Shown one piece after another: positions 1 through 64,000 of a stretch of 64,000 nucleotides of DNA. Under the pieces are notes generated by a model. That model saw nothing but the letters and a program-made list of their open reading frames with translations. It was not told the DNA's origin and searched no databases. The translations under genes were made by a program, and so were the position numbers. Location: assembly GCA_025594325.1 (NCBI GenBank), contig JANHCV010000004.1, positions 1,054,001 through 1,118,000 of the forward strand. The letters run 5' to 3'. The stretch is from Blastocladiella emersonii ATCC 22665. Taxonomy: Eukaryota; Fungi; Blastocladiomycota. Positions within the stretch are counted from its first letter, which is position 1. Each line of letters opens with the position of its first letter.

Positions 1-521
1 GCGTCCAGGCACGGGTCGACGCGGACGTGCGTCTGCGCGTTGCGCGGGAGGAACCGGTTGCGCATCTGCATGTGTCGCGAGTTGAAGCTACGTGGGAGGG
101 GAGGGGAGGGTTAGGTCGTGGGAAGCGCATCCGACCAGTGCGAGCGAACGTACGGGTCTACACATAGAGCTCAGTTAGATGACGTCCGGTCTGATACACA
201 GGGCAGTATCACGTACGCTGCCAGGCCCACTCGAACTGCAGCGCGGCCAGCTTGTTGGGGAACCCATGCACGAAGAGCACCATCTCCCTACCGACGTCGC
301 ACCGTCAGAATGCGTCCCCTCACGAGCCGTTGAGCGTAGACGCATCACTACCATGGCTTCTTCTTGGACGTCTTCTTGGCGCCGCCCGTAATCTCGCCAT
401 TGTGCTGCCGCAGCCGCCGGATCGGGTCGGGCGTCGACCCAATGTACGCGTGCGACTTATGCCGCGGACTCAGCGATTGCAGCAAGTAGCACGAGTAAAA
501 GTGCTGCGGCGGGATCTCCAT
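1..521 (-). CDS. SLX1: SLX1 GIY-YIG structure-specific endonuclease, 5' part; runs off the window. Exons 521-352, 287-217, 157-154, 87-1
   Basis: Spliced translation [17 protein letters not shown]...[59 protein letters not shown] matches the SLX1 motifs. All three introns are GT-AG. Confidence 0.93.
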
Positions 522-707
522 TCGAGTGCATTGGTGGTTGAGGTACGAGAGAAAGCGAACGGCCGAATTCCGCAACGGCTCCATTTCGACTCACCGCCGA
601 TCGCACGTGCGACACGGGGACGTGACCATCGCGCTCGGACGGACTCGTCGCGGCTTGCACCGTCAACCAAAAAACTACTAAATCAATGTATTCATATTTG
701 ACTACCA

Positions 708-2547
708 TCAAGGGGTGTCGCCGCGCTCCATTCGACCAATCTGGTCCTTTGCAGCTGGCGTGAGATGAACGCAGTGCGTCGCGACGGCAAACGTGCGTCC
801 CGATGGCCAGGACGATACAATAGCGTCCACGCTTGCATCTGCAAGACGGGTGTTGGAGGAAAAGGCTGAGGGTGCGCAGTGACGGGACCGAAGGCAGCAA
901 TGGCGCGAGTTTGGCAACGTGGAGATCAGTCAGCTCACACGAATTGAAACCAATGAACTCGAGTAAAGGCGCTCGAGCGGCCCATTTAGCAAGCACAATG
1001 AGATCTTCCTCCTGAAGATGACTGCACGAAAGGTCGAGATGGATCAACGAAGCAGCGGCCGGGAGAGCCCAGAGGAAGCTGCGCAGGGAGCTGGCTTTGA
1101 AGTTGCAGCCCATCAACGCAAGCTTGGCCATCGAAGGCGAGAGCAGCCGGAAGAGCTTGGTCAAGTTGTACTTGGCGTCCTTAGAATGTCCAACCTCGAG
1201 CGAGCGGAGCTGACGGCCAAAGTTCTGCAAAACTTCAAAGACTTCGCCTGGTCGAACGCTCTGGTTCTGACGATAACTGAGCGCAACCATGGTCGGCAGG
1301 AACCCACGCATGAGCTTGAGCCGGTCGCCGGCGCCCGTCCGAGTGCTGTTGATCACCAGCCCCTAAAATTGCGGAAGTGCGCGAGTCGCAACGGCGTCAA
1401 CCGCTCGGTCGTTGCCTTGGTTTTAGGACAGGTTAAGCGTCTCGATAGAGTCGGGTAACGCCTTGATCAGCTTGGCGGACTGGTTCGCCGAGAGGCCGCA
1501 CATGTCCACCCCAAGCGTACGTAATCTGGTCAAGCGGGAAAGCGCAATGACTAAGGGACCGGTGCCATCCCGGGCCAACCCGATACGGCCGCTGAGCTTG
1601 AGGAGCCCGAGTCCAGCGGGAAGATTCTCGAGGACAAACCGCCCTGATTCCGCCGAAAGGGCACAATTATTCATACGGAGTGACGTGAGAGACGCTGGGA
1701 AGAGGGCCGCGGGCTCGACAAGGTCGCAGGAAGTGAGATGGTTGGACGACATGTCGAGTGCCCGCAAGGAACTCGGAAGCACACGTGCAAGCTTGCACAG
1801 AGCCGCAAGTGTCAATTTGCACAAGGTGAGTTTCAACTCGACAAGATTGAGTGAGAGAAACAAGGCATCGTCCACGGCGAAGCCTTTGAGCTGGCCGAGC
1901 GGGTTTCCTGTGAGGTTGAGTCGGGTAATGGTGGCGGGGAGATTCATGTCCGACAGCTGCTTTACGCCAATTGAGCAAAACTCGAGAGCGAGAGAATTGA
2001 CGCCCGCAGCGGCGGAAAGACTGAGGGCAGTCTTCAATGCGGCGAGCCCAGGAGACGAAACTCGCGTATCCACAAGATATATCTCTTCGCCTGCTGGCTG
2101 GGCGGGTCGGCGAGTAAGCTCTGTACCAGCTGAGAGCGGTGGATTGCACGCATCGAAGGCCACTCGAAGCTCTTGCGAGAATTGGAGGATATCGGACTGG
2201 TCAATAGCGCCCGAATCGCTCCACCACGTCACAGCGTCATCGTAACCACGAAGAAGCGCCGTAAGCAAGCTCGACTCGCACCAGGAGAGTGGAAGCCCAC
2301 ACGCGCGCATGTAGTTGAGAAGTTGGATGCTGCCATTTTGCGTGGCAGCCGTGAAGTTGACACCAGCAGCGCTGGAGGAGTAGGCAGCGGTGCAAATAAC
2401 TGTGCGAATGACATCCGGAGCGCGAGCACGCGGAAGGACTCGCGCGTACTGCACAGGGCCGCGAAGGTCGTCTTGGTCCGGATGCAGGCGGACGGCCAAG
2501 CAGAGAATTTCGTTGAGAATGAAGTCGACGTCGAGTTTTCGTTGCAT
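708..2547 (-). pseudogene. LRR array copy A, pseudogene (F-box-like/ankyrin-like N-terminus plus RNI-like LRRs)
   Basis: Collinear with intact copy B but split over three ORFs: in-frame TAA at 1423-1425, in-frame TAG at 1363-1365, and a +1 frameshift in the A-run at 860-863 (paralogous LSLSSNTRL restored by removing one base). Confidence 0.85.
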
Positions 2548-2735
2548 GGAGTTATTTTCATGTGCATACATTGCTGTGGAATTTTCTCGAGGGGAGAGAG
2601 CGCGAGGAGCGGGCGTTCTATCAGTGGTTTGAGGCGGTCACTCTTCCATGACCAACGCGCTCCGCGCCTCCCGGCTGGATCCCTCGACCAGATCGGCTCG
2701 CTTGCATCGCGACAAGGTGTATATTCGCATATGCG

Positions 2736-4595
2736 TTATTCTAGTACATGATCGCCGCGCTCAAGGCGACCGAGTTGGGCCACTGTCGCTGGCGAGAGTC
2801 GCAAGCCGTCCACCAAAACAGTGAGCCCTCGTCCCGGCGGCCAACATGACTCGACAACCTTCAAGCCCTCGTCGCTGAGACGCTTGTTGGAAGAGAGATC
2901 GAGGGTGTGCAAGGACGGCGCGGAACTCAGCGATGGCGCAATCTTCATCACGTTGCAATCCGTCAAGTCGCCTGACGCGAGGCCGAGATGCTCGAGATGC
3001 CGCGCTTGCGGTAGCCATTCAGCCAGCTCGTCAAAGTTGTCGTCGTGAAAGTGGCTATGGGCAAGCTCAAGGTGGACCAACGAGGCGGCAGCGGGAAGTG
3101 CGCAGAGAAACTGCTGGAGGGCTCCGGGTTTGAAACTGCAGCCCGTTAAGACAAGCTTGTTCAGCGAAGATGAAAAGCACCGTGCGATTTCCGCAAGGTC
3201 GAGCTTGGAGTTGTGTTTCCACGGGCCAGCTTGAAACGAGCGCAAGCTTCCGCCAAACTGTTCAAGCGTGTCGAGAACCTCGTTGACTCGGACACTCTTG
3301 TTGTGCAGAAAACTGAGTGCAGAGAGCGACGGCCGAAACCCTCCCGCGAGCTTGGTCAGCTCGCCGGGGCGAGCGCCAATGTCGTTGATACTGAGGCTTC
3401 GGAGCCGTGGAAATGCTCGCGCTGCAAACACGTCGATCGCTTGGTCAATCACTTGGCAGGACGACAAGTTGAGTTGCTCAATCGAAATGGGTAGCCCTGT
3501 TAGGAGAACCGCAGATCTCGCCGATGAGAGGTCACAGCCGTCCACTTCGAGTGCGCGCAAACCGGTCATGCGGGCGAGCGCAGATGCCAGGGCGTTGGTG
3601 TCATCCGTGGAGAGTTTCGTGTTGCTAAACTTGAGGTGCTTGAGCCCATTCGGAAGACTTTGAGCAATCAGCTGCCCGGCTCCGAATAAGAGGGTGCAAG
3701 AATGGAGCCCGAGCGCCGTCAGGTGCGCAGGGAACAGAGCAAGTTGTTGCCCATTGAGACCCGCAGCGTCCCAATGGCTGTTCGAGACATCGAGTTTCCG
3801 AAGCGACTTGGGTAGCAGCGGCGCGAGCACGCTCATCGACTCTAAGCGCAGCTCGCAAGAACTGAGATCTAACTCGACGAGATTGGGCGAAAGAAACAAG
3901 CCAGGGTCCGGGGACAGGTCGACAAGTTGGTCAAATCGGTTACCGCATAGCCTGATTCGCGTGATAGAATCGGGCAAGTACAGCTCCGAGAGTTGCACCG
4001 AGCCGATATGACAATAGAGGAGCGACAGAAAGTTGACGCTTGCAGCGCCTGGCAAACTGAGAGCGTACTTCAACGCGGCGATCCCGGCAGAAGAGATACG
4101 TGTGTCGGCTATGGAAATTTCTTCGCCAGCTGGATAAAATGGTCGGCGAACAAGCTCGGTGCTTGCAGAGAAGGGTGGGTTGAGAAGGTCGAGGGCGACT
4201 TTCAACGTGCGCGGAAACTTGACAACGTCGGCCTTGTCAATGACACCAGAGTCGCGCCACCATGAAAGAACATTCTCGTGACCTCGATAAAGAGCCGCTT
4301 GCAAGGCATCCATGCTCCAGATCAGCGGAAGGCCCGAGGCGCGCATGAGCTCGAGTAGCTGAACGTTGCCCCTCCGTGTAGCTGCCGATGTGCTGACGCC
4401 GGTGGCGCGTGGAGCCTGCGCTGCGCGACGAATGATTTCAAAGACAAGATCCGGCGCGCGAGACCTCGGGAGCACCCGCGCATACCGCAACAATCCAGCA
4501 AGGTCGCCTGTGTCCGGGTGAAGTCGGACGGCATGAAGCAGAACCTCGTTGAGAATCAGATCGATATCAAGCTTAGTTTGCATGGAGTTATTCAT
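2736..4595 (-). CDS. LRR array copy B, intact intronless protein of about 620 aa (helical N-terminus plus about 14 RNI-like LRRs)
   Basis: ORF 2736..4673 with repeated LxxLxLxxC/N motifs. Start placed at MNNSMQ (4595) or MQ (4583) by comparison with the paralogs. Confidence 0.88.
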   Translation of the reverse strand: MNNSMQTKLDIDLILNEVLLHAVRLHPDTGDLAGLLRYARVLPRSRAPDLVFEIIRRAAQAPRATGVSTSAATRRGNVQLLELMRASGLPLIWSMDALQAALYRGHENVLSWWRDSGVIDKADVVKFPRTLKVALDLLNPPFSASTELVRRPFYPAGEEISIADTRISSAGIAALKYALSLPGAASVNFLSLLYCHIGSVQLSELYLPDSITRIRLCGNRFDQLVDLSPDPGLFLSPNLVELDLSSCELRLESMSVLAPLLPKSLRKLDVSNSHWDAAGLNGQQLALFPAHLTALGLHSCTLLFGAGQLIAQSLPNGLKHLKFSNTKLSTDDTNALASALARMTGLRALEVDGCDLSSARSAVLLTGLPISIEQLNLSSCQVIDQAIDVFAARAFPRLRSLSINDIGARPGELTKLAGGFRPSLSALSFLHNKSVRVNEVLDTLEQFGGSLRSFQAGPWKHNSKLDLAEIARCFSSSLNKLVLTGCSFKPGALQQFLCALPAAASLVHLELAHSHFHDDNFDELAEWLPQARHLEHLGLASGDLTDCNVMKIAPSLSSAPSLHTLDLSSNKRLSDEGLKVVESCWPPGRGLTVLVDGLRLSPATVAQLGRLERGDHVLE

Positions 4596-4835
4596 GGCGA
4601 ATACATGTTTCCTTGACATGGGGAGAGCGGCCGAAGCGGGCTCGAAACAGCTGGGCTCGGGTGGGAAAGGCAAGGTGGCTTGACCTGGTCACGCCGAGAT
4701 GAGCGACGCGTCCAAAGGTCAGAGCGCGCCTTCTCTACAATTGACTCGACCACGCTGACCCGAGCATCACCTCGGCCCAGTTTGCTCTTCTGGTCTACGA
4801 AAAAAACGATATATATAAACCAATCTGCATACAAC

Positions 4836-6375
4836 TCAGCTGCTGCCGCTGACGTTCATGCTCCGAAGCTGCTCGAGGCGGACATGAGCGTTCTCAGTTA
4901 GCGCAACGCCGTCGAGCTGAACGTCGAGTGGACGGTTCGGCGGCCAGTTTGACAGAATGTGATCAACCCCCGCATCGTCCAGGCGCGTTTCAAGAGTGAG
5001 GTTGATGTGGCGCAGCGACGGCGCCAGAGGAAGCGACGGCGCGAGCTGCCCGATGCGCTCGCTGGTTAACCTGCATAAACTAAGGCTAAGATACTCGAGT
5101 GACCGTGCCCGCTGCATCCACTCGGCGAGCGCAAGTATTCCATGACGCTGGAAGCGACCATGTGACAGGTCGAGTTCCACCAGGCGGTCGGTTCGAAGCG
5201 CGGAAAAGAAATCCCGCCCTGTGCTGTTCTGGAACACTTAGCCAGTGAACGAAAGCTTGGTCAGCGACGACGGGAGCAGTTGGGCGATCGCCGTCGCGTC
5301 GAATTCGTATCCCCATTCGGCGAATGGCCCCACCGCGAGCGAGTCGAGATTGGTGAGGACACCGCGGGTCTGGTGAAGCATGTCAAAGATGTCTTTAGGG
5401 CAGACTGCTTCGTTTCCGAGACAACTGAGCGAGACCAGCGTCGGCGTGAACCCACGCGTTAGCGCAGATAATTGACCAGCGCCGAGGCCAGCACGGTCAA
5501 CGGACAAGCTACGCAGTTGCGGGAGCGCGCGCACCGCGAAGGCCTTGGCAGCCATGTCAAGGATCGCGTTATCGGACAGGTTGAGCGTCTCGATCGATTC
5601 GGGCAGCGACGCAATCAAGCGAGCGACGTTGGCCGACGAAAGGCCGCACATGTTTAAGAGAAGTTCGCGAAGGCCCGACAGGCGCGAAAGGTTGCGCGCC
5701 AAAACACCGATGCATTCCGTCGGAAGGTTGGTCTTGCTAATCTCAAGCTTCTCGAGATTGAGTGGGAGATGGTCCGTGATCAGCTGCACCGTCAGCGATG
5801 AAAACGTGCACGCGTTGAGTCGAAGCTGCTTGAGTCCAGGCGGAAAGAGGGCCACGGGGACTTCGAGACCGCCAGCGTCGAACTCGTTTGACGAAAGGTC
5901 AAGAACCTCGAGATTCGGCGGAAGCACCGGGGCCAGCTTGCAAATAGGTTTGAACATCATGTTGCACGCGACCAGGTGCAGCTCCACGAGGCCCGCTGGC
6001 AAGAACGAGTCGCGGTCAACCGTAAGCGCATTGAGATTGCCAAACTGGTTGCCGGTGAAAATGAGGCACTTTACCGTGGGCGGGACGCACAGTTCCGAGA
6101 GATGCCGTGCGCCAAGGTTGCAGTACTTGAGATGGAAGGCGGTCAGGTTGGCTGCAATCGGCATGCTGAAAGTGCGGTGCAGTTGGGCGATTCCAGCTGA
6201 GCAGATGCGAGTGTACATGACGACCATCCGAGTCGGGAAGTTCGGCTCGTCCGTGTTGGATTCGGGGCACATTCTGACGATTGGACTTTGAGCAAAAGAC
6301 GGCTTGAGCAGATCAAATGCAATCAAAACCGCGTCTGGGAACCTGGACGACGCATCGCACCTATGACGATTTCAT
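4836..6375 (-). pseudogene. LRR array copy C, pseudogene with N-terminal deletion and premature stop
   Basis: ORFs 5238..6326 and 4836..5237 share a frame and are separated only by TAA at 5238-5240. The upstream 22-mer (6373-6394) matches copy D (8891-8912) at 21/22, but about 360 bp encoding D's N-terminal domain is missing. Confidence 0.82.
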
Positions 6376-6508
6376 TGGTTTCCAATAGTTGAGAAGCGGG
6401 AGAGCTCGACGGGTCCCGACTCGGGACTCTGGCGCAGTTGAAGCGTACTCGACTGGGAGGAAGCTCGGCACGATGGACGTGCGATCTTGGCGGAGATGAA
6501 GATCGAGG

Positions 6509-6579
6509 CGGTGAAGAGGTTCACAAGAGGGGGCGGTGAAGAGGTTCACAAGAGAAGACGGTGAGGAGGTTCACGAGAG
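6509..6579. repeat. Three copies of a 21-nt unit CGGTGARGAGGTTCACRAGAG, period 25
   Basis: Units at 6509-6529, 6534-6554 and 6559-6579, each with an internal GTGA..TCAC dyad. Located upstream of LRR copy C. Confidence 0.9.
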
Positions 6580-6998
6580 GACAACAGTCTGTATGTGGTG
6601 GCTAATACTAGCAACTGGTCAAAGGAACAAGAGAGAGAGGGGATGCGGAGGCGCGTCGTCCGATGTGAGCGGGCCGACGCGTCGCTCGGTGAGGTGAGGC
6701 GGTCCGCGGCGATGACAAAGGAGATCGGCGCGGTGCGCGTGACGCGCGTGACGCGGGCGGGGTCGCACGCGTCCGGTGACTGTGGCGCAACGCGGTCACG
6801 TGTACTTGAACTGGCGCAGGCCTGGGCGCAGGCTGCCGCGCGCAGGAAGAAAACGTGGCTTGACCCAGTCACGCCGATATGAACGACGCGTCCACGAAGG
6901 AAAGCCCGGCTGCCGCTCGAGGAAAGGCCAGTTCACGAGAATAAACTCTTTGGATGTTCGAATATGGTACACAACGGCCAATTTTCTCGCTCCGCGCC

Positions 6999-8882
6999 TC
7001 ACTCAGACGGCACTCCGCGGCCAAGCTTGTTGAGCTGGGCGCGCGCGGTCGCGGAGAACCAGATATCGTCAGTCTGGACGTCAAGTGGGCGGTCTTCGGG
7101 CCAGTTCGACGCAATCAAGTCAACTGCCGCGTCGCTCAAGTCCGTGTTGGACATGAGGCTCAGGTAGCGAAGCGACTGCGCTAGCAGAAGCGACGGCGCG
7201 AGCTGCGCGATGTGCCGGTTGGCCAGCTTGCACGACGCGAGGTTGAGAAACTCGAGAGACCGCGCCTGCGGCAGCCATTCGGCGAGCGGCGTGAGAGCTG
7301 TCCGCTGGAAGCGGCCCTCGGAAAAATCCAGCTCCACGACGCGGTCGGCCGGAAGCGCGGCAAGGATGCTCCGGATCGTTTGCGGATAGAACTTGCAACC
7401 AGTCAGGGCGAGTTTGATAATCGATGGCGGGAGGACTTCCCTGATTGCAGCGACGTCGAAGTCGTCCCCTTGGTCGAACGGCCCCACGGCAAGTGACTCG
7501 AGATTGGCGATGGTACCGCCAACGGTTTGAAGCATCTCGTAGACGTCTCGGAGACGGACGTCGCCGTTCCCAAGGCAGCTGAGCGCAACCAGCGTCGATG
7601 GGAACCCACTAGAAAGCGTGACAAACTGAGCCCCACCAATATGCGTACGATCAATCGTCAGCTTCTGCAGCCGCGGAAGGGCGCGCGTCGCAAAGGCCTG
7701 CGCCGCCTCGCCCTGGATCGTGTTGTACGACAGGTCAAGCGTCTCAAGCGAGTCGGGCAGCGACGCGATCAAGCGAGCAGCATCGGTCGACGAAAGGCTG
7801 CACATGTTGACAAGCAGCTTGCGGAGATTCGACAGGCGCGGCAAGTTGCGCGCGAGGCTGCCGACGAAGTCCGACGACAGCTTGGTCTCGTCGAGCTTGA
7901 GCTTCTCGAGACTGACCGGAAGATGATCCGTAAGCAGCTGCGCCGTCGCGGGCGTAAAATTGCACTCGTTGAGCCGAAGCTTTTTGAGCCCCGGCGGGAA
8001 GAGGACTGTGGGGAGCTCGAGTCCGTCAGCGTCCAGCTCGTTCGAAGACAAGTCGAGGAACTCGAGGTTCGGCGGAAGCACGGGCGCCAGCTTGCTCAAC
8101 GACTTGAGCGTCATGTTGCACCCGATCAGGCGCAGCTCCTTGAGACCAAGCGGCAAAAACGAGTCGCGGTCCGCGGCGAGCGCGTCGAGATTTAAACCAA
8201 ACTGGTTGCCGTTTAGAACAAGCCGCTTGACCGTGGCCGGGACGCGCAGCTCCGAGAGCTCCTGGGCGCGGATGTGGCAGCAGTTGAGGTACACGGCAAC
8301 GAGATTCGCAGCCATCGGCATGGTCATGATGCGGTTCAGCTTGGCAATTCCCTTGGAACACATGCGTGAGTCGTTGGCCAGCAACTCCTTGGTCTTGGGG
8401 TTTTTCTCGCCCGCGTTGAGCTCGGGGCAGATCACGATGTCGGGGTGATCCACAAAGGGCCGTTTCGTGAGATCGAGCGCGACGTAGAGCGGGTCCGAGT
8501 ACTCGGCGTTCGCAGGCTTGATGACGAGCCCGGTTTCGCGCCACCACGCCAGCACGTCCTCGTGTCCACGCTTGAGAGCCGTGTTCAGCATCTCCATGTA
8601 CCAAGTGAGCGGAAGGCCCGAGGCGCGAATGAGATCGAGCAGCTGCACGCTCCCGCTCGCCGTAGCGGCCTCGGTGCTCACGCCAGAGGCCTTCGAAGCC
8701 TGTGCGGCGCTGCGGATGACGGCGCGAGTGACGCGCGGGACGCGAGACCGCGGAAGGACATGGGCGTACTGCAGCATGCCGCGCAGGTCGCCCCGGTCCG
8801 GATGGAGCCACGCGGCCCAGCAGAGAATCTCCTCGAGGATGCTGTCCACGTCGAGAATTATGTGTTGCATTGAGTGATTCAT
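6999..8882 (-). CDS. LRR array copy D, intact intronless protein of about 627 aa
   Basis: ORF 6999..8903. Same architecture as B and closest to C. Start at MNHSMQ (8882) or MQ (8870). Confidence 0.88.
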   Translation of the reverse strand: MNHSMQHIILDVDSILEEILCWAAWLHPDRGDLRGMLQYAHVLPRSRVPRVTRAVIRSAAQASKASGVSTEAATASGSVQLLDLIRASGLPLTWYMEMLNTALKRGHEDVLAWWRETGLVIKPANAEYSDPLYVALDLTKRPFVDHPDIVICPELNAGEKNPKTKELLANDSRMCSKGIAKLNRIMTMPMAANLVAVYLNCCHIRAQELSELRVPATVKRLVLNGNQFGLNLDALAADRDSFLPLGLKELRLIGCNMTLKSLSKLAPVLPPNLEFLDLSSNELDADGLELPTVLFPPGLKKLRLNECNFTPATAQLLTDHLPVSLEKLKLDETKLSSDFVGSLARNLPRLSNLRKLLVNMCSLSSTDAARLIASLPDSLETLDLSYNTIQGEAAQAFATRALPRLQKLTIDRTHIGGAQFVTLSSGFPSTLVALSCLGNGDVRLRDVYEMLQTVGGTIANLESLAVGPFDQGDDFDVAAIREVLPPSIIKLALTGCKFYPQTIRSILAALPADRVVELDFSEGRFQRTALTPLAEWLPQARSLEFLNLASCKLANRHIAQLAPSLLLAQSLRYLSLMSNTDLSDAAVDLIASNWPEDRPLDVQTDDIWFSATARAQLNKLGRGVPSE

Positions 8883-9090
8883 GGCAAATGCATCGGTTTC
8901 CAATAGTTGAGAGGAGGGGAACCGTTCGAGGTGACCAACGCGACCTGGAACGCGTCGCGACAGAATTCCGACTCACCACGCTCGAACCGGCCGCGACTTC
9001 GAGCCATCACCCCTGTTACGACGTCACTTTGTATGAAAGAGTATGATCCAATTAACAACAAGAGGGTCTCGCGCACACCCGCGCGCCAGT

Positions 9091-12000
9091 CTATCCGTTC
9101 TTGCGCTTGCCCGCGCCGCCGCCGCGCCCGCCCTTGCCGGTGCCCAACGACGTGGAGACGATGGCTGCGCCCGCGGGTCGTCCGATGGCGCTCTACAATG
9201 CGGACGAAAGTAAGTACAAGGCCAACGAGAACCCACGAGGGAGTGAGAAAGCGTACGTGAATGAGCCCCATATCCGCAACAAGGTCCTCGTCCGCGAGCC
9301 GGAACGTGATCGAGTTGATCTGCTTGCCCGCGCCGCGCTTGCGGCCCGCGGCTCCACTCCCACTCGCGCCCGCGTGCTGGTCGTCGTTGGCCGACGCGGT
9401 GGGGTTACGCTTCTGCGGGCGGCGACCGGGCCGGCCGGGGTTCCGTGCGCCGTTCGCGTTGCCCGCGGCGGCGCCGCCGGCCGTGAGCTCGGGGGCGTCG
9501 AGGTTGATGGAGAGGATGTCGAGGGACCGCTCCTCCTCGAGGCGGCGCTTCTTGACGCCGACCTCGGTGAGCATGCGCAGCTTGAGCAGGTCGACGTCCG
9601 ACCGGTACTGCTCGTCGGCGGCGGCCGTCTCCTCCGAGTACAGCTTCTCGGCCTGCGCGACCGTGTAGTCCATGACGCACTTGGCGCGGAAGATGCGCTC
9701 CTGGATCTTCATCGACAGGTCCTCGACGGCAAAGTTGAACTCGGCGTCCGTGTCTACACTCGCGCACGCGGTCGAGTCAGTGCCTGCCCGCCACGAAGCA
9801 AACTACGCGAGACGTACTGTCGAGCAGATCCTTGATCCCGCGCTCGAGCTCGTACCGCGCCTTGTCGTAGTACACGTCCTTGTGCTGGAGATACTTGGCC
9901 TCCATGGCGACCATGTACTCGTCGAGCTTGACGGTGCCCGGCGCGGGCGGTTTCGGCGGAGGCGCGGCCGCCGTCGCGATGGGCGCCCCACCGCGGCCGT
10001 TCGCGTTTGCGGGACTGATCCGCCCACCCGCCGCGACCGCCGCGGCCGCCGCAGGGCTCAGCAGCGACATCATGACCCCATTCGCGGACGTGCTGGACGG
10101 GATCGTGCTGGACCGGTGCAGCGGGGACGGGTGGTGCACCGAGTTGTTGCCGCTCGCGTGCTGGAGGTGGTGCGCGGCGCCCGTGTTGGCCGCCGACGCC
10201 GCCGCCGCGCCCTGCGCGGACGAGTAGTACGTCGCGTTGTACGCGGACCCAGCAACCGCCTGCTGCTGTTGCTGGTGCTGGTGCAGCTGGTGCTCGGCCG
10301 ACGACGCGTACCCGGCGCCGTGCGGCGGGACGCTGCCCGACGGGGGCGCCGCGTGGTGATGGTGTTGCTGGTGCTGTAAGTGGTGGTGCGCCGCGTGCTT
10401 GGGCGAGGAGGACGCGGGGGAGGCCGACGTCGACGACGCGTACGTCGTGATGTGCTGCGCGGCGGCGGACGGGCCGCGGCTCGATGCAGGCGACGCGGCG
10501 CGGCCCGTCGTCAGCGCGGGCGCGGCGCGCGCCGCTGCGGGCGGTGGTGGTGGCGGGAGCGACGGGCGGGACGACGACGCGGGGTCGGAATCGGGTTTGC
10601 CCGTACCCTGCTGCCCTGCCGCAGAGCTCGGTGCTGGTGGGCGGCCGGGAATCGTGACAGCCGCATGCGGAGCCGCCGGCGCCGAGTTACCGTCGTTCGT
10701 CGGGCGGGCATGACGCGCGTAGGGATCGTCGAGGTGGGTGGGCGCCGTGGCGGACCGCGGGGACGGCTCAGCGGGTGGAACAGCCGGTACCGACTGCTGT
10801 GGAGCAGGTGACGCGTTGGACCCCTGCTGCTGCAGCGGGCCAGCAGTACGAGCCGGCTGCTGCTGCTGTGGTGGTGGCGGAACCGACTGCTTCAGCTGCG
10901 CCTGGGCCTGCGAGACGGGCGGCGGGAGCGGGCCGCCGGGGTGCCGCGGGCCCGCAGACTGCTGCTGCTGCTGCTGCGGCGGGTAGGCCGACATGGGCGG
11001 GAGCTGCTGCTGCTGCTGCTGCTGCTGCGGTAGCTGCTGTTGCTGGTGGTACGCGGGGTGGCGCTGGTGCTGCTGCGGCGGCGGTTGCTGCTGGAGCTGG
11101 CCGGGCGGGGGCAGCTGCTGGTAGTAGCCCGACTGCGGCGGCGGCGGGGGCTGGCCGTACGCGGCGTTACGACCCGGCTGCGGCTGCTGCTGTTGCTGCT
11201 GCTGCTGGGGCGGCGCGTAGTGATGCGGGGGCCCATGGCGCATACCAGGCGGCGGCGGCGGGGCGTAGTGGCCGAGGTGCGAGTAGCCGCCACCGCCGTG
11301 CGACTTGGAGGGGTCGTCGGCGCCCTGGTCGGCCTGCTGCTGTTGCTGCTGCTGCTGGGCGGGGTTCGGGTAGTAGGGCGCGCCCCAGGCGGCTTCGGGC
11401 GCGCCGGCGGGTGGGAGGTGCTGCGGCGGTATAGACGACGGGTGCGACTGCCCCTGCTGCGGCGGCGGGTAGTTGGGGTAGCCCGGGTACGGCTGCTGCT
11501 GCTGCTGCTTCTGCTGCTGTTGAGGCTGTTGCGGGGGAGGTCCGCCGGTCTTGTCGGCCGACACCGACCCCGCATCCTGCTCGGGCCCACCGAGGGCGAG
11601 CGTGCCCGTGAGCGCGCGGATCGGCGCGAGCTGGGTGCCCGACGACCCGCCGGGCGCGCTCGTCGGCGGGAGGATGCCGGACAGCTTCACGCCGTTCCCG
11701 TCACCCGACGCAGGCGGGGCGGGACCAGCCGAAGCCCGAGCCTGCTGTTGCTGTTGCTGCTGCTGCGGCTGCTGCTTGGCGCCGTACCCGTCCGTCGGCG
11801 GCGTCCCACGGGGCGACACACCCGCCGCGCCGAGCCCCTGGCCCGCGAGCGCGCGCGCCGTAGCGCTGTGGAGCGGCGGGAGCACGTTACCGGCACCCGG
11901 GTGCGGCGAGTTGGACGACGGCGGCGCGGCGGGCCCGGGCCCCGCGCTGCTCGGGTTGAGGCTGGCGGCCGACGACGCGCCGCTCGCGCCAGCGGGGAGA

Positions 12001-12518
12001 TACCCCGCCGAGGACGACGGGTACAGGGGCTGCGGCGGGTACGCGGCGCCGGTCGGCGCGACGAGCGGCGTGCCGCCGCCCGAGGGAGCCGCGGATCCGT
12101 CGCCGCCCGGAAAGGGCGGGGGTGGCGAGTAGTACTGCTGTTGCTGGCCGTTTCCACCCTGCTGCGGCTGCATCATGGTCTGCTGTTGCTGCTGTGCCTG
12201 CTGCTGGTACGACCGCATGTGCGGCGGGAGCGGGCGTCCCTGCGGCGCCGGCGCGGAAGGAGCAGCCGACACGGGCGGGGGCGCGGGTCCCGCGCCGTAC
12301 GCGTAGGGCGAGTGCATGGCACCGGGCCCGCCGGGACCCGGGTGGCCCGGGAACTGCATGGGCGGCAGGCTGCCGAGGAACTGATGGGGAGAGGGCAGCG
12401 CGGGGAGCGGCGGCGGGCCGGCCGAGGACGAAGCGGGCGCCGAGGTCGGCGGTTGCGGCGGGCCCGCGGCCGAGGTGGGCGGAGGCGCGGATCCGGGACC
12501 GGATCCGGGGCCCGACAT
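9091..12518 (-). CDS. Q/P/G/H-rich protein with C-terminal Sds3/BRMS1/Dep1-like coiled-coil domain (putative Sin3-Rpd3L component), 2 introns
   Basis: About 900 aa low-complexity N-terminus, then KYLQHKDVYYDKARYELERGIKDLLD|NTDAEFNFAVEDLSMKIQERIFRAK...EQYRSDVDLLKLRMLTEVGVKKRRLEEER and L.DEDLVADMGLI. GTACG donors restore the frame. Confidence 0.6.
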
Positions 12519-12898
12519 GGGAGCGCGTCGATGAAGAGGGGAGGGGAAGCGAGCGCGGCTAGACAGTGGGAAGGATGCGCGCGTCGTCAGCGCCCTGCCC
12601 GCGTCGTGTTGCATTGAGGGGGAGCGTGGTACATGGGCGCAGCGGGTGCGTGTGCGTGAGCGGGTGCGGGCAGTTGCGTTCGGCAAGTAATTGCGCTCGG
12701 CTGGGCGGGCGGATCGCTTTGCAGTGTTGAGGGGAGGAGGAGAGTGCGCGGCGCGGCGAGCGGAGGGGGGGAGAAAGCGAGGCCCATCGGCGGGCACCCT
12801 CACGTGTGCGAAGGCAGCCCACCGCGATGGACGCGCGGGGACGAAAGGCGTATGGGGAAACTGCTCGACCATGTATGAGGCGAGTAACAACATCATCA

Positions 12899-14256
12899 TC
12901 ACGTCAGGTACATTTTCTTGAGCTCGCGGGCCTGGTACACCTTGCCCGTGCGCGGGCACTTGAACATGCCGTGGTTCTTGGCCGCCATGTCGGCGACGGC
13001 CTTGCGCGAGTAGACGTATCCGTCGGGCGTGACCATGGGCGGGTTGTCCTCGTTCATGAGCGCGCCCGTGATGCGGCACACGTACGTCGAGTTGACCTGG
13101 TGCCCGAGCGGCAGCCCGCGCGCGAGCTCGTGGTACGTGCCCGCCACGCACACGGGGCAGTTGGCGCTGCAGTCCTCGGCCCGCCCGCACTGCGCCGTCT
13201 TGAGCACCGACAGCCCGGCCTGCAGCGTCGACTCGAGCGCCGACTGCGGCGGCAGCGCGTGCAGCGCGAAATTGTCGGCCCGGAACTGCTGCCGCAGCGC
13301 GGCCCACCGCGCGTCGCCGTCGTACAGCGAACGGTACGGCTCGCACTGCGTCGCCGGCGGGAACGCCAGCAGCGCGAGCGCCTGCTGGATCGACGCCATG
13401 TGGGTGTCGGCGAAGGGCGCCAGGTGCGACTTGGCGTACTCGAGCGCGGGCGCGAGCTTGCGCGCCGCCGCCAGGTCAATGAACTCCTGCAGGCGCAGGT
13501 TGAACTCGAGCGTGCTCTTCTGCTTGCGCAGCGCCGTCTTGTTGTCGGCGCACCACGCCAGCGCCTCGGTGCACCGCCGCGCCTCAAGCGCCACCTCGAT
13601 CTTGCGCGCCTGACGGAAGAAATCGAGATCGGCAAAGTGCTCGAGTGGGAGTCGCTTCGAGACGGGTTTCGCGTCGCCCGCCGTGACCATGCCGCCGCTG
13701 CTTGGCGGGTCCGTGTCCATGGGATCATCGCCGGCTGATGTTGCCGCAGCGGGCGGCGCGCCCTTGGCCAGCAGCGTGGCCGACTCGAGGAAGCCCTGGC
13801 GCAGCAGGTAGTCGAGCAGCAGGCGCTGCAGGCGGACGTGCGACCACGACGCGTACGCCGGGTCGTCCTGCGTCTTGATGTGGGCCAGCGCCTGCTGGTG
13901 CGCCAGCCGCGTGCGCACCTGGTCGACGTACAGCGCCTCTTCCTCACGCAGCTCGTTCAGCTACACACACACGCTCCGGGTGAGGACTGTGACTGCGATC
14001 CGCAGCGCGCGCAACGCACCTTGCGCCTCAGCTTGCGCAGGCGGTCGGCGTAGGTGTCGAGGGCCTTGAGCGGGTCGGCGGGGCCCTTGCCCTTGGCCAG
14101 GTCCGAGATGGCCGTGACCACGTTGCCAATCTCCTTCTCCGTGTGCTTCTGCGCCTTGCGGTTGGCCTTGCGCAGCTGCTCGAACGGCAGCTTGACGAAG
14201 GCCGACTCGAGCCCGAGGATCGCGTCCGCGTTCAGCTTGAGCTTGTCGGATGACAT
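12899..14256 (-). CDS. FYV10: GID/CTLH complex RING subunit MAEA/Fyv10, 1 intron
   Basis: N-terminal LESAFVKLPFEQLRKANRKAQKHTEKE, then LisH/CTLH (RLQRLLLDYLLRQG; STLEFNLRLQEFI) and the degenerate RING LPLGHQVNS..CRITG.LMNEDNPPMVTPDGYVYS..FKCPRTG. Confidence 0.93.
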
Positions 14257-14460
14257 TGCAGTGTGCGTGGTTCCTTGCACGGGTTGTTGCAAGTGCGGCG
14301 ATGGGATGGGAAGCGGGGGAGGAGCGGGTTGGCGGCGAACTGAGCAACGCGTCGCACATGACATGACGCCCGGCCGTCCGGAAGCGACCTTGGCTCCTTC
14401 GTCCACCTCTCCCTCCCTCTCCTCACTCCGAGCACGCATCGCCAGATATTTACACACTCC

Positions 14461-16814
14461 ATGCAACCCTCATCGCAGCCCAACCGCGGCGTCAAGCGCG
14501 CCTCCTCGCTCGCCGAGCTGCGCGTATGTCGTCGCCGCTGCCCGTGCTCTGCACGGCGTCGCTGATCGCTCCCAACCGCTGCATCTAGGAGCGGCAACGG
14601 AAGAAGCAGGCGACGCCGGCCCTCGTCAACCCGACGCTCGCCGTCGGCGCTGCCGCCTCGTCGGCCTCCTCAGCAGCTGCACCTCGCCCGAGTCCAGCGA
14701 CGACGACGACCAGGGCCGCGCCCAAGCGCCAGCTCCTGCAACCGCGCTCGCTGTCGTCCAACCAGCCGTCCGTCGCCTCTATCTTCGCCTCGCGCAACGC
14801 GGCCGCCGCCAGGGCCAGCGCGGCCGCGGTAGCGGCGGCCTCCAAGCCGTCCTCGACCTCCGTCTCACGATCCGCCTCCGAGTCGTCGCTCGCGGGCACC
14901 GCCGCGTCCAGCGGGTCCGCGACGCCCGTCGCGCCGCGCCCCACCAGTGCTGATGCGGACGCCGACGACGAGGACGAGGACGAGGAGGAGGACGAGGACG
15001 AGGGTGTCGTTGACGAGACGGCGCAGGCGACGGTGCGCTCGTCGCAGTTCATTTCGCGGCGCCGCCCGCACTCGGCCGAGTCGCCCGCCGCTACCTCACC
15101 CGGCGACGCGCACCCGTTCGACTTTGTCCCCGAATCTTCCTCCACCAAATCGCGCGCACGCGACCCGTTCGCCCTCCTGCGCTCGCTCTCGTCTTCGGGC
15201 TCGCCCTCCACCGCCGCCGACAAGGCCGCGAAACCCGCGCCGGCGCTGAAACGCGTCAAGTCAGCGACCGACTGGAGCGAGTTGGTGCGCGGCGTCGCCA
15301 CGCTGCAGGTCCACGGCACCACCCTGTCGCTCGGCCTGTCCAACGTCGAGGCGTACCGGTCGGGCGCCATCGATGACGCTGACGACGAGGCCGACGACGC
15401 GTGGGACGAGGAGGATGTCGACGGGTGGGCCAACGCGCAGCTCAGCGACGCCGACTGGGACCGCGACGCGGACGAGGATGGGGATGACGAGTACGAGGAC
15501 GACGACGAGGAGCGGAGCGCGGGCCGCGCGCGGCTGCTCGACCGTGTGTTTGGCGTGGACGGGGATGCGGACGACGGCGCGCAGAGCCGGTTCGCGGACG
15601 ACGAGGCGAGTTTCCGGCCCAGCAGCGGGACCGGGTTCGGCAGCTCCGAGGACGGGATCGCCGCGCTGCTCGACGACCAGGACATGGCGATGCGCGTCGA
15701 CGCCGCGCCCGTTGCCGCCAGCACTTCCACCCGACGCTCGCGGTGGTCGCTCGTGCGCCGCATCGCCGTGTACTCGTCGACCCCGCTCGACATGCTGCGC
15801 CCCACCGACCCGCCGTCCGCCGCGTTGCTGTGGCACGAGGCCTTTGACCACTTCTCTGGCCACCCGTCCTTCCCGGCGAACCCGCACGACCCGTCCGTCG
15901 TGCGCCTGTACTCGCACCTGCACCACTACCGGTTCCCTTCCCACCCGCTCTCGCCCGCGTCGCGCGCCGTCGTGATCCGCGCGCTGACCGCGCAGGGCGC
16001 CGGCGACCCGGCCGCGACCGCCGAGCTCGCCGAGTACCGCGCCCTGCAGCGCCAGTGGCAGGCTGCGCTCACGCACCTCGCGGCGCGCGTCGCGCCCGAC
16101 AACGGGTTCTACGTCGTCCACGGTGACAGCTTCACGGCCCTCGTCACGCGCAACGGTGCGGCCTTGAGTAAGAGCACGCGTGGGCTCCGCACTCAGCTGC
16201 GCGAGCGCGGGATCGAGTACTTCCCCGCCGCGGGCAAGCACGCGCGCGAGCGGATCCGCGCGCGGAACTACCACCTCGCTCCCGACGCGGAAACCGCGGA
16301 TGGAAGCGATGGCGACGACGCCATGGACTCCGTCGCCGACCCTCGCGACCACGACGACGAGGGCATGGACAGCGACGGTGGCGACCGCGTGCCGCTGACC
16401 GTGGTCCGCGACACGACCGACGCGCACGACGAGCTGTTCGTCGCGCACCACGGCGCACTCGCGATCCCCGCCGCCTCGGTCCCGTCCCTCATCGCCTTCC
16501 TCGTCGACTTCCCGACGTGGAACGCGCGGTCCGCGCGCGCCGCCGACCCGACGCTCCCCGTGCTCGTGTCCCGCACCCCGTTCATGCACGCGGCGACGGC
16601 GCGCGCCGAGGTCACGCGCGGCGGCAAGGTGTCCGGGTCGGTCCGCGGCGACCAGCACTGGATCCAGATCGACGGGTGGGTGTTCCCCGGCGCGGTCGCG
16701 CGGATCGAGGAGATCGTCCGCGGGATCGTCCCGACCGCGAACGTCGAGGTCACGGTCGACGAGCGCGCTGAGTTTGTGGGCAGGGGGATCGATGAGACGC
16801 TGTACAGTGGGTGA
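14461..16814 (+). CDS. DONSON: DONSON (downstream neighbour of SON) homolog, 1 intron (about 14524-14588)
   Basis: Motifs RWSLVRRIAVYSSTP, QWQAALTHL..R...FYVVHGDSFTALV, KSTRGLRTQLRERGIEY and LPVLVSRTPF align with DONSON W-S-L-K-T-R, PTTRGLREAMRNEGIEF and PPTLLSPVAF blocks as I recall them. Confidence 0.75.
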
Positions 16815-17047
16815 AATAGTATACGAAGATTTTGCAGGATGGACGCGTCGGTGACTCCCTGAATCCCTGAAAAACGCGTAGAAGCCCAGGGCAACGGCCC
16901 ACGTGACCCAGCGTGACGCCTTGGCCGCCACTCGCGACGCTCCGCACGCCGCGCGCGCGCACGCGTGGCCGCCGTTGACCGCGTCGCCGATCACTCGCCG
17001 GTGGGCCCGGGTCTAGTGATACTGACGTCGGGCCTCGTCCCCACTCC

Positions 17048-17074
17048 ACGCATCGACACGCTACGCATCGACAC
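17048..17074 (+). promoter_or_regulatory. Tandem ACGCATCGACAC elements immediately upstream of the RRP15 ATG (representative of a recurrent motif)
   Basis: Two exact copies at 17048-17059 and 17063-17074. The same 12-mer family occurs sense-strand upstream of at least five other starts (see findings). Confidence 0.7.
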
Positions 17075-17075
17075 C

Positions 17076-18221
17076 ATGGGCAAAGTGAAGGCCAAGGCCA
17101 CGTTTGCCATGCGCAAGGGCGCCGCCGCGTCCGCGCCGCCCGCCAAACGCGGCGGCAACGCGCCCGCGCCGACTCGTGGCGGAAAGGCCGCCGCGAAGAA
17201 GGGCGGCCCGTCCCTCTCGAGCGACGACGAGGACGATCGCGCCGCCGAGGAGGCGCTGGATATCACGGACCGCATGAACTACGACGAGGAGTCGGAGGAT
17301 TCCGACGCGGCCGACAGCGATGATGATGATGAAGAGGACGAGGGCATGGATGTGGACGCGAGTGACGACGACGACGAGGATCTGCCGTCCAGAAAAAAGA
17401 AGCCGGGTACGGTCTCCCCCACCCCCGCGCGCCGCGATGGTCTCGCAGCCCTCGACTAACCCGACGCGTGTGTCTGTAGCCAAGAAGTCGCGGCCACTGA
17501 GCGAGGCCATCGCCGACATCCTGTCGGCCAAGCCACCAGCAGCGACGCGGGCGGCGGCGGCGGCGCCGATCCTGTCGCGGACCACGATCGAGCGGCGGCT
17601 CGAGGAGGAGAAGCTCGAGGCCAAGGCGCGCAAGATCGTGGCGAGCGAGAACAAGATCGACTACTCCAAGGAACACGTCATCCCGTCCATCACGGCCGAC
17701 CTCGAGTACGAGAAGCGGTTGCGCAAGGTCGCGACGCGCGGTGGTACGCTCACTCTTTCACGGTCTGGATGGGACGAGCACTTACCCTCTCGCCCCCCTC
17801 GAACGTAGTGGTCAAGCTGTTCAACGCGGTGCGCATGTCGCAGCAAAAGGCCAAGGAGATCCGCGCCGTGGCCAAGAAGGAGACGCTGATTGAGCGGCCA
17901 GCCACCACGCAGAAGGTGGCGTCCACGGCCAAGGCCACCTTCATGGACATTCTGCGCCGCGGGTCCAACAAGCCGCAGACCACCAGTGTCCTGTTCGGCG
18001 ACAAGCCCACGGACGCCAACGCGGCCGAGGCCGACGCAGCGACGGGCATGGAGGAGGAGGCCGGCGACGGCAAGGCCAAGGGCAGCAGCAAGAAGGCGTC
18101 CGACGACGCACACGCCGGCAAGGGCACGTGGAGCGTCCTCGACGACGGGTTCATGCTCGACGCCAAGCTCAAGGACTGGGAAGCCGAGCGCGAGGACGAG
18201 GACGAGATGGAGTACGAGTGA
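17076..18221 (+). CDS. RRP15: Ribosome biogenesis protein Rrp15, 2 introns
   Basis: EEKLEAKARK...KEHVIP....EYEKRLRKVATRG|VVKLFNAVRMSQ and the C-terminal WSVLDDGFM...KLKDW. Confidence 0.9.
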
Positions 18222-18431
18222 GCGAGGTTGCGAGACGCGCGGTGGAGGGTCCCGCGGATCCTCTGCCGACCCCCATATACACGTAAAAATTAGTTTTGTT
18301 GATCGCGATCCTTGGGCAGCGGCGAAGGTCAGGTTCCTCGTTGGTCAGTAGGAGAGCAGAGCGAGCAAGTAAACGGACTGTGTTGTGTGGGGTAGATCAG
18401 GGAGGAGGGAACGAATCAAAAGGAAGGGCAG

Positions 18432-18977
18432 TTAGGCGCCGCGGCGAGCGACCTTGGGCGCCCACTCCTCGACCTTGGGCTCGGTCGTGTTGTAGGGCTT
18501 GAAGCTGGCGGCGGTGCCTGAGGTGTTGGCCGTGTGCGGGGCGATCCACTGCGACTGCGGCAGCTGCGCCTTGAGCTCCTGCGGCGTGCGCGAGTCGGTG
18601 CGGTGGATCCACATGTGCCTGGAGGAGGGCGCGCGGAGCAGTGAGCGCGGGTCGGTTGGGAGCAGGGAGCGAGTATGGCGGCGTACCACTCGGCGGGGAT
18701 CTCCGAGGGGTCAAAGTTGCGCTTCGCGGGGACAACCCAGCGCTCGCGGACTAGCAAGAGTACACTGGAGGTCAGATCAATCGTTCGCCGTGCTAGCGAG
18801 GACGGCAAACGGACCCCAGAGCTCGGTCTTGGTGTTCTCGTAGTACTGGTTGCCCGCGGCGTCGGTGCCGATGAGGGTTCCGGCCTTGACCTCGCCGAGG
18901 GTCATCATCTGGTGCCAGGCCATGCGCGGGCCGACCTTGAGGATGTTGGTGACGTGGCGGGTGATCGAAAAGGACAT
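18432..18977 (-). CDS. NDUFA12: NADH:ubiquinone oxidoreductase subunit NDUFA12 (B17.2), 2 introns
   Basis: GTLIGTDAAGNQYYEN...|RERWV...DPSEIPAEW|HMWIHRT...PHTANTSGT...PYNTTEPKVEEW. Confidence 0.93.
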
Positions 18978-19255
18978 GGTGTTGATGCGTGGTGGTTGAT
19001 GCGTGGTGCGTTGCGTCAAGTCCCAGCGGGGCGCCGTGCTTCGTGGTGCGAGGACGGGAAGAGGCAGCGGAGGAGAATGTGGCGGAGCGGAGCGAGCAGA
19101 GCCGATCCAAAAAACAGCGGGCCGGTTGCCTCGCATCACCTGACGCGCGCGTCGTCGACTTTTCCTCGACTTGCTCGAGCGCGACTCACTCGCCCTCTCC
19201 CGCAGCTCTAAGCAACGCATTCCGCTACGCATCGACACTTGACGCAACCAACGCC

Positions 19256-19707
19256 ATGTCTGCCGCCGCTGCCGCCACCGCGTCGCCACCAGGCACCGCG
19301 CCCGCCGCCGCCACCGACGCGGCCAACCCGAACGACGTGCTCGACCTGACCGAGCACGTCAAGCTCGTGTCGTCGGACGGCTTCGAGTTCATCCTCGACC
19401 GCCGGTGCGCCATGGCCTCGGGCGCCATCAAGGCCATGTTGTCGTCGCCCGCGCGCTTCGCCGAGTCGCACCACAACGTGATCGAGTTCAAGGACATCAA
19501 GTACGTTTTGGGGCGTGACTCGATGGATCGCTACCCCAGCACACTGACGCGACGCCGTCTAGGGCCGTGATCCTGGAAAAGGTGTGCCAATACTTGCACT
19601 ACAAGGTGCGCTTCACGAACTCGTCGACCGAGATCCCCGAGTTCGACCTCGGGTCGCCCGAGATCTACCTCGAGCTGCTCATGGCCGCCGACTTTCTCGA
19701 CTGCTGA
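19256..19707 (+). CDS. ELC1: Elongin C, 1 intron
   Basis: [28 protein letters not shown]...|[14 protein letters not shown]...EIPEF.....[14 protein letters not shown]. Confidence 0.95.
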
Positions 19708-20640
19708 GCGCGGTTTCCCCCTTGTACAAACTATCCCCCTCGCAGAATACACATGACTCCCGTTGACCGAAACACCGTGGATCGCTTCGTGGTCGACTGC
19801 CGTACACCGATGAGCTGTCCTACATCTCCAACGAGAGCGGGTGTGCGAGGAGCTGGAGGAAGGTCCGCGACAAGCACTGGTCGGCGCGTCGGCCAACACG
19901 CGGAGCGCGGTCGAGTCAAGTCCCGCCGCGCAGGCGCTCCCTTCTCTGCTCCCCCAAGAGCCCACACTGCCATGAAACCGCCTTTAACTTCTTGCAACTA
20001 TCTCTCGCGACACTGCTGTGCTTGATGCGCCATCCTGACGCGTGCCTCGTCGCAGCCCAACATCGCGAGTCCAGGCGACCCTGCATGGTTGTGCGTCACG
20101 CCCACGGTCCCAATAGAGACAAGTGATCTGCGCCTTGTTGCATCAGCAGACTTTTGTTTTTGCGTATCATGCTCCTTGGCCAGTCGCCATCAAAAGCGGT
20201 TTGGACTTGGTCGGCTTGGCGCGTCAAGCTCTGCTGCGAGGCCTGACGAATCGGTTGGCTTCCTGCGAGCCGCAAATGCCCCTTCCATCAATCTTCCGCG
20301 ATACGACGCACTCAAATCGTTAATTTGGCGCCGTGACTCGATTTGCATCAAAGATTCCGTACCAGCAGTGAAGTGGCCAAAGCGATTGGCGAGTGCTGAC
20401 TCGATCCGGAGCTGTATGCCTGCCTCTTCGCCAACTACCTTCTCCAGTCATGATGAGCCGGAGGAGCTTCATCCCTGCTTCCTAGACGACTTGTTTATGG
20501 ATTTCGACTCGCGCGGATCTCACTCATGATGTATCGCGCCACCTGATTTACGACTACCATCGACGTTGCTACATTCTCCGCACCCTTCGCTCGACGATTC
20601 GACCGACGGCCTTCGACCAGCTCTTTCCTTGTTGTCCTGC

Positions 20641-20733
20641 CGCGCGCTGTCCGGGCACCTGTCGTGCGAGCGCCATGAAAAGACCGCGCCGCTCGCACGA
20701 CCGGTGCCCTCGGTACAAATCTCACGGCGCGTG
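20641..20733. other. 93-nt long-hairpin element, copy 1 (candidate structured ncRNA or DNA hairpin)
   Basis: Outer stem cgcgcgctgt/acggcgcgtg. Inner stem gggcacc-t-gtcgtgcgagcg/cgctcgcacgac-c-ggtgccc. Loop ccatgaaaagaccgcgc. Confidence 0.75.
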
Positions 20734-21536
20734 GTGGTGGTGATCATTGATGGGCGTCGCAAGCAGCAGTCGGGGCTCAAGTTCGAGGAGCGTTGGTCCA
20801 TCGATTGCGCATTCTTTTTCTGCTTCGCTAGACGACGCTCTGTTTCTCGTGAGTGCAAGTTCGGTTCTATCGTTTTAAACTTGTGGGCTGTTGAAGCACG
20901 AGGCGCGCATCCCGAAACTGAGTGGAACCAGAACAATTTACGTTCTGGGTGTCGCCAGGAGCGGGTCATGCACGTTGCAATCCGGTACGTTATCCTGGCT
21001 AGCCGCTCATCATTGGGCCCTCACGTCCGCGTCTCCCTAGCCCAACCGTGAGCTCGGGCCTGGAGCCCACACAGCGCTTCCGTTGGAGCAGCGTGGGACC
21101 ACGAACTGTTACGTGGTTGGAGCAACGGCCGACTACTTTGTGGCTGTGAACCGGCTATTCAAGTGCGTCCGTGGTCCCGCAGCCCGCCCCTCCTCAAAAT
21201 GTGCGCACTTCTTCGAGTAAAGAAGCAGTTCTCTAACCAAGCGGCTCGAACACGTAGTATTGCGCAGTAGCAGCGAACTAGGTTGCTCCTCTCCTTGGTC
21301 AAGCGGCTTTTCAAATAGCACATGCACGGATCTTCAACATACTTTTGGCTTGACCGCTCTCGAAGCACGAGAACCAAGCATCTCAGCAATTATCATCGCG
21401 GTGTCGGTGCTCGCACTTGCCCGTTGGAGACTCACATGTCTTGTCCTGCCGTACTTTGTGATCTTCGTTTTCACACGCGGGAAGCGCCAAGTCCTAAACC
21501 ACGCGCGGGGTCCATGCCGCTCTCGCATAATCGCGT

Positions 21537-21629
21537 CGTGTGATGTATAGCCATCCCTCGTGCGAGAGCCGTGAAAAGACCGCGTCTCTCGCACGGGCGA
21601 TGCCCTCGGCACTAACCCCACAGCGCGCG
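21537..21629. other. 93-nt long-hairpin element, copy 2
   Basis: Ungapped alignment to copy 1 (offset 896). Stem cgtgcgagag/ctctcgcacg, loop ccgtgaaaagaccgcgt, outer stem cgtgtgatgt/acagcgcgcg. Confidence 0.75.
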
Positions 21630-22357
21630 ATGACGATGGCATTCGACGGAACTCCGCGATCTGCGGTCGGAGTCGGCGATGACCTTATTGATGCGGCGAT
21701 TGCGATAATCGTCGTTGTCTCGCAATAGTTTCTCGATTTTCGACGCATTTTCCTTCGGTCCTCCTCCCATCGAGCTGCTGAAAGCATGAGAGGACCGGTG
21801 TTGCTCGATGACTACTACAACGAGCAAGCGCGGATTCGCGAACAGCATCGCGTATAGTTGTTTGAACAAAGCCAAGAATGCGCGGGACTTTCAGCGCGCG
21901 AATCGCAGTGAGCTCATTGCTCAGGCCAAAGCGCAAGTTCAACGCGCAATGCGGTCTTACTCGTTTTGGACAAACTCGCTCTGGGTACGCCTTAATATCT
22001 GTTCTGCGAATCCGACTGACTGACAGAATTTTATTACTCGGCGCGTAGAAAGGAACAGTCTCGCTCGACAACATGCTTGCTTCGCAATCGCCTGTGCTCG
22101 GGGCCCAATCTTGAGGGAACTTCATTATCGCAGGGAGCGCTTGACGTTATTTCCTGCCGAGTGGCAAGGAGTACACGTAGCATGAAGCTTTTCTCGTTGT
22201 GCGTGTACGACACACGGAGTCGACGGGGTTCGTTCAATTCGACCTGCACGAGCACGTCTCGCTCGAAGCATCAGTTGAGAAGTCAAACCTGCACGCTTGG
22301 TTCATCATGGCTCTCGATCACCTCGCTTCAACAACCTTCTCCGCCCAACTCATCACT

Positions 22358-22450
22358 CGCGCGCCATCCGGGCACCACCCGTGCGGGTGCCGTGAAAAGG
22401 CCGCGTCGCTCGCACACGCGGTGCCCTTGGTTTTTTCTCCGCGACGCGCG
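22358..22450. other. 93-nt long-hairpin element, copy 3
   Basis: Ungapped alignment to copy 1 (offset 1717). Stems gggcacc/ggtgccc and gtgcgggtg/cgctcgcac, loop ccgtgaaaaggccgcgt. Confidence 0.75.
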
Positions 22451-22730
22451 ATGGTGATGATCGCGGACAGACTTGTTCCAGCGTTGGGAACAAGAATATA
22501 ACCATTTCAGCGATCTTCGTACGTGTGCGACTTTCGCTTCGGGGTCGGTGGTGTACGCGGCTCGGTCGACCTGCCGCGAGACGCGTCGCGATATCATGTG
22601 AGCCCTCAGCTGACCGAGTGTCTCGCGTTTCAAGACGCGACTGCTTCGCCGCTCCTCACATCTCAAAGAAACCAACCAGGTTTTGACGAAAAATAATAGG
22701 ATATTAAATAAACACATCAATCACGCCATC

Positions 22731-25700
22731 TCACCGCTGCCCGGGCGCCCCGTCCCCCGCATTCTGCTGTCCGCCTCCGTTTGCCGCTGACGGGAGACTG
22801 AGCGGGAGCGCGGGCGGGAGCGCGAACCGGCCCTGGCTGAGAAAGTTCTGCAGCTGGTCGGGCGGCGGCAGCGTGCCTGCGGCGAGCATCTGCTGGAACA
22901 GCTCGGGCGTGAACTGGGCGAGCGCGCCGGCCACGCCGGGCGCAACGGGTGCCGCAGGAACGGAAGCGGGAGCCGACGCCGTGAACCCCATGCTGCCCAT
23001 GCCCATGCCGAACCCCATGCCGCCGTTGTACGCCGCCGTGAACCCGGGCACCACCGCGGGCGCCGCGCCGCCGTACCCGGTGTTCGGGAGCGACAGGCCC
23101 GCGATCATGCCGGGGAACTGCGTGCCGCCGCCGCCGTACCCGCCGGGGACGGGGACGGTGGGCGGTGCGATGGTCGGGGGCGTACCGGCGTGCGCGGCAA
23201 CGCCGAGCGTCGAGGCGAGCTGCGACAGCGTGGCCGAGAGGTCGAGGACGGGCGCGACGACGGCCGGCGCGGGCGCCAGCGAGGACGCGAGGCTGCTCGG
23301 GACCGCGCTCGCGCCGCCGCTCGACCGGTCCCACTCGGCCTCGGACGCGAGCGCCGTGACGACCGGGTTCGGCGGGACCTGCTGCTGCTGGTTGTGCTGC
23401 TGGTGCTGATGGTGCGGGTTCGTCGAGACCGGCGACGGCGCGGGGGCGGGGAACGTGACGCCGGGCGGCGGGTTGCGGAGGGCGACGAGTACAGCGAGGA
23501 GCACGTCGTGCTTTCGGACGGGCGGGAGCGAGTGCGGGACCCACTTGAGGAACTCGGGCGCGGGGTCGCCGGGGCGCAGCGGGAACAGGTACATGTCCTT
23601 GAACAGGGCGCCGGGGAGCGCCGGGCCCTCGGGGGTGACGACGCCGTGGCGGCGCGCGTCGCGATAGAAGGCGAACAGCCGGTCGAGCTCATGCGCGGCG
23701 GCCTTGTGCTCGGCGGGCGCCATGGCGCTCGAGACGCCGGGGCGCACCTCGAACGCGAAGATCTCGCGCGACGTCGACGCGCGCAGACCCGTCAGGTACG
23801 ACTCGGCGGCTGCGGGGCGGATCCGGCCCGACAGCGACAGGTCGCGCGTGAAGTAGGCGCCGCGCCACGGCGTCTTGGTCGTGTCGATGATGCGGCCGGC
23901 GACCTGCACCAGCTTGATGGGCAGGAGAAAGTCGGGCGTCGTCGACTGCAGGAACCGGCCTGTCCACGCGACCGCGTCGGTGACCATGACCGAGGACGCG
24001 CGGCGCGACGGCGGCGACCGGACGTGGGCGTGTTCACGGTCGCGTCCGTGCGCGTGCGTGTGCGGCGGCGACCGGATCTGCGGCGGGGACATGGGGACCT
24101 GCGGCGGCGACATGGTGAGGTCGATCGTGTCCATAAAGTCGGCCATGTTTGACGCCGGCTGGTGGTGCGGGGCGGGCGGGGCCGAGCCGAAGATGGGCGT
24201 GACGCCGACGAGCTTGACCTCGTCATCGTCGTCGTCCTCGTCGAGCATGTCGGCAATGTTGTACTTTTTCGCCTCGCCGCCACCGTCGCGCGCGGGCATC
24301 TGCAGCGGCAGGTCCTCGAACGTGTCGACGCGCATCGGGTCGGCGAGCGCGGCCCCGCGGCCGCCGGCGACCGCGTCCATGTCGTCGGTGAGCAGCGACA
24401 TGTCAGCGCCGTACGCCTCGTTGCCGCGGGTGCGCGTGTGGCCGAGGTCGGCGTCAGCGTCGTCCTCGTCCACGTCAAAACCGCCGCCGACGACCGACGC
24501 GACAATCGACTCGGTGAGCGCCGTGTCGCGGAGCCCGCTGCGGCGGTACGTGGTGGACCCGCGGCGCCCGGTCGACGTACCGGCGGCTGCGTCGTCCGAC
24601 TTTGCCCCGGCGGCGCCGCCGATCAGGTCGTCGAGCGAGACACTGCCCGAGTGCTGCGGGGTGTTGGACCCGCTGCCCTCGTTGCGGCGCTGCATGAGGA
24701 ACTGCGCGAGGTCGTCCTCGACCTGCGGCAGCGACGTGAGGGGCTCGGCGGTGATCTGCTCGGTCACGTCGGTCGCGACCGTGAGGACGGCCTGCGTCGC
24801 CGAGGCGGTCGACAGGGCACCACCCGCCGCGGCAGCAGCAGCAGCGGCGGCAGCCGCAGCCAGATCAAGGCGGCCCGTCGAGCTGCCGGCGGACGCGGGC
24901 GTGCCGGTGCCGCTGCCCGCGGGCGCATCGACGGCGACGGACCCGATACGCGAGGGCCGGCTGCGGAGCGGGGACGTGATCGACCCGACAGAGTCGGTCC
25001 GTCGCGGGGACGTGGACCGCGGTGCGCCGATCGCGCGGGAGAAGGCGTCGTCGTCGGTAGCAGCGGCGCCCGACCGGCGCACCTCGACGTCACCCTTGTG
25101 TGTCTTCTTGATGAGGGTATCGTCGTCGCGGGTCTGGCGGACCGTCTGCTCGAGCGAGAGGGCCTTGACGCGCTCGCGCTCGCGCATGGCGTCGTCCGAG
25201 AACTCGGCGGGGTCGAGCATGACGAGCGCCGCGGGGGTCCAGGCGCGGGCGCGCAGGTGCGTGCGCAGGCGGGCGAGCTTGGCGTTCTTGAGCGACAGCA
25301 GCAGCGTGCGGGCCTGCGACTTGTACCCGGCCTCGCGCGCGGAGCCGAGCAGGCCGTGGACGCGGACGCGGTGCGTGGTCACGGCGGGCGCGGCGCCGCG
25401 CGGCGAGGGGAGCGCGAGGGCGGGCACCTCGACGAGCTCGGCGGGCGGCGCGTACTTGTCGTAGAGGGCCTCCTCGAGCAGTTGCGCCAAGTGCGCGGCG
25501 TCGGCGTCGGTCCACGTCGCGGCGGCGGCGGCGGCGGCGACCTCGGGCGGGGTGGTCGGGGCGGCGGCGTGTGCATCAGATTCATCATGAAGCGGCGGGA
25601 GGGAGGGGGGAGGGGGCGGGGACAACAAAAACGGCTTGAGCGCGGCGGCGAACAGGTCGCGGAACTTGGTGCGCGGCGGTCTCTCCTTGGCCGCCACGGC

Positions 25701-27196
25701 GCGCTCGGCGCCGCGCTGTCTCTCGAGCGCCGACGCCGCGCGGTGGTGGGCCGCCGCTATATTACTACAGTCCCCTGAACAGAACCACGCCGCCGCGTGC
25801 ATCGACGCGAGCGACGACCGCGTGCCCATGCCGGGCCCCGTCGTCGCCGGCCGGTCGCACCCGGGCAGGCTGCACGTTGCGCGCACGCGCTTGTGCGCGG
25901 GCTCGCCGGCCGCGGGCCGCGGCGCGCTGGACGACAGCGACGAGCGCGGCGCGGGCGTGTAGCTGCCGTCATCATCGTCGTCATCATCCTCCTCGGTCTC
26001 GCCGGCCATGGACGACGACACGCCGGGCGCGGGCGACGACCGCGACACGGGCGACGACGAGTACAGGGACCGCTTCGACGGCAGGCTGAGCACCGCCGAC
26101 GCCGGGATGTGGATGCCGAGCGGGATCGTCTGGCGCCGCGGCACGAGCTTCGGGCCCGTCGCCGGGGTCGCGGACGACGCCGACGGCGTGGACGCGGAGG
26201 AAGTGGACGCGCGGCGCGGCGGAACGCCTTTTGTGCGACCGAGAAACGCAGCAAACGGCGTGTTGTTGGATTCGGGGGTCGGGGCCGACGGCGGCGAGTA
26301 GGGCGCAGGTGCAGGGCGGTGCACGCGGACGAGTGATTGGGCCGATGATGGAGTGGTGGAGGGCGGCGACGGCGGGAGCGAGTCGGCGGAGCGCGCGAGC
26401 GAGCACGTCGACGCGGCGGGCGACGATGGCGGCGAGGAAGATCGCACGAGCATGGTTGGCAGGGCGTGGGGTGGCAGGTGAGAGAAATAGACGGATCGGG
26501 GAGCAGTCGGGTTAGCTCTAGCTTCGTGGGCGCCGGTGTGCGCGGGGGAGGAGCAGAAAGCGCGGGGAGAAGGGAGTCGATGCCGCGGGGAAGGGCCGCG
26601 TGGCCACAACACGGAGCCGGAGTGGGAACGCGTCTCCCACCACCGCCGAGTCAGAGGACCCCGCTGCCACCCCGAACCCGGACATGGTCCAGCAACGAGG
26701 TCTCCCTTGACGCAGAAGCAGGCTGAAAAAATAGTGGGGGAAGCGGCGTACCGTTGACGTTGGCGCCGAGCGCGGCCGACGACCCCGAGCAGTTGATGCA
26801 GAACCAGTGCTCGTTCTGGTGCGTCTCAATGTAGTCGACCTGGGACGGATCGAGACCCATGCAATCGGCGTGGAACCTACGCGGGTCGGTGAGCGAGACG
26901 AGGGCGGCGGGAGGAAGTCAGCACGCTTCGTTCAAGCACTGCGTGACACGCAGTGTAACGCACCAATCTTGACATTTATCGCACATGACCATGGACCGCC
27001 CGTCCTCCTTCTGACGGCAGACGCAGTACAGCGTGTCGCCGTCGTCCTCTCCGTGGTCGTTGGCCGGCGACGATGCCGCGGACTCGCGAAGCTCCGACAA
27101 CGTGTCCTGGGTCACCGTCGACAGCGACGATCCCGGGCGCGAGAGATCGGCCGCCGGGACGAGGTCGGGAACGGCAGATTGCAAGTCGGCCGCCAT
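22731..27196 (-). CDS. BYE1/PHF3/DIDO1-like protein: PHD finger, CxxPGC..CSxDC motif, TFIIS-central domain, SPOC domain
   Basis: PHD: LYCVCRQKEDGRSMVMCDKCQDW|FHADCMG...WFCINC. TFIIS-M: YKSQARTLLLSLKNAK...LVMLDPAEF. SPOC: WTGRF...LSGRI...YL...KDMYLFP. The exon joining at about 26.45-26.75 kb is uncertain. Confidence 0.8.
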
Positions 27197-27579
27197 GGTA
27201 GTAGCGTTGCCCTCAGAGCTCAGGTCGTGTGGTGTGGAGAAGTCGGCGGCGTGGGAGGAACAGCAAAGGCGAAAGCGGGGGATAAGCTGAAGAACGTGGT
27301 GTCGATCCGTTGCACAAAGTAGGACTACTCTCGCTGGTGCGATGGTCGCTGCGTGGGGAGGTGAAGGCGGCGGATGGGAGCGGCGCGGGCTGATGCGACG
27401 CTGGCGGATGCCGGTCGCCGCCGACCCCGACGGGAGTGACAGCCCCAGCTCCGCATCACATGTTTTCGGAACGCGTCTCGCGCTTTCCGCGCCTGGGCCA
27501 GCCGCTTCGCGCCTTGTTCTCGAGACGTAAGCTGCGGGAATCATATGTGCTCTCACACCGTGCATTTTTAACACAATGC

Positions 27580-27870
27580 TTACGGGATTGAGGTGGTGAA
27601 CGACGGGTACACGCTGGCGAGCGAGCCCGCGATGGCGGCGGTCGGGTCGGTGCGCGGGGTGCCGCACGGGACGACCTCGTCGAGGAGTGTGGCGAGGGCG
27701 GGCGCTCGCAGGACGGTGGTGCCGCGCGGGATGTCCTCGGTGGCGACGACGCCGAACCCCGCTCGCTCAGTCGCGCGGATGGCGATCGGGCCCGTCGACA
27801 GGGAGCGCCGTAGCTCTGGCAGGTGTCCGGTACGAGCAAGACGATGCATCAAGTTCATGTGCGAATACAT
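27580..27870 (-). pseudogene. Isolated SET-domain N-lobe fragment (SMYD-type)
   Basis: RAGFGVVATEDIPRGTTVLRAPA matches the SET N-terminal GxGxxAxxDIxxGxxV motif. No MYND finger or catalytic NHSC motif follows. Its ATG abuts the cyclophilin stop codon. Confidence 0.5.
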
Positions 27871-28663
27871 TTACGACGACAGGAGACCGCAGTCGCTGAC
27901 CCAGACGGGCTCGTTCGGCGTGCCGTTGGCGGACCCGCAGCGGGCGTCGAGCACGGCGAGGACCTCGAGCCCCTCGACGACCTGGCCGATCACAACGTGC
28001 TTGCCCTCGAGCTTGGCGTACTTTGCCGCGTCGTCGGACAGCACGAAGAAGAACTGCGACGTGTTTGAGTTCTTGCCCGAGTTGGCGTACGCGACGGTCC
28101 CGCGCGTCCAGCCCTTGCGCAGGCCGCCCTTTTCGTCGTTGAACTTGCCTGCTCGCACAAAGTGGGTCGTCAGTGACATGGCCACACGGCGAGCACCACC
28201 AAGTAGTACCGTTGTAGATGGAGTCGCCACCAGACCCATCGTGGCGGGTCACATCGCCGCCCTGCGCGACGAACCCGCGCTCGACGCGGTGCAGCGGGAC
28301 CCCACGGTAGTGCAGCGCAGCCGTCTTGACGGCCTTGGACATGCCCTTGCTGCCCGTGCACAGCGCGACAAAGTTGGCGTGCGCCTTGGGTGCCGCGGTG
28401 GCGTCGGCGAGCTCGATCACGACGCGGCCGAGCGCGAGCGGCGTCGGCGGGTCGAGGCGCGCGGGCTCCGACTCTTCCCACACGGAAGCGAGCAGCTCGC
28501 GCTGGTCCTCGGACAGCGACTCGGGCGCGGCCGTCGGCGGCAGGCCGTACATGCTGCCCTTGGCGCGCAGGAACGCGATGGTGCGCGCGTAGGCGGCCGT
28601 CTCGGCGGCGTGCACGTCAGTGCTGCCCGCCGAGATCTCCATGAAGACGCGAGTTGCTGACAT
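27871..28663 (-). CDS. Cyclophilin-type peptidyl-prolyl isomerase with an insertion of about 60 aa, 1 intron
   Basis: RVFMEIS...LGRVVIEL...PKAHANFVALCTG..LHYRG..HRVERGFVAQGGD...GSGGDSIYN|GKFNDE...AYANSGKNSNTSQFF..KHVVIGQVVEG. Confidence 0.92.
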
Positions 28664-29801
28664 GGTTATGCTTTCATTCAACAGGGGGAAGGGTTGATGC
28701 GGGAGCGTGGACGGGTCGCGAGAGCAGCAGCAGATGTTCAGCAGCAGCTCTCGCGCGGTTAGCGTGGGCGGCTACGACATCCACTTCAACTCCAACATGC
28801 CGAACGTTCATAAGGACTTAGCGGGACAGTAACCTGGGCAGGATCCGATCCTCGCTCGTGCTTGTGAGAGCAGGCGAAGCGCGGCAGGCGTAAAGTAGCA
28901 ACATGCCATCCCGAGGATGGATGAAGGTGTGCGGACAGCAGGTGACGACGGCGGCCACAAGAAGAGACCACCGCGCCTAAAAAGCCCTTTTGGTATAAAA
29001 GACCAGTGTGGATGGTCGCGGCATGAATTGAAGGTGCAGCCGAGCCGTGCGTGCCGGCCACGAGGACCGGCGCGCGTTGCTCGACCGCGGCCGCGGTTCC
29101 GATTGAGTCTCTAGCTTGATTTTGTAAAGAACAAGACCAGGAGTGTGAGGTGGCTGCGGGTTTTAAGCAAGGGAGGTCGCCGCCCGACGACGCCACACGG
29201 CGCGCGTGCGATCGACACGCCCACGTGAGCCGTCGTCAGGGGGAACGCGTCGGTTCACTCGCCTCCTCGCGTCCCCTCTCGTCGAGCTCGAGGATGGACC
29301 ACAATTCACACGAGGACCGGCGCATGCGACTTTGATGGGCATTCTGATCGAGGAGGAAACGCGTGCACGCCAGACAGTTCGTACAAGAGGTGGCCGCCAT
29401 ACAAAAGTTGCTGATCCGTGTCTCGATCGTCGAACAACAGGTAATGGTTTTTGGGCCACAGTGGCCCGTGAGGAAGGGTCACAATATTGTCTTGATGTAT
29501 ATCAAATCCTTCGACAGCAGCATCGACCATGTTCGGGCAGGACGGTGGCAGAGGCTCAGGTGGCGGAGTATCGTCGCGCTGCGATTGTACAGCCTCGAAT
29601 TTTATTGAGCGACGAACTAAAGAAGGTTCCGTCGGCTTTCGGCTTTGGAAGGCACAGGGATAGGCTGGACTGTTTTGTCAAGAACGGCGGACGCGATGCG
29701 CCACTCGCGTGATGCATCACGGCCGACGAACGCGCCCCCCTCCGAAGCATCGACTCACGTTCCTGCGCTCCCAGCGACGTCCCCACGCACACGTTAAACC
29801 A

Positions 29802-31469
29802 ATGAATCAGTCCATGCAACACTTGCTGCCGTCACTTGGGACCATGCCGGTGACCGTGGTCGACGCGCTTCGGCCGTTTCTCGGCGCGACTGAGACTGCG
29901 CGACTTCGCGCGACATGCCGCGCATTCGCCAATCTCTCCATGGCTCCGCTTGCTGCCGAGCACTTTCAGTGGTTCCTCGACCGCAAAAAGCATCGGTGGG
30001 CCACGGACCCAGCCACTGGTGGTCCGCTTCTTGACGCGCGAGGCGAGCGCGTGTCCGTCCTCAATCAGCTGCTCGATTCGCCCCTCGTCGACCCTCTCGC
30101 GCGGGACGGACTCGCACTTCAGCTTGCTGCCGCCCACGGCGACGTTACCGTTGTTCGTCGCTTCCTTGTGTCCCCCGCTACGCGGTTCTTTCGACCGCCT
30201 AAATCTCCTGGTCACTATGAGCGTGTCTTCAAACTGGTTTCGAAGCGTCACATGTTGGCTCTCACTGCTGCGGTTTCTGCCGTGGCTGAACTTGACCCGA
30301 CCAGCGAGGACTTTCGCGGTACGCACCAAGTCCTGCGCGTGTTGATTGCACACGGGTTCGCCGAATGGGGCGAGCTTGCGACCACACACTACGACCTCTT
30401 TCGCGCCGCCATCGGCAACCAAGACCAAGCACTTGAGCCGCTTCCACGCGTCGACCTCACTCGAACCGAGTTCTCGAACGTATCAATCTTCGCCGTTCTT
30501 CCTTCGCAGAAATGGGCCTACGAAGTCGAACAATCTCAGGTTGTTTCCGATCTCTGTGTCGCAGCGATCGTTGGCGACATCGAGCGCTTGGAAGCCGCGT
30601 TTCCTCGCATGTGCGTGACTGATACGCCCAACGGGCTTCCAGAGTGGCATTCTGCGGGCTTCACAGTTGTATACCTTGATATCTGCGGTGACCGTGAACC
30701 CATCCTTTCGCTGCTGGCTCGGCTTGGACACCACTTTGTTGTCCAACTCGCCGGCTTGAATCTTCCCGAGGCACGGACGTATTCATGCAGCCAATCGTCT
30801 GCCCTAGTTGCCCTGGCGATCCGCCACGGTGCCATCAACTGTATCCGTATTCTCTCTGGATTTTTCTCCCGCGGCATGCCGCATCAGGTCATTGCCGAGG
30901 CGATCAACAGGGGCAACCCGCAGATTGTTCGTTGGTTGATGGAGTCGATCCTCGAGCTCGAGCCCAACGACGATTTTGCGACCTCTGGTGATGCGGCGAC
31001 GCAGACGAATGACGTGCGAGCCCCAAACAAGGCAATCGCTTCGCTTCCCGAAGCACTCGCGCACTGCATCCTTCACTCAGAGCAGCTCCCAGTTGACTCG
31101 GTCCGCATCATTGTCGAGCTCACGCCGAGGTCCGTGTTGCTCGCGACCAATGCTTACTACAGCGCGGTCATTGTCGCTGGTTTAGTTGACGCCGAAGCCG
31201 AACCGTTACTTCGGCTGCTCGTCGAGTATGACGGATTTGAAGCCATTTTGCGCGCTTCGACCGAGGACGGCGAGCTCCCTCCAGGCGATCCCGTTCGCTG
31301 GCTCCTGGACGTGACTGGATCGAAAGGCGGTCCCGGACCCTTTGATCAACCCGCCGAGTTTGCAGCGAATCCTGCTGTTCGCCGTTTGCCGACAGAGAGC
31401 AATGCTCCATGCGCCATGATGTATGCCGGCCGAGGTCGCGGCTGGGTGGCCTTCGATTCGGATGCCTAA
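29802..31469 (+). CDS. Orphan intronless protein with F-box-like N-terminus and degenerate ankyrin-like repeats
   Basis: Long ORF. MPVTVVDALRPFL...ARLRATCRAF is F-box-like; LALQLAAAHGDVTVVRRFL and IAEAINRGNPQIVRWLM are ankyrin-like. Confidence 0.65.
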   Translation: MNQSMQHLLPSLGTMPVTVVDALRPFLGATETARLRATCRAFANLSMAPLAAEHFQWFLDRKKHRWATDPATGGPLLDARGERVSVLNQLLDSPLVDPLARDGLALQLAAAHGDVTVVRRFLVSPATRFFRPPKSPGHYERVFKLVSKRHMLALTAAVSAVAELDPTSEDFRGTHQVLRVLIAHGFAEWGELATTHYDLFRAAIGNQDQALEPLPRVDLTRTEFSNVSIFAVLPSQKWAYEVEQSQVVSDLCVAAIVGDIERLEAAFPRMCVTDTPNGLPEWHSAGFTVVYLDICGDREPILSLLARLGHHFVVQLAGLNLPEARTYSCSQSSALVALAIRHGAINCIRILSGFFSRGMPHQVIAEAINRGNPQIVRWLMESILELEPNDDFATSGDAATQTNDVRAPNKAIASLPEALAHCILHSEQLPVDSVRIIVELTPRSVLLATNAYYSAVIVAGLVDAEAEPLLRLLVEYDGFEAILRASTEDGELPPGDPVRWLLDVTGSKGGPGPFDQPAEFAANPAVRRLPTESNAPCAMMYAGRGRGWVAFDSDA

Positions 31470-32247
31470 GGTGTTTGGGACGTTTCTGCAGAGTTCCTTC
31501 TTTATTTCCATGAATCCCTCGTTTAAATCAATTACAAATGTTAACAGCAACTCATCTATCACAGGCGGCGTGGACCGGGGCAGTGGTTGCGGAATGTGGT
31601 CCGCGATGGTCCAGTTGACGACGCGCAGGTTCACTAGTCCATTCTCGTGGCGGCTATTTCAGAAGCTTCGCCACGTCTAATCGGCGGCCATCAAGGATAT
31701 CTGTCAAGCACGATGTGATATGAAGTGTGATCGGGACCCCGCGTCGCCCATTCGTGCGGAGCAACGCGCACGCGCACGCGCAGGAAGCCCAGCCAGTGTT
31801 TCCCCGCAGCTGCAGCCTACTGGCAGTGACGAGGTTAGACACTGTTCACGAATCAGCAGCAGCCATCGCGGCAAGCGCGGCGATTCAGCGCTTGACCGTT
31901 ACCGCGGCAGAGTCAGGCGAGCGGCAAAGGTGGCGTGTCGGCGACGAGCGCGCGCTTGGGCGGTGGTGGTGGACCTCGTTCTGTGCCAAAGTGGGTGCTT
32001 GTCGCCTGTCAAATTGCAGCACCGGCTGCGCTACGGACATTTAAACAGCTACGCCCGACTTGTTTAATCAGGCTTCGGCTAGCACTAGGCCACGCGTTGC
32101 GCCACACTTTGAGACGCGAGACATAGCGCACGTGGCGAGAGATCAGCCGTTACACCACCCATGGTCGTGCGCCTGAACAGGAACTCGCCCGGCGAAGAGC
32201 TTGATCTCCCTGCTCGACTTCCATGAATCATTAAACTACCGCCAACC

Positions 32248-33456
32248 ATGCAACTAGACTCTCTGCAATGCGATCTTATGGACGAGTCTGCTCGGTCTAC
32301 GGGCTGCGAACAAGTCAACACGCTTCCCTTTGAGTTGTTCGAGCGCGCACTGCAACTCGCCAAGCCTCGCGTACAGCTCTTTTGCGCTTCGCGGGAGGCG
32401 TACTCCTTGGCTTCTTCTTCGCGTGCAGTGCGGTCGGTGTGGGGCCGCTCCATGCTGCGCGCACTCTCACCCGCCGTCATTGCTGGTTTCCACGGGCATC
32501 CTCCAAAGTGCCTCCCGAACACGGACCTCGGAGGATATCTGTTCCACGCCGACCAGGTGGATCTTCCGCCACCCAGCTCCTACTTTTTCGCTTCAGCGAT
32601 CGACGCAATGCTGAACTGCCTGCAGACCGAATATCCCGAGTTGCTGAATGACCCAGTGCTTCTCAGCTGCTTTACCTACTTCCCAACTCGAGGCACGATC
32701 GAGTACTACCCCGACCACGAACCCGATCCGCGCGACGAGTTCTATCGGAGGCTGTGGGACGAATATGAGGGTCTGACGCCTGAGATTCCCTCGTGCCTCG
32801 AATGGCCCATCATGTCGCTTCTCCAGCTTCTCGCAAGCGCGGTCACGCGGTGCGATCCTTCAACTTTTCGCTACTTGCTCCAGGTCACCAAGAAGCAGGC
32901 TCCCCAGCTGTTTGACCACGAGGACGACAAGTGGTTCCAGCACGCCCTCTACTGCGTGGAGGAGACTTACTACCCGTACGCCTACCCCATGTCGTTCTTC
33001 AACCACTTGGCGCTCGTCTCGATCATCGAATGTCGGTATGCGTCATACCAAGAGCTCGTCAAACTCGGTCGTCCAATTGATGTGGTCGCGATCGCCGACG
33101 CGATGGTCACGGCCGGCCTCTCGACTCGGTTCACCTGGGCACTCTGTGACGCCGGCATCGCGGACACCGAAAAACCCCTTTCGCTCGACTGGATCCTGCG
33201 GAATGCACCCGAGTACATCGATCAACACTTTCTCTCGGCCTTTTCTGTTTCAAAACTCTTAAGCGACGGCCATTTCGCGTTGACACAGCTCCTCAAACAC
33301 TGCCCTGACAAGGTGCTTGCAGCGGCGGACCCGTCCAAGCGCGCGCAGATCGTGGTCATGTTCCAGGAAGAGTCGGCCGCGCAGTCGTCCATTGAACTCG
33401 CGGACGTGCTCAACAAGCTCAATCTTCACGACGCCGTAAATTCTCAAGCGACCTGA
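32248..33456 (+). CDS. Orphan intronless protein of 402 aa with F-box-like N-terminal segment
   Basis: ATG-initiated ORF with protein-like composition. TLPFELFERALQL...LFCASRE resembles an F-box. Confidence 0.6.
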   Translation: MQLDSLQCDLMDESARSTGCEQVNTLPFELFERALQLAKPRVQLFCASREAYSLASSSRAVRSVWGRSMLRALSPAVIAGFHGHPPKCLPNTDLGGYLFHADQVDLPPPSSYFFASAIDAMLNCLQTEYPELLNDPVLLSCFTYFPTRGTIEYYPDHEPDPRDEFYRRLWDEYEGLTPEIPSCLEWPIMSLLQLLASAVTRCDPSTFRYLLQVTKKQAPQLFDHEDDKWFQHALYCVEETYYPYAYPMSFFNHLALVSIIECRYASYQELVKLGRPIDVVAIADAMVTAGLSTRFTWALCDAGIADTEKPLSLDWILRNAPEYIDQHFLSAFSVSKLLSDGHFALTQLLKHCPDKVLAAADPSKRAQIVVMFQEESAAQSSIELADVLNKLNLHDAVNSQAT

Positions 33457-34048
33457 CAACCTCTGGGACCATCATTCCGATGTGTTGTATCAACATCGCC
33501 ACGGTCGTTGGAGCCAGGTCCGCCCCGGCGCGCGGTAATCCTCGTGTCGCGCATTACTTTGCGTAGGCAACATCGCCTAATATACTCATAGTACATTGCC
33601 TTGTATTTGCTCATCCGAAGTTGAAGAGTCCGACTCGATCGACCACGAGCGAAACTCGCACCCATTCGCCCGCACACAAGCGGTACCGCTGTCTAAGAGC
33701 CAAACCTTCAGATGAAGATAAGCGCGATACATCAAGTCCTGACCGGGCGATGGAGAACTTGGGGGCGAGCAGTGGAAGCGTGAGTGGCTCAGCTCCACCA
33801 TGGCGGAGGTGGCGCAGCCGCTGGCCGGATGAACGTCGCGATACGTTTCACATGGCCCTCGAGGAGAAAGCCTCAACGAGTTGTTCGAACGTTGATGGAA
33901 TCACTCGTCGCATCACTCAAGTTCAGGTTGAAAAACAATTTGGAAGGAACACGCACAGATATCAAATTACATACGAATCAAGCAAACAGAAGAGATTTTG
34001 GGATTTAGATGAGGGGTATCACGAACTGAAAAAGCAAAGGGAAAAGAC

Positions 34049-35041
34049 TCAAGAAACAATGGTGGACCGCAGCACGACGGCGGGCGCCGCCGCGAAGCTC
34101 AGAAGCACCTTGACGCCGCGCTGCTTAGTCGAACACGGCTTGGACTCGGACGAGACGGCGGACGCCTTGACGGTACTGGATGCACCGCCGAAGAGGCTGC
34201 CGATCCGGGCCTTGAAGGACGACCAGCGGGAGGTCAACTCGTGGTTGTCGACCAGCGTCTGATCGGACCCGAGCTCGGCCGAGAGAACGGCCAGGTTCGA
34301 GCCGACGCCGCTGATAACGCTCGCCTCGATAGTCTCCGCCGCCGCCACCACCTTGACCTCGGGGTCCACCGCGGCCGGGAACGCACTGCCACGGTGGCCA
34401 GCACGGCGGCGGACCCAGCGCAGCACGTTGCCAGCGGCGCTACGCTTCTTCCCGGCGGTAGGGGCAGCAGCGACAGGGGCGGGGCACGAGACGATCTCCT
34501 TGATGGGCGCCGCAGTCGACGCGAGGGTGTCGACGGCAGCCGGGACGTCGGTAGTCGGGGTGATGGGAGCGACAGCAGCCACAGCGACGGTCGTAGGCTC
34601 AAAGGAAGCGCGCAGGGTTGCCACATGAACCCCCACGAGCGTCTCGAGCACGACCGCCGCCGCCGTCGCAGGACCCGCCGTAGCCGACTTGGACTTGGCG
34701 GAGTCGCCCTGCACGAGCTGGCCGTTGTTGCCGGCAAAGTTGGCGACGTTGACCTGGTCCGAGGACCGCAAGCACGCCGAGCGCGGGCTGGTGCCGGCGG
34801 GCGAGCCGGGAGCAGTCGCGAGCTGCTCGAACCGGTCCTTGAGGGTGCCGACCTTGGGGGTCGGCGTTGAGTCGACAACGCACTCGTTGTCGGCGACCTT
34901 GTTCTCGGGCACGTTGCGGCCGCTGGTGCCGTTCGCGGGAGCGACCACGACGCGGAGCGAGTGCTTGACCAAGGACACGGGCGACTTGGGCGACGACGGC
35001 GACGACGAGACGGGGGCGGCAAGAGCAATCGAGGCAGACAT
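34049..35041 (-). CDS. Hypothetical Ala/Ser/Val/Pro-rich protein, about 330 aa
   Basis: Open frame with GC3-rich, host-like codon usage and ACCATG start context. No domain recognised. Confidence 0.6.
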   Translation of the reverse strand: MSASIALAAPVSSSPSSPKSPVSLVKHSLRVVVAPANGTSGRNVPENKVADNECVVDSTPTPKVGTLKDRFEQLATAPGSPAGTSPRSACLRSSDQVNVANFAGNNGQLVQGDSAKSKSATAGPATAAAVVLETLVGVHVATLRASFEPTTVAVAAVAPITPTTDVPAAVDTLASTAAPIKEIVSCPAPVAAAPTAGKKRSAAGNVLRWVRRRAGHRGSAFPAAVDPEVKVVAAAETIEASVISGVGSNLAVLSAELGSDQTLVDNHELTSRWSSFKARIGSLFGGASSTVKASAVSSESKPCSTKQRGVKVLLSFAAAPAVVLRSTIVS

Positions 35042-35483
35042 GGTGGTCGTATGGGGAACGGAGTCTGCGATGAGAGAGTCTTGTCGAAGGGTGTGGAGAG
35101 CAAGAGCTGGAGGACAGCGGGGGCTGGGCCGCATTTTATAGCCAGTCTCGTCCGTGTGCATTTCTCTAGCGCAGCGGGTCGGCAGGACTCGTCGAGCTGC
35201 TCATTTGTCGAGGGGAGACGAGGGGAGACGAGATGAATATATGCAGGGCCGGAGGGTCCCAGGTGACTTGGGTGGCGCAGCTTCGAGCGAGCCGAGCCAC
35301 CTCAGTCGCGTCGCGTTTCAGGTCGCTCCCGTTCGACGACACACTCAAGCTCGAGCGGGAACGAGGCGGTATTTGAAATGGCAGAATGAATTAGATCAGA
35401 CGATCATGGGGATGGATAGTGATACATAATGGGCGATGCAGCGCGGTTGGCGCGCGCTCGAGCGACACACAAACGGTCACGGC

Positions 35484-35909
35484 TTAGACGCGACCCGAGA
35501 CAAGCGGCGGCAGGCCCTCGCGGCCGACGACAAACGACTCGACCTTCTCCATGAGGTCGGCCGTGGTGGCCGCGGCGTTCTTGGTGAGCCCGACACCGCC
35601 GCCGATGATGCCCGTGTTGCCCGTGAAGGACTCCTGCGTCGTGCCGAGCGTGATCGAGGTCGCGCGCAGGCCGTAGAACAGCGCCGTGAAGAGGGCCACA
35701 CCGCCGAGCGCGATCCAGAAGGAGAAGAACAAAATGGGCCCGAGGAACAGGAGCCCGAACCCGAGGATCCCGCCCTCGACGACGAGCACGCCGACCGTCG
35801 CGATGGTCGCCACGATCCCGAACGAGATGGCCGCGTACGTGAGGAAGATGAGGTTCGGGATGGCCGTCAGCGCGCCAAACGCGTAGGTGAAGGCACGGGG
35901 GCCGGGTAG
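35484..35909 (-). other. Promethin/LDAF1 (Ldo45-like) lipid-droplet membrane protein coding segment lacking an in-frame start
   Basis: LTAIPNLIFLTYAAISFGIVATIATVGVLVVEGGILGFGLLFLGPILFFSFWIALGG matches the promethin hairpin pattern (P..FL....V..EG....GG..L) as I recall it. The upstream in-frame ATG at 35933 is blocked by TAA at 35921-35919. Confidence 0.55.
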
Positions 35910-36027
35910 CTTGTCGTGTTATAAGTTTGACATTCGGACATGCTTCCTGAAAAGGTTCGATGCGACCAACTAATTAGAAAGTGACCAACTAATTAAAAAG
36001 TTTTCTATCACACAATAGCTACCCAGA

Positions 36028-38123
36028 TCACGGCTCCTTCTCCTTAGCCGCGCCTCCGCGACCCATCAACGTCTCGCTCGCGCTCGCGCTCTCACCCGAC
36101 TGCTGCTGGTGCACGAGGTTCACCGTACTCCCGACCTCGCCCGCACCAGGCTGCTCGACATAGTGGTCATCCTCGACCTCGCCGCCCGCGGACGTCAGCG
36201 CCGGCGCATCCCCCGCGCGCGATCCGTCGAGCGACGTCGCGTCGTCGGCCTGGTGCGAGTGCGGGAGCGCCGGAACGGGTTTCCGGCTCAGCGGCTCGCG
36301 CCGGCTGCCCGTGCTCTTGTCTGCGGCGCTGGCGGGGTTGAGCTCGGGCTCGCAGTCGTGCGGAGGCGGGGTCGGTGGCTGACCGGCGACGTTCGAGGCA
36401 GCGCTGCCGCTCGGCGTGAGCGTGGGCCGGCGTTGCGGGAGCGGCGGAGGCGGGGCCTGCTGCCGTTGCGCCGAGATGGGCGATGGCGAGGCCGAGTCGA
36501 GCGCGTCCGAGTCCTGGAACGACTCGAGCGCGGGGACCTCGGTCGCGGGTGGCGTGGAGCGAGGTGGAGGTGGCGGGGCGTAGTGGGCGATGAGGCGCTT
36601 GATGGCGCAGATCCAGTCGACCATGGACTATTCATGCGTCGAAGAGTCAGCGTCACGCACGCCCGATGCCAACGGAAACGACGAACCTCTTCAGACTCGG
36701 CCTTGAGGAGGTACCGCATCTCCTTCTTCTTGATAGCGAAGATGCCCGTCTCGCGCGGCGGCTGGACAATGATCTCGAACGAGTGGTCGTAGGGCTTATT
36801 GGTGGCGACGTTGACGGCGGTGAGCCCCTGGCGGAGGCAGATGGAGAATAAGATGTTGGGCATCTTGGGCTTGGCGCCGTTGCCGACGCCCGACTCCTCG
36901 GTAGGCGAGCGCGGGAGCGACGACGACGTGCGGCCGTTGGACCCGTTGGACGGGGCGGGCGAGATGTAGGCGGGGTTCTTCTCCTCAAAGCAGTGGAGGA
37001 AGCCGAGGTCCGACAGGACGAACCACGAGGGCTTCCACTTGGACTTGAGGATGGTGCCCTGGCGCAGGATGACGCCCTGGCGGGCGATGCCCTCGGCGGT
37101 GCCGACCTCGACGCGGTACGGGAACGCGGCCACGGACCGCGGCGTGTGCCAGATGGGCGAGCCGTGGAGGTTGGTGTCGGCCGAGAAGGAGGCGAACGGC
37201 CACGTCGCGTCGTACCCCGCAATGGTGAGCTGCATCGAGACGAGCGTCTCGCGGAACGTGGGCATGGAGGTGACGCGCAGCTCGAGGTACTCGCCGACAA
37301 TCTGCTTGAGGGTAGCGAGACAATGGGTCTCGCACTCGCGGGCGGCGTCAATGGCGGCGAGCATAGCGGCCTGGTACCGGTTCTCGCGGTCGACGTTATC
37401 GAGCAGCTGCATGTGGAGGGCCATTTCGGTGAGCCACGGGTCCTGCAGGTCGCCGACGGAGGCGCGGCGCGCGGCCATGACGGAGTGGGCCTTGACGTGA
37501 GCGGCGATGGCGATCAGGGTCTCGTTGCGCGACTTGGTGATGGCGCTGCTCTCGCGCTCGATGGCGGTGCGCAGGTCCTTGTACTTGCGGGCGTGGCACG
37601 AGATGGCCGCGTCGAGCTGCTTGACCGTGGTCTCGCGGACGTGGCGCGCGTACGCCTGGTGCTGGTCGGCGAGCGCATGGAAGCTCGCGACGGTGCCCTT
37701 GAGGCCAGGGCCGACGACCGACTCGTCTACAGCGAGGCGAGGTGAGGTCAGCGCGCGGTCCGAATCCTAGGGCAAAGACGAGAGCGCACCAATCGCCTCG
37801 ATCTTGGCCGGGTTCTCGACACCGTTGGGCAGCCCGCGGAACTGCTTGAGCGCCTTGCGGTACTCCTTGGCGACAGTCGTGTCGGCGGCCTCGACGGCTG
37901 CGAAGAAGTTGGTGGCGTCCTCGAGCAGGGCGCGGTGCGACTTGATGCGGTCGAGCAGCGTGAAGAGCAGGCGGCTCTGCTCGGGCGAGTGCGGCCACAG
38001 GCGCGCCATGGTCAGCTCGAGCGGCGGCGCGGGCGGCGACACTGGCGACGGCAGGATGTCCGCGGCAGAGCCGACGGACGACGCCATGCGCGACGGCGGG
38101 GCGGGTTTGGACATGGTTGACAT
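36028..38123 (-). CDS. Slm1/Slm2-like BAR plus PH-domain protein, 2 introns
   Basis: Helical N-terminal BAR-like region, then PH domain RQGVILRQGTILKSKWKPSWFVLSDLGFLHCFEE...HSFEI..YLLKAESEE|.MVDWICAIK. Confidence 0.78.
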
Positions 38124-38645
38124 GGTGGGTCTAGTTGCGATGCATCTAATTGTAGGGTTATGAGAGGAGAGAGGGGACCGCGCGCGAGGGACTCGTGGAA
38201 ACAAGAAGGCGAAGTAGCCGGAGGGGGCACACGCGGGCCCACGGCGACGCGTCGCGGGCAGGCGGCTGTCTCGCGTCTCGCGGCGCCACGCCACCCGCCG
38301 TCGTGTCGCGACGCGTGATGCGTGGCGCCGATCCCGTTCATGTGCTGCTGTTGGTTGGCCGCACCGCAGAGCCGGAAATACGACGCGTCGCGGCGCGTCC
38401 ACCGGTCCTCTCGCCGCCGCCGCCGCCGTCGGCCCGCCGCGGCGGGTGATGTGGGGACCGGGTGTGGCTGGCGCGAGCGAGCAAGCGAGCACTCGTCGTT
38501 CGTCGTCGCTCGCCGGCTTCTTCTCCCGCCCCCGCCAACCCCATCGCTGTATTGCCCATGTATACTAGCCGCTAGGTCGGCGCAACGGACGCGCAGCAGC
38601 ACGCACTACCACCATTCCATACCACCCTCGCGTCGTGCTCCCGGC

Positions 38646-40261
38646 ATGCTGGCAGGAACTGCATCCGGCGCGGCCTACTCCAAGGTCCCGCTCGTAGGCG
38701 CCGACGAGGGGCTCTTGCCCACCAGCGCAGCGACGACCACGTCACACGATGTGGCCGCCAAGCACCGCCCATCGTCCCTGACGTCGCGCTGCTCGGACGA
38801 CGACGACCTATTTGACAGCGGGCTCGACACGGCGCTCATGGGCAGTTGCGGCGACAATGTGCCGTTTGAGCGGTTGCAGGTCCTCGACGAGGCGCCAAAG
38901 AGCTCGGTTCTCGGCGCCGTGCTCAACTTCACCAACAGCATCATTGGCGCGGGCATCATCGGCCTCCCGTACGCGTTCCGCCAGGCCGGGTTCGTGCTGG
39001 GGCTCGGACTTCTGGTCGTTCTCGCGTTTGTCGTCGGTACGCTGGTCTGCGACCGCCTGTTCGGGTGAGCGCTGACCCCGCGACGTATAGCGTGGACCGT
39101 CGTGCTGCTCGCCAAGTGCGGCAAGCTGAGCTCCACGTCGTCGTACCAGGCGCTTGTCGACGCGACGTTTGGCGGACGCGGGCAGTTTCTCATTGCCTTC
39201 TTTCAGTTCATTTTTGCCTTTGGCGGTACGCTCAACCCCCCTCCCACCAGCACGCCCACGGTCCCGCTCGCTTACGTCCCCAAACACAGCCATGTGCGCA
39301 TACCAGGTGATCATCGGCGACACGCTCCCGACCGTCATGACCGCGCTGCTCGGCGGCGGCAGCAGCAGCAGCAGCAGCGAGCACTGGTTCCTCGCGCGCG
39401 ACTTTATCATCGTCGTGACCACGCTGCTCATCCTGCTCCCGCTGTCGCTCCAGCGCGACATGTCCGCCATGTCCAAGACCTCGGCCGTGTCCATGGCCTC
39501 CATCATCATGATCGTCCTGACCGTCATCTACAGCGCCATCCGTCTGCCCGCCGAGCTGCGCGGCGACCCGGCCGAGCGGTTCACCGTGGTCGGCGAGAAC
39601 CCGATCAAGGCCATCGGGGTCATCTCGTTCGGTACGTGCACCCTCGCCTCCGCCGCTCCCACACGTCTACTCACCCTCCGACTCTTCCGCAGCCTTCATC
39701 TCCCACCACTACACCTTCATCGTGCTCAACTCGCTCGACACGCCCACGCTCGACCGGTTCGCGCGCGTGACGAACCTGTCAGCGGGCATCTCGCTGGTCG
39801 CGTGCGCGCTGCTCGCCGTGACGGGCTTCGTGACCTTCACCTCGTCGACGCAGGGCAACGTGCTCAACAACTTTCCCTCGGACGACCTCGGCGTGAACCT
39901 CGCCCGCCTCGCGTTTGCGCTCAACATGTTTACGACGTACCCGATGGAGGTGTTTGTCTCGCGCCACGTCCTTGAGGACTACTTCTTCCCGACGACGTCG
40001 AGTGGAGGGCGGACGCCGACGGCAAGACACGTCGCGTGGACGCTCGGCGTGGTCGCGGCGTCGACGCTGATCGCGGTCGCGACGAGCGACCTGTCGGCGG
40101 TGCTCGAGGCCACGGGCGGGATCGCGGCGACGGCGATCGCGTACATTTTGCCGCCGTGGTGCTGGCTCAAGCTGTCCAAGGTGCCCGGCCCAACGCGGTA
40201 CGCGTGCTACGCGTGTCTTGCGTTTGGCGCCGTGGTCATGGTTCTCTCGATGACGACGTGA
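38646..40261 (+). CDS. Amino acid transporter, AAAP family (Avt2/SLC38A11-like), several introns
   Basis: SSVLGAVLNFTNSIIGAGIIGLPYAFRQAG, multiple TM helices, AIGVISF, QGNVLNNF, LNMFTTYPMEVFVSR. Confidence 0.9.
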
Positions 40262-40307
40262 GGCGAGAGAAAGAGTAATACAAAAAACTATGTGTACGCG
40301 ATGCGCT

Positions 40308-41849
40308 CTACTTGCGCATCTTGACGGCCTCGTTGGGGTTCTTGCGTCCGTGGCCGATGCTGGGCGGGCGGAGCGGGCCGTCGCCGAACAGCTTCTCGTC
40401 CCACTCCTGCTTGGCCTGCTTCTTCTTGAGATGCTCGTAGTTCTTCATGCGGACCTGGAACTCGTGCTGGTCCTCGCGCAGGACGAGCGAGTCGCCGCCG
40501 CGGCCGCCCTTGTTGGTGGGGATCGAGTAGACGTTGCCTCGGAGGCGGTACTGGAAGTTCTTCTTGAGGTGGAGCTTGAGCTCGCCGTTCTCGATCGTGT
40601 ACGAGGTGCGGATCAGCGTGTTGCCGCCGCCGCACGACGGGCAGAACCGCTTGTCCATGTCGGTGGTGGTGCGGAAGCACGCGTGGCACCGCAGCAGCCA
40701 GTTCTTGAGCCGCCGCACGTGCATGCCGTCGAGCGACAGCAGGTGCATGCCCATCTGCAGCAGCACGTTCTGCACCGCGAAGTCGTCCGTCATGCACGAC
40801 ACGTCGGGCACCTTGGCGTCGGGCGCCGTGCGCGACCCGTTCAGCGTGATCTCCTTGGCCCGCTCCACGTTCGAAGGCGTGATCCACCCGGCGTTCATGT
40901 CCTCCTCGTTGTCCGAGTCGGCCTCGACGAAGCCCGGCATCTTGCGGAACTCGACGTCGGCGAGCGACGAGTCCACAGCGGTCTCCTCGGTCGCCTCGGG
41001 GACAGCGGCGGGCGCCGCCATCTCCTCCTCGTCGTCGTCGCCCTCGAGCGCCATGGCGTCGAGCTGCGCCTGGAGCTCGTCCTCGGTCACGGTCTTCCCG
41101 AAGGCGCTTTCGGAAGCGGCGAGCGGGGCGACGGGGGCAGGGGCAGCAGCAGCGGGAGCAGGGACGGCAGCAACGGCGGGCTTGCGCGGCGCCGGGGCAG
41201 GGCCGGCGGGGCGGCGGGCACGGTTCTTCTTGCGCTTGGGCGCCATGAAGCCGTCGTCCTCGTCGGCGGCAGACTCGACAGCAGCAGCGGCAGCGGGCTC
41301 CTCGGTGGCGGGCTCGGCCGTCTCCGTCTCGGCATCAGCAGCCTCGGCAGCGTCCGCACCGGCCTCGGCGGCGGCAGCAGCCTCGGCCTGCATCTTGTTC
41401 TTGCGGCGATTCCGCTTCTTCTTCTTCTTAGGCGCGTCAGCGCCCTCCCCCTGCTCCGCCTCCTCGTCAACCGGCTCGCCCGCCGCAATCGCCGCGGCGC
41501 GCGCCTCCTCCTTCATCTTCTTCGCGGCAGCCTCCTCGGCCTGGGTCAGCTGCCAGGTGAGCGCGAGGACTCGGAGATCGGTGAGACTGAGGGAGGGGAA
41601 ATCGCCCGTCTTCTTGGCAAAGGCCGAGACGGCGGCAATGGCGTCGGCGGACGGGTGCATGACGTCGATGGTGAAGGGCAGGCGGGCGAGGGCCTCGCGG
41701 GCGCGCGCGTCGCGAACCTCGTCCAGGACATCGGGGATAGTCACCACGCGGTCCGACGCCAGGTGGTACAGGGGCGCCTGCTTGATCAGCGGCGCCGTGT
41801 CCAGGACCAGGATCCGCGTCTTGTGCTTTGGCACGGTCGTCGATTTCAT
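40308..41849 (-). CDS. NOB1: 20S pre-rRNA D-site endonuclease Nob1 (PIN plus zinc ribbon), intronless
   Basis: ILVLDTAPLI, LSLTDLRVLALT, GWITPSN, CMTDDFAVQNVLLQMG, LRCHACF...FCPSCG, KNFQYRLRGNVYSIP, LREDQ. Confidence 0.96.
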   Translation of the reverse strand: MKSTTVPKHKTRILVLDTAPLIKQAPLYHLASDRVVTIPDVLDEVRDARAREALARLPFTIDVMHPSADAIAAVSAFAKKTGDFPSLSLTDLRVLALTWQLTQAEEAAAKKMKEEARAAAIAAGEPVDEEAEQGEGADAPKKKKKRNRRKNKMQAEAAAAAEAGADAAEAADAETETAEPATEEPAAAAAVESAADEDDGFMAPKRKKNRARRPAGPAPAPRKPAVAAVPAPAAAAPAPVAPLAASESAFGKTVTEDELQAQLDAMALEGDDDEEEMAAPAAVPEATEETAVDSSLADVEFRKMPGFVEADSDNEEDMNAGWITPSNVERAKEITLNGSRTAPDAKVPDVSCMTDDFAVQNVLLQMGMHLLSLDGMHVRRLKNWLLRCHACFRTTTDMDKRFCPSCGGGNTLIRTSYTIENGELKLHLKKNFQYRLRGNVYSIPTNKGGRGGDSLVLREDQHEFQVRMKNYEHLKKKQAKQEWDEKLFGDGPLRPPSIGHGRKNPNEAVKMRK

Positions 41850-42301
41850 GGTGGATGCGTTGCAGTTAAGGTGGCACACACGTCGGGCACGACAGGGTTG
41901 CTCGAGGTTGCTTACGGCGGCACGGCAGGGTGGCGTGTGGCGGCGGGCGAGGTGAGATGCGCGCGCGAAGCTCAGCTGACGCTGGGTGACCCGTCGCTGG
42001 GGCCTCTCGACTCCTCTCTCCTCTACCCTTGAATGGTGTACCCATATCACGTCCAAATGAATCGTTACTTGAAGCAATATGTTTCTCATTGTCAGGAAAA
42101 TGATGCTTCGGCGCCTGGCAGTCGCATCGCCCGCCCGAGGATGACTCATCGATACCGGAAGCAGCATCGTTCATCAGTCTGCTCGAGATCGAGCGCCTGA
42201 GCTTGAGGCCGCACTGCTCGCACGGCCGCCGAGCCATCGAGTTCACAAACGGTTTCCATTCCGGCCCAACATCATCTTCCCATCAAATGTTACGCCGCTC
42301 G

Positions 42302-44544
42302 TCAGATCTCGCACTCGACAAAGAACACGAGGAAGAAGCACAGGACGAACACGAGGAGGAACGTGACGAGGTACACGAGGTTCTCGGGGACGACGAACTT
42401 GACGAGCAGCGACCCGGCGACCACATACGCGACGAGCGTGATCTTGAGCACGTTGTTCCCGTTGCGGAACGCGCGCCGCACGCGCCCGCGCCACGTCCCG
42501 TCGTCGGCTTCGTCGAGCCCCTCGATCGTGTAGTGGAACCCGGCGAGCGCCGGGTGCGGCTCGAGGTTGTCGCCCGCACCGCCGCCATCTTGAGGGAGGA
42601 CCACGGTCGTCGTGCTCGGGATCGTGAACAGGACCGCATCGTCGGCCTCGACCGCCTGCGCCTTGAAGTAGTTGCGCACCGACGACTTCATCAGGAAATC
42701 GTCGTCGGTCCCGAAATACTTGGCCTCGTACTGCACCACCTGCCGCTTAGGCGCCGGCGAGTTGGCACCCGCAACCGTCCCCGCCACGGGCTTTGTCCCG
42801 GCGCGAAGCCGCGCAGATGCCGGGCCGCTCGCCGTCGGACTGACCCCGCTGGCCACCTCGACGACGGCCGCGCCGCCCGGCACCACCGCGGCTGCCGCCG
42901 CGTTGCGCTTGGTCGTCAGCAGCTGCGTGACCTGCTCTCCGCAGTGCAGCGACACCCAGTCCTCGACCGTGAGCGGCGTGCTGTCGGCGTTGAGCGCGCG
43001 CTCGTTGCGGTACGAGACACTGCGGATCTTGAAGTAGGGTTTCTCCACCCCACCACCCACCCCGCCCGCGCCGCCGCCGCGCGACTTGGAGTAGAACTGG
43101 TCCAACCAGTCCCAGTGCCGCCGGTCGGCCGCCGTCGGCGACCCCGCGGCCGCCGCCTTCTTCTTGTGCGCGGCCGACGTCGACATGGACCGCGTGAGCC
43201 GCGGCGTGCCGCGGTTCGTGGTGCGCCCGCGCGGATTTGGCGACGACGAAGATGCCGAGACCGGGTGCAGGACGGCGGGCTGCGCGATATCGACGCGGCC
43301 GAGATCGAGCTCGGGCGCGTTGGGCGCTGTCGGCGACGACTTGGCAATGAACTGGTAGATGTCGTCGGCGCTCGGACGGCGTTTCATGGACGTGCCACCA
43401 GCGGCAGCGCCGCCGTTGGACTCGAGGACCGTCGTTGGGTCCGTCAGCACGAGGCGGAGCTTGCGGCGGTCGCCACCGCTGCTACTGCTTCCCTCGCCCG
43501 TGGGCGAGGTGGCGGCGGGCGGCGGGAACAGCGCGTCGCGAATGTGCTCGGCGAGCGTCTTGGCGGGCGGCTTGCCGAACAGCATGGCGGCGCGCGAGCT
43601 CTTGACCGACGATGTGGGGGAAACGGGGCTCGCGCGTGCCGACTTGCCGCCGCCGCCGCTGCCCTTGCCCTCGGCCAGGCCCGCGGCACGGCGAGCCTCA
43701 AAGTACGCGTCGGGGGTCACGGCGTAGTAGTGCACGTCGCCCACGATCGTCATATTGTTGAGCGGCTACGGGGCGAGGTCAGCAACATAGTGAGAGCCAG
43801 CAGGCGCGATGCACGGAAAACGCACGTTCTTGGCCTTCATGCGGTGCAGCAGCCCCTCCTCGGGCTGGGTGCGGAACAGGACCTTGTTGATATGGTGCGC
43901 GGCGTAGAAGCTGTGGTAGAACTTGGTCTCGTCGTGCGGGTCGACCGTGACGACGCGCGCGAGGATGAAATCCTTTCCGCGCTCCGCGCACAGCGCCATG
44001 AGCGACTCGAACGACTCGATCGTGAACGGGTCCTCGTTCTCGGCGTCGATCACGTCCACCAGGTGCTTGCCCGCGCTCGTCGGCGACAGCTCCGGCAGCG
44101 CCTGCCGCGGCGACGTGATGTTGGCCGAGTGCACCACGATCGTGTCGACGGCCGCCGGGTCCGCGGTCCCGCTCGGTACACCGACGATGCGGATGAAGGC
44201 GCGGCTTGGACCCACGTCGTCGTCGGTCCGCGGCGTCGTCCCGATCTCGACGACCTGCGGCGGCGAGTCGGGCCGCTGCGTCGAGACGGTCAGGCCGGGG
44301 CCGCCGGGGCCGCCGCTGCCCGCCTTGCCCGTCGTAGCGGGCTCCTTGCCGATACCCGGCTCATTGAGCTCTACACGGAGACGAGATGTGAGGGATTGCA
44401 TCCATCGCGCATCGCGGACCCAGGCGTACTCGCGACGGAATCTGGGCTCAGGAGCGTGGGCGTGCTGACATCTTCGTTGATGGACGACATGTCCGAGATG
44501 TCCATATCAGGCTCTTCGGACGTCGGGACGGGCCGGTACGACAT
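42302..44544 (-). CDS. Conserved hypothetical protein with two C-terminal TM helices (DUF5092-like, tentative), 2 introns
   Basis: NEDPFTIESFESL...KDFILARVVTVDP..FYHSFYAAHHINKVLFRT...LLHRMKAKN|PLNNMTIVGDVHYY and AKYFGTDDDFLMKSSVRNYF. The family name is from memory and unverified. Confidence 0.6.
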
Positions 44545-44888
44545 CCGGCCGCGAGGGAGGTGGTGGTGGTGGTGCAGTTGGCGGGGATTCAGGCCGCGGT
44601 ATGATCGGGGTCAAGGACGGCCCCGGTCATGGAGTGCTCGCTTCGTTGCAGGGGGTCGTTTTGTTTGACGTGAGTATCAAACGATCATGCGGAGAAGGGC
44701 GGGGTGGTGTCCGCGAGTCGGGGGCGAGACCGCAAAATGTCTCCCACCACGCGAGCGCGCGCGAGAGAGGTCCACGCGTCGAGGAATCATGTGACTGTCC
44801 TGTCTCGCACTTTGTCTCTCAGCGTTTCGCTCGCGAGCGGGGAGGGTCAAAAAGGGAACTGTACACACGAAAATACAAAAATAGGATA

Positions 44889-46386
44889 TCACGCCGACGC
44901 GTTCTGGTGCGGCCGCTGCTGCGGGTGCGCGAGGAGCCGCGTGAACGCCTTGGCGAGGCGGTTCCAGCTGCGCGAGACTTCGAAGAACCACGACGCGTCC
45001 GGCGGGACGCGGTACGTGACAAAAGCGTTGTAGATCTCCTACACAGGGTGGACGCGGTCGTGAATTTGAGCGGCAAGGCGCGTGGGACGGGGTATGGTTC
45101 GGACCTGCGGAAACGTGTCGTCGCTTGGCGGGTCGTGGATGTAGATGAGGTCGAAGAAGACGCGTTTCGTCGCGTAGAGCGCGTTCATGGCCTAGAAACG
45201 CATGCCAAGAGGTCAGCAGTGCCCGATGGTCGCGGAGACACACAACGTACTGCGTCCGTCGACATGTCCGGGAACACGTTGCTGCGCGAGTACAGCATGA
45301 TGATGCGGACGACCTGGTCGTTGTCGCGCGAGTCGACGTGGAGCGTCTCCTGGATGAGCGTGAAGAGGCTCGACATGTCTGAAGCCCCGGCAGGTTAGCA
45401 GCGGCAGAGTCCACAGGAAGCGAGGCAGGCGCACCGAAGGTGTGGAACGAGCCTGTCGTGCTGAGGTTGTCGATGGCCATGGATAGGAACTCGAGGTCGG
45501 TGGACGGCACCATGTACATTTGAGCTTTCGACTCGAGTGTGATGATCCCGAACTTGTGGCCTATACGGACGGGTTCAGTGAGTCTCGATTCCGAGTCAAT
45601 GAGTGAGCTAAGGTGTGCGTACTCGGCTTGAACATGCGCTTGAGGTAGATGAACCGCTTGAGCAGCTGCTTGGTCTCGTCGAGCCGCGATCTGGACGGAC
45701 AATGGGTAAGTCAAGTACATGCGGCCCAGCAGGACGCAGGGAGCGCACCGTTGCTCAGCCGGGTTGAGCGGCTGCCCGTTCTCGTCGTGGAGATCGATAC
45801 AGAACAGCTACATCCCCACCCGCCCTCGTCAGCTCATCCGCAAGCACTCGCGTCGCTCGAAACGCACAATGTTCTCGTCGACATTCGACGCGAGCTTCTG
45901 CTGCCGCCCCGCATCCGCGTTGACGACCGAGCTGCTGCCGAAGCTCGACCGCGACCCCGCGACCGCCGACACCATATTCCCGACGCTCCCGCCGGGCGTG
46001 TTTCCGCCGAGCAGCAGCGACGAGACAGACCGCAGCTCCTTGAAGATCCGCTCCGTCGGCGTCTGCGCGCGCGTCGGCGAGAAGGGCGAGGTGGCGGCGA
46101 GCGACGTCGAAGGCGGGAGCACGCTCAGGCTGCCCGTGCTAGAGCGCGGCGCGCCTGCGGCGGCGCTCACGCTCGACGCGGGGCTCTTGCCGGGTCCCGG
46201 GATCGACAGCGGCACCGCGTCGCTGAGGTCGAGCAGGTCAAACGTCAGGAGCGACGAGGGCCGCGGGGTCCCGTTGAGGGACGAGTTGGTCGAGGTGCGC
46301 CCGCGCGACGCCGTGGCGGGGCTCGCGACGGAGATGTTAAGGTCCGAGTGGGCGTCCTCGAGCGGGTGCAGCCTTGTTGATGACAT
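44889..46386 (-). CDS. BABAM1: BABAM1/MERIT40 (BRISC and BRCA1-A complex vWA subunit) homolog, 6 introns
   Basis: Spliced by eye: NVDENILFCIDL...KRFIYLKRMFKPSHKFGII...FDMSSLFTLI...VVRIIMLYSRS...VFFDLIYIHD...RLLAHPQQRPHQ. This matches the MERIT40 blocks EKVIICLDL, HEFAL, FNLEGLF, VRTILVYSR, FFFDVVYIH, KLLAHPLQRP. Confidence 0.87.
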
Positions 46387-46654
46387 TGCGAGAAGTGAAG
46401 GCGACAAGAGAGCCGATGAGGAGGCTTTGCTTAGAGGGAGAGAGCAAGACAACAGATACGGTGGCGCTCCGCACTGAAGACGCGATCGCCACGCCCACGT
46501 GCGGATGAACGTCGGCGCTTCTCCACCTCTCCTCTCCAATCGATATGCGAAAAACGGCTCTTTGTACTGAACGGATACACAGATAATGAATGAAAAAGTC
46601 GGTTTGATGCCAGTGATGGGGTAACAACCACCGGCACACTGCAACAACGCGAGT

Positions 46655-48812
46655 CTAGTTGAGGAACCCGCCAGTCCCGTTGGTCGTCCACGCAACACCA
46701 GCCGCCGCGCCCGTCGCCGCCGGGGGAGCAGCGGGACCGCCGCGCGGCGCCGACTGGGGCGGCAGGACCGCCGGCGGGCGGGGCGCGAGCGCGGGCAGCG
46801 TGCGCAGGGGCGCCGGAGCCGGGGCCATTTCCGGGCGCGAGACGGTAAACGACGAGGCCGTAAACCCGAACGGCGCGGGGCCGCCAAAAAACGACGACGA
46901 CGACGGGCCGAACCGGGCGGCAGCGGTGGCGGCCGTCGAAGTCGCAGGCGCGAGCGACGCGTACGACGACGTCTTCGGGATCACGCCCGTCGGGCGCGGC
47001 TGGATCGCGCGGTGCGCCGCAGCGGCAGCAGCGCCGGCGTGCTGGTACGGCTGGGCCGGGAGGAGGTGCGGCAGCGGCGTCGTGGGCGGGGTCGGCGTGG
47101 CCATGGCGGCCGCCGACATCGCGAACGCCGGCTGCTGGTGCGGCTGCTGGTACTGGGGAGCAGCAGCAGCGGGATAATACGCCGACGGGGCCGCGGTACA
47201 ATAAACCGACGACGACGAGGGGGCCCCGTCGGCCATGGTAATTGGTACTCGGTGCGGCGCAGGTACGATGCTCGCCGGCGACGGCGACGACGGGGCCGAC
47301 GCGTGCTGGTGCTGCGGCGGGGCAGCGCCGCCCGGGACGTGGCGGGTGCCGCACCCGGCGCAGGCGCACGGCGCGTCGCCCGAGGTGGGGACGGCAGAGT
47401 GGGCGGCCGGAGCGGGGAGGGCCGAGCCCATGGGCGGCGCGGGCGACGAGTTGGCCGAGACGGGAACGGCGGTCTGGTGGCCGACGGCGGGCGAGCCGGG
47501 GAGGGACACGGGGGCAGCCTGCTGCTGCTGCTGCTGCTGCTGGGCGACCGAGTGGCCAACGATGGGCGACGAGGCGGCCGAGGTGGGCGCCGGGGCAATC
47601 AGGGGCGAGCCCGGATCGGGCTTGGGCGCGACGGGGCTGCCCGAGACGGCAGCGTGGTGGGCGCGGCGCTGGGCGATGCCGACCTCGATGAGCTTCCAGT
47701 CGACGCCGCGCTCGACGAGCATCTCGCGCATGACGTTGCGCTCGACGAGGAGCTCCTCGGTCTGGGCGACGAGCTGGCGCACAAAGTCGACGGTCATGCG
47801 CAGCGTGTTGGCCTTGTTGAGGGCGGCACCCTGGTGGATCGAGTACGGTAGTAGCTCCGATAGGTCCGTGATGGACTGGTTGATCTGGTCTGTGGGGCGG
47901 GAAACGGCGCATCAGTGGTCCGATCACGACGCGACGCGCCACACGCCAGGAAACGTACCGCGGCGGCGGCGCTCGATGACGTTGTGGCTCGCGCGGCGGA
48001 GGCGCTGCTGCTCGCGCTCCTCTTCCTCGGTCGTGTGGCTCTGGCTGTGGTTGGGCGCGAGTCGCGGTGGTTAGTCACGGCCGCGTGTGCGAGTCATGAG
48101 GCGCGCGCGCGAACAACGAATGAAAAATCGGTCGCGTGCAAGGAAGGAGTCGAAGTCGCGGAGGTGGCCACATGGCCCCGTGGCGGCGGCGGCGACTGTT
48201 TTTAAGCCGGTGGCCAGTCGCCGCCGGCCATGCACGCTTGCGAGAGCGATACGACCCCAGCATGGCCGATTAAACGAGAGGACAAGGGGGAGTGGCGAGA
48301 AGGCGGGCGGCTGGCCGACGCCGCCGAGGACGACGACGACAGAACCGGGCGGAGGAAAGGAGTGCGGAGGCGAAGGAGCGGGAAGTTTTCCGATCACCGT
48401 CGAAGCAAACGTACTTGAGGATGTTGACGCCGCTGACGAGGTAGACCATCTTGCGCGGGCGGCCGCGCTTGCGCTTCGGGACAAGGTCCATGTCGTCGTC
48501 GTCGACGGGCGGCGGCGGCACGCCCATGGGCACGCCGGCGAGCGGGGCGCCGGTGGCCGCGGCAGCGGGGCTACCGCCAGGAGTACCGGTAGCCGCAGGA
48601 GCAACGGCCATCGGCTCGGTAGGGTGGGCCATCACCATCGAGCCCGAGCCCGAGTGCGTCGACGACACGGAGCTCGCACGGCTCGAAGCATGGTCGGCGG
48701 CGATCGCCGAGGCGTGCGCGGCAGCAGCGGCCTTCCACGCAGCCGCGTCGTTGGCGGCAGGGTGGCCTTGCGGCGAGGGATGGTGGTGATCGGCAGTGGC
48801 ACCGGCGGGCAT
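46655..48812 (-). CDS. bHLH transcription factor with an AT-hook-like motif, 2 introns
   Basis: KRKRGRPRK, then RRASHNVIERRRR|DQINQSITDLSELLP...NKANTLRMTVDFVRQL, then a Q/P/A-rich tail. Confidence 0.85.
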
Positions 48813-49545
48813 GGTGGCGAGGTCTAGGGCGTGTAGGGCGGGTGGCGCGGGCGGCGGCGGCGAGTGCGGCGAGTGTGCAGTGCGAGCAAGTTGCGAGCGT
48901 GGGCGAGGTGTCCACGGCAGCGGTCGTGAAGCAAGGTGAGGAGGATGGGTCGGAGAGAGAATGACGACGGCGACGGCGACGACCGACGTTGCATAACAAC
49001 GGTTCAAGCCTTTCGGCGACGATTGGCTGCTCCGGCAACTCGGCCTTCGGCCCGCCGCCCCGAAGAAAAATCCCCTCGTGACCTATTTATGTGAGCCCCG
49101 GAACCCTCGCGGCCGCCGACTTCCGCCCGCGACCTCCGACCACTGCCGCGATCCCTTCCAAGTCCAAATCCCTGACCTCGAGAATCCCTGCCATCGTCCA
49201 TCACGGCGGCCATCATTACAAGCACATGGCAGGTCCGTGCGGGCGGCCACCGGCCACCGTCAACGGCCATGGCCGCGGTCGCGGCCGCCGTGCCCATTTC
49301 GAGATCTCCTCATCCCGCGTGACTCTTTTTTTTTCTCTCTGGGATCACAGAACGTGTGAGTGCGCAGTCACACGGCGTCTCAACTCCCCATGACCTGCGG
49401 CGACCATGGTGGCTCGGCCGGCCATCAGCCTCAACGCGCTCCCCCGCGTTCTCCTCCTCGAATGCCGTCATCTCAGGCTGATGCGGGTCAGAATTCAAGC
49501 AACACGCTACCAATTCTGCCTCACGAACCGTGATCCCGATCCCGA

Positions 49546-51176
49546 CTACGCCTTGTTGCTGTTGGCCGTCGTCTTGGCCTTCTTGGCGGCGGGCGTGCCG
49601 GGCGCGCTGGAGGCAGCCGAGGCAGGGCGCTTCTTTGACGACACGGCGGCAGCGGGGTCTGTACCGGCCGGCTTGGTGGGATTCTTGGCACGCCACTTCT
49701 CCGCGTCCGACAGCAAGAGCTCCATGCTGACCGGAGCGGCGGAAGCTTTCTTGGCCTCGACGGCCGACTTGACCGACGCAGCAGCAGCGGCGGTGCGGGC
49801 GGCGACGCGGCGCGCCGTGGCCTCCGAGACGGGCTGCTTCGCGGCGGCGGACGTCTTGGGCTGCTTGACTGGCGCCTTGCTGGCAGCGGCAGCCGCAGGC
49901 TTGTTGCTGTTGGGCTTCGCCGCCGCAGCGGGCACGGCAGTCTTGGCCTTTGCGGGAGCGGGAGCCGAGGCGGGGACGCGGTCGGTTTTCTTGCCGTGGT
50001 TGTCGTACTCCTCGTCCTCGGGCACGGCGGCGGGGTCGAGGCCGGCCTGGACCATCTTGACGGCCATCTCGAACAGGTAGTCGTAGCACTCGGCCATGGA
50101 CTTGGCCTGTTCCCACGACTCGCCCCACACGTACACGCCGTGGCGGCGCACTAGCACCGCGTTGGTGTCGGGGAAGTCCTTGAGCGCCTAGCGTCGCGAG
50201 AACAAGTCAGTACATCGGGATCATGCAACCGCTCGATCCGCCAACCGCGTACCTTCTCCATGCGCTCCTGCAGATCCTCCTCCTCGGGCGTATTCTCGAT
50301 GATCGGGACGACGAGCCGCTGGTAGTACTTCATCGAGCCCTTGGAGCTGCCGATGCGGATCCCCTTGATCATCTCCTGGTGGGTGATCTCGAACCGGTCG
50401 CCGCGCGTGAGCAGCGTGGCCATGACGGCCGCCTGCGAGTGCGTGTGGATGCACGCGCCCGCGTCGCGCAGGTCGTACGCCGTGTAGAAGAGCGGCGTGC
50501 ACGCCGACTGCTTGAGGGCGACGCCGCGCGGCGACGTCGGGTGCAGGACGATCTCGCGCGTCGACCGGTCCAGGACGAACATGTCCTCGGGAACGAGACG
50601 CTCCTTCTGCACGCCGCTCGGCGCAATGTACACGTGGTCGCCCGTCCGGATCGACATGCCGCCGCCTACGTGTATGCACATCGGGGATCAGTGGCTGAGT
50701 CGCGGGTGCAGCGAGGCGGAGAACGTACCGGTGCCAGAGACCCAGCCGAGGCCGTAGAACTGCTTGCACAGCTCCGAGATGAGGTGCGCGGGCTCGCCGT
50801 GCTTCTCGATGGTGGCGGGAGTAGCGGCAGGCTCGGTCTCGTCGGAGGGAGTGCTGCAGCCGCAGTTCTCGTGCTCCTCCTCGTCGGCAGCCGGCGATGG
50901 AGACGAGGCCGGGGCGGGCTTCGGGGACGCGGGCGAGGCCTTCACCGCCGGCGAGGCCTTGACGGCCGGGGACGCCTTAACGGCGGGCGACGCCTTGACG
51001 GCAGGAGATGCCTTGACGGCGGGCGACGCCTTGACCGAGGGCGAGGCAGGCACCGACTCGACGGCCGCCGGCGCAGCCGCCTCGGGGATCGAGGGCGTGG
51101 CTGGAGTCGACTTGGGCTTCGGGGACGCCGCGGCGCCGTTGCCCGTGTTGCTGACCTTGGACTTGCGTCTCCCCAT
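49546..51176 (-). CDS. MDE1: Methylthioribulose-1-phosphate dehydratase (Mde1/APIP) with long basic terminal extensions, 2 introns
   Basis: [20 protein letters not shown]|[71 protein letters not shown]. Confidence 0.95.
50933..51046 (-). repeat. 18-bp coding tandem repeat encoding (VKASPA)x5
   Basis: Translation [36 protein letters not shown], with synonymous third-position variation between units. Confidence 0.9.
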
Positions 51177-51423
51177 GGTGTTGATTCGTAGTATGCGCGG
51201 TGGCAGCATAGGAGAGAGAGCGACGAACGAGGACGAAGCCGGATCTGATCACGATCGACCTTGTGGCGCAGGCTGGCCACGTGAAGTATCCGTGCTATAG
51301 AGATGAGAAGCGGATGGCCACAAATGAGTCGTGTATAGGGTGCGAATGAATGGTGTTGGTGACATGGTTGCAATGTGCATAGTAGAGAGTGAGGGGAGGA
51401 AAAGACCGCGTCGACCAAGCCGA

Positions 51424-52935
51424 CTACGCCTTGGACCACATCCGGTCCCAGCGCATGTGGATCGACGGCTTCCGGTCCAGCGTGCCGCCGCCGGCCCCGG
51501 CCTCCATGGCGCTCGGCGTGCCTGTCGCCGCGGCAGCGCAACGGCCGTCGTCCCACGCCTCCTCGGGGATCGACTGCAGCGTGCGGTCCATGGACAGCAT
51601 CGGGACGCTTCCGCGCGACGTGGCCGCGGATCCGCTGCTAAGCCGCGCGTCACCCCCACCGCTGCCGTCGCCCGCCGACGTGCCGTCCTCCATGGGCCAC
51701 GGCGAGTAGAACGACGACATGGTCGACCGCGACGCGTCGCTGCCCACGCGCGTGTTCGCGGGCGCGGCCGTTCCGGCCCCGGCAGCCTGCCGCCACAGCT
51801 GCGTCGAGCGGCGCGCGAGGTTGGGCGCGGCTGCCGTCAGGACTGCGCCGAGGAACGCGAGACTCGAGCGCGACGACCCGCGGGTGTCGCCGGCCGCGGT
51901 TGCCGCGGGACGCGACATGCCGGCGGGGGCGGGGCCCAGCGGCACGTCGACCATGGTGTGCGAGTGCGGGAGGTACAGCCGCTCGGTCGCGAGCGACGGC
52001 GAGCCCACGGGCGAGCAGGAGTGGTGCGTTGAGCTCGCGAGACTCGCGGTGCCCAGTCGGCCAGCGGCGAGGACGGGCGCAGGCGGCGTGACGCGGTCCA
52101 TGGACGCCGCCGAGGCGGAGGCGGGCGGGACGACGGCGATGGTCGTGGCCGTCGGCTGGAACACGCGGTGCTGCGGCGCGCTGCCACCGGGAGGCGGCCG
52201 GTGCACGGTGCGCAGCGACTCGGGCAGCATCCACGTCGTGTGTCGGCGGCGCTTCTTGCTGCGGCGGATGTACAGGGTCATAGCGAGGACGGCCACGAAC
52301 GCGAGGCCGGCGAGCGCGATCGAGAGGAGCGTGGTGGGCGACGACAGGGCGGAGTGGGAGGAAGATGCGGTGCTGGAATCGGGCAGGGTGCCGCTGCTAC
52401 CACTGCCGCCGTTCGTGGTGGCGGGCGCGCGGATCGACGCGGTCATGTCGACGGGGATCGGGGTTGGTGCGGCGGCGGCGATGATGGCCGTGCTGGCCGA
52501 CGCGGGCGAAGCGATGCCCGGGCTCGCCGTATCCGCGGCGGAGACTACGGTAGACGTAGGCGTAACGCTCGAGGCGGCATCCGTCGTGGTGGTGGCCGAC
52601 GCGGAGGTGGCTGTCGTCGTGGTGGTGGAAGAATCGGTGCTCGTCGGCGTCGGGAGCGTCGGCGACGAGAACGCAGAGGTCGTGGCGGATGCTGCCGCCG
52701 GGTCGACCGAGGCCATGGTGATCGTCTCGGTCGCGGATACAGACGGCGTGGCGTTGGACGAAAGGGATGGATCTGTCGTGGTTTCGGAAGCGGCCGAGGT
52801 CGTAGTTGAGGTTAGTGAAGTCGAGGAGGAGAGCGAGTCCGTTGCAGTAGCAGTCGTTGAGGTCGGCGTCGGCGGGGAGGCAGGCGTTTCGGCCGACGTT
52901 ACCGCGGACGCGGACGCGGATGACGATAGATCCAT
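51424..52935 (-). CDS. Single-pass membrane protein with S/T-rich ectodomain (Mid2/Wsc-like architecture)
   Basis: About 200 aa S/T/A-rich region, TM LLSIALAGLAFVAVLAMTLYI followed by RRSKKRRR, then a low-complexity cytosolic tail. No N-terminal signal peptide seen. Confidence 0.75.
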   Translation of the reverse strand: MDLSSSASASAVTSAETPASPPTPTSTTATATDSLSSSTSLTSTTTSAASETTTDPSLSSNATPSVSATETITMASVDPAAASATTSAFSSPTLPTPTSTDSSTTTTTATSASATTTTDAASSVTPTSTVVSAADTASPGIASPASASTAIIAAAAPTPIPVDMTASIRAPATTNGGSGSSGTLPDSSTASSSHSALSSPTTLLSIALAGLAFVAVLAMTLYIRRSKKRRRHTTWMLPESLRTVHRPPPGGSAPQHRVFQPTATTIAVVPPASASAASMDRVTPPAPVLAAGRLGTASLASSTHHSCSPVGSPSLATERLYLPHSHTMVDVPLGPAPAGMSRPAATAAGDTRGSSRSSLAFLGAVLTAAAPNLARRSTQLWRQAAGAGTAAPANTRVGSDASRSTMSSFYSPWPMEDGTSAGDGSGGGDARLSSGSAATSRGSVPMLSMDRTLQSIPEEAWDDGRCAAAATGTPSAMEAGAGGGTLDRKPSIHMRWDRMWSKA

Positions 52936-53517
52936 GGTGGCCGGGCGTGTATCGCCGTCTATCGAGCGAGGGACACGAGAAGATGCATACGAGAGGTCGA
53001 GTAGGACACAAGAGACGCGAGCGCTGGGCGACTCTCGATTGCGCCAAGCTGCGTGCGTTGTCTAACGGAGATGCGAGTGTCCAAGTCGAGACGCTGTAGG
53101 AGACGCGCGCGGGCGGAGGACCGTCGCCAAGGAGCGCGCGGTGCGCTGCGGACGCGAATCAACAAGCAAGGGGAGGGTGTTACGAAACAAGTAGGTGAGA
53201 CGGAGAGACGCGTCGCGCCGCTCAGAATCGAGACGCGTCGCGCCTCACGTGGGCGGCTCGGCTGCGAGACATGCTCCTCGCTTTCGCTCAGGCTTTCGCT
53301 TCGCCTCGCTCAGGATCGGTGACTTTGGCGGTGTGCGATGAACAAGAGGGAATCGATTTTTGTTATAGACAGGGAGGGGAGCGAGCAAGTGTGACGTGCA
53401 CGCATCATCACTATATTACATGCACGGTTGATCGGGCGAGGGACGACGGGGCGGGACCAGGGGCACGGGCGAGCCGAGACGAGCACCCACCACGCCGACC
53501 TCGTGTGGTTGATGAGC

Positions 53518-54021
53518 TTAGTGGAAGCGGGCCTGGCACGCCTTGAGCATGTCAAAGTAGTAGTTGCACGTGGTGGGCTCCGAGGGGTTGGCCTCCATGC
53601 ACTTCATGTACGCCTTGAGGTCGGCCTCGCACGCGCCGCCGGCCTGGGTCGCGGGCGCGTCGCCGTAGTACGTGGGCGCGGGCGGCGCCTGCTGCTGGGG
53701 CTGCGACGACGAGCCGCCGCCGAACATGCTGGTCAGGCCGGCGCCGATCGTGTGGCCGACCGCCGAACCGACGGCAACGCCGGCCGCGGTCGTCGCCATC
53801 TGGGCGAACAGGCCGGGCTGGGCGGGCGCGGCGGCAGCGGGCGCGGGCATCGGGGCAGCGGGCGCGGCGGCCGTCGGCGTGTGCGTGTGGTGCATGGCCG
53901 GGGCGGCAGCGGCGGGCGCAGCGACCGTCGAGGCGGGGCGCGCGGGCGCGGCCATGGTCGAGGCCGGGCGGGCGGGGGCGGCGGTGCGCGCGGGCGCGGC
54001 AACACGGGACTTGCGGGCCAT
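53518..54021 (-). CDS. MIX17: CHCHD2/Mix17 twin CX9C mitochondrial protein
   Basis: QPGLFAQMATTAAGVAVGSAVGHTIG, then C-X9-C...C-X9-C. Confidence 0.95.
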   Translation of the reverse strand: MARKSRVAAPARTAAPARPASTMAAPARPASTVAAPAAAAPAMHHTHTPTAAAPAAPMPAPAAAAPAQPGLFAQMATTAAGVAVGSAVGHTIGAGLTSMFGGGSSSQPQQQAPPAPTYYGDAPATQAGGACEADLKAYMKCMEANPSEPTTCNYYFDMLKACQARFH

Positions 54022-54567
54022 TGTAGAGGATGAGGGGAGTCGTTTCTACACGCGGGCGAGGCACAGAGGGGTCAGCGATGCTGCCGTCGGTCGACGCGTA
54101 CGTCGAGTGCGCACGCTCGCGCCTCCGCTCGGCCGCCGCGGTGTGCGGAACCCGCGGATGGGGCGGCCGGCGGGGTTGCGGCAAGTCGCAGCTCGAGTTG
54201 GGCCGGCAAGAGTACATACAAGTGGGTTGGTGAGGGACCGAGTGAAAGGGCAGGGGCGCTGGTTCTTAAGTCTCGCAGGGGCGCGCTCCGTCGGACGTGC
54301 GGCCGTGTTGATCGAGGCAGCCCGCGCGAGTCAGCAAGGACGCTCAGCGAAGCCTGCCACGTCCATCACACGGTGGCATCACTCCCGCTCCGCCCGCTCC
54401 CGAGCTCGCCGACCTTTCAGCAGATGCACTGCTCGCCCTGAGTCCTCCACACACGCATCGACACCACGTAATCGAGCCGCGCTACTCGCTGCACTCGCGC
54501 CCGCACCCACGAAACATACACCCCTCCTACTCGAGCAACGCGGAAATTTCCAACCACGATCCCCACC

Positions 54568-55920
54568 ATGCCCTCGCCACCGAAACCCTGGGAGACGGCC
54601 GCTGGCACCGCTGCTGCCACCTCGGCCGCCGCCGCTCCCGCTGCTGCGATTGCACCCGCGGCGACCGGATCCGCGCCGCCCGCGCTCCCCGCCCGCCCCA
54701 CGACGCTCGCCGGCGCGGCAGCTTCGCCCTACGGCGCGACGGCCGCTGCCGGTGGTGTCGGAGCCTACGGCGCATCGCCGTACGGGGCGTCTGCCTACGG
54801 GACCACGGGCTACGGCGCGACGGGGTACGGCGCCACGACGGGCTACGGCGCGACCGGCTATGGCTCCAGCTACGGCACGACGGGCTACGGCGGCATGGGG
54901 ACGTACGGCTCGTCGTACAACCGGTTCGGCTCGAGCTACGGCGGCTACGGCAGCGGCTACGGCACGGGCTACGGCGGCGGGTACGGCGGGTACGGCGCGG
55001 GCGCGTACGGCGGCGGCATGTACGGCGGCGGGATGCGCCCGGGGATGGGGATGGGTCCCGGCGGGCCCAACGCGCTGCAGTCGTCGACGCAGGCCGCGTT
55101 CGACCTGCTCAACTCGTTTGTGCAGTCGTTTGGCTCGTTTGCCGGCCTGCTCGACTCGACGCTCGGCGCCACGTTCCAGTCGTTCCACGCCATGATGGCC
55201 GTCGCCGAGCATTTCGGCAGCATGAAGGCCACGGTCGGCCAGGTGTTCAGCATCATGTGGCTCGTCCGCAAGCTGCGCGCGTGGGTCGTGCGCGCCGTCA
55301 CGGGCAAGTCGGACCTCGCCGACGAGTTCCGCGAGCAGCACTCCGGCGCGGGTGCGCGCGCGGGGCCGGACGGCTTCCCCGGCGCGTTCCCCGGCGACGG
55401 CGGCGCCGTGGCGCGCCCGCCCATCAAGAAGAAGCCCATCGTCATTTTCCTCGCGCTCGTGTTCGGGCTGCCGTACCTGCTCAACAAGCTCATCAAGCTG
55501 CTCAGCCAGCAGCAGGAGGCGCAGCAGGCGGCGCAGCAGCAGCAGCAGCAGCAGCGGTCCATCAAGTTCGACCCGAACAACATTGAGCTCGTGCGCGCCA
55601 TGTACGATTTCAACGGGTCGAACCCGGCCGAGCTGTCGTTTAAGCGCGGCGACATCATCGCCATCCTCGAGAAGCCTGTCGAGCCCTCGGGCGAGGTCGG
55701 CATGTGGTGGCGCGGCAAGCTCGAGCGCGGGCCCGACGGCTTTTTCCCGTCCAACTACGTCAAGATCATCCGCAAGCCCAGTCCCGCGGCGCCGGCTGCT
55801 CCGACCAGCTTCGACGGCTTCGCCGCCGCCGCAGACCAGCCGGCCGCCGCATCCTCGGACCCGCTCGGCGCGCTGCAGTCGCACTGGGGCGGCGAGCAGG
55901 CCAAGGTCGGCAGCAGCTGA
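54568..55920 (+). CDS. PEX13: Peroxin 13, intronless
   Basis: MPSPPKPWE, YG-rich region, STQAAFDLLNSFVQSFGSFAGLLDST...SFHAMMAVAEHF, TM segment and C-terminal SH3 (RAMYDF...ELSFKRGD..WWRG..GFFPSNYV). Confidence 0.96.
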   Translation: MPSPPKPWETAAGTAAATSAAAAPAAAIAPAATGSAPPALPARPTTLAGAAASPYGATAAAGGVGAYGASPYGASAYGTTGYGATGYGATTGYGATGYGSSYGTTGYGGMGTYGSSYNRFGSSYGGYGSGYGTGYGGGYGGYGAGAYGGGMYGGGMRPGMGMGPGGPNALQSSTQAAFDLLNSFVQSFGSFAGLLDSTLGATFQSFHAMMAVAEHFGSMKATVGQVFSIMWLVRKLRAWVVRAVTGKSDLADEFREQHSGAGARAGPDGFPGAFPGDGGAVARPPIKKKPIVIFLALVFGLPYLLNKLIKLLSQQQEAQQAAQQQQQQQRSIKFDPNNIELVRAMYDFNGSNPAELSFKRGDIIAILEKPVEPSGEVGMWWRGKLERGPDGFFPSNYVKIIRKPSPAAPAAPTSFDGFAAAADQPAAASSDPLGALQSHWGGEQAKVGSS

Positions 55921-56348
55921 ATCGGCATCGTCACGGAGCGCGTGCGGACTCCACTACCCTACCCACCCATTTGTATATACACAATAAACGGCCCCTCCTT
56001 TGCCGCATCGACCGGGCGACGGCCATCGCCGACGGCGGACGCGTTTTGCGAGTGGCGCAGCGGACCACTTTGCATCGGCAGTGACGGAACCGGCCGGAAC
56101 GGGCGTGACATGACGCGCACGTGCGAGATCCATTCCCGGCCCGATCGGGCGCCGGCGTTCAACATCGCCGCCGCGGCCGTCTCCCCCCCTGCCCGCGGCC
56201 CCCGCCGATATCAAGCGTGCCCTCCCCCGCCCGCCCCTCCATCGTGGCGTCCGTGACTCTTGAATCCGTTCGCGACTCTGTGCAACCTGCACCTCCTGTA
56301 CAGCACACCCCACACACCCTACTCGCAACGCATCAACACCCGTCCAAA

Positions 56349-57224
56349 ATGAGCCTCGCTGCCACCGCCCTGCGCTCGCTGCGCACCGCTACCGCCACCG
56401 CGTCGACGCCGGCCCTCCGCCGCGCCGGCATGGCGACCGCCGTCGAGACGGCGACCAAGGCTGCCGCGGTGGCGCCCGCGCCCGCCAAGGCGCCGCTCAT
56501 GAAGAAGTTTGAGATCTACCGGTGGGACCCGGCGCAGCCGACCGAGAAGCCCAAGCTGCAGACGTACGAGATCGACATCAACTCGTGCGGGCCCATGGTG
56601 CTCGACGCGCTGATCAAGATCAAGAACGAGGTGGACCCGACGCTCACGTTCCGCCGGTCGTGCCGCGAGGGCATCTGCGGGTCGTGCGCCATGAACATTG
56701 CCGGCGGCAACACGCTGGCGTGCATTGCCAAGATCCCGCGCAGCAACGACAGCCTCAAGGTGTACCCGCTGCCGCACATGTACGTGATCAAGGACCTGGT
56801 GCCCGACCTCAGCCACTTCTACACCCAGTACAAGTCGATCCAGCCGTTCCTGCAGCAGAAGCCCGGCCAGGCCCTCAAGGCCGCGGGTCCGAACGGCGAG
56901 GTGCTCGAGAACCTGCAGACCATCGAGGACCGCCAGAAGCTCGACGGCCTGTACGAGTGCATCCTGTGCGCGTGCTGCTCGACGTCGTGCCCGTCGTACT
57001 GGTGGAACTCGGACGTGTACCTCGGCCCCGCCGTACTCATGCAGGCCTACCGCTGGATCATCGACTCGCGCGACCACCACCGCGCCGAGCGCCTCGCCGC
57101 CCTCGAGGGCCCCTTCTCCGTCTTCCGCTGCCACACCATCATGAACTGCGCCCGCACCTGCCCCAAGGGCCTCAACCCCGGCCGCGCCATTGCCGAGATC
57201 AAGAAGATGATGGCCGCAAACTAA
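56349..57224 (+). CDS. SDH2: Succinate dehydrogenase iron-sulfur subunit, intronless
   Basis: [63 protein letters not shown]. Confidence 0.98.
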
Positions 57225-57744
57225 GACGGTTAGTCGGTCCTTGCCTCGTTGGGGTCTCGGCCGCCTCGGCGCCCGGCCTGGCCCGGCCTCGTAGTTTGTT
57301 CTCGTTTCTCGTTTTCCTTCCAGTACCCCTCCCACCATCCAAATAAACGACCATCGCCACTGACCTTGTCGGCCGCGTCCCCCGCTCAGTGAGTCTCGTC
57401 AGTTGTCGCCCGATGGCCTGCGTCTCAGGTCCTCTGCTGCGTCGATGGCGACTTGCTGAGCGGGCCGCGTGGTCGGCGAGGGCCTTGGCCGTGGTCGTCT
57501 CTCCCCTCCCCCTCCCCCCTCATCAAAGTGGAAGCGTGTCCGCCATCATCGGGAAAGAAAAATACAACCTGTCAATCCGTCCTTGGCGTAAGCTTCGCGT
57601 CCCGTTTGAGGTGCGGCTGCCTGCTGCTGTGGCGCAACCGAGCCGGCCCCCTCCTGCCGACCCTGCCCGCGACCCTCTCCCCTCTCCCTGTCTGACCCGT
57701 TGTTTATGTGACGACCGGCGACGGATCGACGCCCACTTGTTGCA

Positions 57745-58994
57745 ATGCTACGCTCTACCATGAATCCGCTGCTGCGCGCCGCCGCCGCCGCGGGCCGCCG
57801 CACCCTCGCCACGGCCCAGGTGTTTGCCTCGCGCCCGACGTCTGCGCCGGTACCTTGTCGTCGGATGGCTGGCCCGATCACAATGGAAGGTGTGCTGATG
57901 CGAGGTCTTCTTTAGCTCGTGGACGGGTTCCCCGGCGCTGTGGGTAACACGCCTCTGGTACGGAGCACACGATGCGAGGCACGATCGCGCACCGCCCCTA
58001 ACGCCGCGAGCATCAACAGATCCGGCTCAAGTCCTTCTCCAAGTCGACCGGGTGCGAGATCCTGGTCAAGGCCGAGTTCATGAACCCGGGCGGGTCCGTC
58101 AAGGACCGTGCGGCGCTCTGGGTCGTGCAGGACGCCGAGAACCGCGGTCTGCTCTCGCCCGGCGGCACCGTGGTCGAGGGCACCGCGGGCAACACGGGGA
58201 TCGGGCTCGCGCACGTGTGCCGCGCGCGCGGGTACAAGTGCGTCATCTACATGCCCAACAACCAGTCGCAGGAGAAGATCGACACACTGCGGATGCTGGG
58301 CGCCGAGGTACACACGGTCCCCGTGAAGCCCTTCACGGACCCGGACAACTACAACCACCAGGCGCGCCGCCACGCCGAGTCGCTGTCGAACGCCGTGTGG
58401 ACCAACCAGTTCGACAACCTCGCCAACACCCAGGCGCACGTCGAGTCGACGGGGCCCGAGCTCCTCGCGCAGCTCGCGGGCCGCCCGCTCGACGCCTTCA
58501 CATGCGGCACCGGCACCGGTGGCACCCTCGCGGGCGTCGCCCTGTACCTCAAGGAACACTCGCCCGGCACCCGCGTCGTGCTCGCCGACCCGCCCGGGTC
58601 CGTCCTGTACCGGTACCTGCGCGACGGAGTCCTCGAGCGCCAGGGCGACGGGAGTATCACCGAGGGCATCGGCCAGGGCCGCGTCACGGCGAACCTGCAG
58701 TCGGCGCTCGACGCCCGCGCCGTCCACGACGCCGTCCACTGCCCCGACCCCGAAACCGTCACCACCGTGTTCCGCCTCCTCCACGACGAGGGGATCCCCG
58801 TCGGCGCGAGTTCCGCGATGAACGTCGCGGCCGCCGTCCAGGTCGCCACCCGGCTCGGGCCCGGGCACACGGTCGCTACGATCCTGTGCGACGGCGCCCA
58901 GCGGTACGCGAGCCGACTCTTCAACCGCGCGTGGCTCGAGAGCAAGGGCCTCCTAACGGCGGTCCCCGAGGACTGCATGCACTACATCAAGTAA
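57745..58994 (+). CDS. Cysteine synthase (O-acetylserine sulfhydrylase family, PLP) with presumed mitochondrial presequence, 2 introns
   Basis: VGNTPL|IRL...[53 protein letters not shown]. Confidence 0.93.
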
Positions 58995-59302
58995 GACGGG
59001 CGACGGGATGACGTAGACGCAACGAAACGAGAAACTACTACTGCTGAATAGGAAACGAATACGTTTGATACCGAGCCTCGCGAAGTGGTGTGGCTCAGCA
59101 CCTGCATGACGCCACGCTGCACGCACGCTTGCGTGTTCGACGCATCGCGCGGCTGCGCCTCATGCCTGCGCCACACGCAACCGTGCGCGCAACTTTCGCA
59201 ACGGCTCGCTCGCATCGCGACCATGAGAACACCGTGGAGCTATAAAGACGGCCGAGTTCCCCTTTCTTGACAACCCAACACCCACTCAGCCAGCCACCAA
59301 CC

Positions 59303-60850
59303 ATGCTCCTCACCGACCTCCCGACCGAACTCCTCGTCTCCGCGCTGTCGCGGTGCACGCACCCCGCCGATCTCACCCGCGTCCGCGCCGCCTCGCGCTC
59401 GCTGTGCGCCTGCGTCACCGCCAACGCCGACCACCTCGCGCGCGCCATCGCACACACCTGCCCGCTGTACTCGTCCATCCCGCCGCAGGCCCGGCCACGC
59501 TCCTGGCGCGAGCTGCGCGACACGCACTGCCTGCTACGCGGCCGCCCCTCGATCGTCTCGGTCGTGCACCAGGAGACGGGCGTGAGCGACGACGATGTCG
59601 CGCCGGGGCAAGGATGGTCATCACCGTCACCGGCTACCGCCGCTGGCGCAGCGGTCCCGCACTTTGTCGGCTGCAGCACCCGCTCGTACACGGACGCGGT
59701 CCAGTTCCCCGGCACCCCCGTCGTCCTGTGCTCGACGCGCCGGGCCGCGCAGGCGCTCACGGTCATGCACGTCGGCGCGGCAGCAGCTGCGGGCGGCGAT
59801 GGGACCAGCGTGATTGTCAGCGCATCGCTGCCCGCGCGCGACCAGCACACGGACCTCGTCGGGGCCATGGCGGCGCACCCGCGGCTGCCGCTCGTCGCTA
59901 CGGGCTCGCTCAACGGCAGCGTCAAGGTGTGGCGCGCCGTGCAGCGCGACAATGCGGAGTGGGCCGTCGAGTGCGTCGCCACGATGCAGCACCATGTCGG
60001 CTGGGCCGCAGCGGTCGCGTTCAGCGACGCGCTCCTCGTTTCCGCGGGACCGGATAACGAGGTCCACGTGTACGACCTCGCCGAGCTGCTCCGCGCGCGG
60101 GGCGAGCAGACGGTCGAGCCGGTGCGCTACGCGGTGCCCGTCCCCGAGGACAGCCCGTTCGGCGTGTTCGGCGTGACCGTATCGCCGAACGGCGCGACGC
60201 TGGCGGCCATGGACCTTGACGGGACCGTGTACATGTACACGCGCTGCCACGGCGAGTCGCCAACGCAGTTCAAGTTCGCCCGCGAGCTGGTCGACGCCGT
60301 CTCGATCCGCCAGTTCCGCCACTTCGAGTCCACCGTCCGCCAGACGTTCGGGTGCCTCCTGCACGCGACCGACCACGTCCTGTTCGCCAACTCGATCCAC
60401 GTCGGCCGCGTCGCCGCGTACGCGTGTGTCACGGGCGAGTTTCTGTACGCGATGCACGTCCCGACCATCACTACCACGGCTGTCGCGGCGAATGGCGGTG
60501 GGCCCGCGTACCGCTCGCGCACCGTCCACGCGTTCCGGTTCGTCGCGGCGGCGCAGTTCGTCGGGCTCGTGGCCACGACGTGTATCGGCGACCTGCACGC
60601 GTTCAACCTCGTGCCGCCGGCTGACGCGGACCTCGCGATCCAGGCGGTGCGCGCGCGCGTCGCGCCGACGGTCGCGGCTAGCACGGCGGCTGCGGATTCG
60701 CTCGATCATCAGGCGGACAGCCACGGGCAGCCAGCGGTCGCGGCGGCCGGCGTGGCCATGGTCGAGGAGGAAGGCGCTGGCGAGGCGATCGATGCGGCTG
60801 CGGCCGCGCATTTGTGGTGTGTTACGATCCCCGCGAGCGGAGCAGAATAG
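59303..60850 (+). CDS. F-box protein with degenerate WD40 repeats, intronless
   Basis: LTDLPTELLVSALSRC...LTRVRAASRSL (F-box); HTDLVGAMAAHP..VATGSLNGSVKVW and HHVGWAAAVAF..LLVSAGPDNEVHVYD (WD40). Confidence 0.85.
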   Translation: MLLTDLPTELLVSALSRCTHPADLTRVRAASRSLCACVTANADHLARAIAHTCPLYSSIPPQARPRSWRELRDTHCLLRGRPSIVSVVHQETGVSDDDVAPGQGWSSPSPATAAGAAVPHFVGCSTRSYTDAVQFPGTPVVLCSTRRAAQALTVMHVGAAAAAGGDGTSVIVSASLPARDQHTDLVGAMAAHPRLPLVATGSLNGSVKVWRAVQRDNAEWAVECVATMQHHVGWAAAVAFSDALLVSAGPDNEVHVYDLAELLRARGEQTVEPVRYAVPVPEDSPFGVFGVTVSPNGATLAAMDLDGTVYMYTRCHGESPTQFKFARELVDAVSIRQFRHFESTVRQTFGCLLHATDHVLFANSIHVGRVAAYACVTGEFLYAMHVPTITTTAVAANGGGPAYRSRTVHAFRFVAAAQFVGLVATTCIGDLHAFNLVPPADADLAIQAVRARVAPTVAASTAAADSLDHQADSHGQPAVAAAGVAMVEEEGAGEAIDAAAAAHLWCVTIPASGAE

Positions 60851-61000
60851 AATCATATCCATGTGTCTCGAAAAAGTGATCGGTGCTGAGATGGGCTGGG
60901 CAGGGAGACACGCGCGCCTCAGCGCGTCTCCCAGGACCGCGCCGCTCCCGTGGGCACTTCGCGATCCAACGTTCTCCGCTCGGAAATAGCGGAGACAAGC

Positions 61001-62253
61001 ATGAGGGAAGATTTAACCGGCAGCAGCGTGTATTGGTCGCACGTGCAACTTGATGAAAACTCGTCCGCGGCCATGTCACAACCATACGGCATCATGGCCG
61101 CCGCGGCTGCCACGGTGCAGCAGAACCCGACCACGCTGGCCGAGATCCTCGACAAGCGCGTGCTGGCCGTCGAAGCACTTGGCCTAATCGTGTCAACGAC
61201 AGTGCTCGTCGGCGCGGCGGTGCAGTGGTTCCGGCGGCGAAATCGCTTCTACCTCGGGACGATCCTCGCGGCCATCCCCATCTGCTTCGCTGACGTGTGG
61301 TACTTTGCGACCATCACGGACCAGGTGTCGACCAACTCGCACCTCGTGATCCGCGCCATCTGCATGGTGCTGTCGGCGGGCCAGATCAGCGCGCTCACGA
61401 CGATGCGGTTTGGCGGTACGCGCGCGGTTTCGCGAACGGGGCCGGTGATGGTGCTGACAGCGAGTTGCGTGTAGTGTTCCAGTCAGCGGGCCACGCGCAA
61501 TGGTTCACGAAACGCGTGTACGTCGCGGTACTCGTGCTCATCTACGGCGTGACGCTCGCGTCGACCGTGGTCCTCTGCGCGTCGTACCTGCAGCAGGCCG
61601 GCCAGCCCGCGTTCACGTCGCACCCGTGGCGGATCCCGGCGCTCGCGGCCGAGCTCATCATCACGATCGCCGCCGACCTCGTGTTCACGATCCTCTCGTT
61701 CGTCATCGTGTGGCGGATACGCGCCGAGGTGCTCAGCGCGGCGACCAAGGCGCTCGTCAAGAGCGACACGACACTCAACAACGCCAACAATGCGCATCCG
61801 CGCCACGCGATCGTCAGCACCAACATCATGAACACGCCGTCGGGCAGCAAGGACGTGCTCGCGTCGGGCGGCAGCCAGGACACGACGAGCACGCCGTCGG
61901 CGACAACGCCGGCGGCCAAGAAGGTCGGCCCCACACCGCCCTCCCGCGGCGCATCGGCGAACGACCTGGCGCAGACGTCCGGCAGCGGCTCTGCGGGCGG
62001 CGACGCGGCGCGGCGCGGGAGCAAGAAGCCGCCGCCCAAACGGCGTCGCCGCCGCCGGTTCCGCCTGGTCGCGGGGCTCACGCTCGGCGTGATCGTGGTC
62101 ATGATCCTGTCGAGCGTCGTCGGCATGGTCCTGTTCATCGCGGGCGGCGGCAACATGTTCGGCGACACGCTCGCGTCGCTGTTCTCGCGGTTCTACATTC
62201 TCGGCGCGCTCGCGCAGTGGGCGCTCGTCATTGAGATTATGCACGCGCGGTAG
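61001..62253 (+). CDS. Orphan seven-transmembrane, GPCR-like protein, 1 intron
   Basis: Seven hydrophobic segments, MRF at the end of TM3, and a long S/T/G/K-rich loop between TM5 and TM6 ending in KRRRRRRF. Confidence 0.7.
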
Positions 62254-62551
62254 GTGGTGGGGTGAGTGGATCTACATGTATAGGCTGCGCACGGTTGACG
62301 CGTCCGTGTCTCGCGTGTGAGACATCACGTGGGGCGAATTATGATCGCTCCGCCGGCCGGGACAGCCGGCGGATGAGCGGGTTTGCCACGTGCGCCTGAC
62401 GCGCGCGATCGTGAGGGTTTCGGTGTCCGGGCCCCGCCTGGGCCCACGCGCTCTGGCGGGAGGGGAGCGTTCCCAGGGGAGATCCAAGGCGCTGCCGCCC
62501 TCGCTCTCTCCCTCCCTCCTTGGCTCCGTTATACTGCAACGAATCAACACC

Positions 62552-64000
62552 ATGATGATGCTCTCGCGCACGCTGGCGCTGCGTCGCGCCACACCCGTCG
62601 CCGGGCCGGCCCTCGCGGCGGCCGCCCGCCTCGCATCCGTCCGCGGCAAGGCGACCGCCGTGTCCGAGACCCGCGCCTCCGCCTCTCCGCCGCCGCCGTC
62701 GCCTCGTGCTGCTGCCGCCGCTGCTGCTGCGTCCGCCGAGCTCGCGAGCGCGCTGCCGTACGAGTCGATCCCGCGCGTGCCCGCGTACCCGCTGGTCGGC
62801 TCGATGCCGGCGATCCTCAAGGCGGACCCGACGGGCGAGGGCAAGCAGTTCTTCATGGCGCTGACCAACCTGGCCGCCGAATACGGCCCGCTGTACCGCG
62901 TGCGGCTCCCGGGCACGCCGGGCGACACGGTCGTGGTGGCGGACCCGGACATGATCGCGCAAGTGTTCCGCGCCGACGCGCTCCTGCCGCTGCGCGCGCC
63001 GCTCCACACCTGGGTCCACTACCGCGAAAAGTACCAGTACCCGCTCGGCGTCCCCTTCACCAACGGCGAGGAGTGGCGCCGCCTCCGTACGGCCATCCAG
63101 GACCCGATCTTCAAGCCGCAGCAGGTCCAGAAGTCGTTCTGCGACGTCATCAACCCGGCGACGGCCAGGGCGGTGGACCTCGTCGACGAGCTCGTTGCGG
63201 CGGCGCCTGCCGAGGTCCGTGAGGGGAAGGAGCAGATTGCGCTCGACGACCTCGTCATGCGCTGGACCATTGACTGTACGGTTCCCTCGCTTTCTTTGGT
63301 GGTGGCTCAGCTGCCTACAACTGTGCCACCCACCTTCCTCACACGGCCAACTGACACATCGTACCGTCCCGCGTAGCCGTCTCCGAGATCATCCTCGGCC
63401 GCCCCTTCGGCAGCCTCAACGACCCGCCCAACGCCGTGGCCCTGCGCATGATCAACGCCGTCAACAGCTCGTTCGCGACCACGGGCGAGGTGCTGCGGCA
63501 GCCCGAGTGGGCGTGGAAGAACCAGCTGACCTCCTCGTCGCGCGAGCACTTCCGCGCGCTAGAGGACCTGACGTCGCTCGCGGGCGAGCTCATGCAGACC
63601 ACCTTCACCGAGTGCGCGCGCGACCCGGCCAAGCTCAAGGGCACCTTCCTCGGCTACCTGCTCAGCAAGGACAAGGAGCTGTCGCGCCAGGAGATGCTGT
63701 CGACGTGCATCGACCTGCTGTTCGCCGGCATCGACACCACGGCGCGCTCCACGCTCTTCTGCCTCAACCTCCTCGGCCGCAACCCCGACGCTCAGCAGAA
63801 GCTGCGCGACGAGCTCCTGCGCGTCGTCGGGCCCGCGGGAACCCCCGTCTCGCCCGAGCACCTCAACCAGCTCAAGTACATGCGCAACGTCATCAAGGAG
63901 ACCATGCGCATCTACCCGGTCGCGCCTATCAACTCGCGCACGCTCGGCCGCGACACGAACATCGGCGGGTTCCGCGTCCCCGCCGGCACCCAGACCCAGC
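62552..64000 (+). CDS. Cytochrome P450, mitochondrial-clan-like, 5' part (intron about 63276-63376); runs off the window
   Basis: C-helix GEEWRRLR, I-helix DLLFAGIDTT, K-helix IKETMRIYP. Arg/Ala-rich presequence in place of a TM anchor. Confidence 0.93.

Follow-up and report, generated by a model that had tools for sequence, protein, structure and literature searches.

Three 93-nt blocks in the nuclear DNA of Blastocladiella emersonii ATCC 22665 fold into the same hairpin and form a local cluster of an undescribed hairpin family that is dispersed in the genome of this fungus. The copies carry compensatory changes in their stems, are conserved very unevenly along their length, have no coding signal and show a bias towards the + strand. 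The hairpin is best explained as the conserved core of a repeat family that is non-coding and probably derives from a mobile element; it would act as a single-stranded, loop-recognised structure, most likely RNA, and we give this reading a probability of about 45%. We infer, in particular, that RNA is the active form, that a protein recognises the loop and that the repeat originated from a mobile element.

Locus, copies and their extent

The hairpin locus is nuclear, being flanked by DONSON, Rrp15, Skp1-like and SPOC genes, and lies within a 64-kb stretch (hereafter, the window) in an island of GC content of about 56%, versus about 70% in the flanking genes (Table 1). The island is bounded by the stop codons of a convergent gene pair, a Skp1/elongin-C-like gene on the + strand and a BYE1/SPOC-like gene on the - strand, with copy 3 located 281 nt past the stop of the latter and on the opposite strand to it. 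Within 10 kb the annotated genes are LRR, CTLH, DONSON, Rrp15p, NDUFA12, Skp1_POZ and BYE1/SPOC-like. The preliminary description had placed the hairpins in a gene-free island and, indeed, window positions 19707 and 22731 enclose no gene in the NCBI annotation. None of the island ORFs matched a Pfam family, and neither transposase or reverse transcriptase (Pfam in the island, annotation up to 10 kb away) nor Rep/helicase or integrase was found in the island or within 10 kb; tRNA and tmRNA genes were not found either. Several reading frames stay open through all three hairpin copies. None of the ORFs over the hairpins is a called protein in a collection of 15 billion proteins, and a word search of the protein collection with the best-conserved hairpin frame gave no match.

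Table 1. Features of the hairpin locus (window positions)
Feature	Position	Strand	Remarks
Gene-free, lower-GC island, 3.0 kb	19708..22730	.	composition and NCBI gene calls
Hairpin copy 1, 93 nt	20641..20733	+	core 20653-20709 (57 nt, inner stem and loop)
Conserved 3' tail of copy 1	20734..20773	+	aligns, together with sequence past it, to copy 2 at 21630-21670
Hairpin copy 2, 93 nt	21537..21629	+	core 21549-21605
3' tail of copy 2	21630..21673	+	small hairpin 21651-21656 / 21668-21673
Hairpin copy 3, 93 nt	22358..22450	+	core 22370-22426
3' tail of copy 3	22451..22494	+	small hairpin 22472-22479 / 22487-22494
Second multicopy stretch, holding GAGACGCGTCGCGA (ACGCGT box)	22564..22602	+	similar stretch in extra contigs

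The three blocks, all in one orientation, align without gaps as had been reported, with 56 of the 93 columns invariant and a mean column identity of 86%. The spacings of 896 and 821 bp were recovered by a repeat finder, at 73-75% identity to copy 1, and pairwise blastn between the copies gave E values from 1e-14 to 1e-18. The intervals, in which no comparable similarity had been noticed by eye, proved to be devoid of it also by local alignment (z from -0.8 to +0.9 against dinucleotide shuffles). A covariance model scored copies 1, 2 and 3 at 125.8, 119.3 and 118.7 bits on the + strand, versus 36.3, 27.2 and 24.0 bits on the - strand, and neither this model nor a pattern search detected further copies in the 64-kb window. 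A putative fourth, decayed copy near position 19830 (an inverted match at a spacing of about 830 bp) was rejected, having no covariance-model match at E<=10.

As for the extent of the element, the blocks stand as described; the limit of 93 nt requires correction, homology reaching 12-40 nt further 3' through a conserved G/A-T-G-rich tail, and blastn aligned 20641-20773 with 21537-21670 at 71% over 135 nt. The homology of the module is thus sharp at its 5' edge and fading on the 3' side. The small second hairpins that had been described after copies 2 and 3 are present in the sequence, with no statistical support for their folds (z from -0.3 to -1.4): against shuffles, z was -0.26 for copy 2 and -1.1 on the + strand for copy 3, where an 8-bp stem is predicted. 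Further 3', the GAGACGCGTCGCGA motif of the second multicopy stretch has five occurrences in the window, where 0.68 would be expected, and in one other contig a similar stretch comes after a hairpin copy (joint 22427->22575); the stretch may belong to the hairpin module.

Fold, conservation and strand

The common fold proposed for the three copies was recovered in each of them on the + strand as RNA, with energies of -51 to -65 kcal/mol and z from -3.6 to -5.6 (copy 1, -65.4 kcal/mol and z -5.6; copy 2, z -4.5; copy 3, z -3.6). A 57-nt core is nested in a module of about 93-135 nt and consists, towards the tip, of a 7-bp stem, a 1x1 mismatch, a 12-bp stem, another 1x1 mismatch and a 4-bp apical stem, always including a U-G pair, with a 7-nt AAAAGRC loop at the tip. 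As originally noted, one position of the stem of about 20 bp is mismatched in every copy (T/C, C/C, A/C), and the 17-nt loop, starting with CCGTGAAAAG in copies 2 and 3 and with CCATGAAAAG in copy 1, differs at exactly three positions. The internal loop is asymmetric (2-3 nt versus about 14 nt) and the foot of the hairpin is CGCGCG/CGCGCG-like in all three copies. Copies 1 and 3 have in common the middle helix GGGCACC/GGTGCCC; in copy 2, two pairs of this helix are broken and the outer 5' arm has decayed through CpG-to-TpG changes, with G-U pairs remaining. Continued pairing of the outer stem outside the 93-nt block was not significant in copies 1 and 2 and significant in copy 3 only, where 3% of the island 14-mers pair as well, and is therefore not claimed.

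All three double-sided changes that had been listed between copies 1 and 2 were found, at alignment columns 43/63, 33/73 and 30/76. Over the three copies both sides have changed at 5 of 38 pairs, as many being reached in 18 of 500 shuffles, and 92.1% of the cells are paired on the + strand, a value equalled by none of the 500 shuffles, it being understood that shuffle controls on related sequences overstate significance and that the full copies aligned are three. When partners were slid, pairing was 25-56%. The apical 36 nt are the best conserved part (30 of 36 positions invariant, 83%), followed by the outer 22 nt (41%) and by the 3' side of the internal loop (2 of 14, about 14%), and neutral positions within the 93 nt are near saturation. 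The difference in conservation between the apical part and the internal loop, together with the paired double-sided changes, indicates that structure and loop are kept better than neutral positions, in support of the earlier proposal that both pairing and loop are under constraint.

No strand had been assigned in the preliminary description, and such caution was justified in part: the + strand is favoured, with a bias that is modest (12 versus 4 columns, p = 0.08). Read on the + strand, the alignment has 15 G-T cells versus 4 A-C cells, and paired cells amount to 82.5% for the mirrored structure on the - strand, versus the 92.1% given above, the structure compared having itself been predicted on the + strand. 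With DNA energy parameters copy 3 was no better than shuffles (z +0.46) and copy 2 was weak (z -2.1); as RNA all three copies beat shuffles, as DNA not all of them do.

Dispersal in the genome and comparison with known classes

The element had been regarded as a local feature, a view that does not hold, since the family is genome-wide and the cluster in the window is one part of it. In the deepest DNA run, matches of 39-54 nt to the core, with 4-9 differences (80-90% identity), were found on at least five further contigs of this genome (0.9-48 kb). These matches span the core alone; on the other contigs the outer stem (GCGCTG ... CAGCGC) and the GATG tail recur in the flanking sequence, and the 17-nt loop is kept there too. 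Where the copies of the window have GGGCACC ... GGTGCCC, the middle helix of the other contigs reads GGGCCGCAC ... GTGTGGCCC, an exchange that represents further compensation. Some of the genomic copies, judged by their flanks, appear truncated, one being reduced to the loop and 3' arm. Exact-pattern scans of metagenome and viral collections returned no match, a result of little weight since these collections contain no fungal genomes, and a search of the literature on Blastocladiella hairpins found nothing relevant.

Comparison with Rfam 15, whose families include hammerhead, HDV-like, twister, pistol, hatchet, snoRNA, miRNA and SECIS, gave no match at gathering score in the whole window, in line with the non-match judged by eye. 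At E<=10, three matches of about 20 bits (mir-7964, mir-1986 and TB10Cs1H2) were obtained over 20500-22750, versus gathering scores of 50-80. H/ACA snoRNAs are characterised by an H box (ANANNA) or an ACA 3 nt from the 3' end and by a two-sided pseudouridylation pocket. This class was rejected, the linker and tail having no in-register ANANNA or terminal ACA and the internal loop being so unequal in its two sides; the match of the trypanosomatid H/ACA model is a lone 20-bit chance match on the - strand.

The proposal that the hairpins delimit attC-like cassettes is not supported, because the locus is eukaryotic and nuclear, the interval ORFs have no Pfam match and no recombinase is annotated within 10 kb. 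Integron attC sites have R''/R' core sites (RYYYAAC ... GTTRRRY) at the hairpin foot, an integrase as neighbour and an ORF per cassette, and no GTTRRRY was found at the hairpin boundaries of the three copies. No recognisable transposon terminus, by which the preliminary description would have been refuted, was observed at the copies, and no direct repeat of at least 5 nt, as expected for a target-site duplication, was found at consistent offsets around them. Helitron/Helentron ends have a hairpin of 16-20 nt located 10-12 nt before a 3' CTRR, a 5' TC and an insertion site between A and T or between T and T. In none of the copies is there a CTRR in the 15 nt that follow either hairpin, large or small, and no 5' TC end is conserved, the 5' flanks of the copies being unrelated.

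Likenesses to known repeat systems are nevertheless several. Helitron/Helentron hairpins also keep their structure with covarying stems among subfamilies, make no target-site duplication and may form head-to-tail units, but the Blastocladiella hairpin is 93 nt long, with no CTRR, conserved 5' end or Rep/Hel gene nearby. As in MITEs and foldback elements, the unit is short, non-coding, nearly all hairpin, multicopy and intergenic; this class was rejected because MITEs have best-conserved termini and target-site duplications, whereas here the centre is best conserved, the 3' tail is asymmetric and no duplication is seen. The 3' stem-loops of stringent LINEs and their SINE partners offer a possible analogy, being multicopy and read on one RNA strand, with a conserved loop and a covarying stem, but no poly(A)/simple-repeat tail, target-site duplication or reverse transcriptase was seen at the Blastocladiella locus, and the sharp edge is 5', not 3'. 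Bacterial REP/BIME are repetitive extragenic palindromes of 20-40 nt mobilised by RAYT HUH transposases. The Blastocladiella hairpins may be compared with them as short imperfect palindromes, non-coding and conserved as hairpins, both dispersed and clustered intergenically, in one orientation per cluster; unlike the bacterial, RAYT-tied elements, they are nuclear and eukaryotic and measure 93 nt, with a loop region of 17 nt that is conserved, and no HUH gene was seen in their vicinity. Small non-coding hairpin repeats that spread intergenically within a genome are also described in organelles, namely the double-hairpin elements of Allomyces mitochondria and the repetitive hairpin-forming elements of sponge mitochondria (PMC2800124). 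Allomyces belongs to the same phylum, Blastocladiomycota, and the succession of a large and a small hairpin is reminiscent of its double hairpin; by their description, however, the organelle elements are mitochondrial, AT- or GC-cluster-like and shorter, and the Blastocladiella locus is nuclear. To our knowledge, hardly any work has addressed non-coding RNA or mobile DNA in Blastocladiomycota, and a hairpin family conserved at its centre rather than at its ends fits neither the usual transposon classes nor any Rfam family.

Proposed function and alternative readings

According to the reading that we prefer, the hairpin would be a functional cis-element of a non-coding repeat with a mobile-element origin. 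The + strand would act as a single-stranded hairpin, most likely in RNA, with a protein reading the asymmetric loop and the apical stem and with long stems that would need only to pair. Copies would have spread both locally and to other loci, the hairpin being kept in place, or via selection among propagating lineages, as the remainder of the unit decays past recognition. The setting of the copies is indeed junk-like, consisting of a lower-GC unannotated island with unalignable flanks. If a mobile element uses the hairpin as its cis-site, the family would exemplify spreading without target-site duplication that needs only about 60-130 nt; if it is transcribed, the family would offer a new protein-RNA recognition module. 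Against a mobile-element origin stand the absence of target-site duplication and of terminal conservation and, in the island and within 10 kb, of transposase and reverse transcriptase. Three copies in one orientation at a spacing of about 0.85 kb fit, moreover, an old tandem duplication with selection in place, and thus point to a host function rather than to a selfish one.

It is possible, if rather unlikely, that the hairpins are a host structured non-coding RNA, each block being a small gene or else a module acting in cis as RNA, with a cellular function such as that of a protein-binding hairpin, and maintained in place by purifying selection since that duplication, whose unit would measure about 0.85 kb. 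The evidence from structure, loop, strand and folding as RNA versus DNA serves this reading equally, and so do the regular spacing and common orientation. Similarity of the flanks has been lost altogether, with the hairpin still about 75% identical, and the middle helix of copies 1 and 3, being distinct from the version that flanks the copies elsewhere, makes the cluster look locally derived. On the other hand, the weak look-alikes apart, Rfam gives no match even when the threshold is relaxed to E<=10, the copies have no promoter or terminator signature in common, a T6 run inside the hairpin of copy 3 would stop RNA polymerase III, and the middle helix of copy 2 has its two broken pairs; the truncated-looking genomic copies, too, resemble decaying repeats more than genes. 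That this early-diverging fungus harbours a new class of nuclear structured RNA, in which a multicopy hairpin, recognised by its loop, serves the host and is selected in place, we regard as unlikely; such a role could be, for example, that of a platform for RNA-binding proteins or of a signal that directs processing or marks boundaries in intergenic transcripts.

It is quite unlikely that the hairpin serves in single-stranded DNA, as an origin, a terminus or a site of recombination that a recombinase of the HUH type (Helitron-like, rolling-circle) or of another type recognises on one strand. On this reading, of which attC-like cassettes are the extreme form, the three copies would be the marks of non-autonomous units arranged head to tail. 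The combination of covarying stems and an asymmetric loop that does not vary is characteristic of rolling-circle origins (geminivirus/CRESS origins, IS200/IS605 ends), which the loop and stems described here may be said to resemble; the common orientation and the missing target-site duplication fit elements that make none; and DNA hairpins also tolerate G-T pairs, so that the strand bias fits a single-stranded DNA site as well. This reading is opposed by the folding with DNA parameters, under which copy 3 does not adopt the fold and copy 2 does so weakly, by the missing CTRR and 5' TC end, by the lack of Rep/helicase, integrase or Pfam-matching ORF in the island (or, for the enzymes, within 10 kb), and by intervals without cassette-like ORFs in a eukaryotic nuclear locus.

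Template switching in quasi-palindromes can make or maintain perfect stems and produce, in one step, apparently compensatory changes (PMC8794818). The copies could accordingly be functionless relic palindromes of a dead repeat, the pairing of which is kept by template switching or gene conversion and not by selection, and the fact that double-sided changes are limited to five pairs among three sequences, in decaying unannotated DNA, would agree with this. We consider such an origin very unlikely, however, as template switching leaves unexplained the near-invariant non-palindromic loop (14 of 17 positions, and kept on other contigs), the excess of G-T over A-C and the conserved unpaired 3' tail, in a 93-nt block whose neutral positions are close to saturation.

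Arms are the conserved part of miRNA precursors, the loop being free to vary and small RNAs deriving from one arm. A decayed protein-coding repeat or a miRNA-like precursor is extremely improbable in spite of the frames open through all three copies and of the miRNA hairpins among the weak Rfam look-alikes (E 0.6-1.1, far under gathering scores), since the variable columns are spread 18/17/17 over the codon positions in every frame and the ORFs are without Pfam or protein-collection match, which largely refutes the coding reading, one that would have counted against the preliminary description, and since conservation is inverted with respect to miRNA precursors, the loop being the most conserved part of the hairpin.

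The hairpin copies, their fold and strand

Three 93-nt blocks (copies 1–3, see table) were previously described as aligning without gaps, and this was confirmed: 56 of the 93 alignment columns are invariant, blastn of copy against copy gives E-values of 1e-14 to 1e-18, and a repeat finder reports one repeat family with copy spacing of 896 and 821. No further copy was retrieved within the 64-kb window, either with a degenerate pattern admitting three mismatches or with a covariance model built from the three copies. The DNA between the copies, reported to lack comparable similarity, indeed showed none that was residual, with local alignment scores at the dinucleotide-shuffle level. The 5' edge of homology is sharp and coincides with the hairpin's first base, and on the 3' side homology extends 12–40 nt beyond the hairpin, into a conserved G-, A- and T-rich tail (GATGGTGATGA-like). 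Conservation is very uneven along the hairpin, with 30/36 invariant positions in the apical 36 nt, 9/22 in the outer 22 nt and only 2/14, near saturation, in the 3' strand of the internal loop.

Folded as RNA on the + strand (113 nt), all three copies adopt the same structure, as had been proposed, with energies of -51 to -65 kcal/mol and z-scores of -3.6 to -5.6 against shuffles. The 17-nt loop of the preliminary description corresponds to the apical stem-loop, and three of its positions vary, as claimed there. Standard pairs occupy 92.1% of the 114 cells of the structure, a value reached by 0 of 500 shuffles; five pairs are altered on both sides, and sliding the partners by 1–3 columns lowers pairing to 25–56%. 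Because only three related sequences are compared, these pairing controls are generous and are to be read as support, not proof. The hairpin is a real feature, beyond chance.

Features of the hairpin locus and positions in the window
Feature	Position	Strand	Description
Skp1/elongin-C-like gene	ends 19707	+	NCBI annotation
Copy 1	20641–20733	+	hairpin block
Copy 2	21537–21629	+	hairpin block
Copy 3	22358–22450	+	hairpin block
BYE1/SPOC-like gene	ends 22731	-	NCBI annotation; SPOC and TFIIS_M matches
Outer stem	foot of hairpin		consensus; GC-rich, 9–13 bp
Asymmetric internal loop	above outer stem		consensus; 2–3 nt vs ~14 nt
7-bp stem	above internal loop		consensus
1x1 mismatch	above 7-bp stem		consensus; in every copy
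12-bp stem	above first mismatch		consensus
Second 1x1 mismatch	above 12-bp stem		consensus
Apical stem	above second mismatch		consensus; 4 bp, U-G pair in 3/3 copies
Loop	tip		consensus; AAAAGRC, 7 nt
GAGACGCGT(Y)(S)CGA motif	22578, 26623 (-), 27466 (-), 53205, 53230

The strand, originally left undetermined, shows a bias towards +. Consensus pairs include 15 G-T cells vs 4 A-C cells (12 vs 4 by columns, two-sided p = 0.08). The mirrored structure on the - strand has 82.5% of cells paired vs 92.1% on +, and the covariance model scores the three copies at 119–126 bits on + and 24–36 on -, with the caveat that the tested structure had been predicted on the + strand. MFE energies alone do not separate the strands (sums of -173 on + and -169 on -).

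Two peculiarities concern copy 2. Most differences between its outer 5' arm (21537–21556, vs 20641–20660 in copy 1) and that of copies 1 and 3 are CpG-to-TpG changes, CGCGCG having become CGTGTG, with CGCGCG retained in the 3' arm; these changes may reflect strand-biased deamination or tolerance of G-U pairs. Only in this copy, the flanks (21521–21536 and 21797–21817) carry two short direct repeats whose order is exchanged between the two sides (TCTCGCA then ATAATCG upstream, ATAATCG then TCTCGCA about 170–185 nt downstream), which is not a simple target-site duplication.

Dispersal in the genome and comparison with known classes

Among sequencing runs, the locus is present in no RNA run and in four sets of DNA contigs, all of one sample; these sets were compared with it at 80% likeness. 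Contigs other than the locus's own matched only the 57-nt core (inner stem and loop; 20653–20709 in copy 1), with 4–9 differences (20662–20712, 20670–20716, 20671–20709, 22359–22412, 22383–22427 and 22389–22427); in the deepest run the matching contigs were records 10–15, of 0.9 to 48 kb. The same architecture recurs in the 30-nt flanks of the matches, with GCGCTG ... CAGCGC as outer stem and GATG after it. The middle helix, GGGCACC ... GGTGCCC in copies 1 and 3, reads GGGCCGCAC ... GTGTGGCCC elsewhere, being altered on both sides with pairing retained and one extra G-T on the + strand. One copy elsewhere apparently has no 5' arm. Judged from these matches, the hairpin is a genome-wide family, of which the locus is one cluster.

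No Rfam model matched at gathering; at E<=10 the only matches were three of about 20 bits, two to miRNA hairpins and one to an H/ACA model from trypanosomatids, all far under thresholds. No tRNA-like gene was found, nor anything matching the family in the literature searched. A protein-coding repeat, which the preliminary description had named as an outcome that would refute it, was rejected, as the variable columns (52 in the alignment of 117 nt) are evenly spread over codon positions (18/17/17 in each frame). A MITE was rejected for lack of a consistent target-site duplication, for the best conservation at the centre and not at the ends, and for the asymmetry of the module due to its 3' tail; a canonical Helitron end, for the absence of CTRR within 15 nt of either hairpin, of a 5' end common to the copies and of an annotated Rep/helicase within 10 kb. 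The attC-like cassette array suggested earlier was not borne out, with no recombinase, cassette ORFs or core sites, and in a fungal host. Box positions and Rfam argued against an H/ACA or C/D snoRNA, and the conservation pattern against a miRNA-like precursor.

An unrelated 12-bp perfect inverted repeat at 47182–47233 (GCCGACGGGGCC / GGCCCCGTCGGC, loop of ~27 nt) gave a marginal covariance-model match (E 0.055), with a fold no better than shuffles (z -1.7).

Possible nature of the hairpin

The family belongs among interspersed hairpin-forming repeats; its closest functional analogues are the REP elements of bacteria, the mobile hairpins of organelles and the recognition hairpins of transposons or retroelements. 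Our tentative reading, with a probability of roughly 0.45, is that the hairpin forms the cis-acting core of a family of non-coding repeats that derive from a mobile element. It would act single-stranded, from the + strand and most likely as RNA, with a protein recognising the asymmetric loop together with the apical stem and its U-G pair, and with pairing alone required of the stems. The common fold, the compensatory changes, the uneven conservation, the dispersal and the strand bias are observed; transcription, a protein partner and mobility are what we infer here. A host ncRNA or RNA module, for which the regular copy spacing, the helix variant common to the local copies and the fully decayed flanks speak, is possible and rather unlikely.

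It is improbable that the hairpin is a site in single-stranded DNA for a recombinase system, rolling-circle or other; the missing end signatures and the DNA folds weaken this reading. Under DNA energy parameters the fold of copy 1 remains strong (z -5.4), that of copy 2 is weak (z -2.1), and copy 3 does not adopt the common fold at all (z +0.46); the shared structure thus seems to depend on G-U pairs, so that the energy models would favour RNA over single-stranded DNA as the structured form. A functionless palindrome maintained by template switching, a documented mechanism (PMC8794818), or by conversion is very improbable, since it leaves unexplained the invariant non-palindromic loop, the conserved tail and the G-T excess.

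Gene neighbourhood and the ACGCGT motif

The description of the island as gene-free agrees with the absence of annotation between 19707 and 22731. This 3.0-kb gap has 56% GC vs ~70% in the adjoining genes; none of its 17 ORFs matched Pfam at E<=0.1, and the 10 ORFs overlapping a hairpin are all absent from the called proteins of a large collection. H9P43_004108, a protein of B. emersonii ATCC 22665, and the DONSON homologue encoded in the window are 100% identical. The window spans about 1,054,001–1,118,000 of contig JANHCV010000004.1 (GCA_025594325.1). A small NDUFA12 gene (18432–18977, -; NCBI annotation), not suggested by any long bacterial-style ORF, lies between Rrp15 and the Skp1-like gene. 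For residues 360–1060 of the BYE1/SPOC-like protein (22731–26612, -), a word-based search was blank even for the protein itself and is uninformative, because low-complexity words filled the candidate list.

The motif with an ACGCGT (MluI-box-like) core occurs five times in the window vs 0.68 expected. Its orientation follows that of the downstream gene (the BYE1-like gene on -, a + strand gene starting at ~53672), and it thus resembles a promoter element. Its copy within 22564–22602 is multicopy in the genome and follows a hairpin copy in one other contig.
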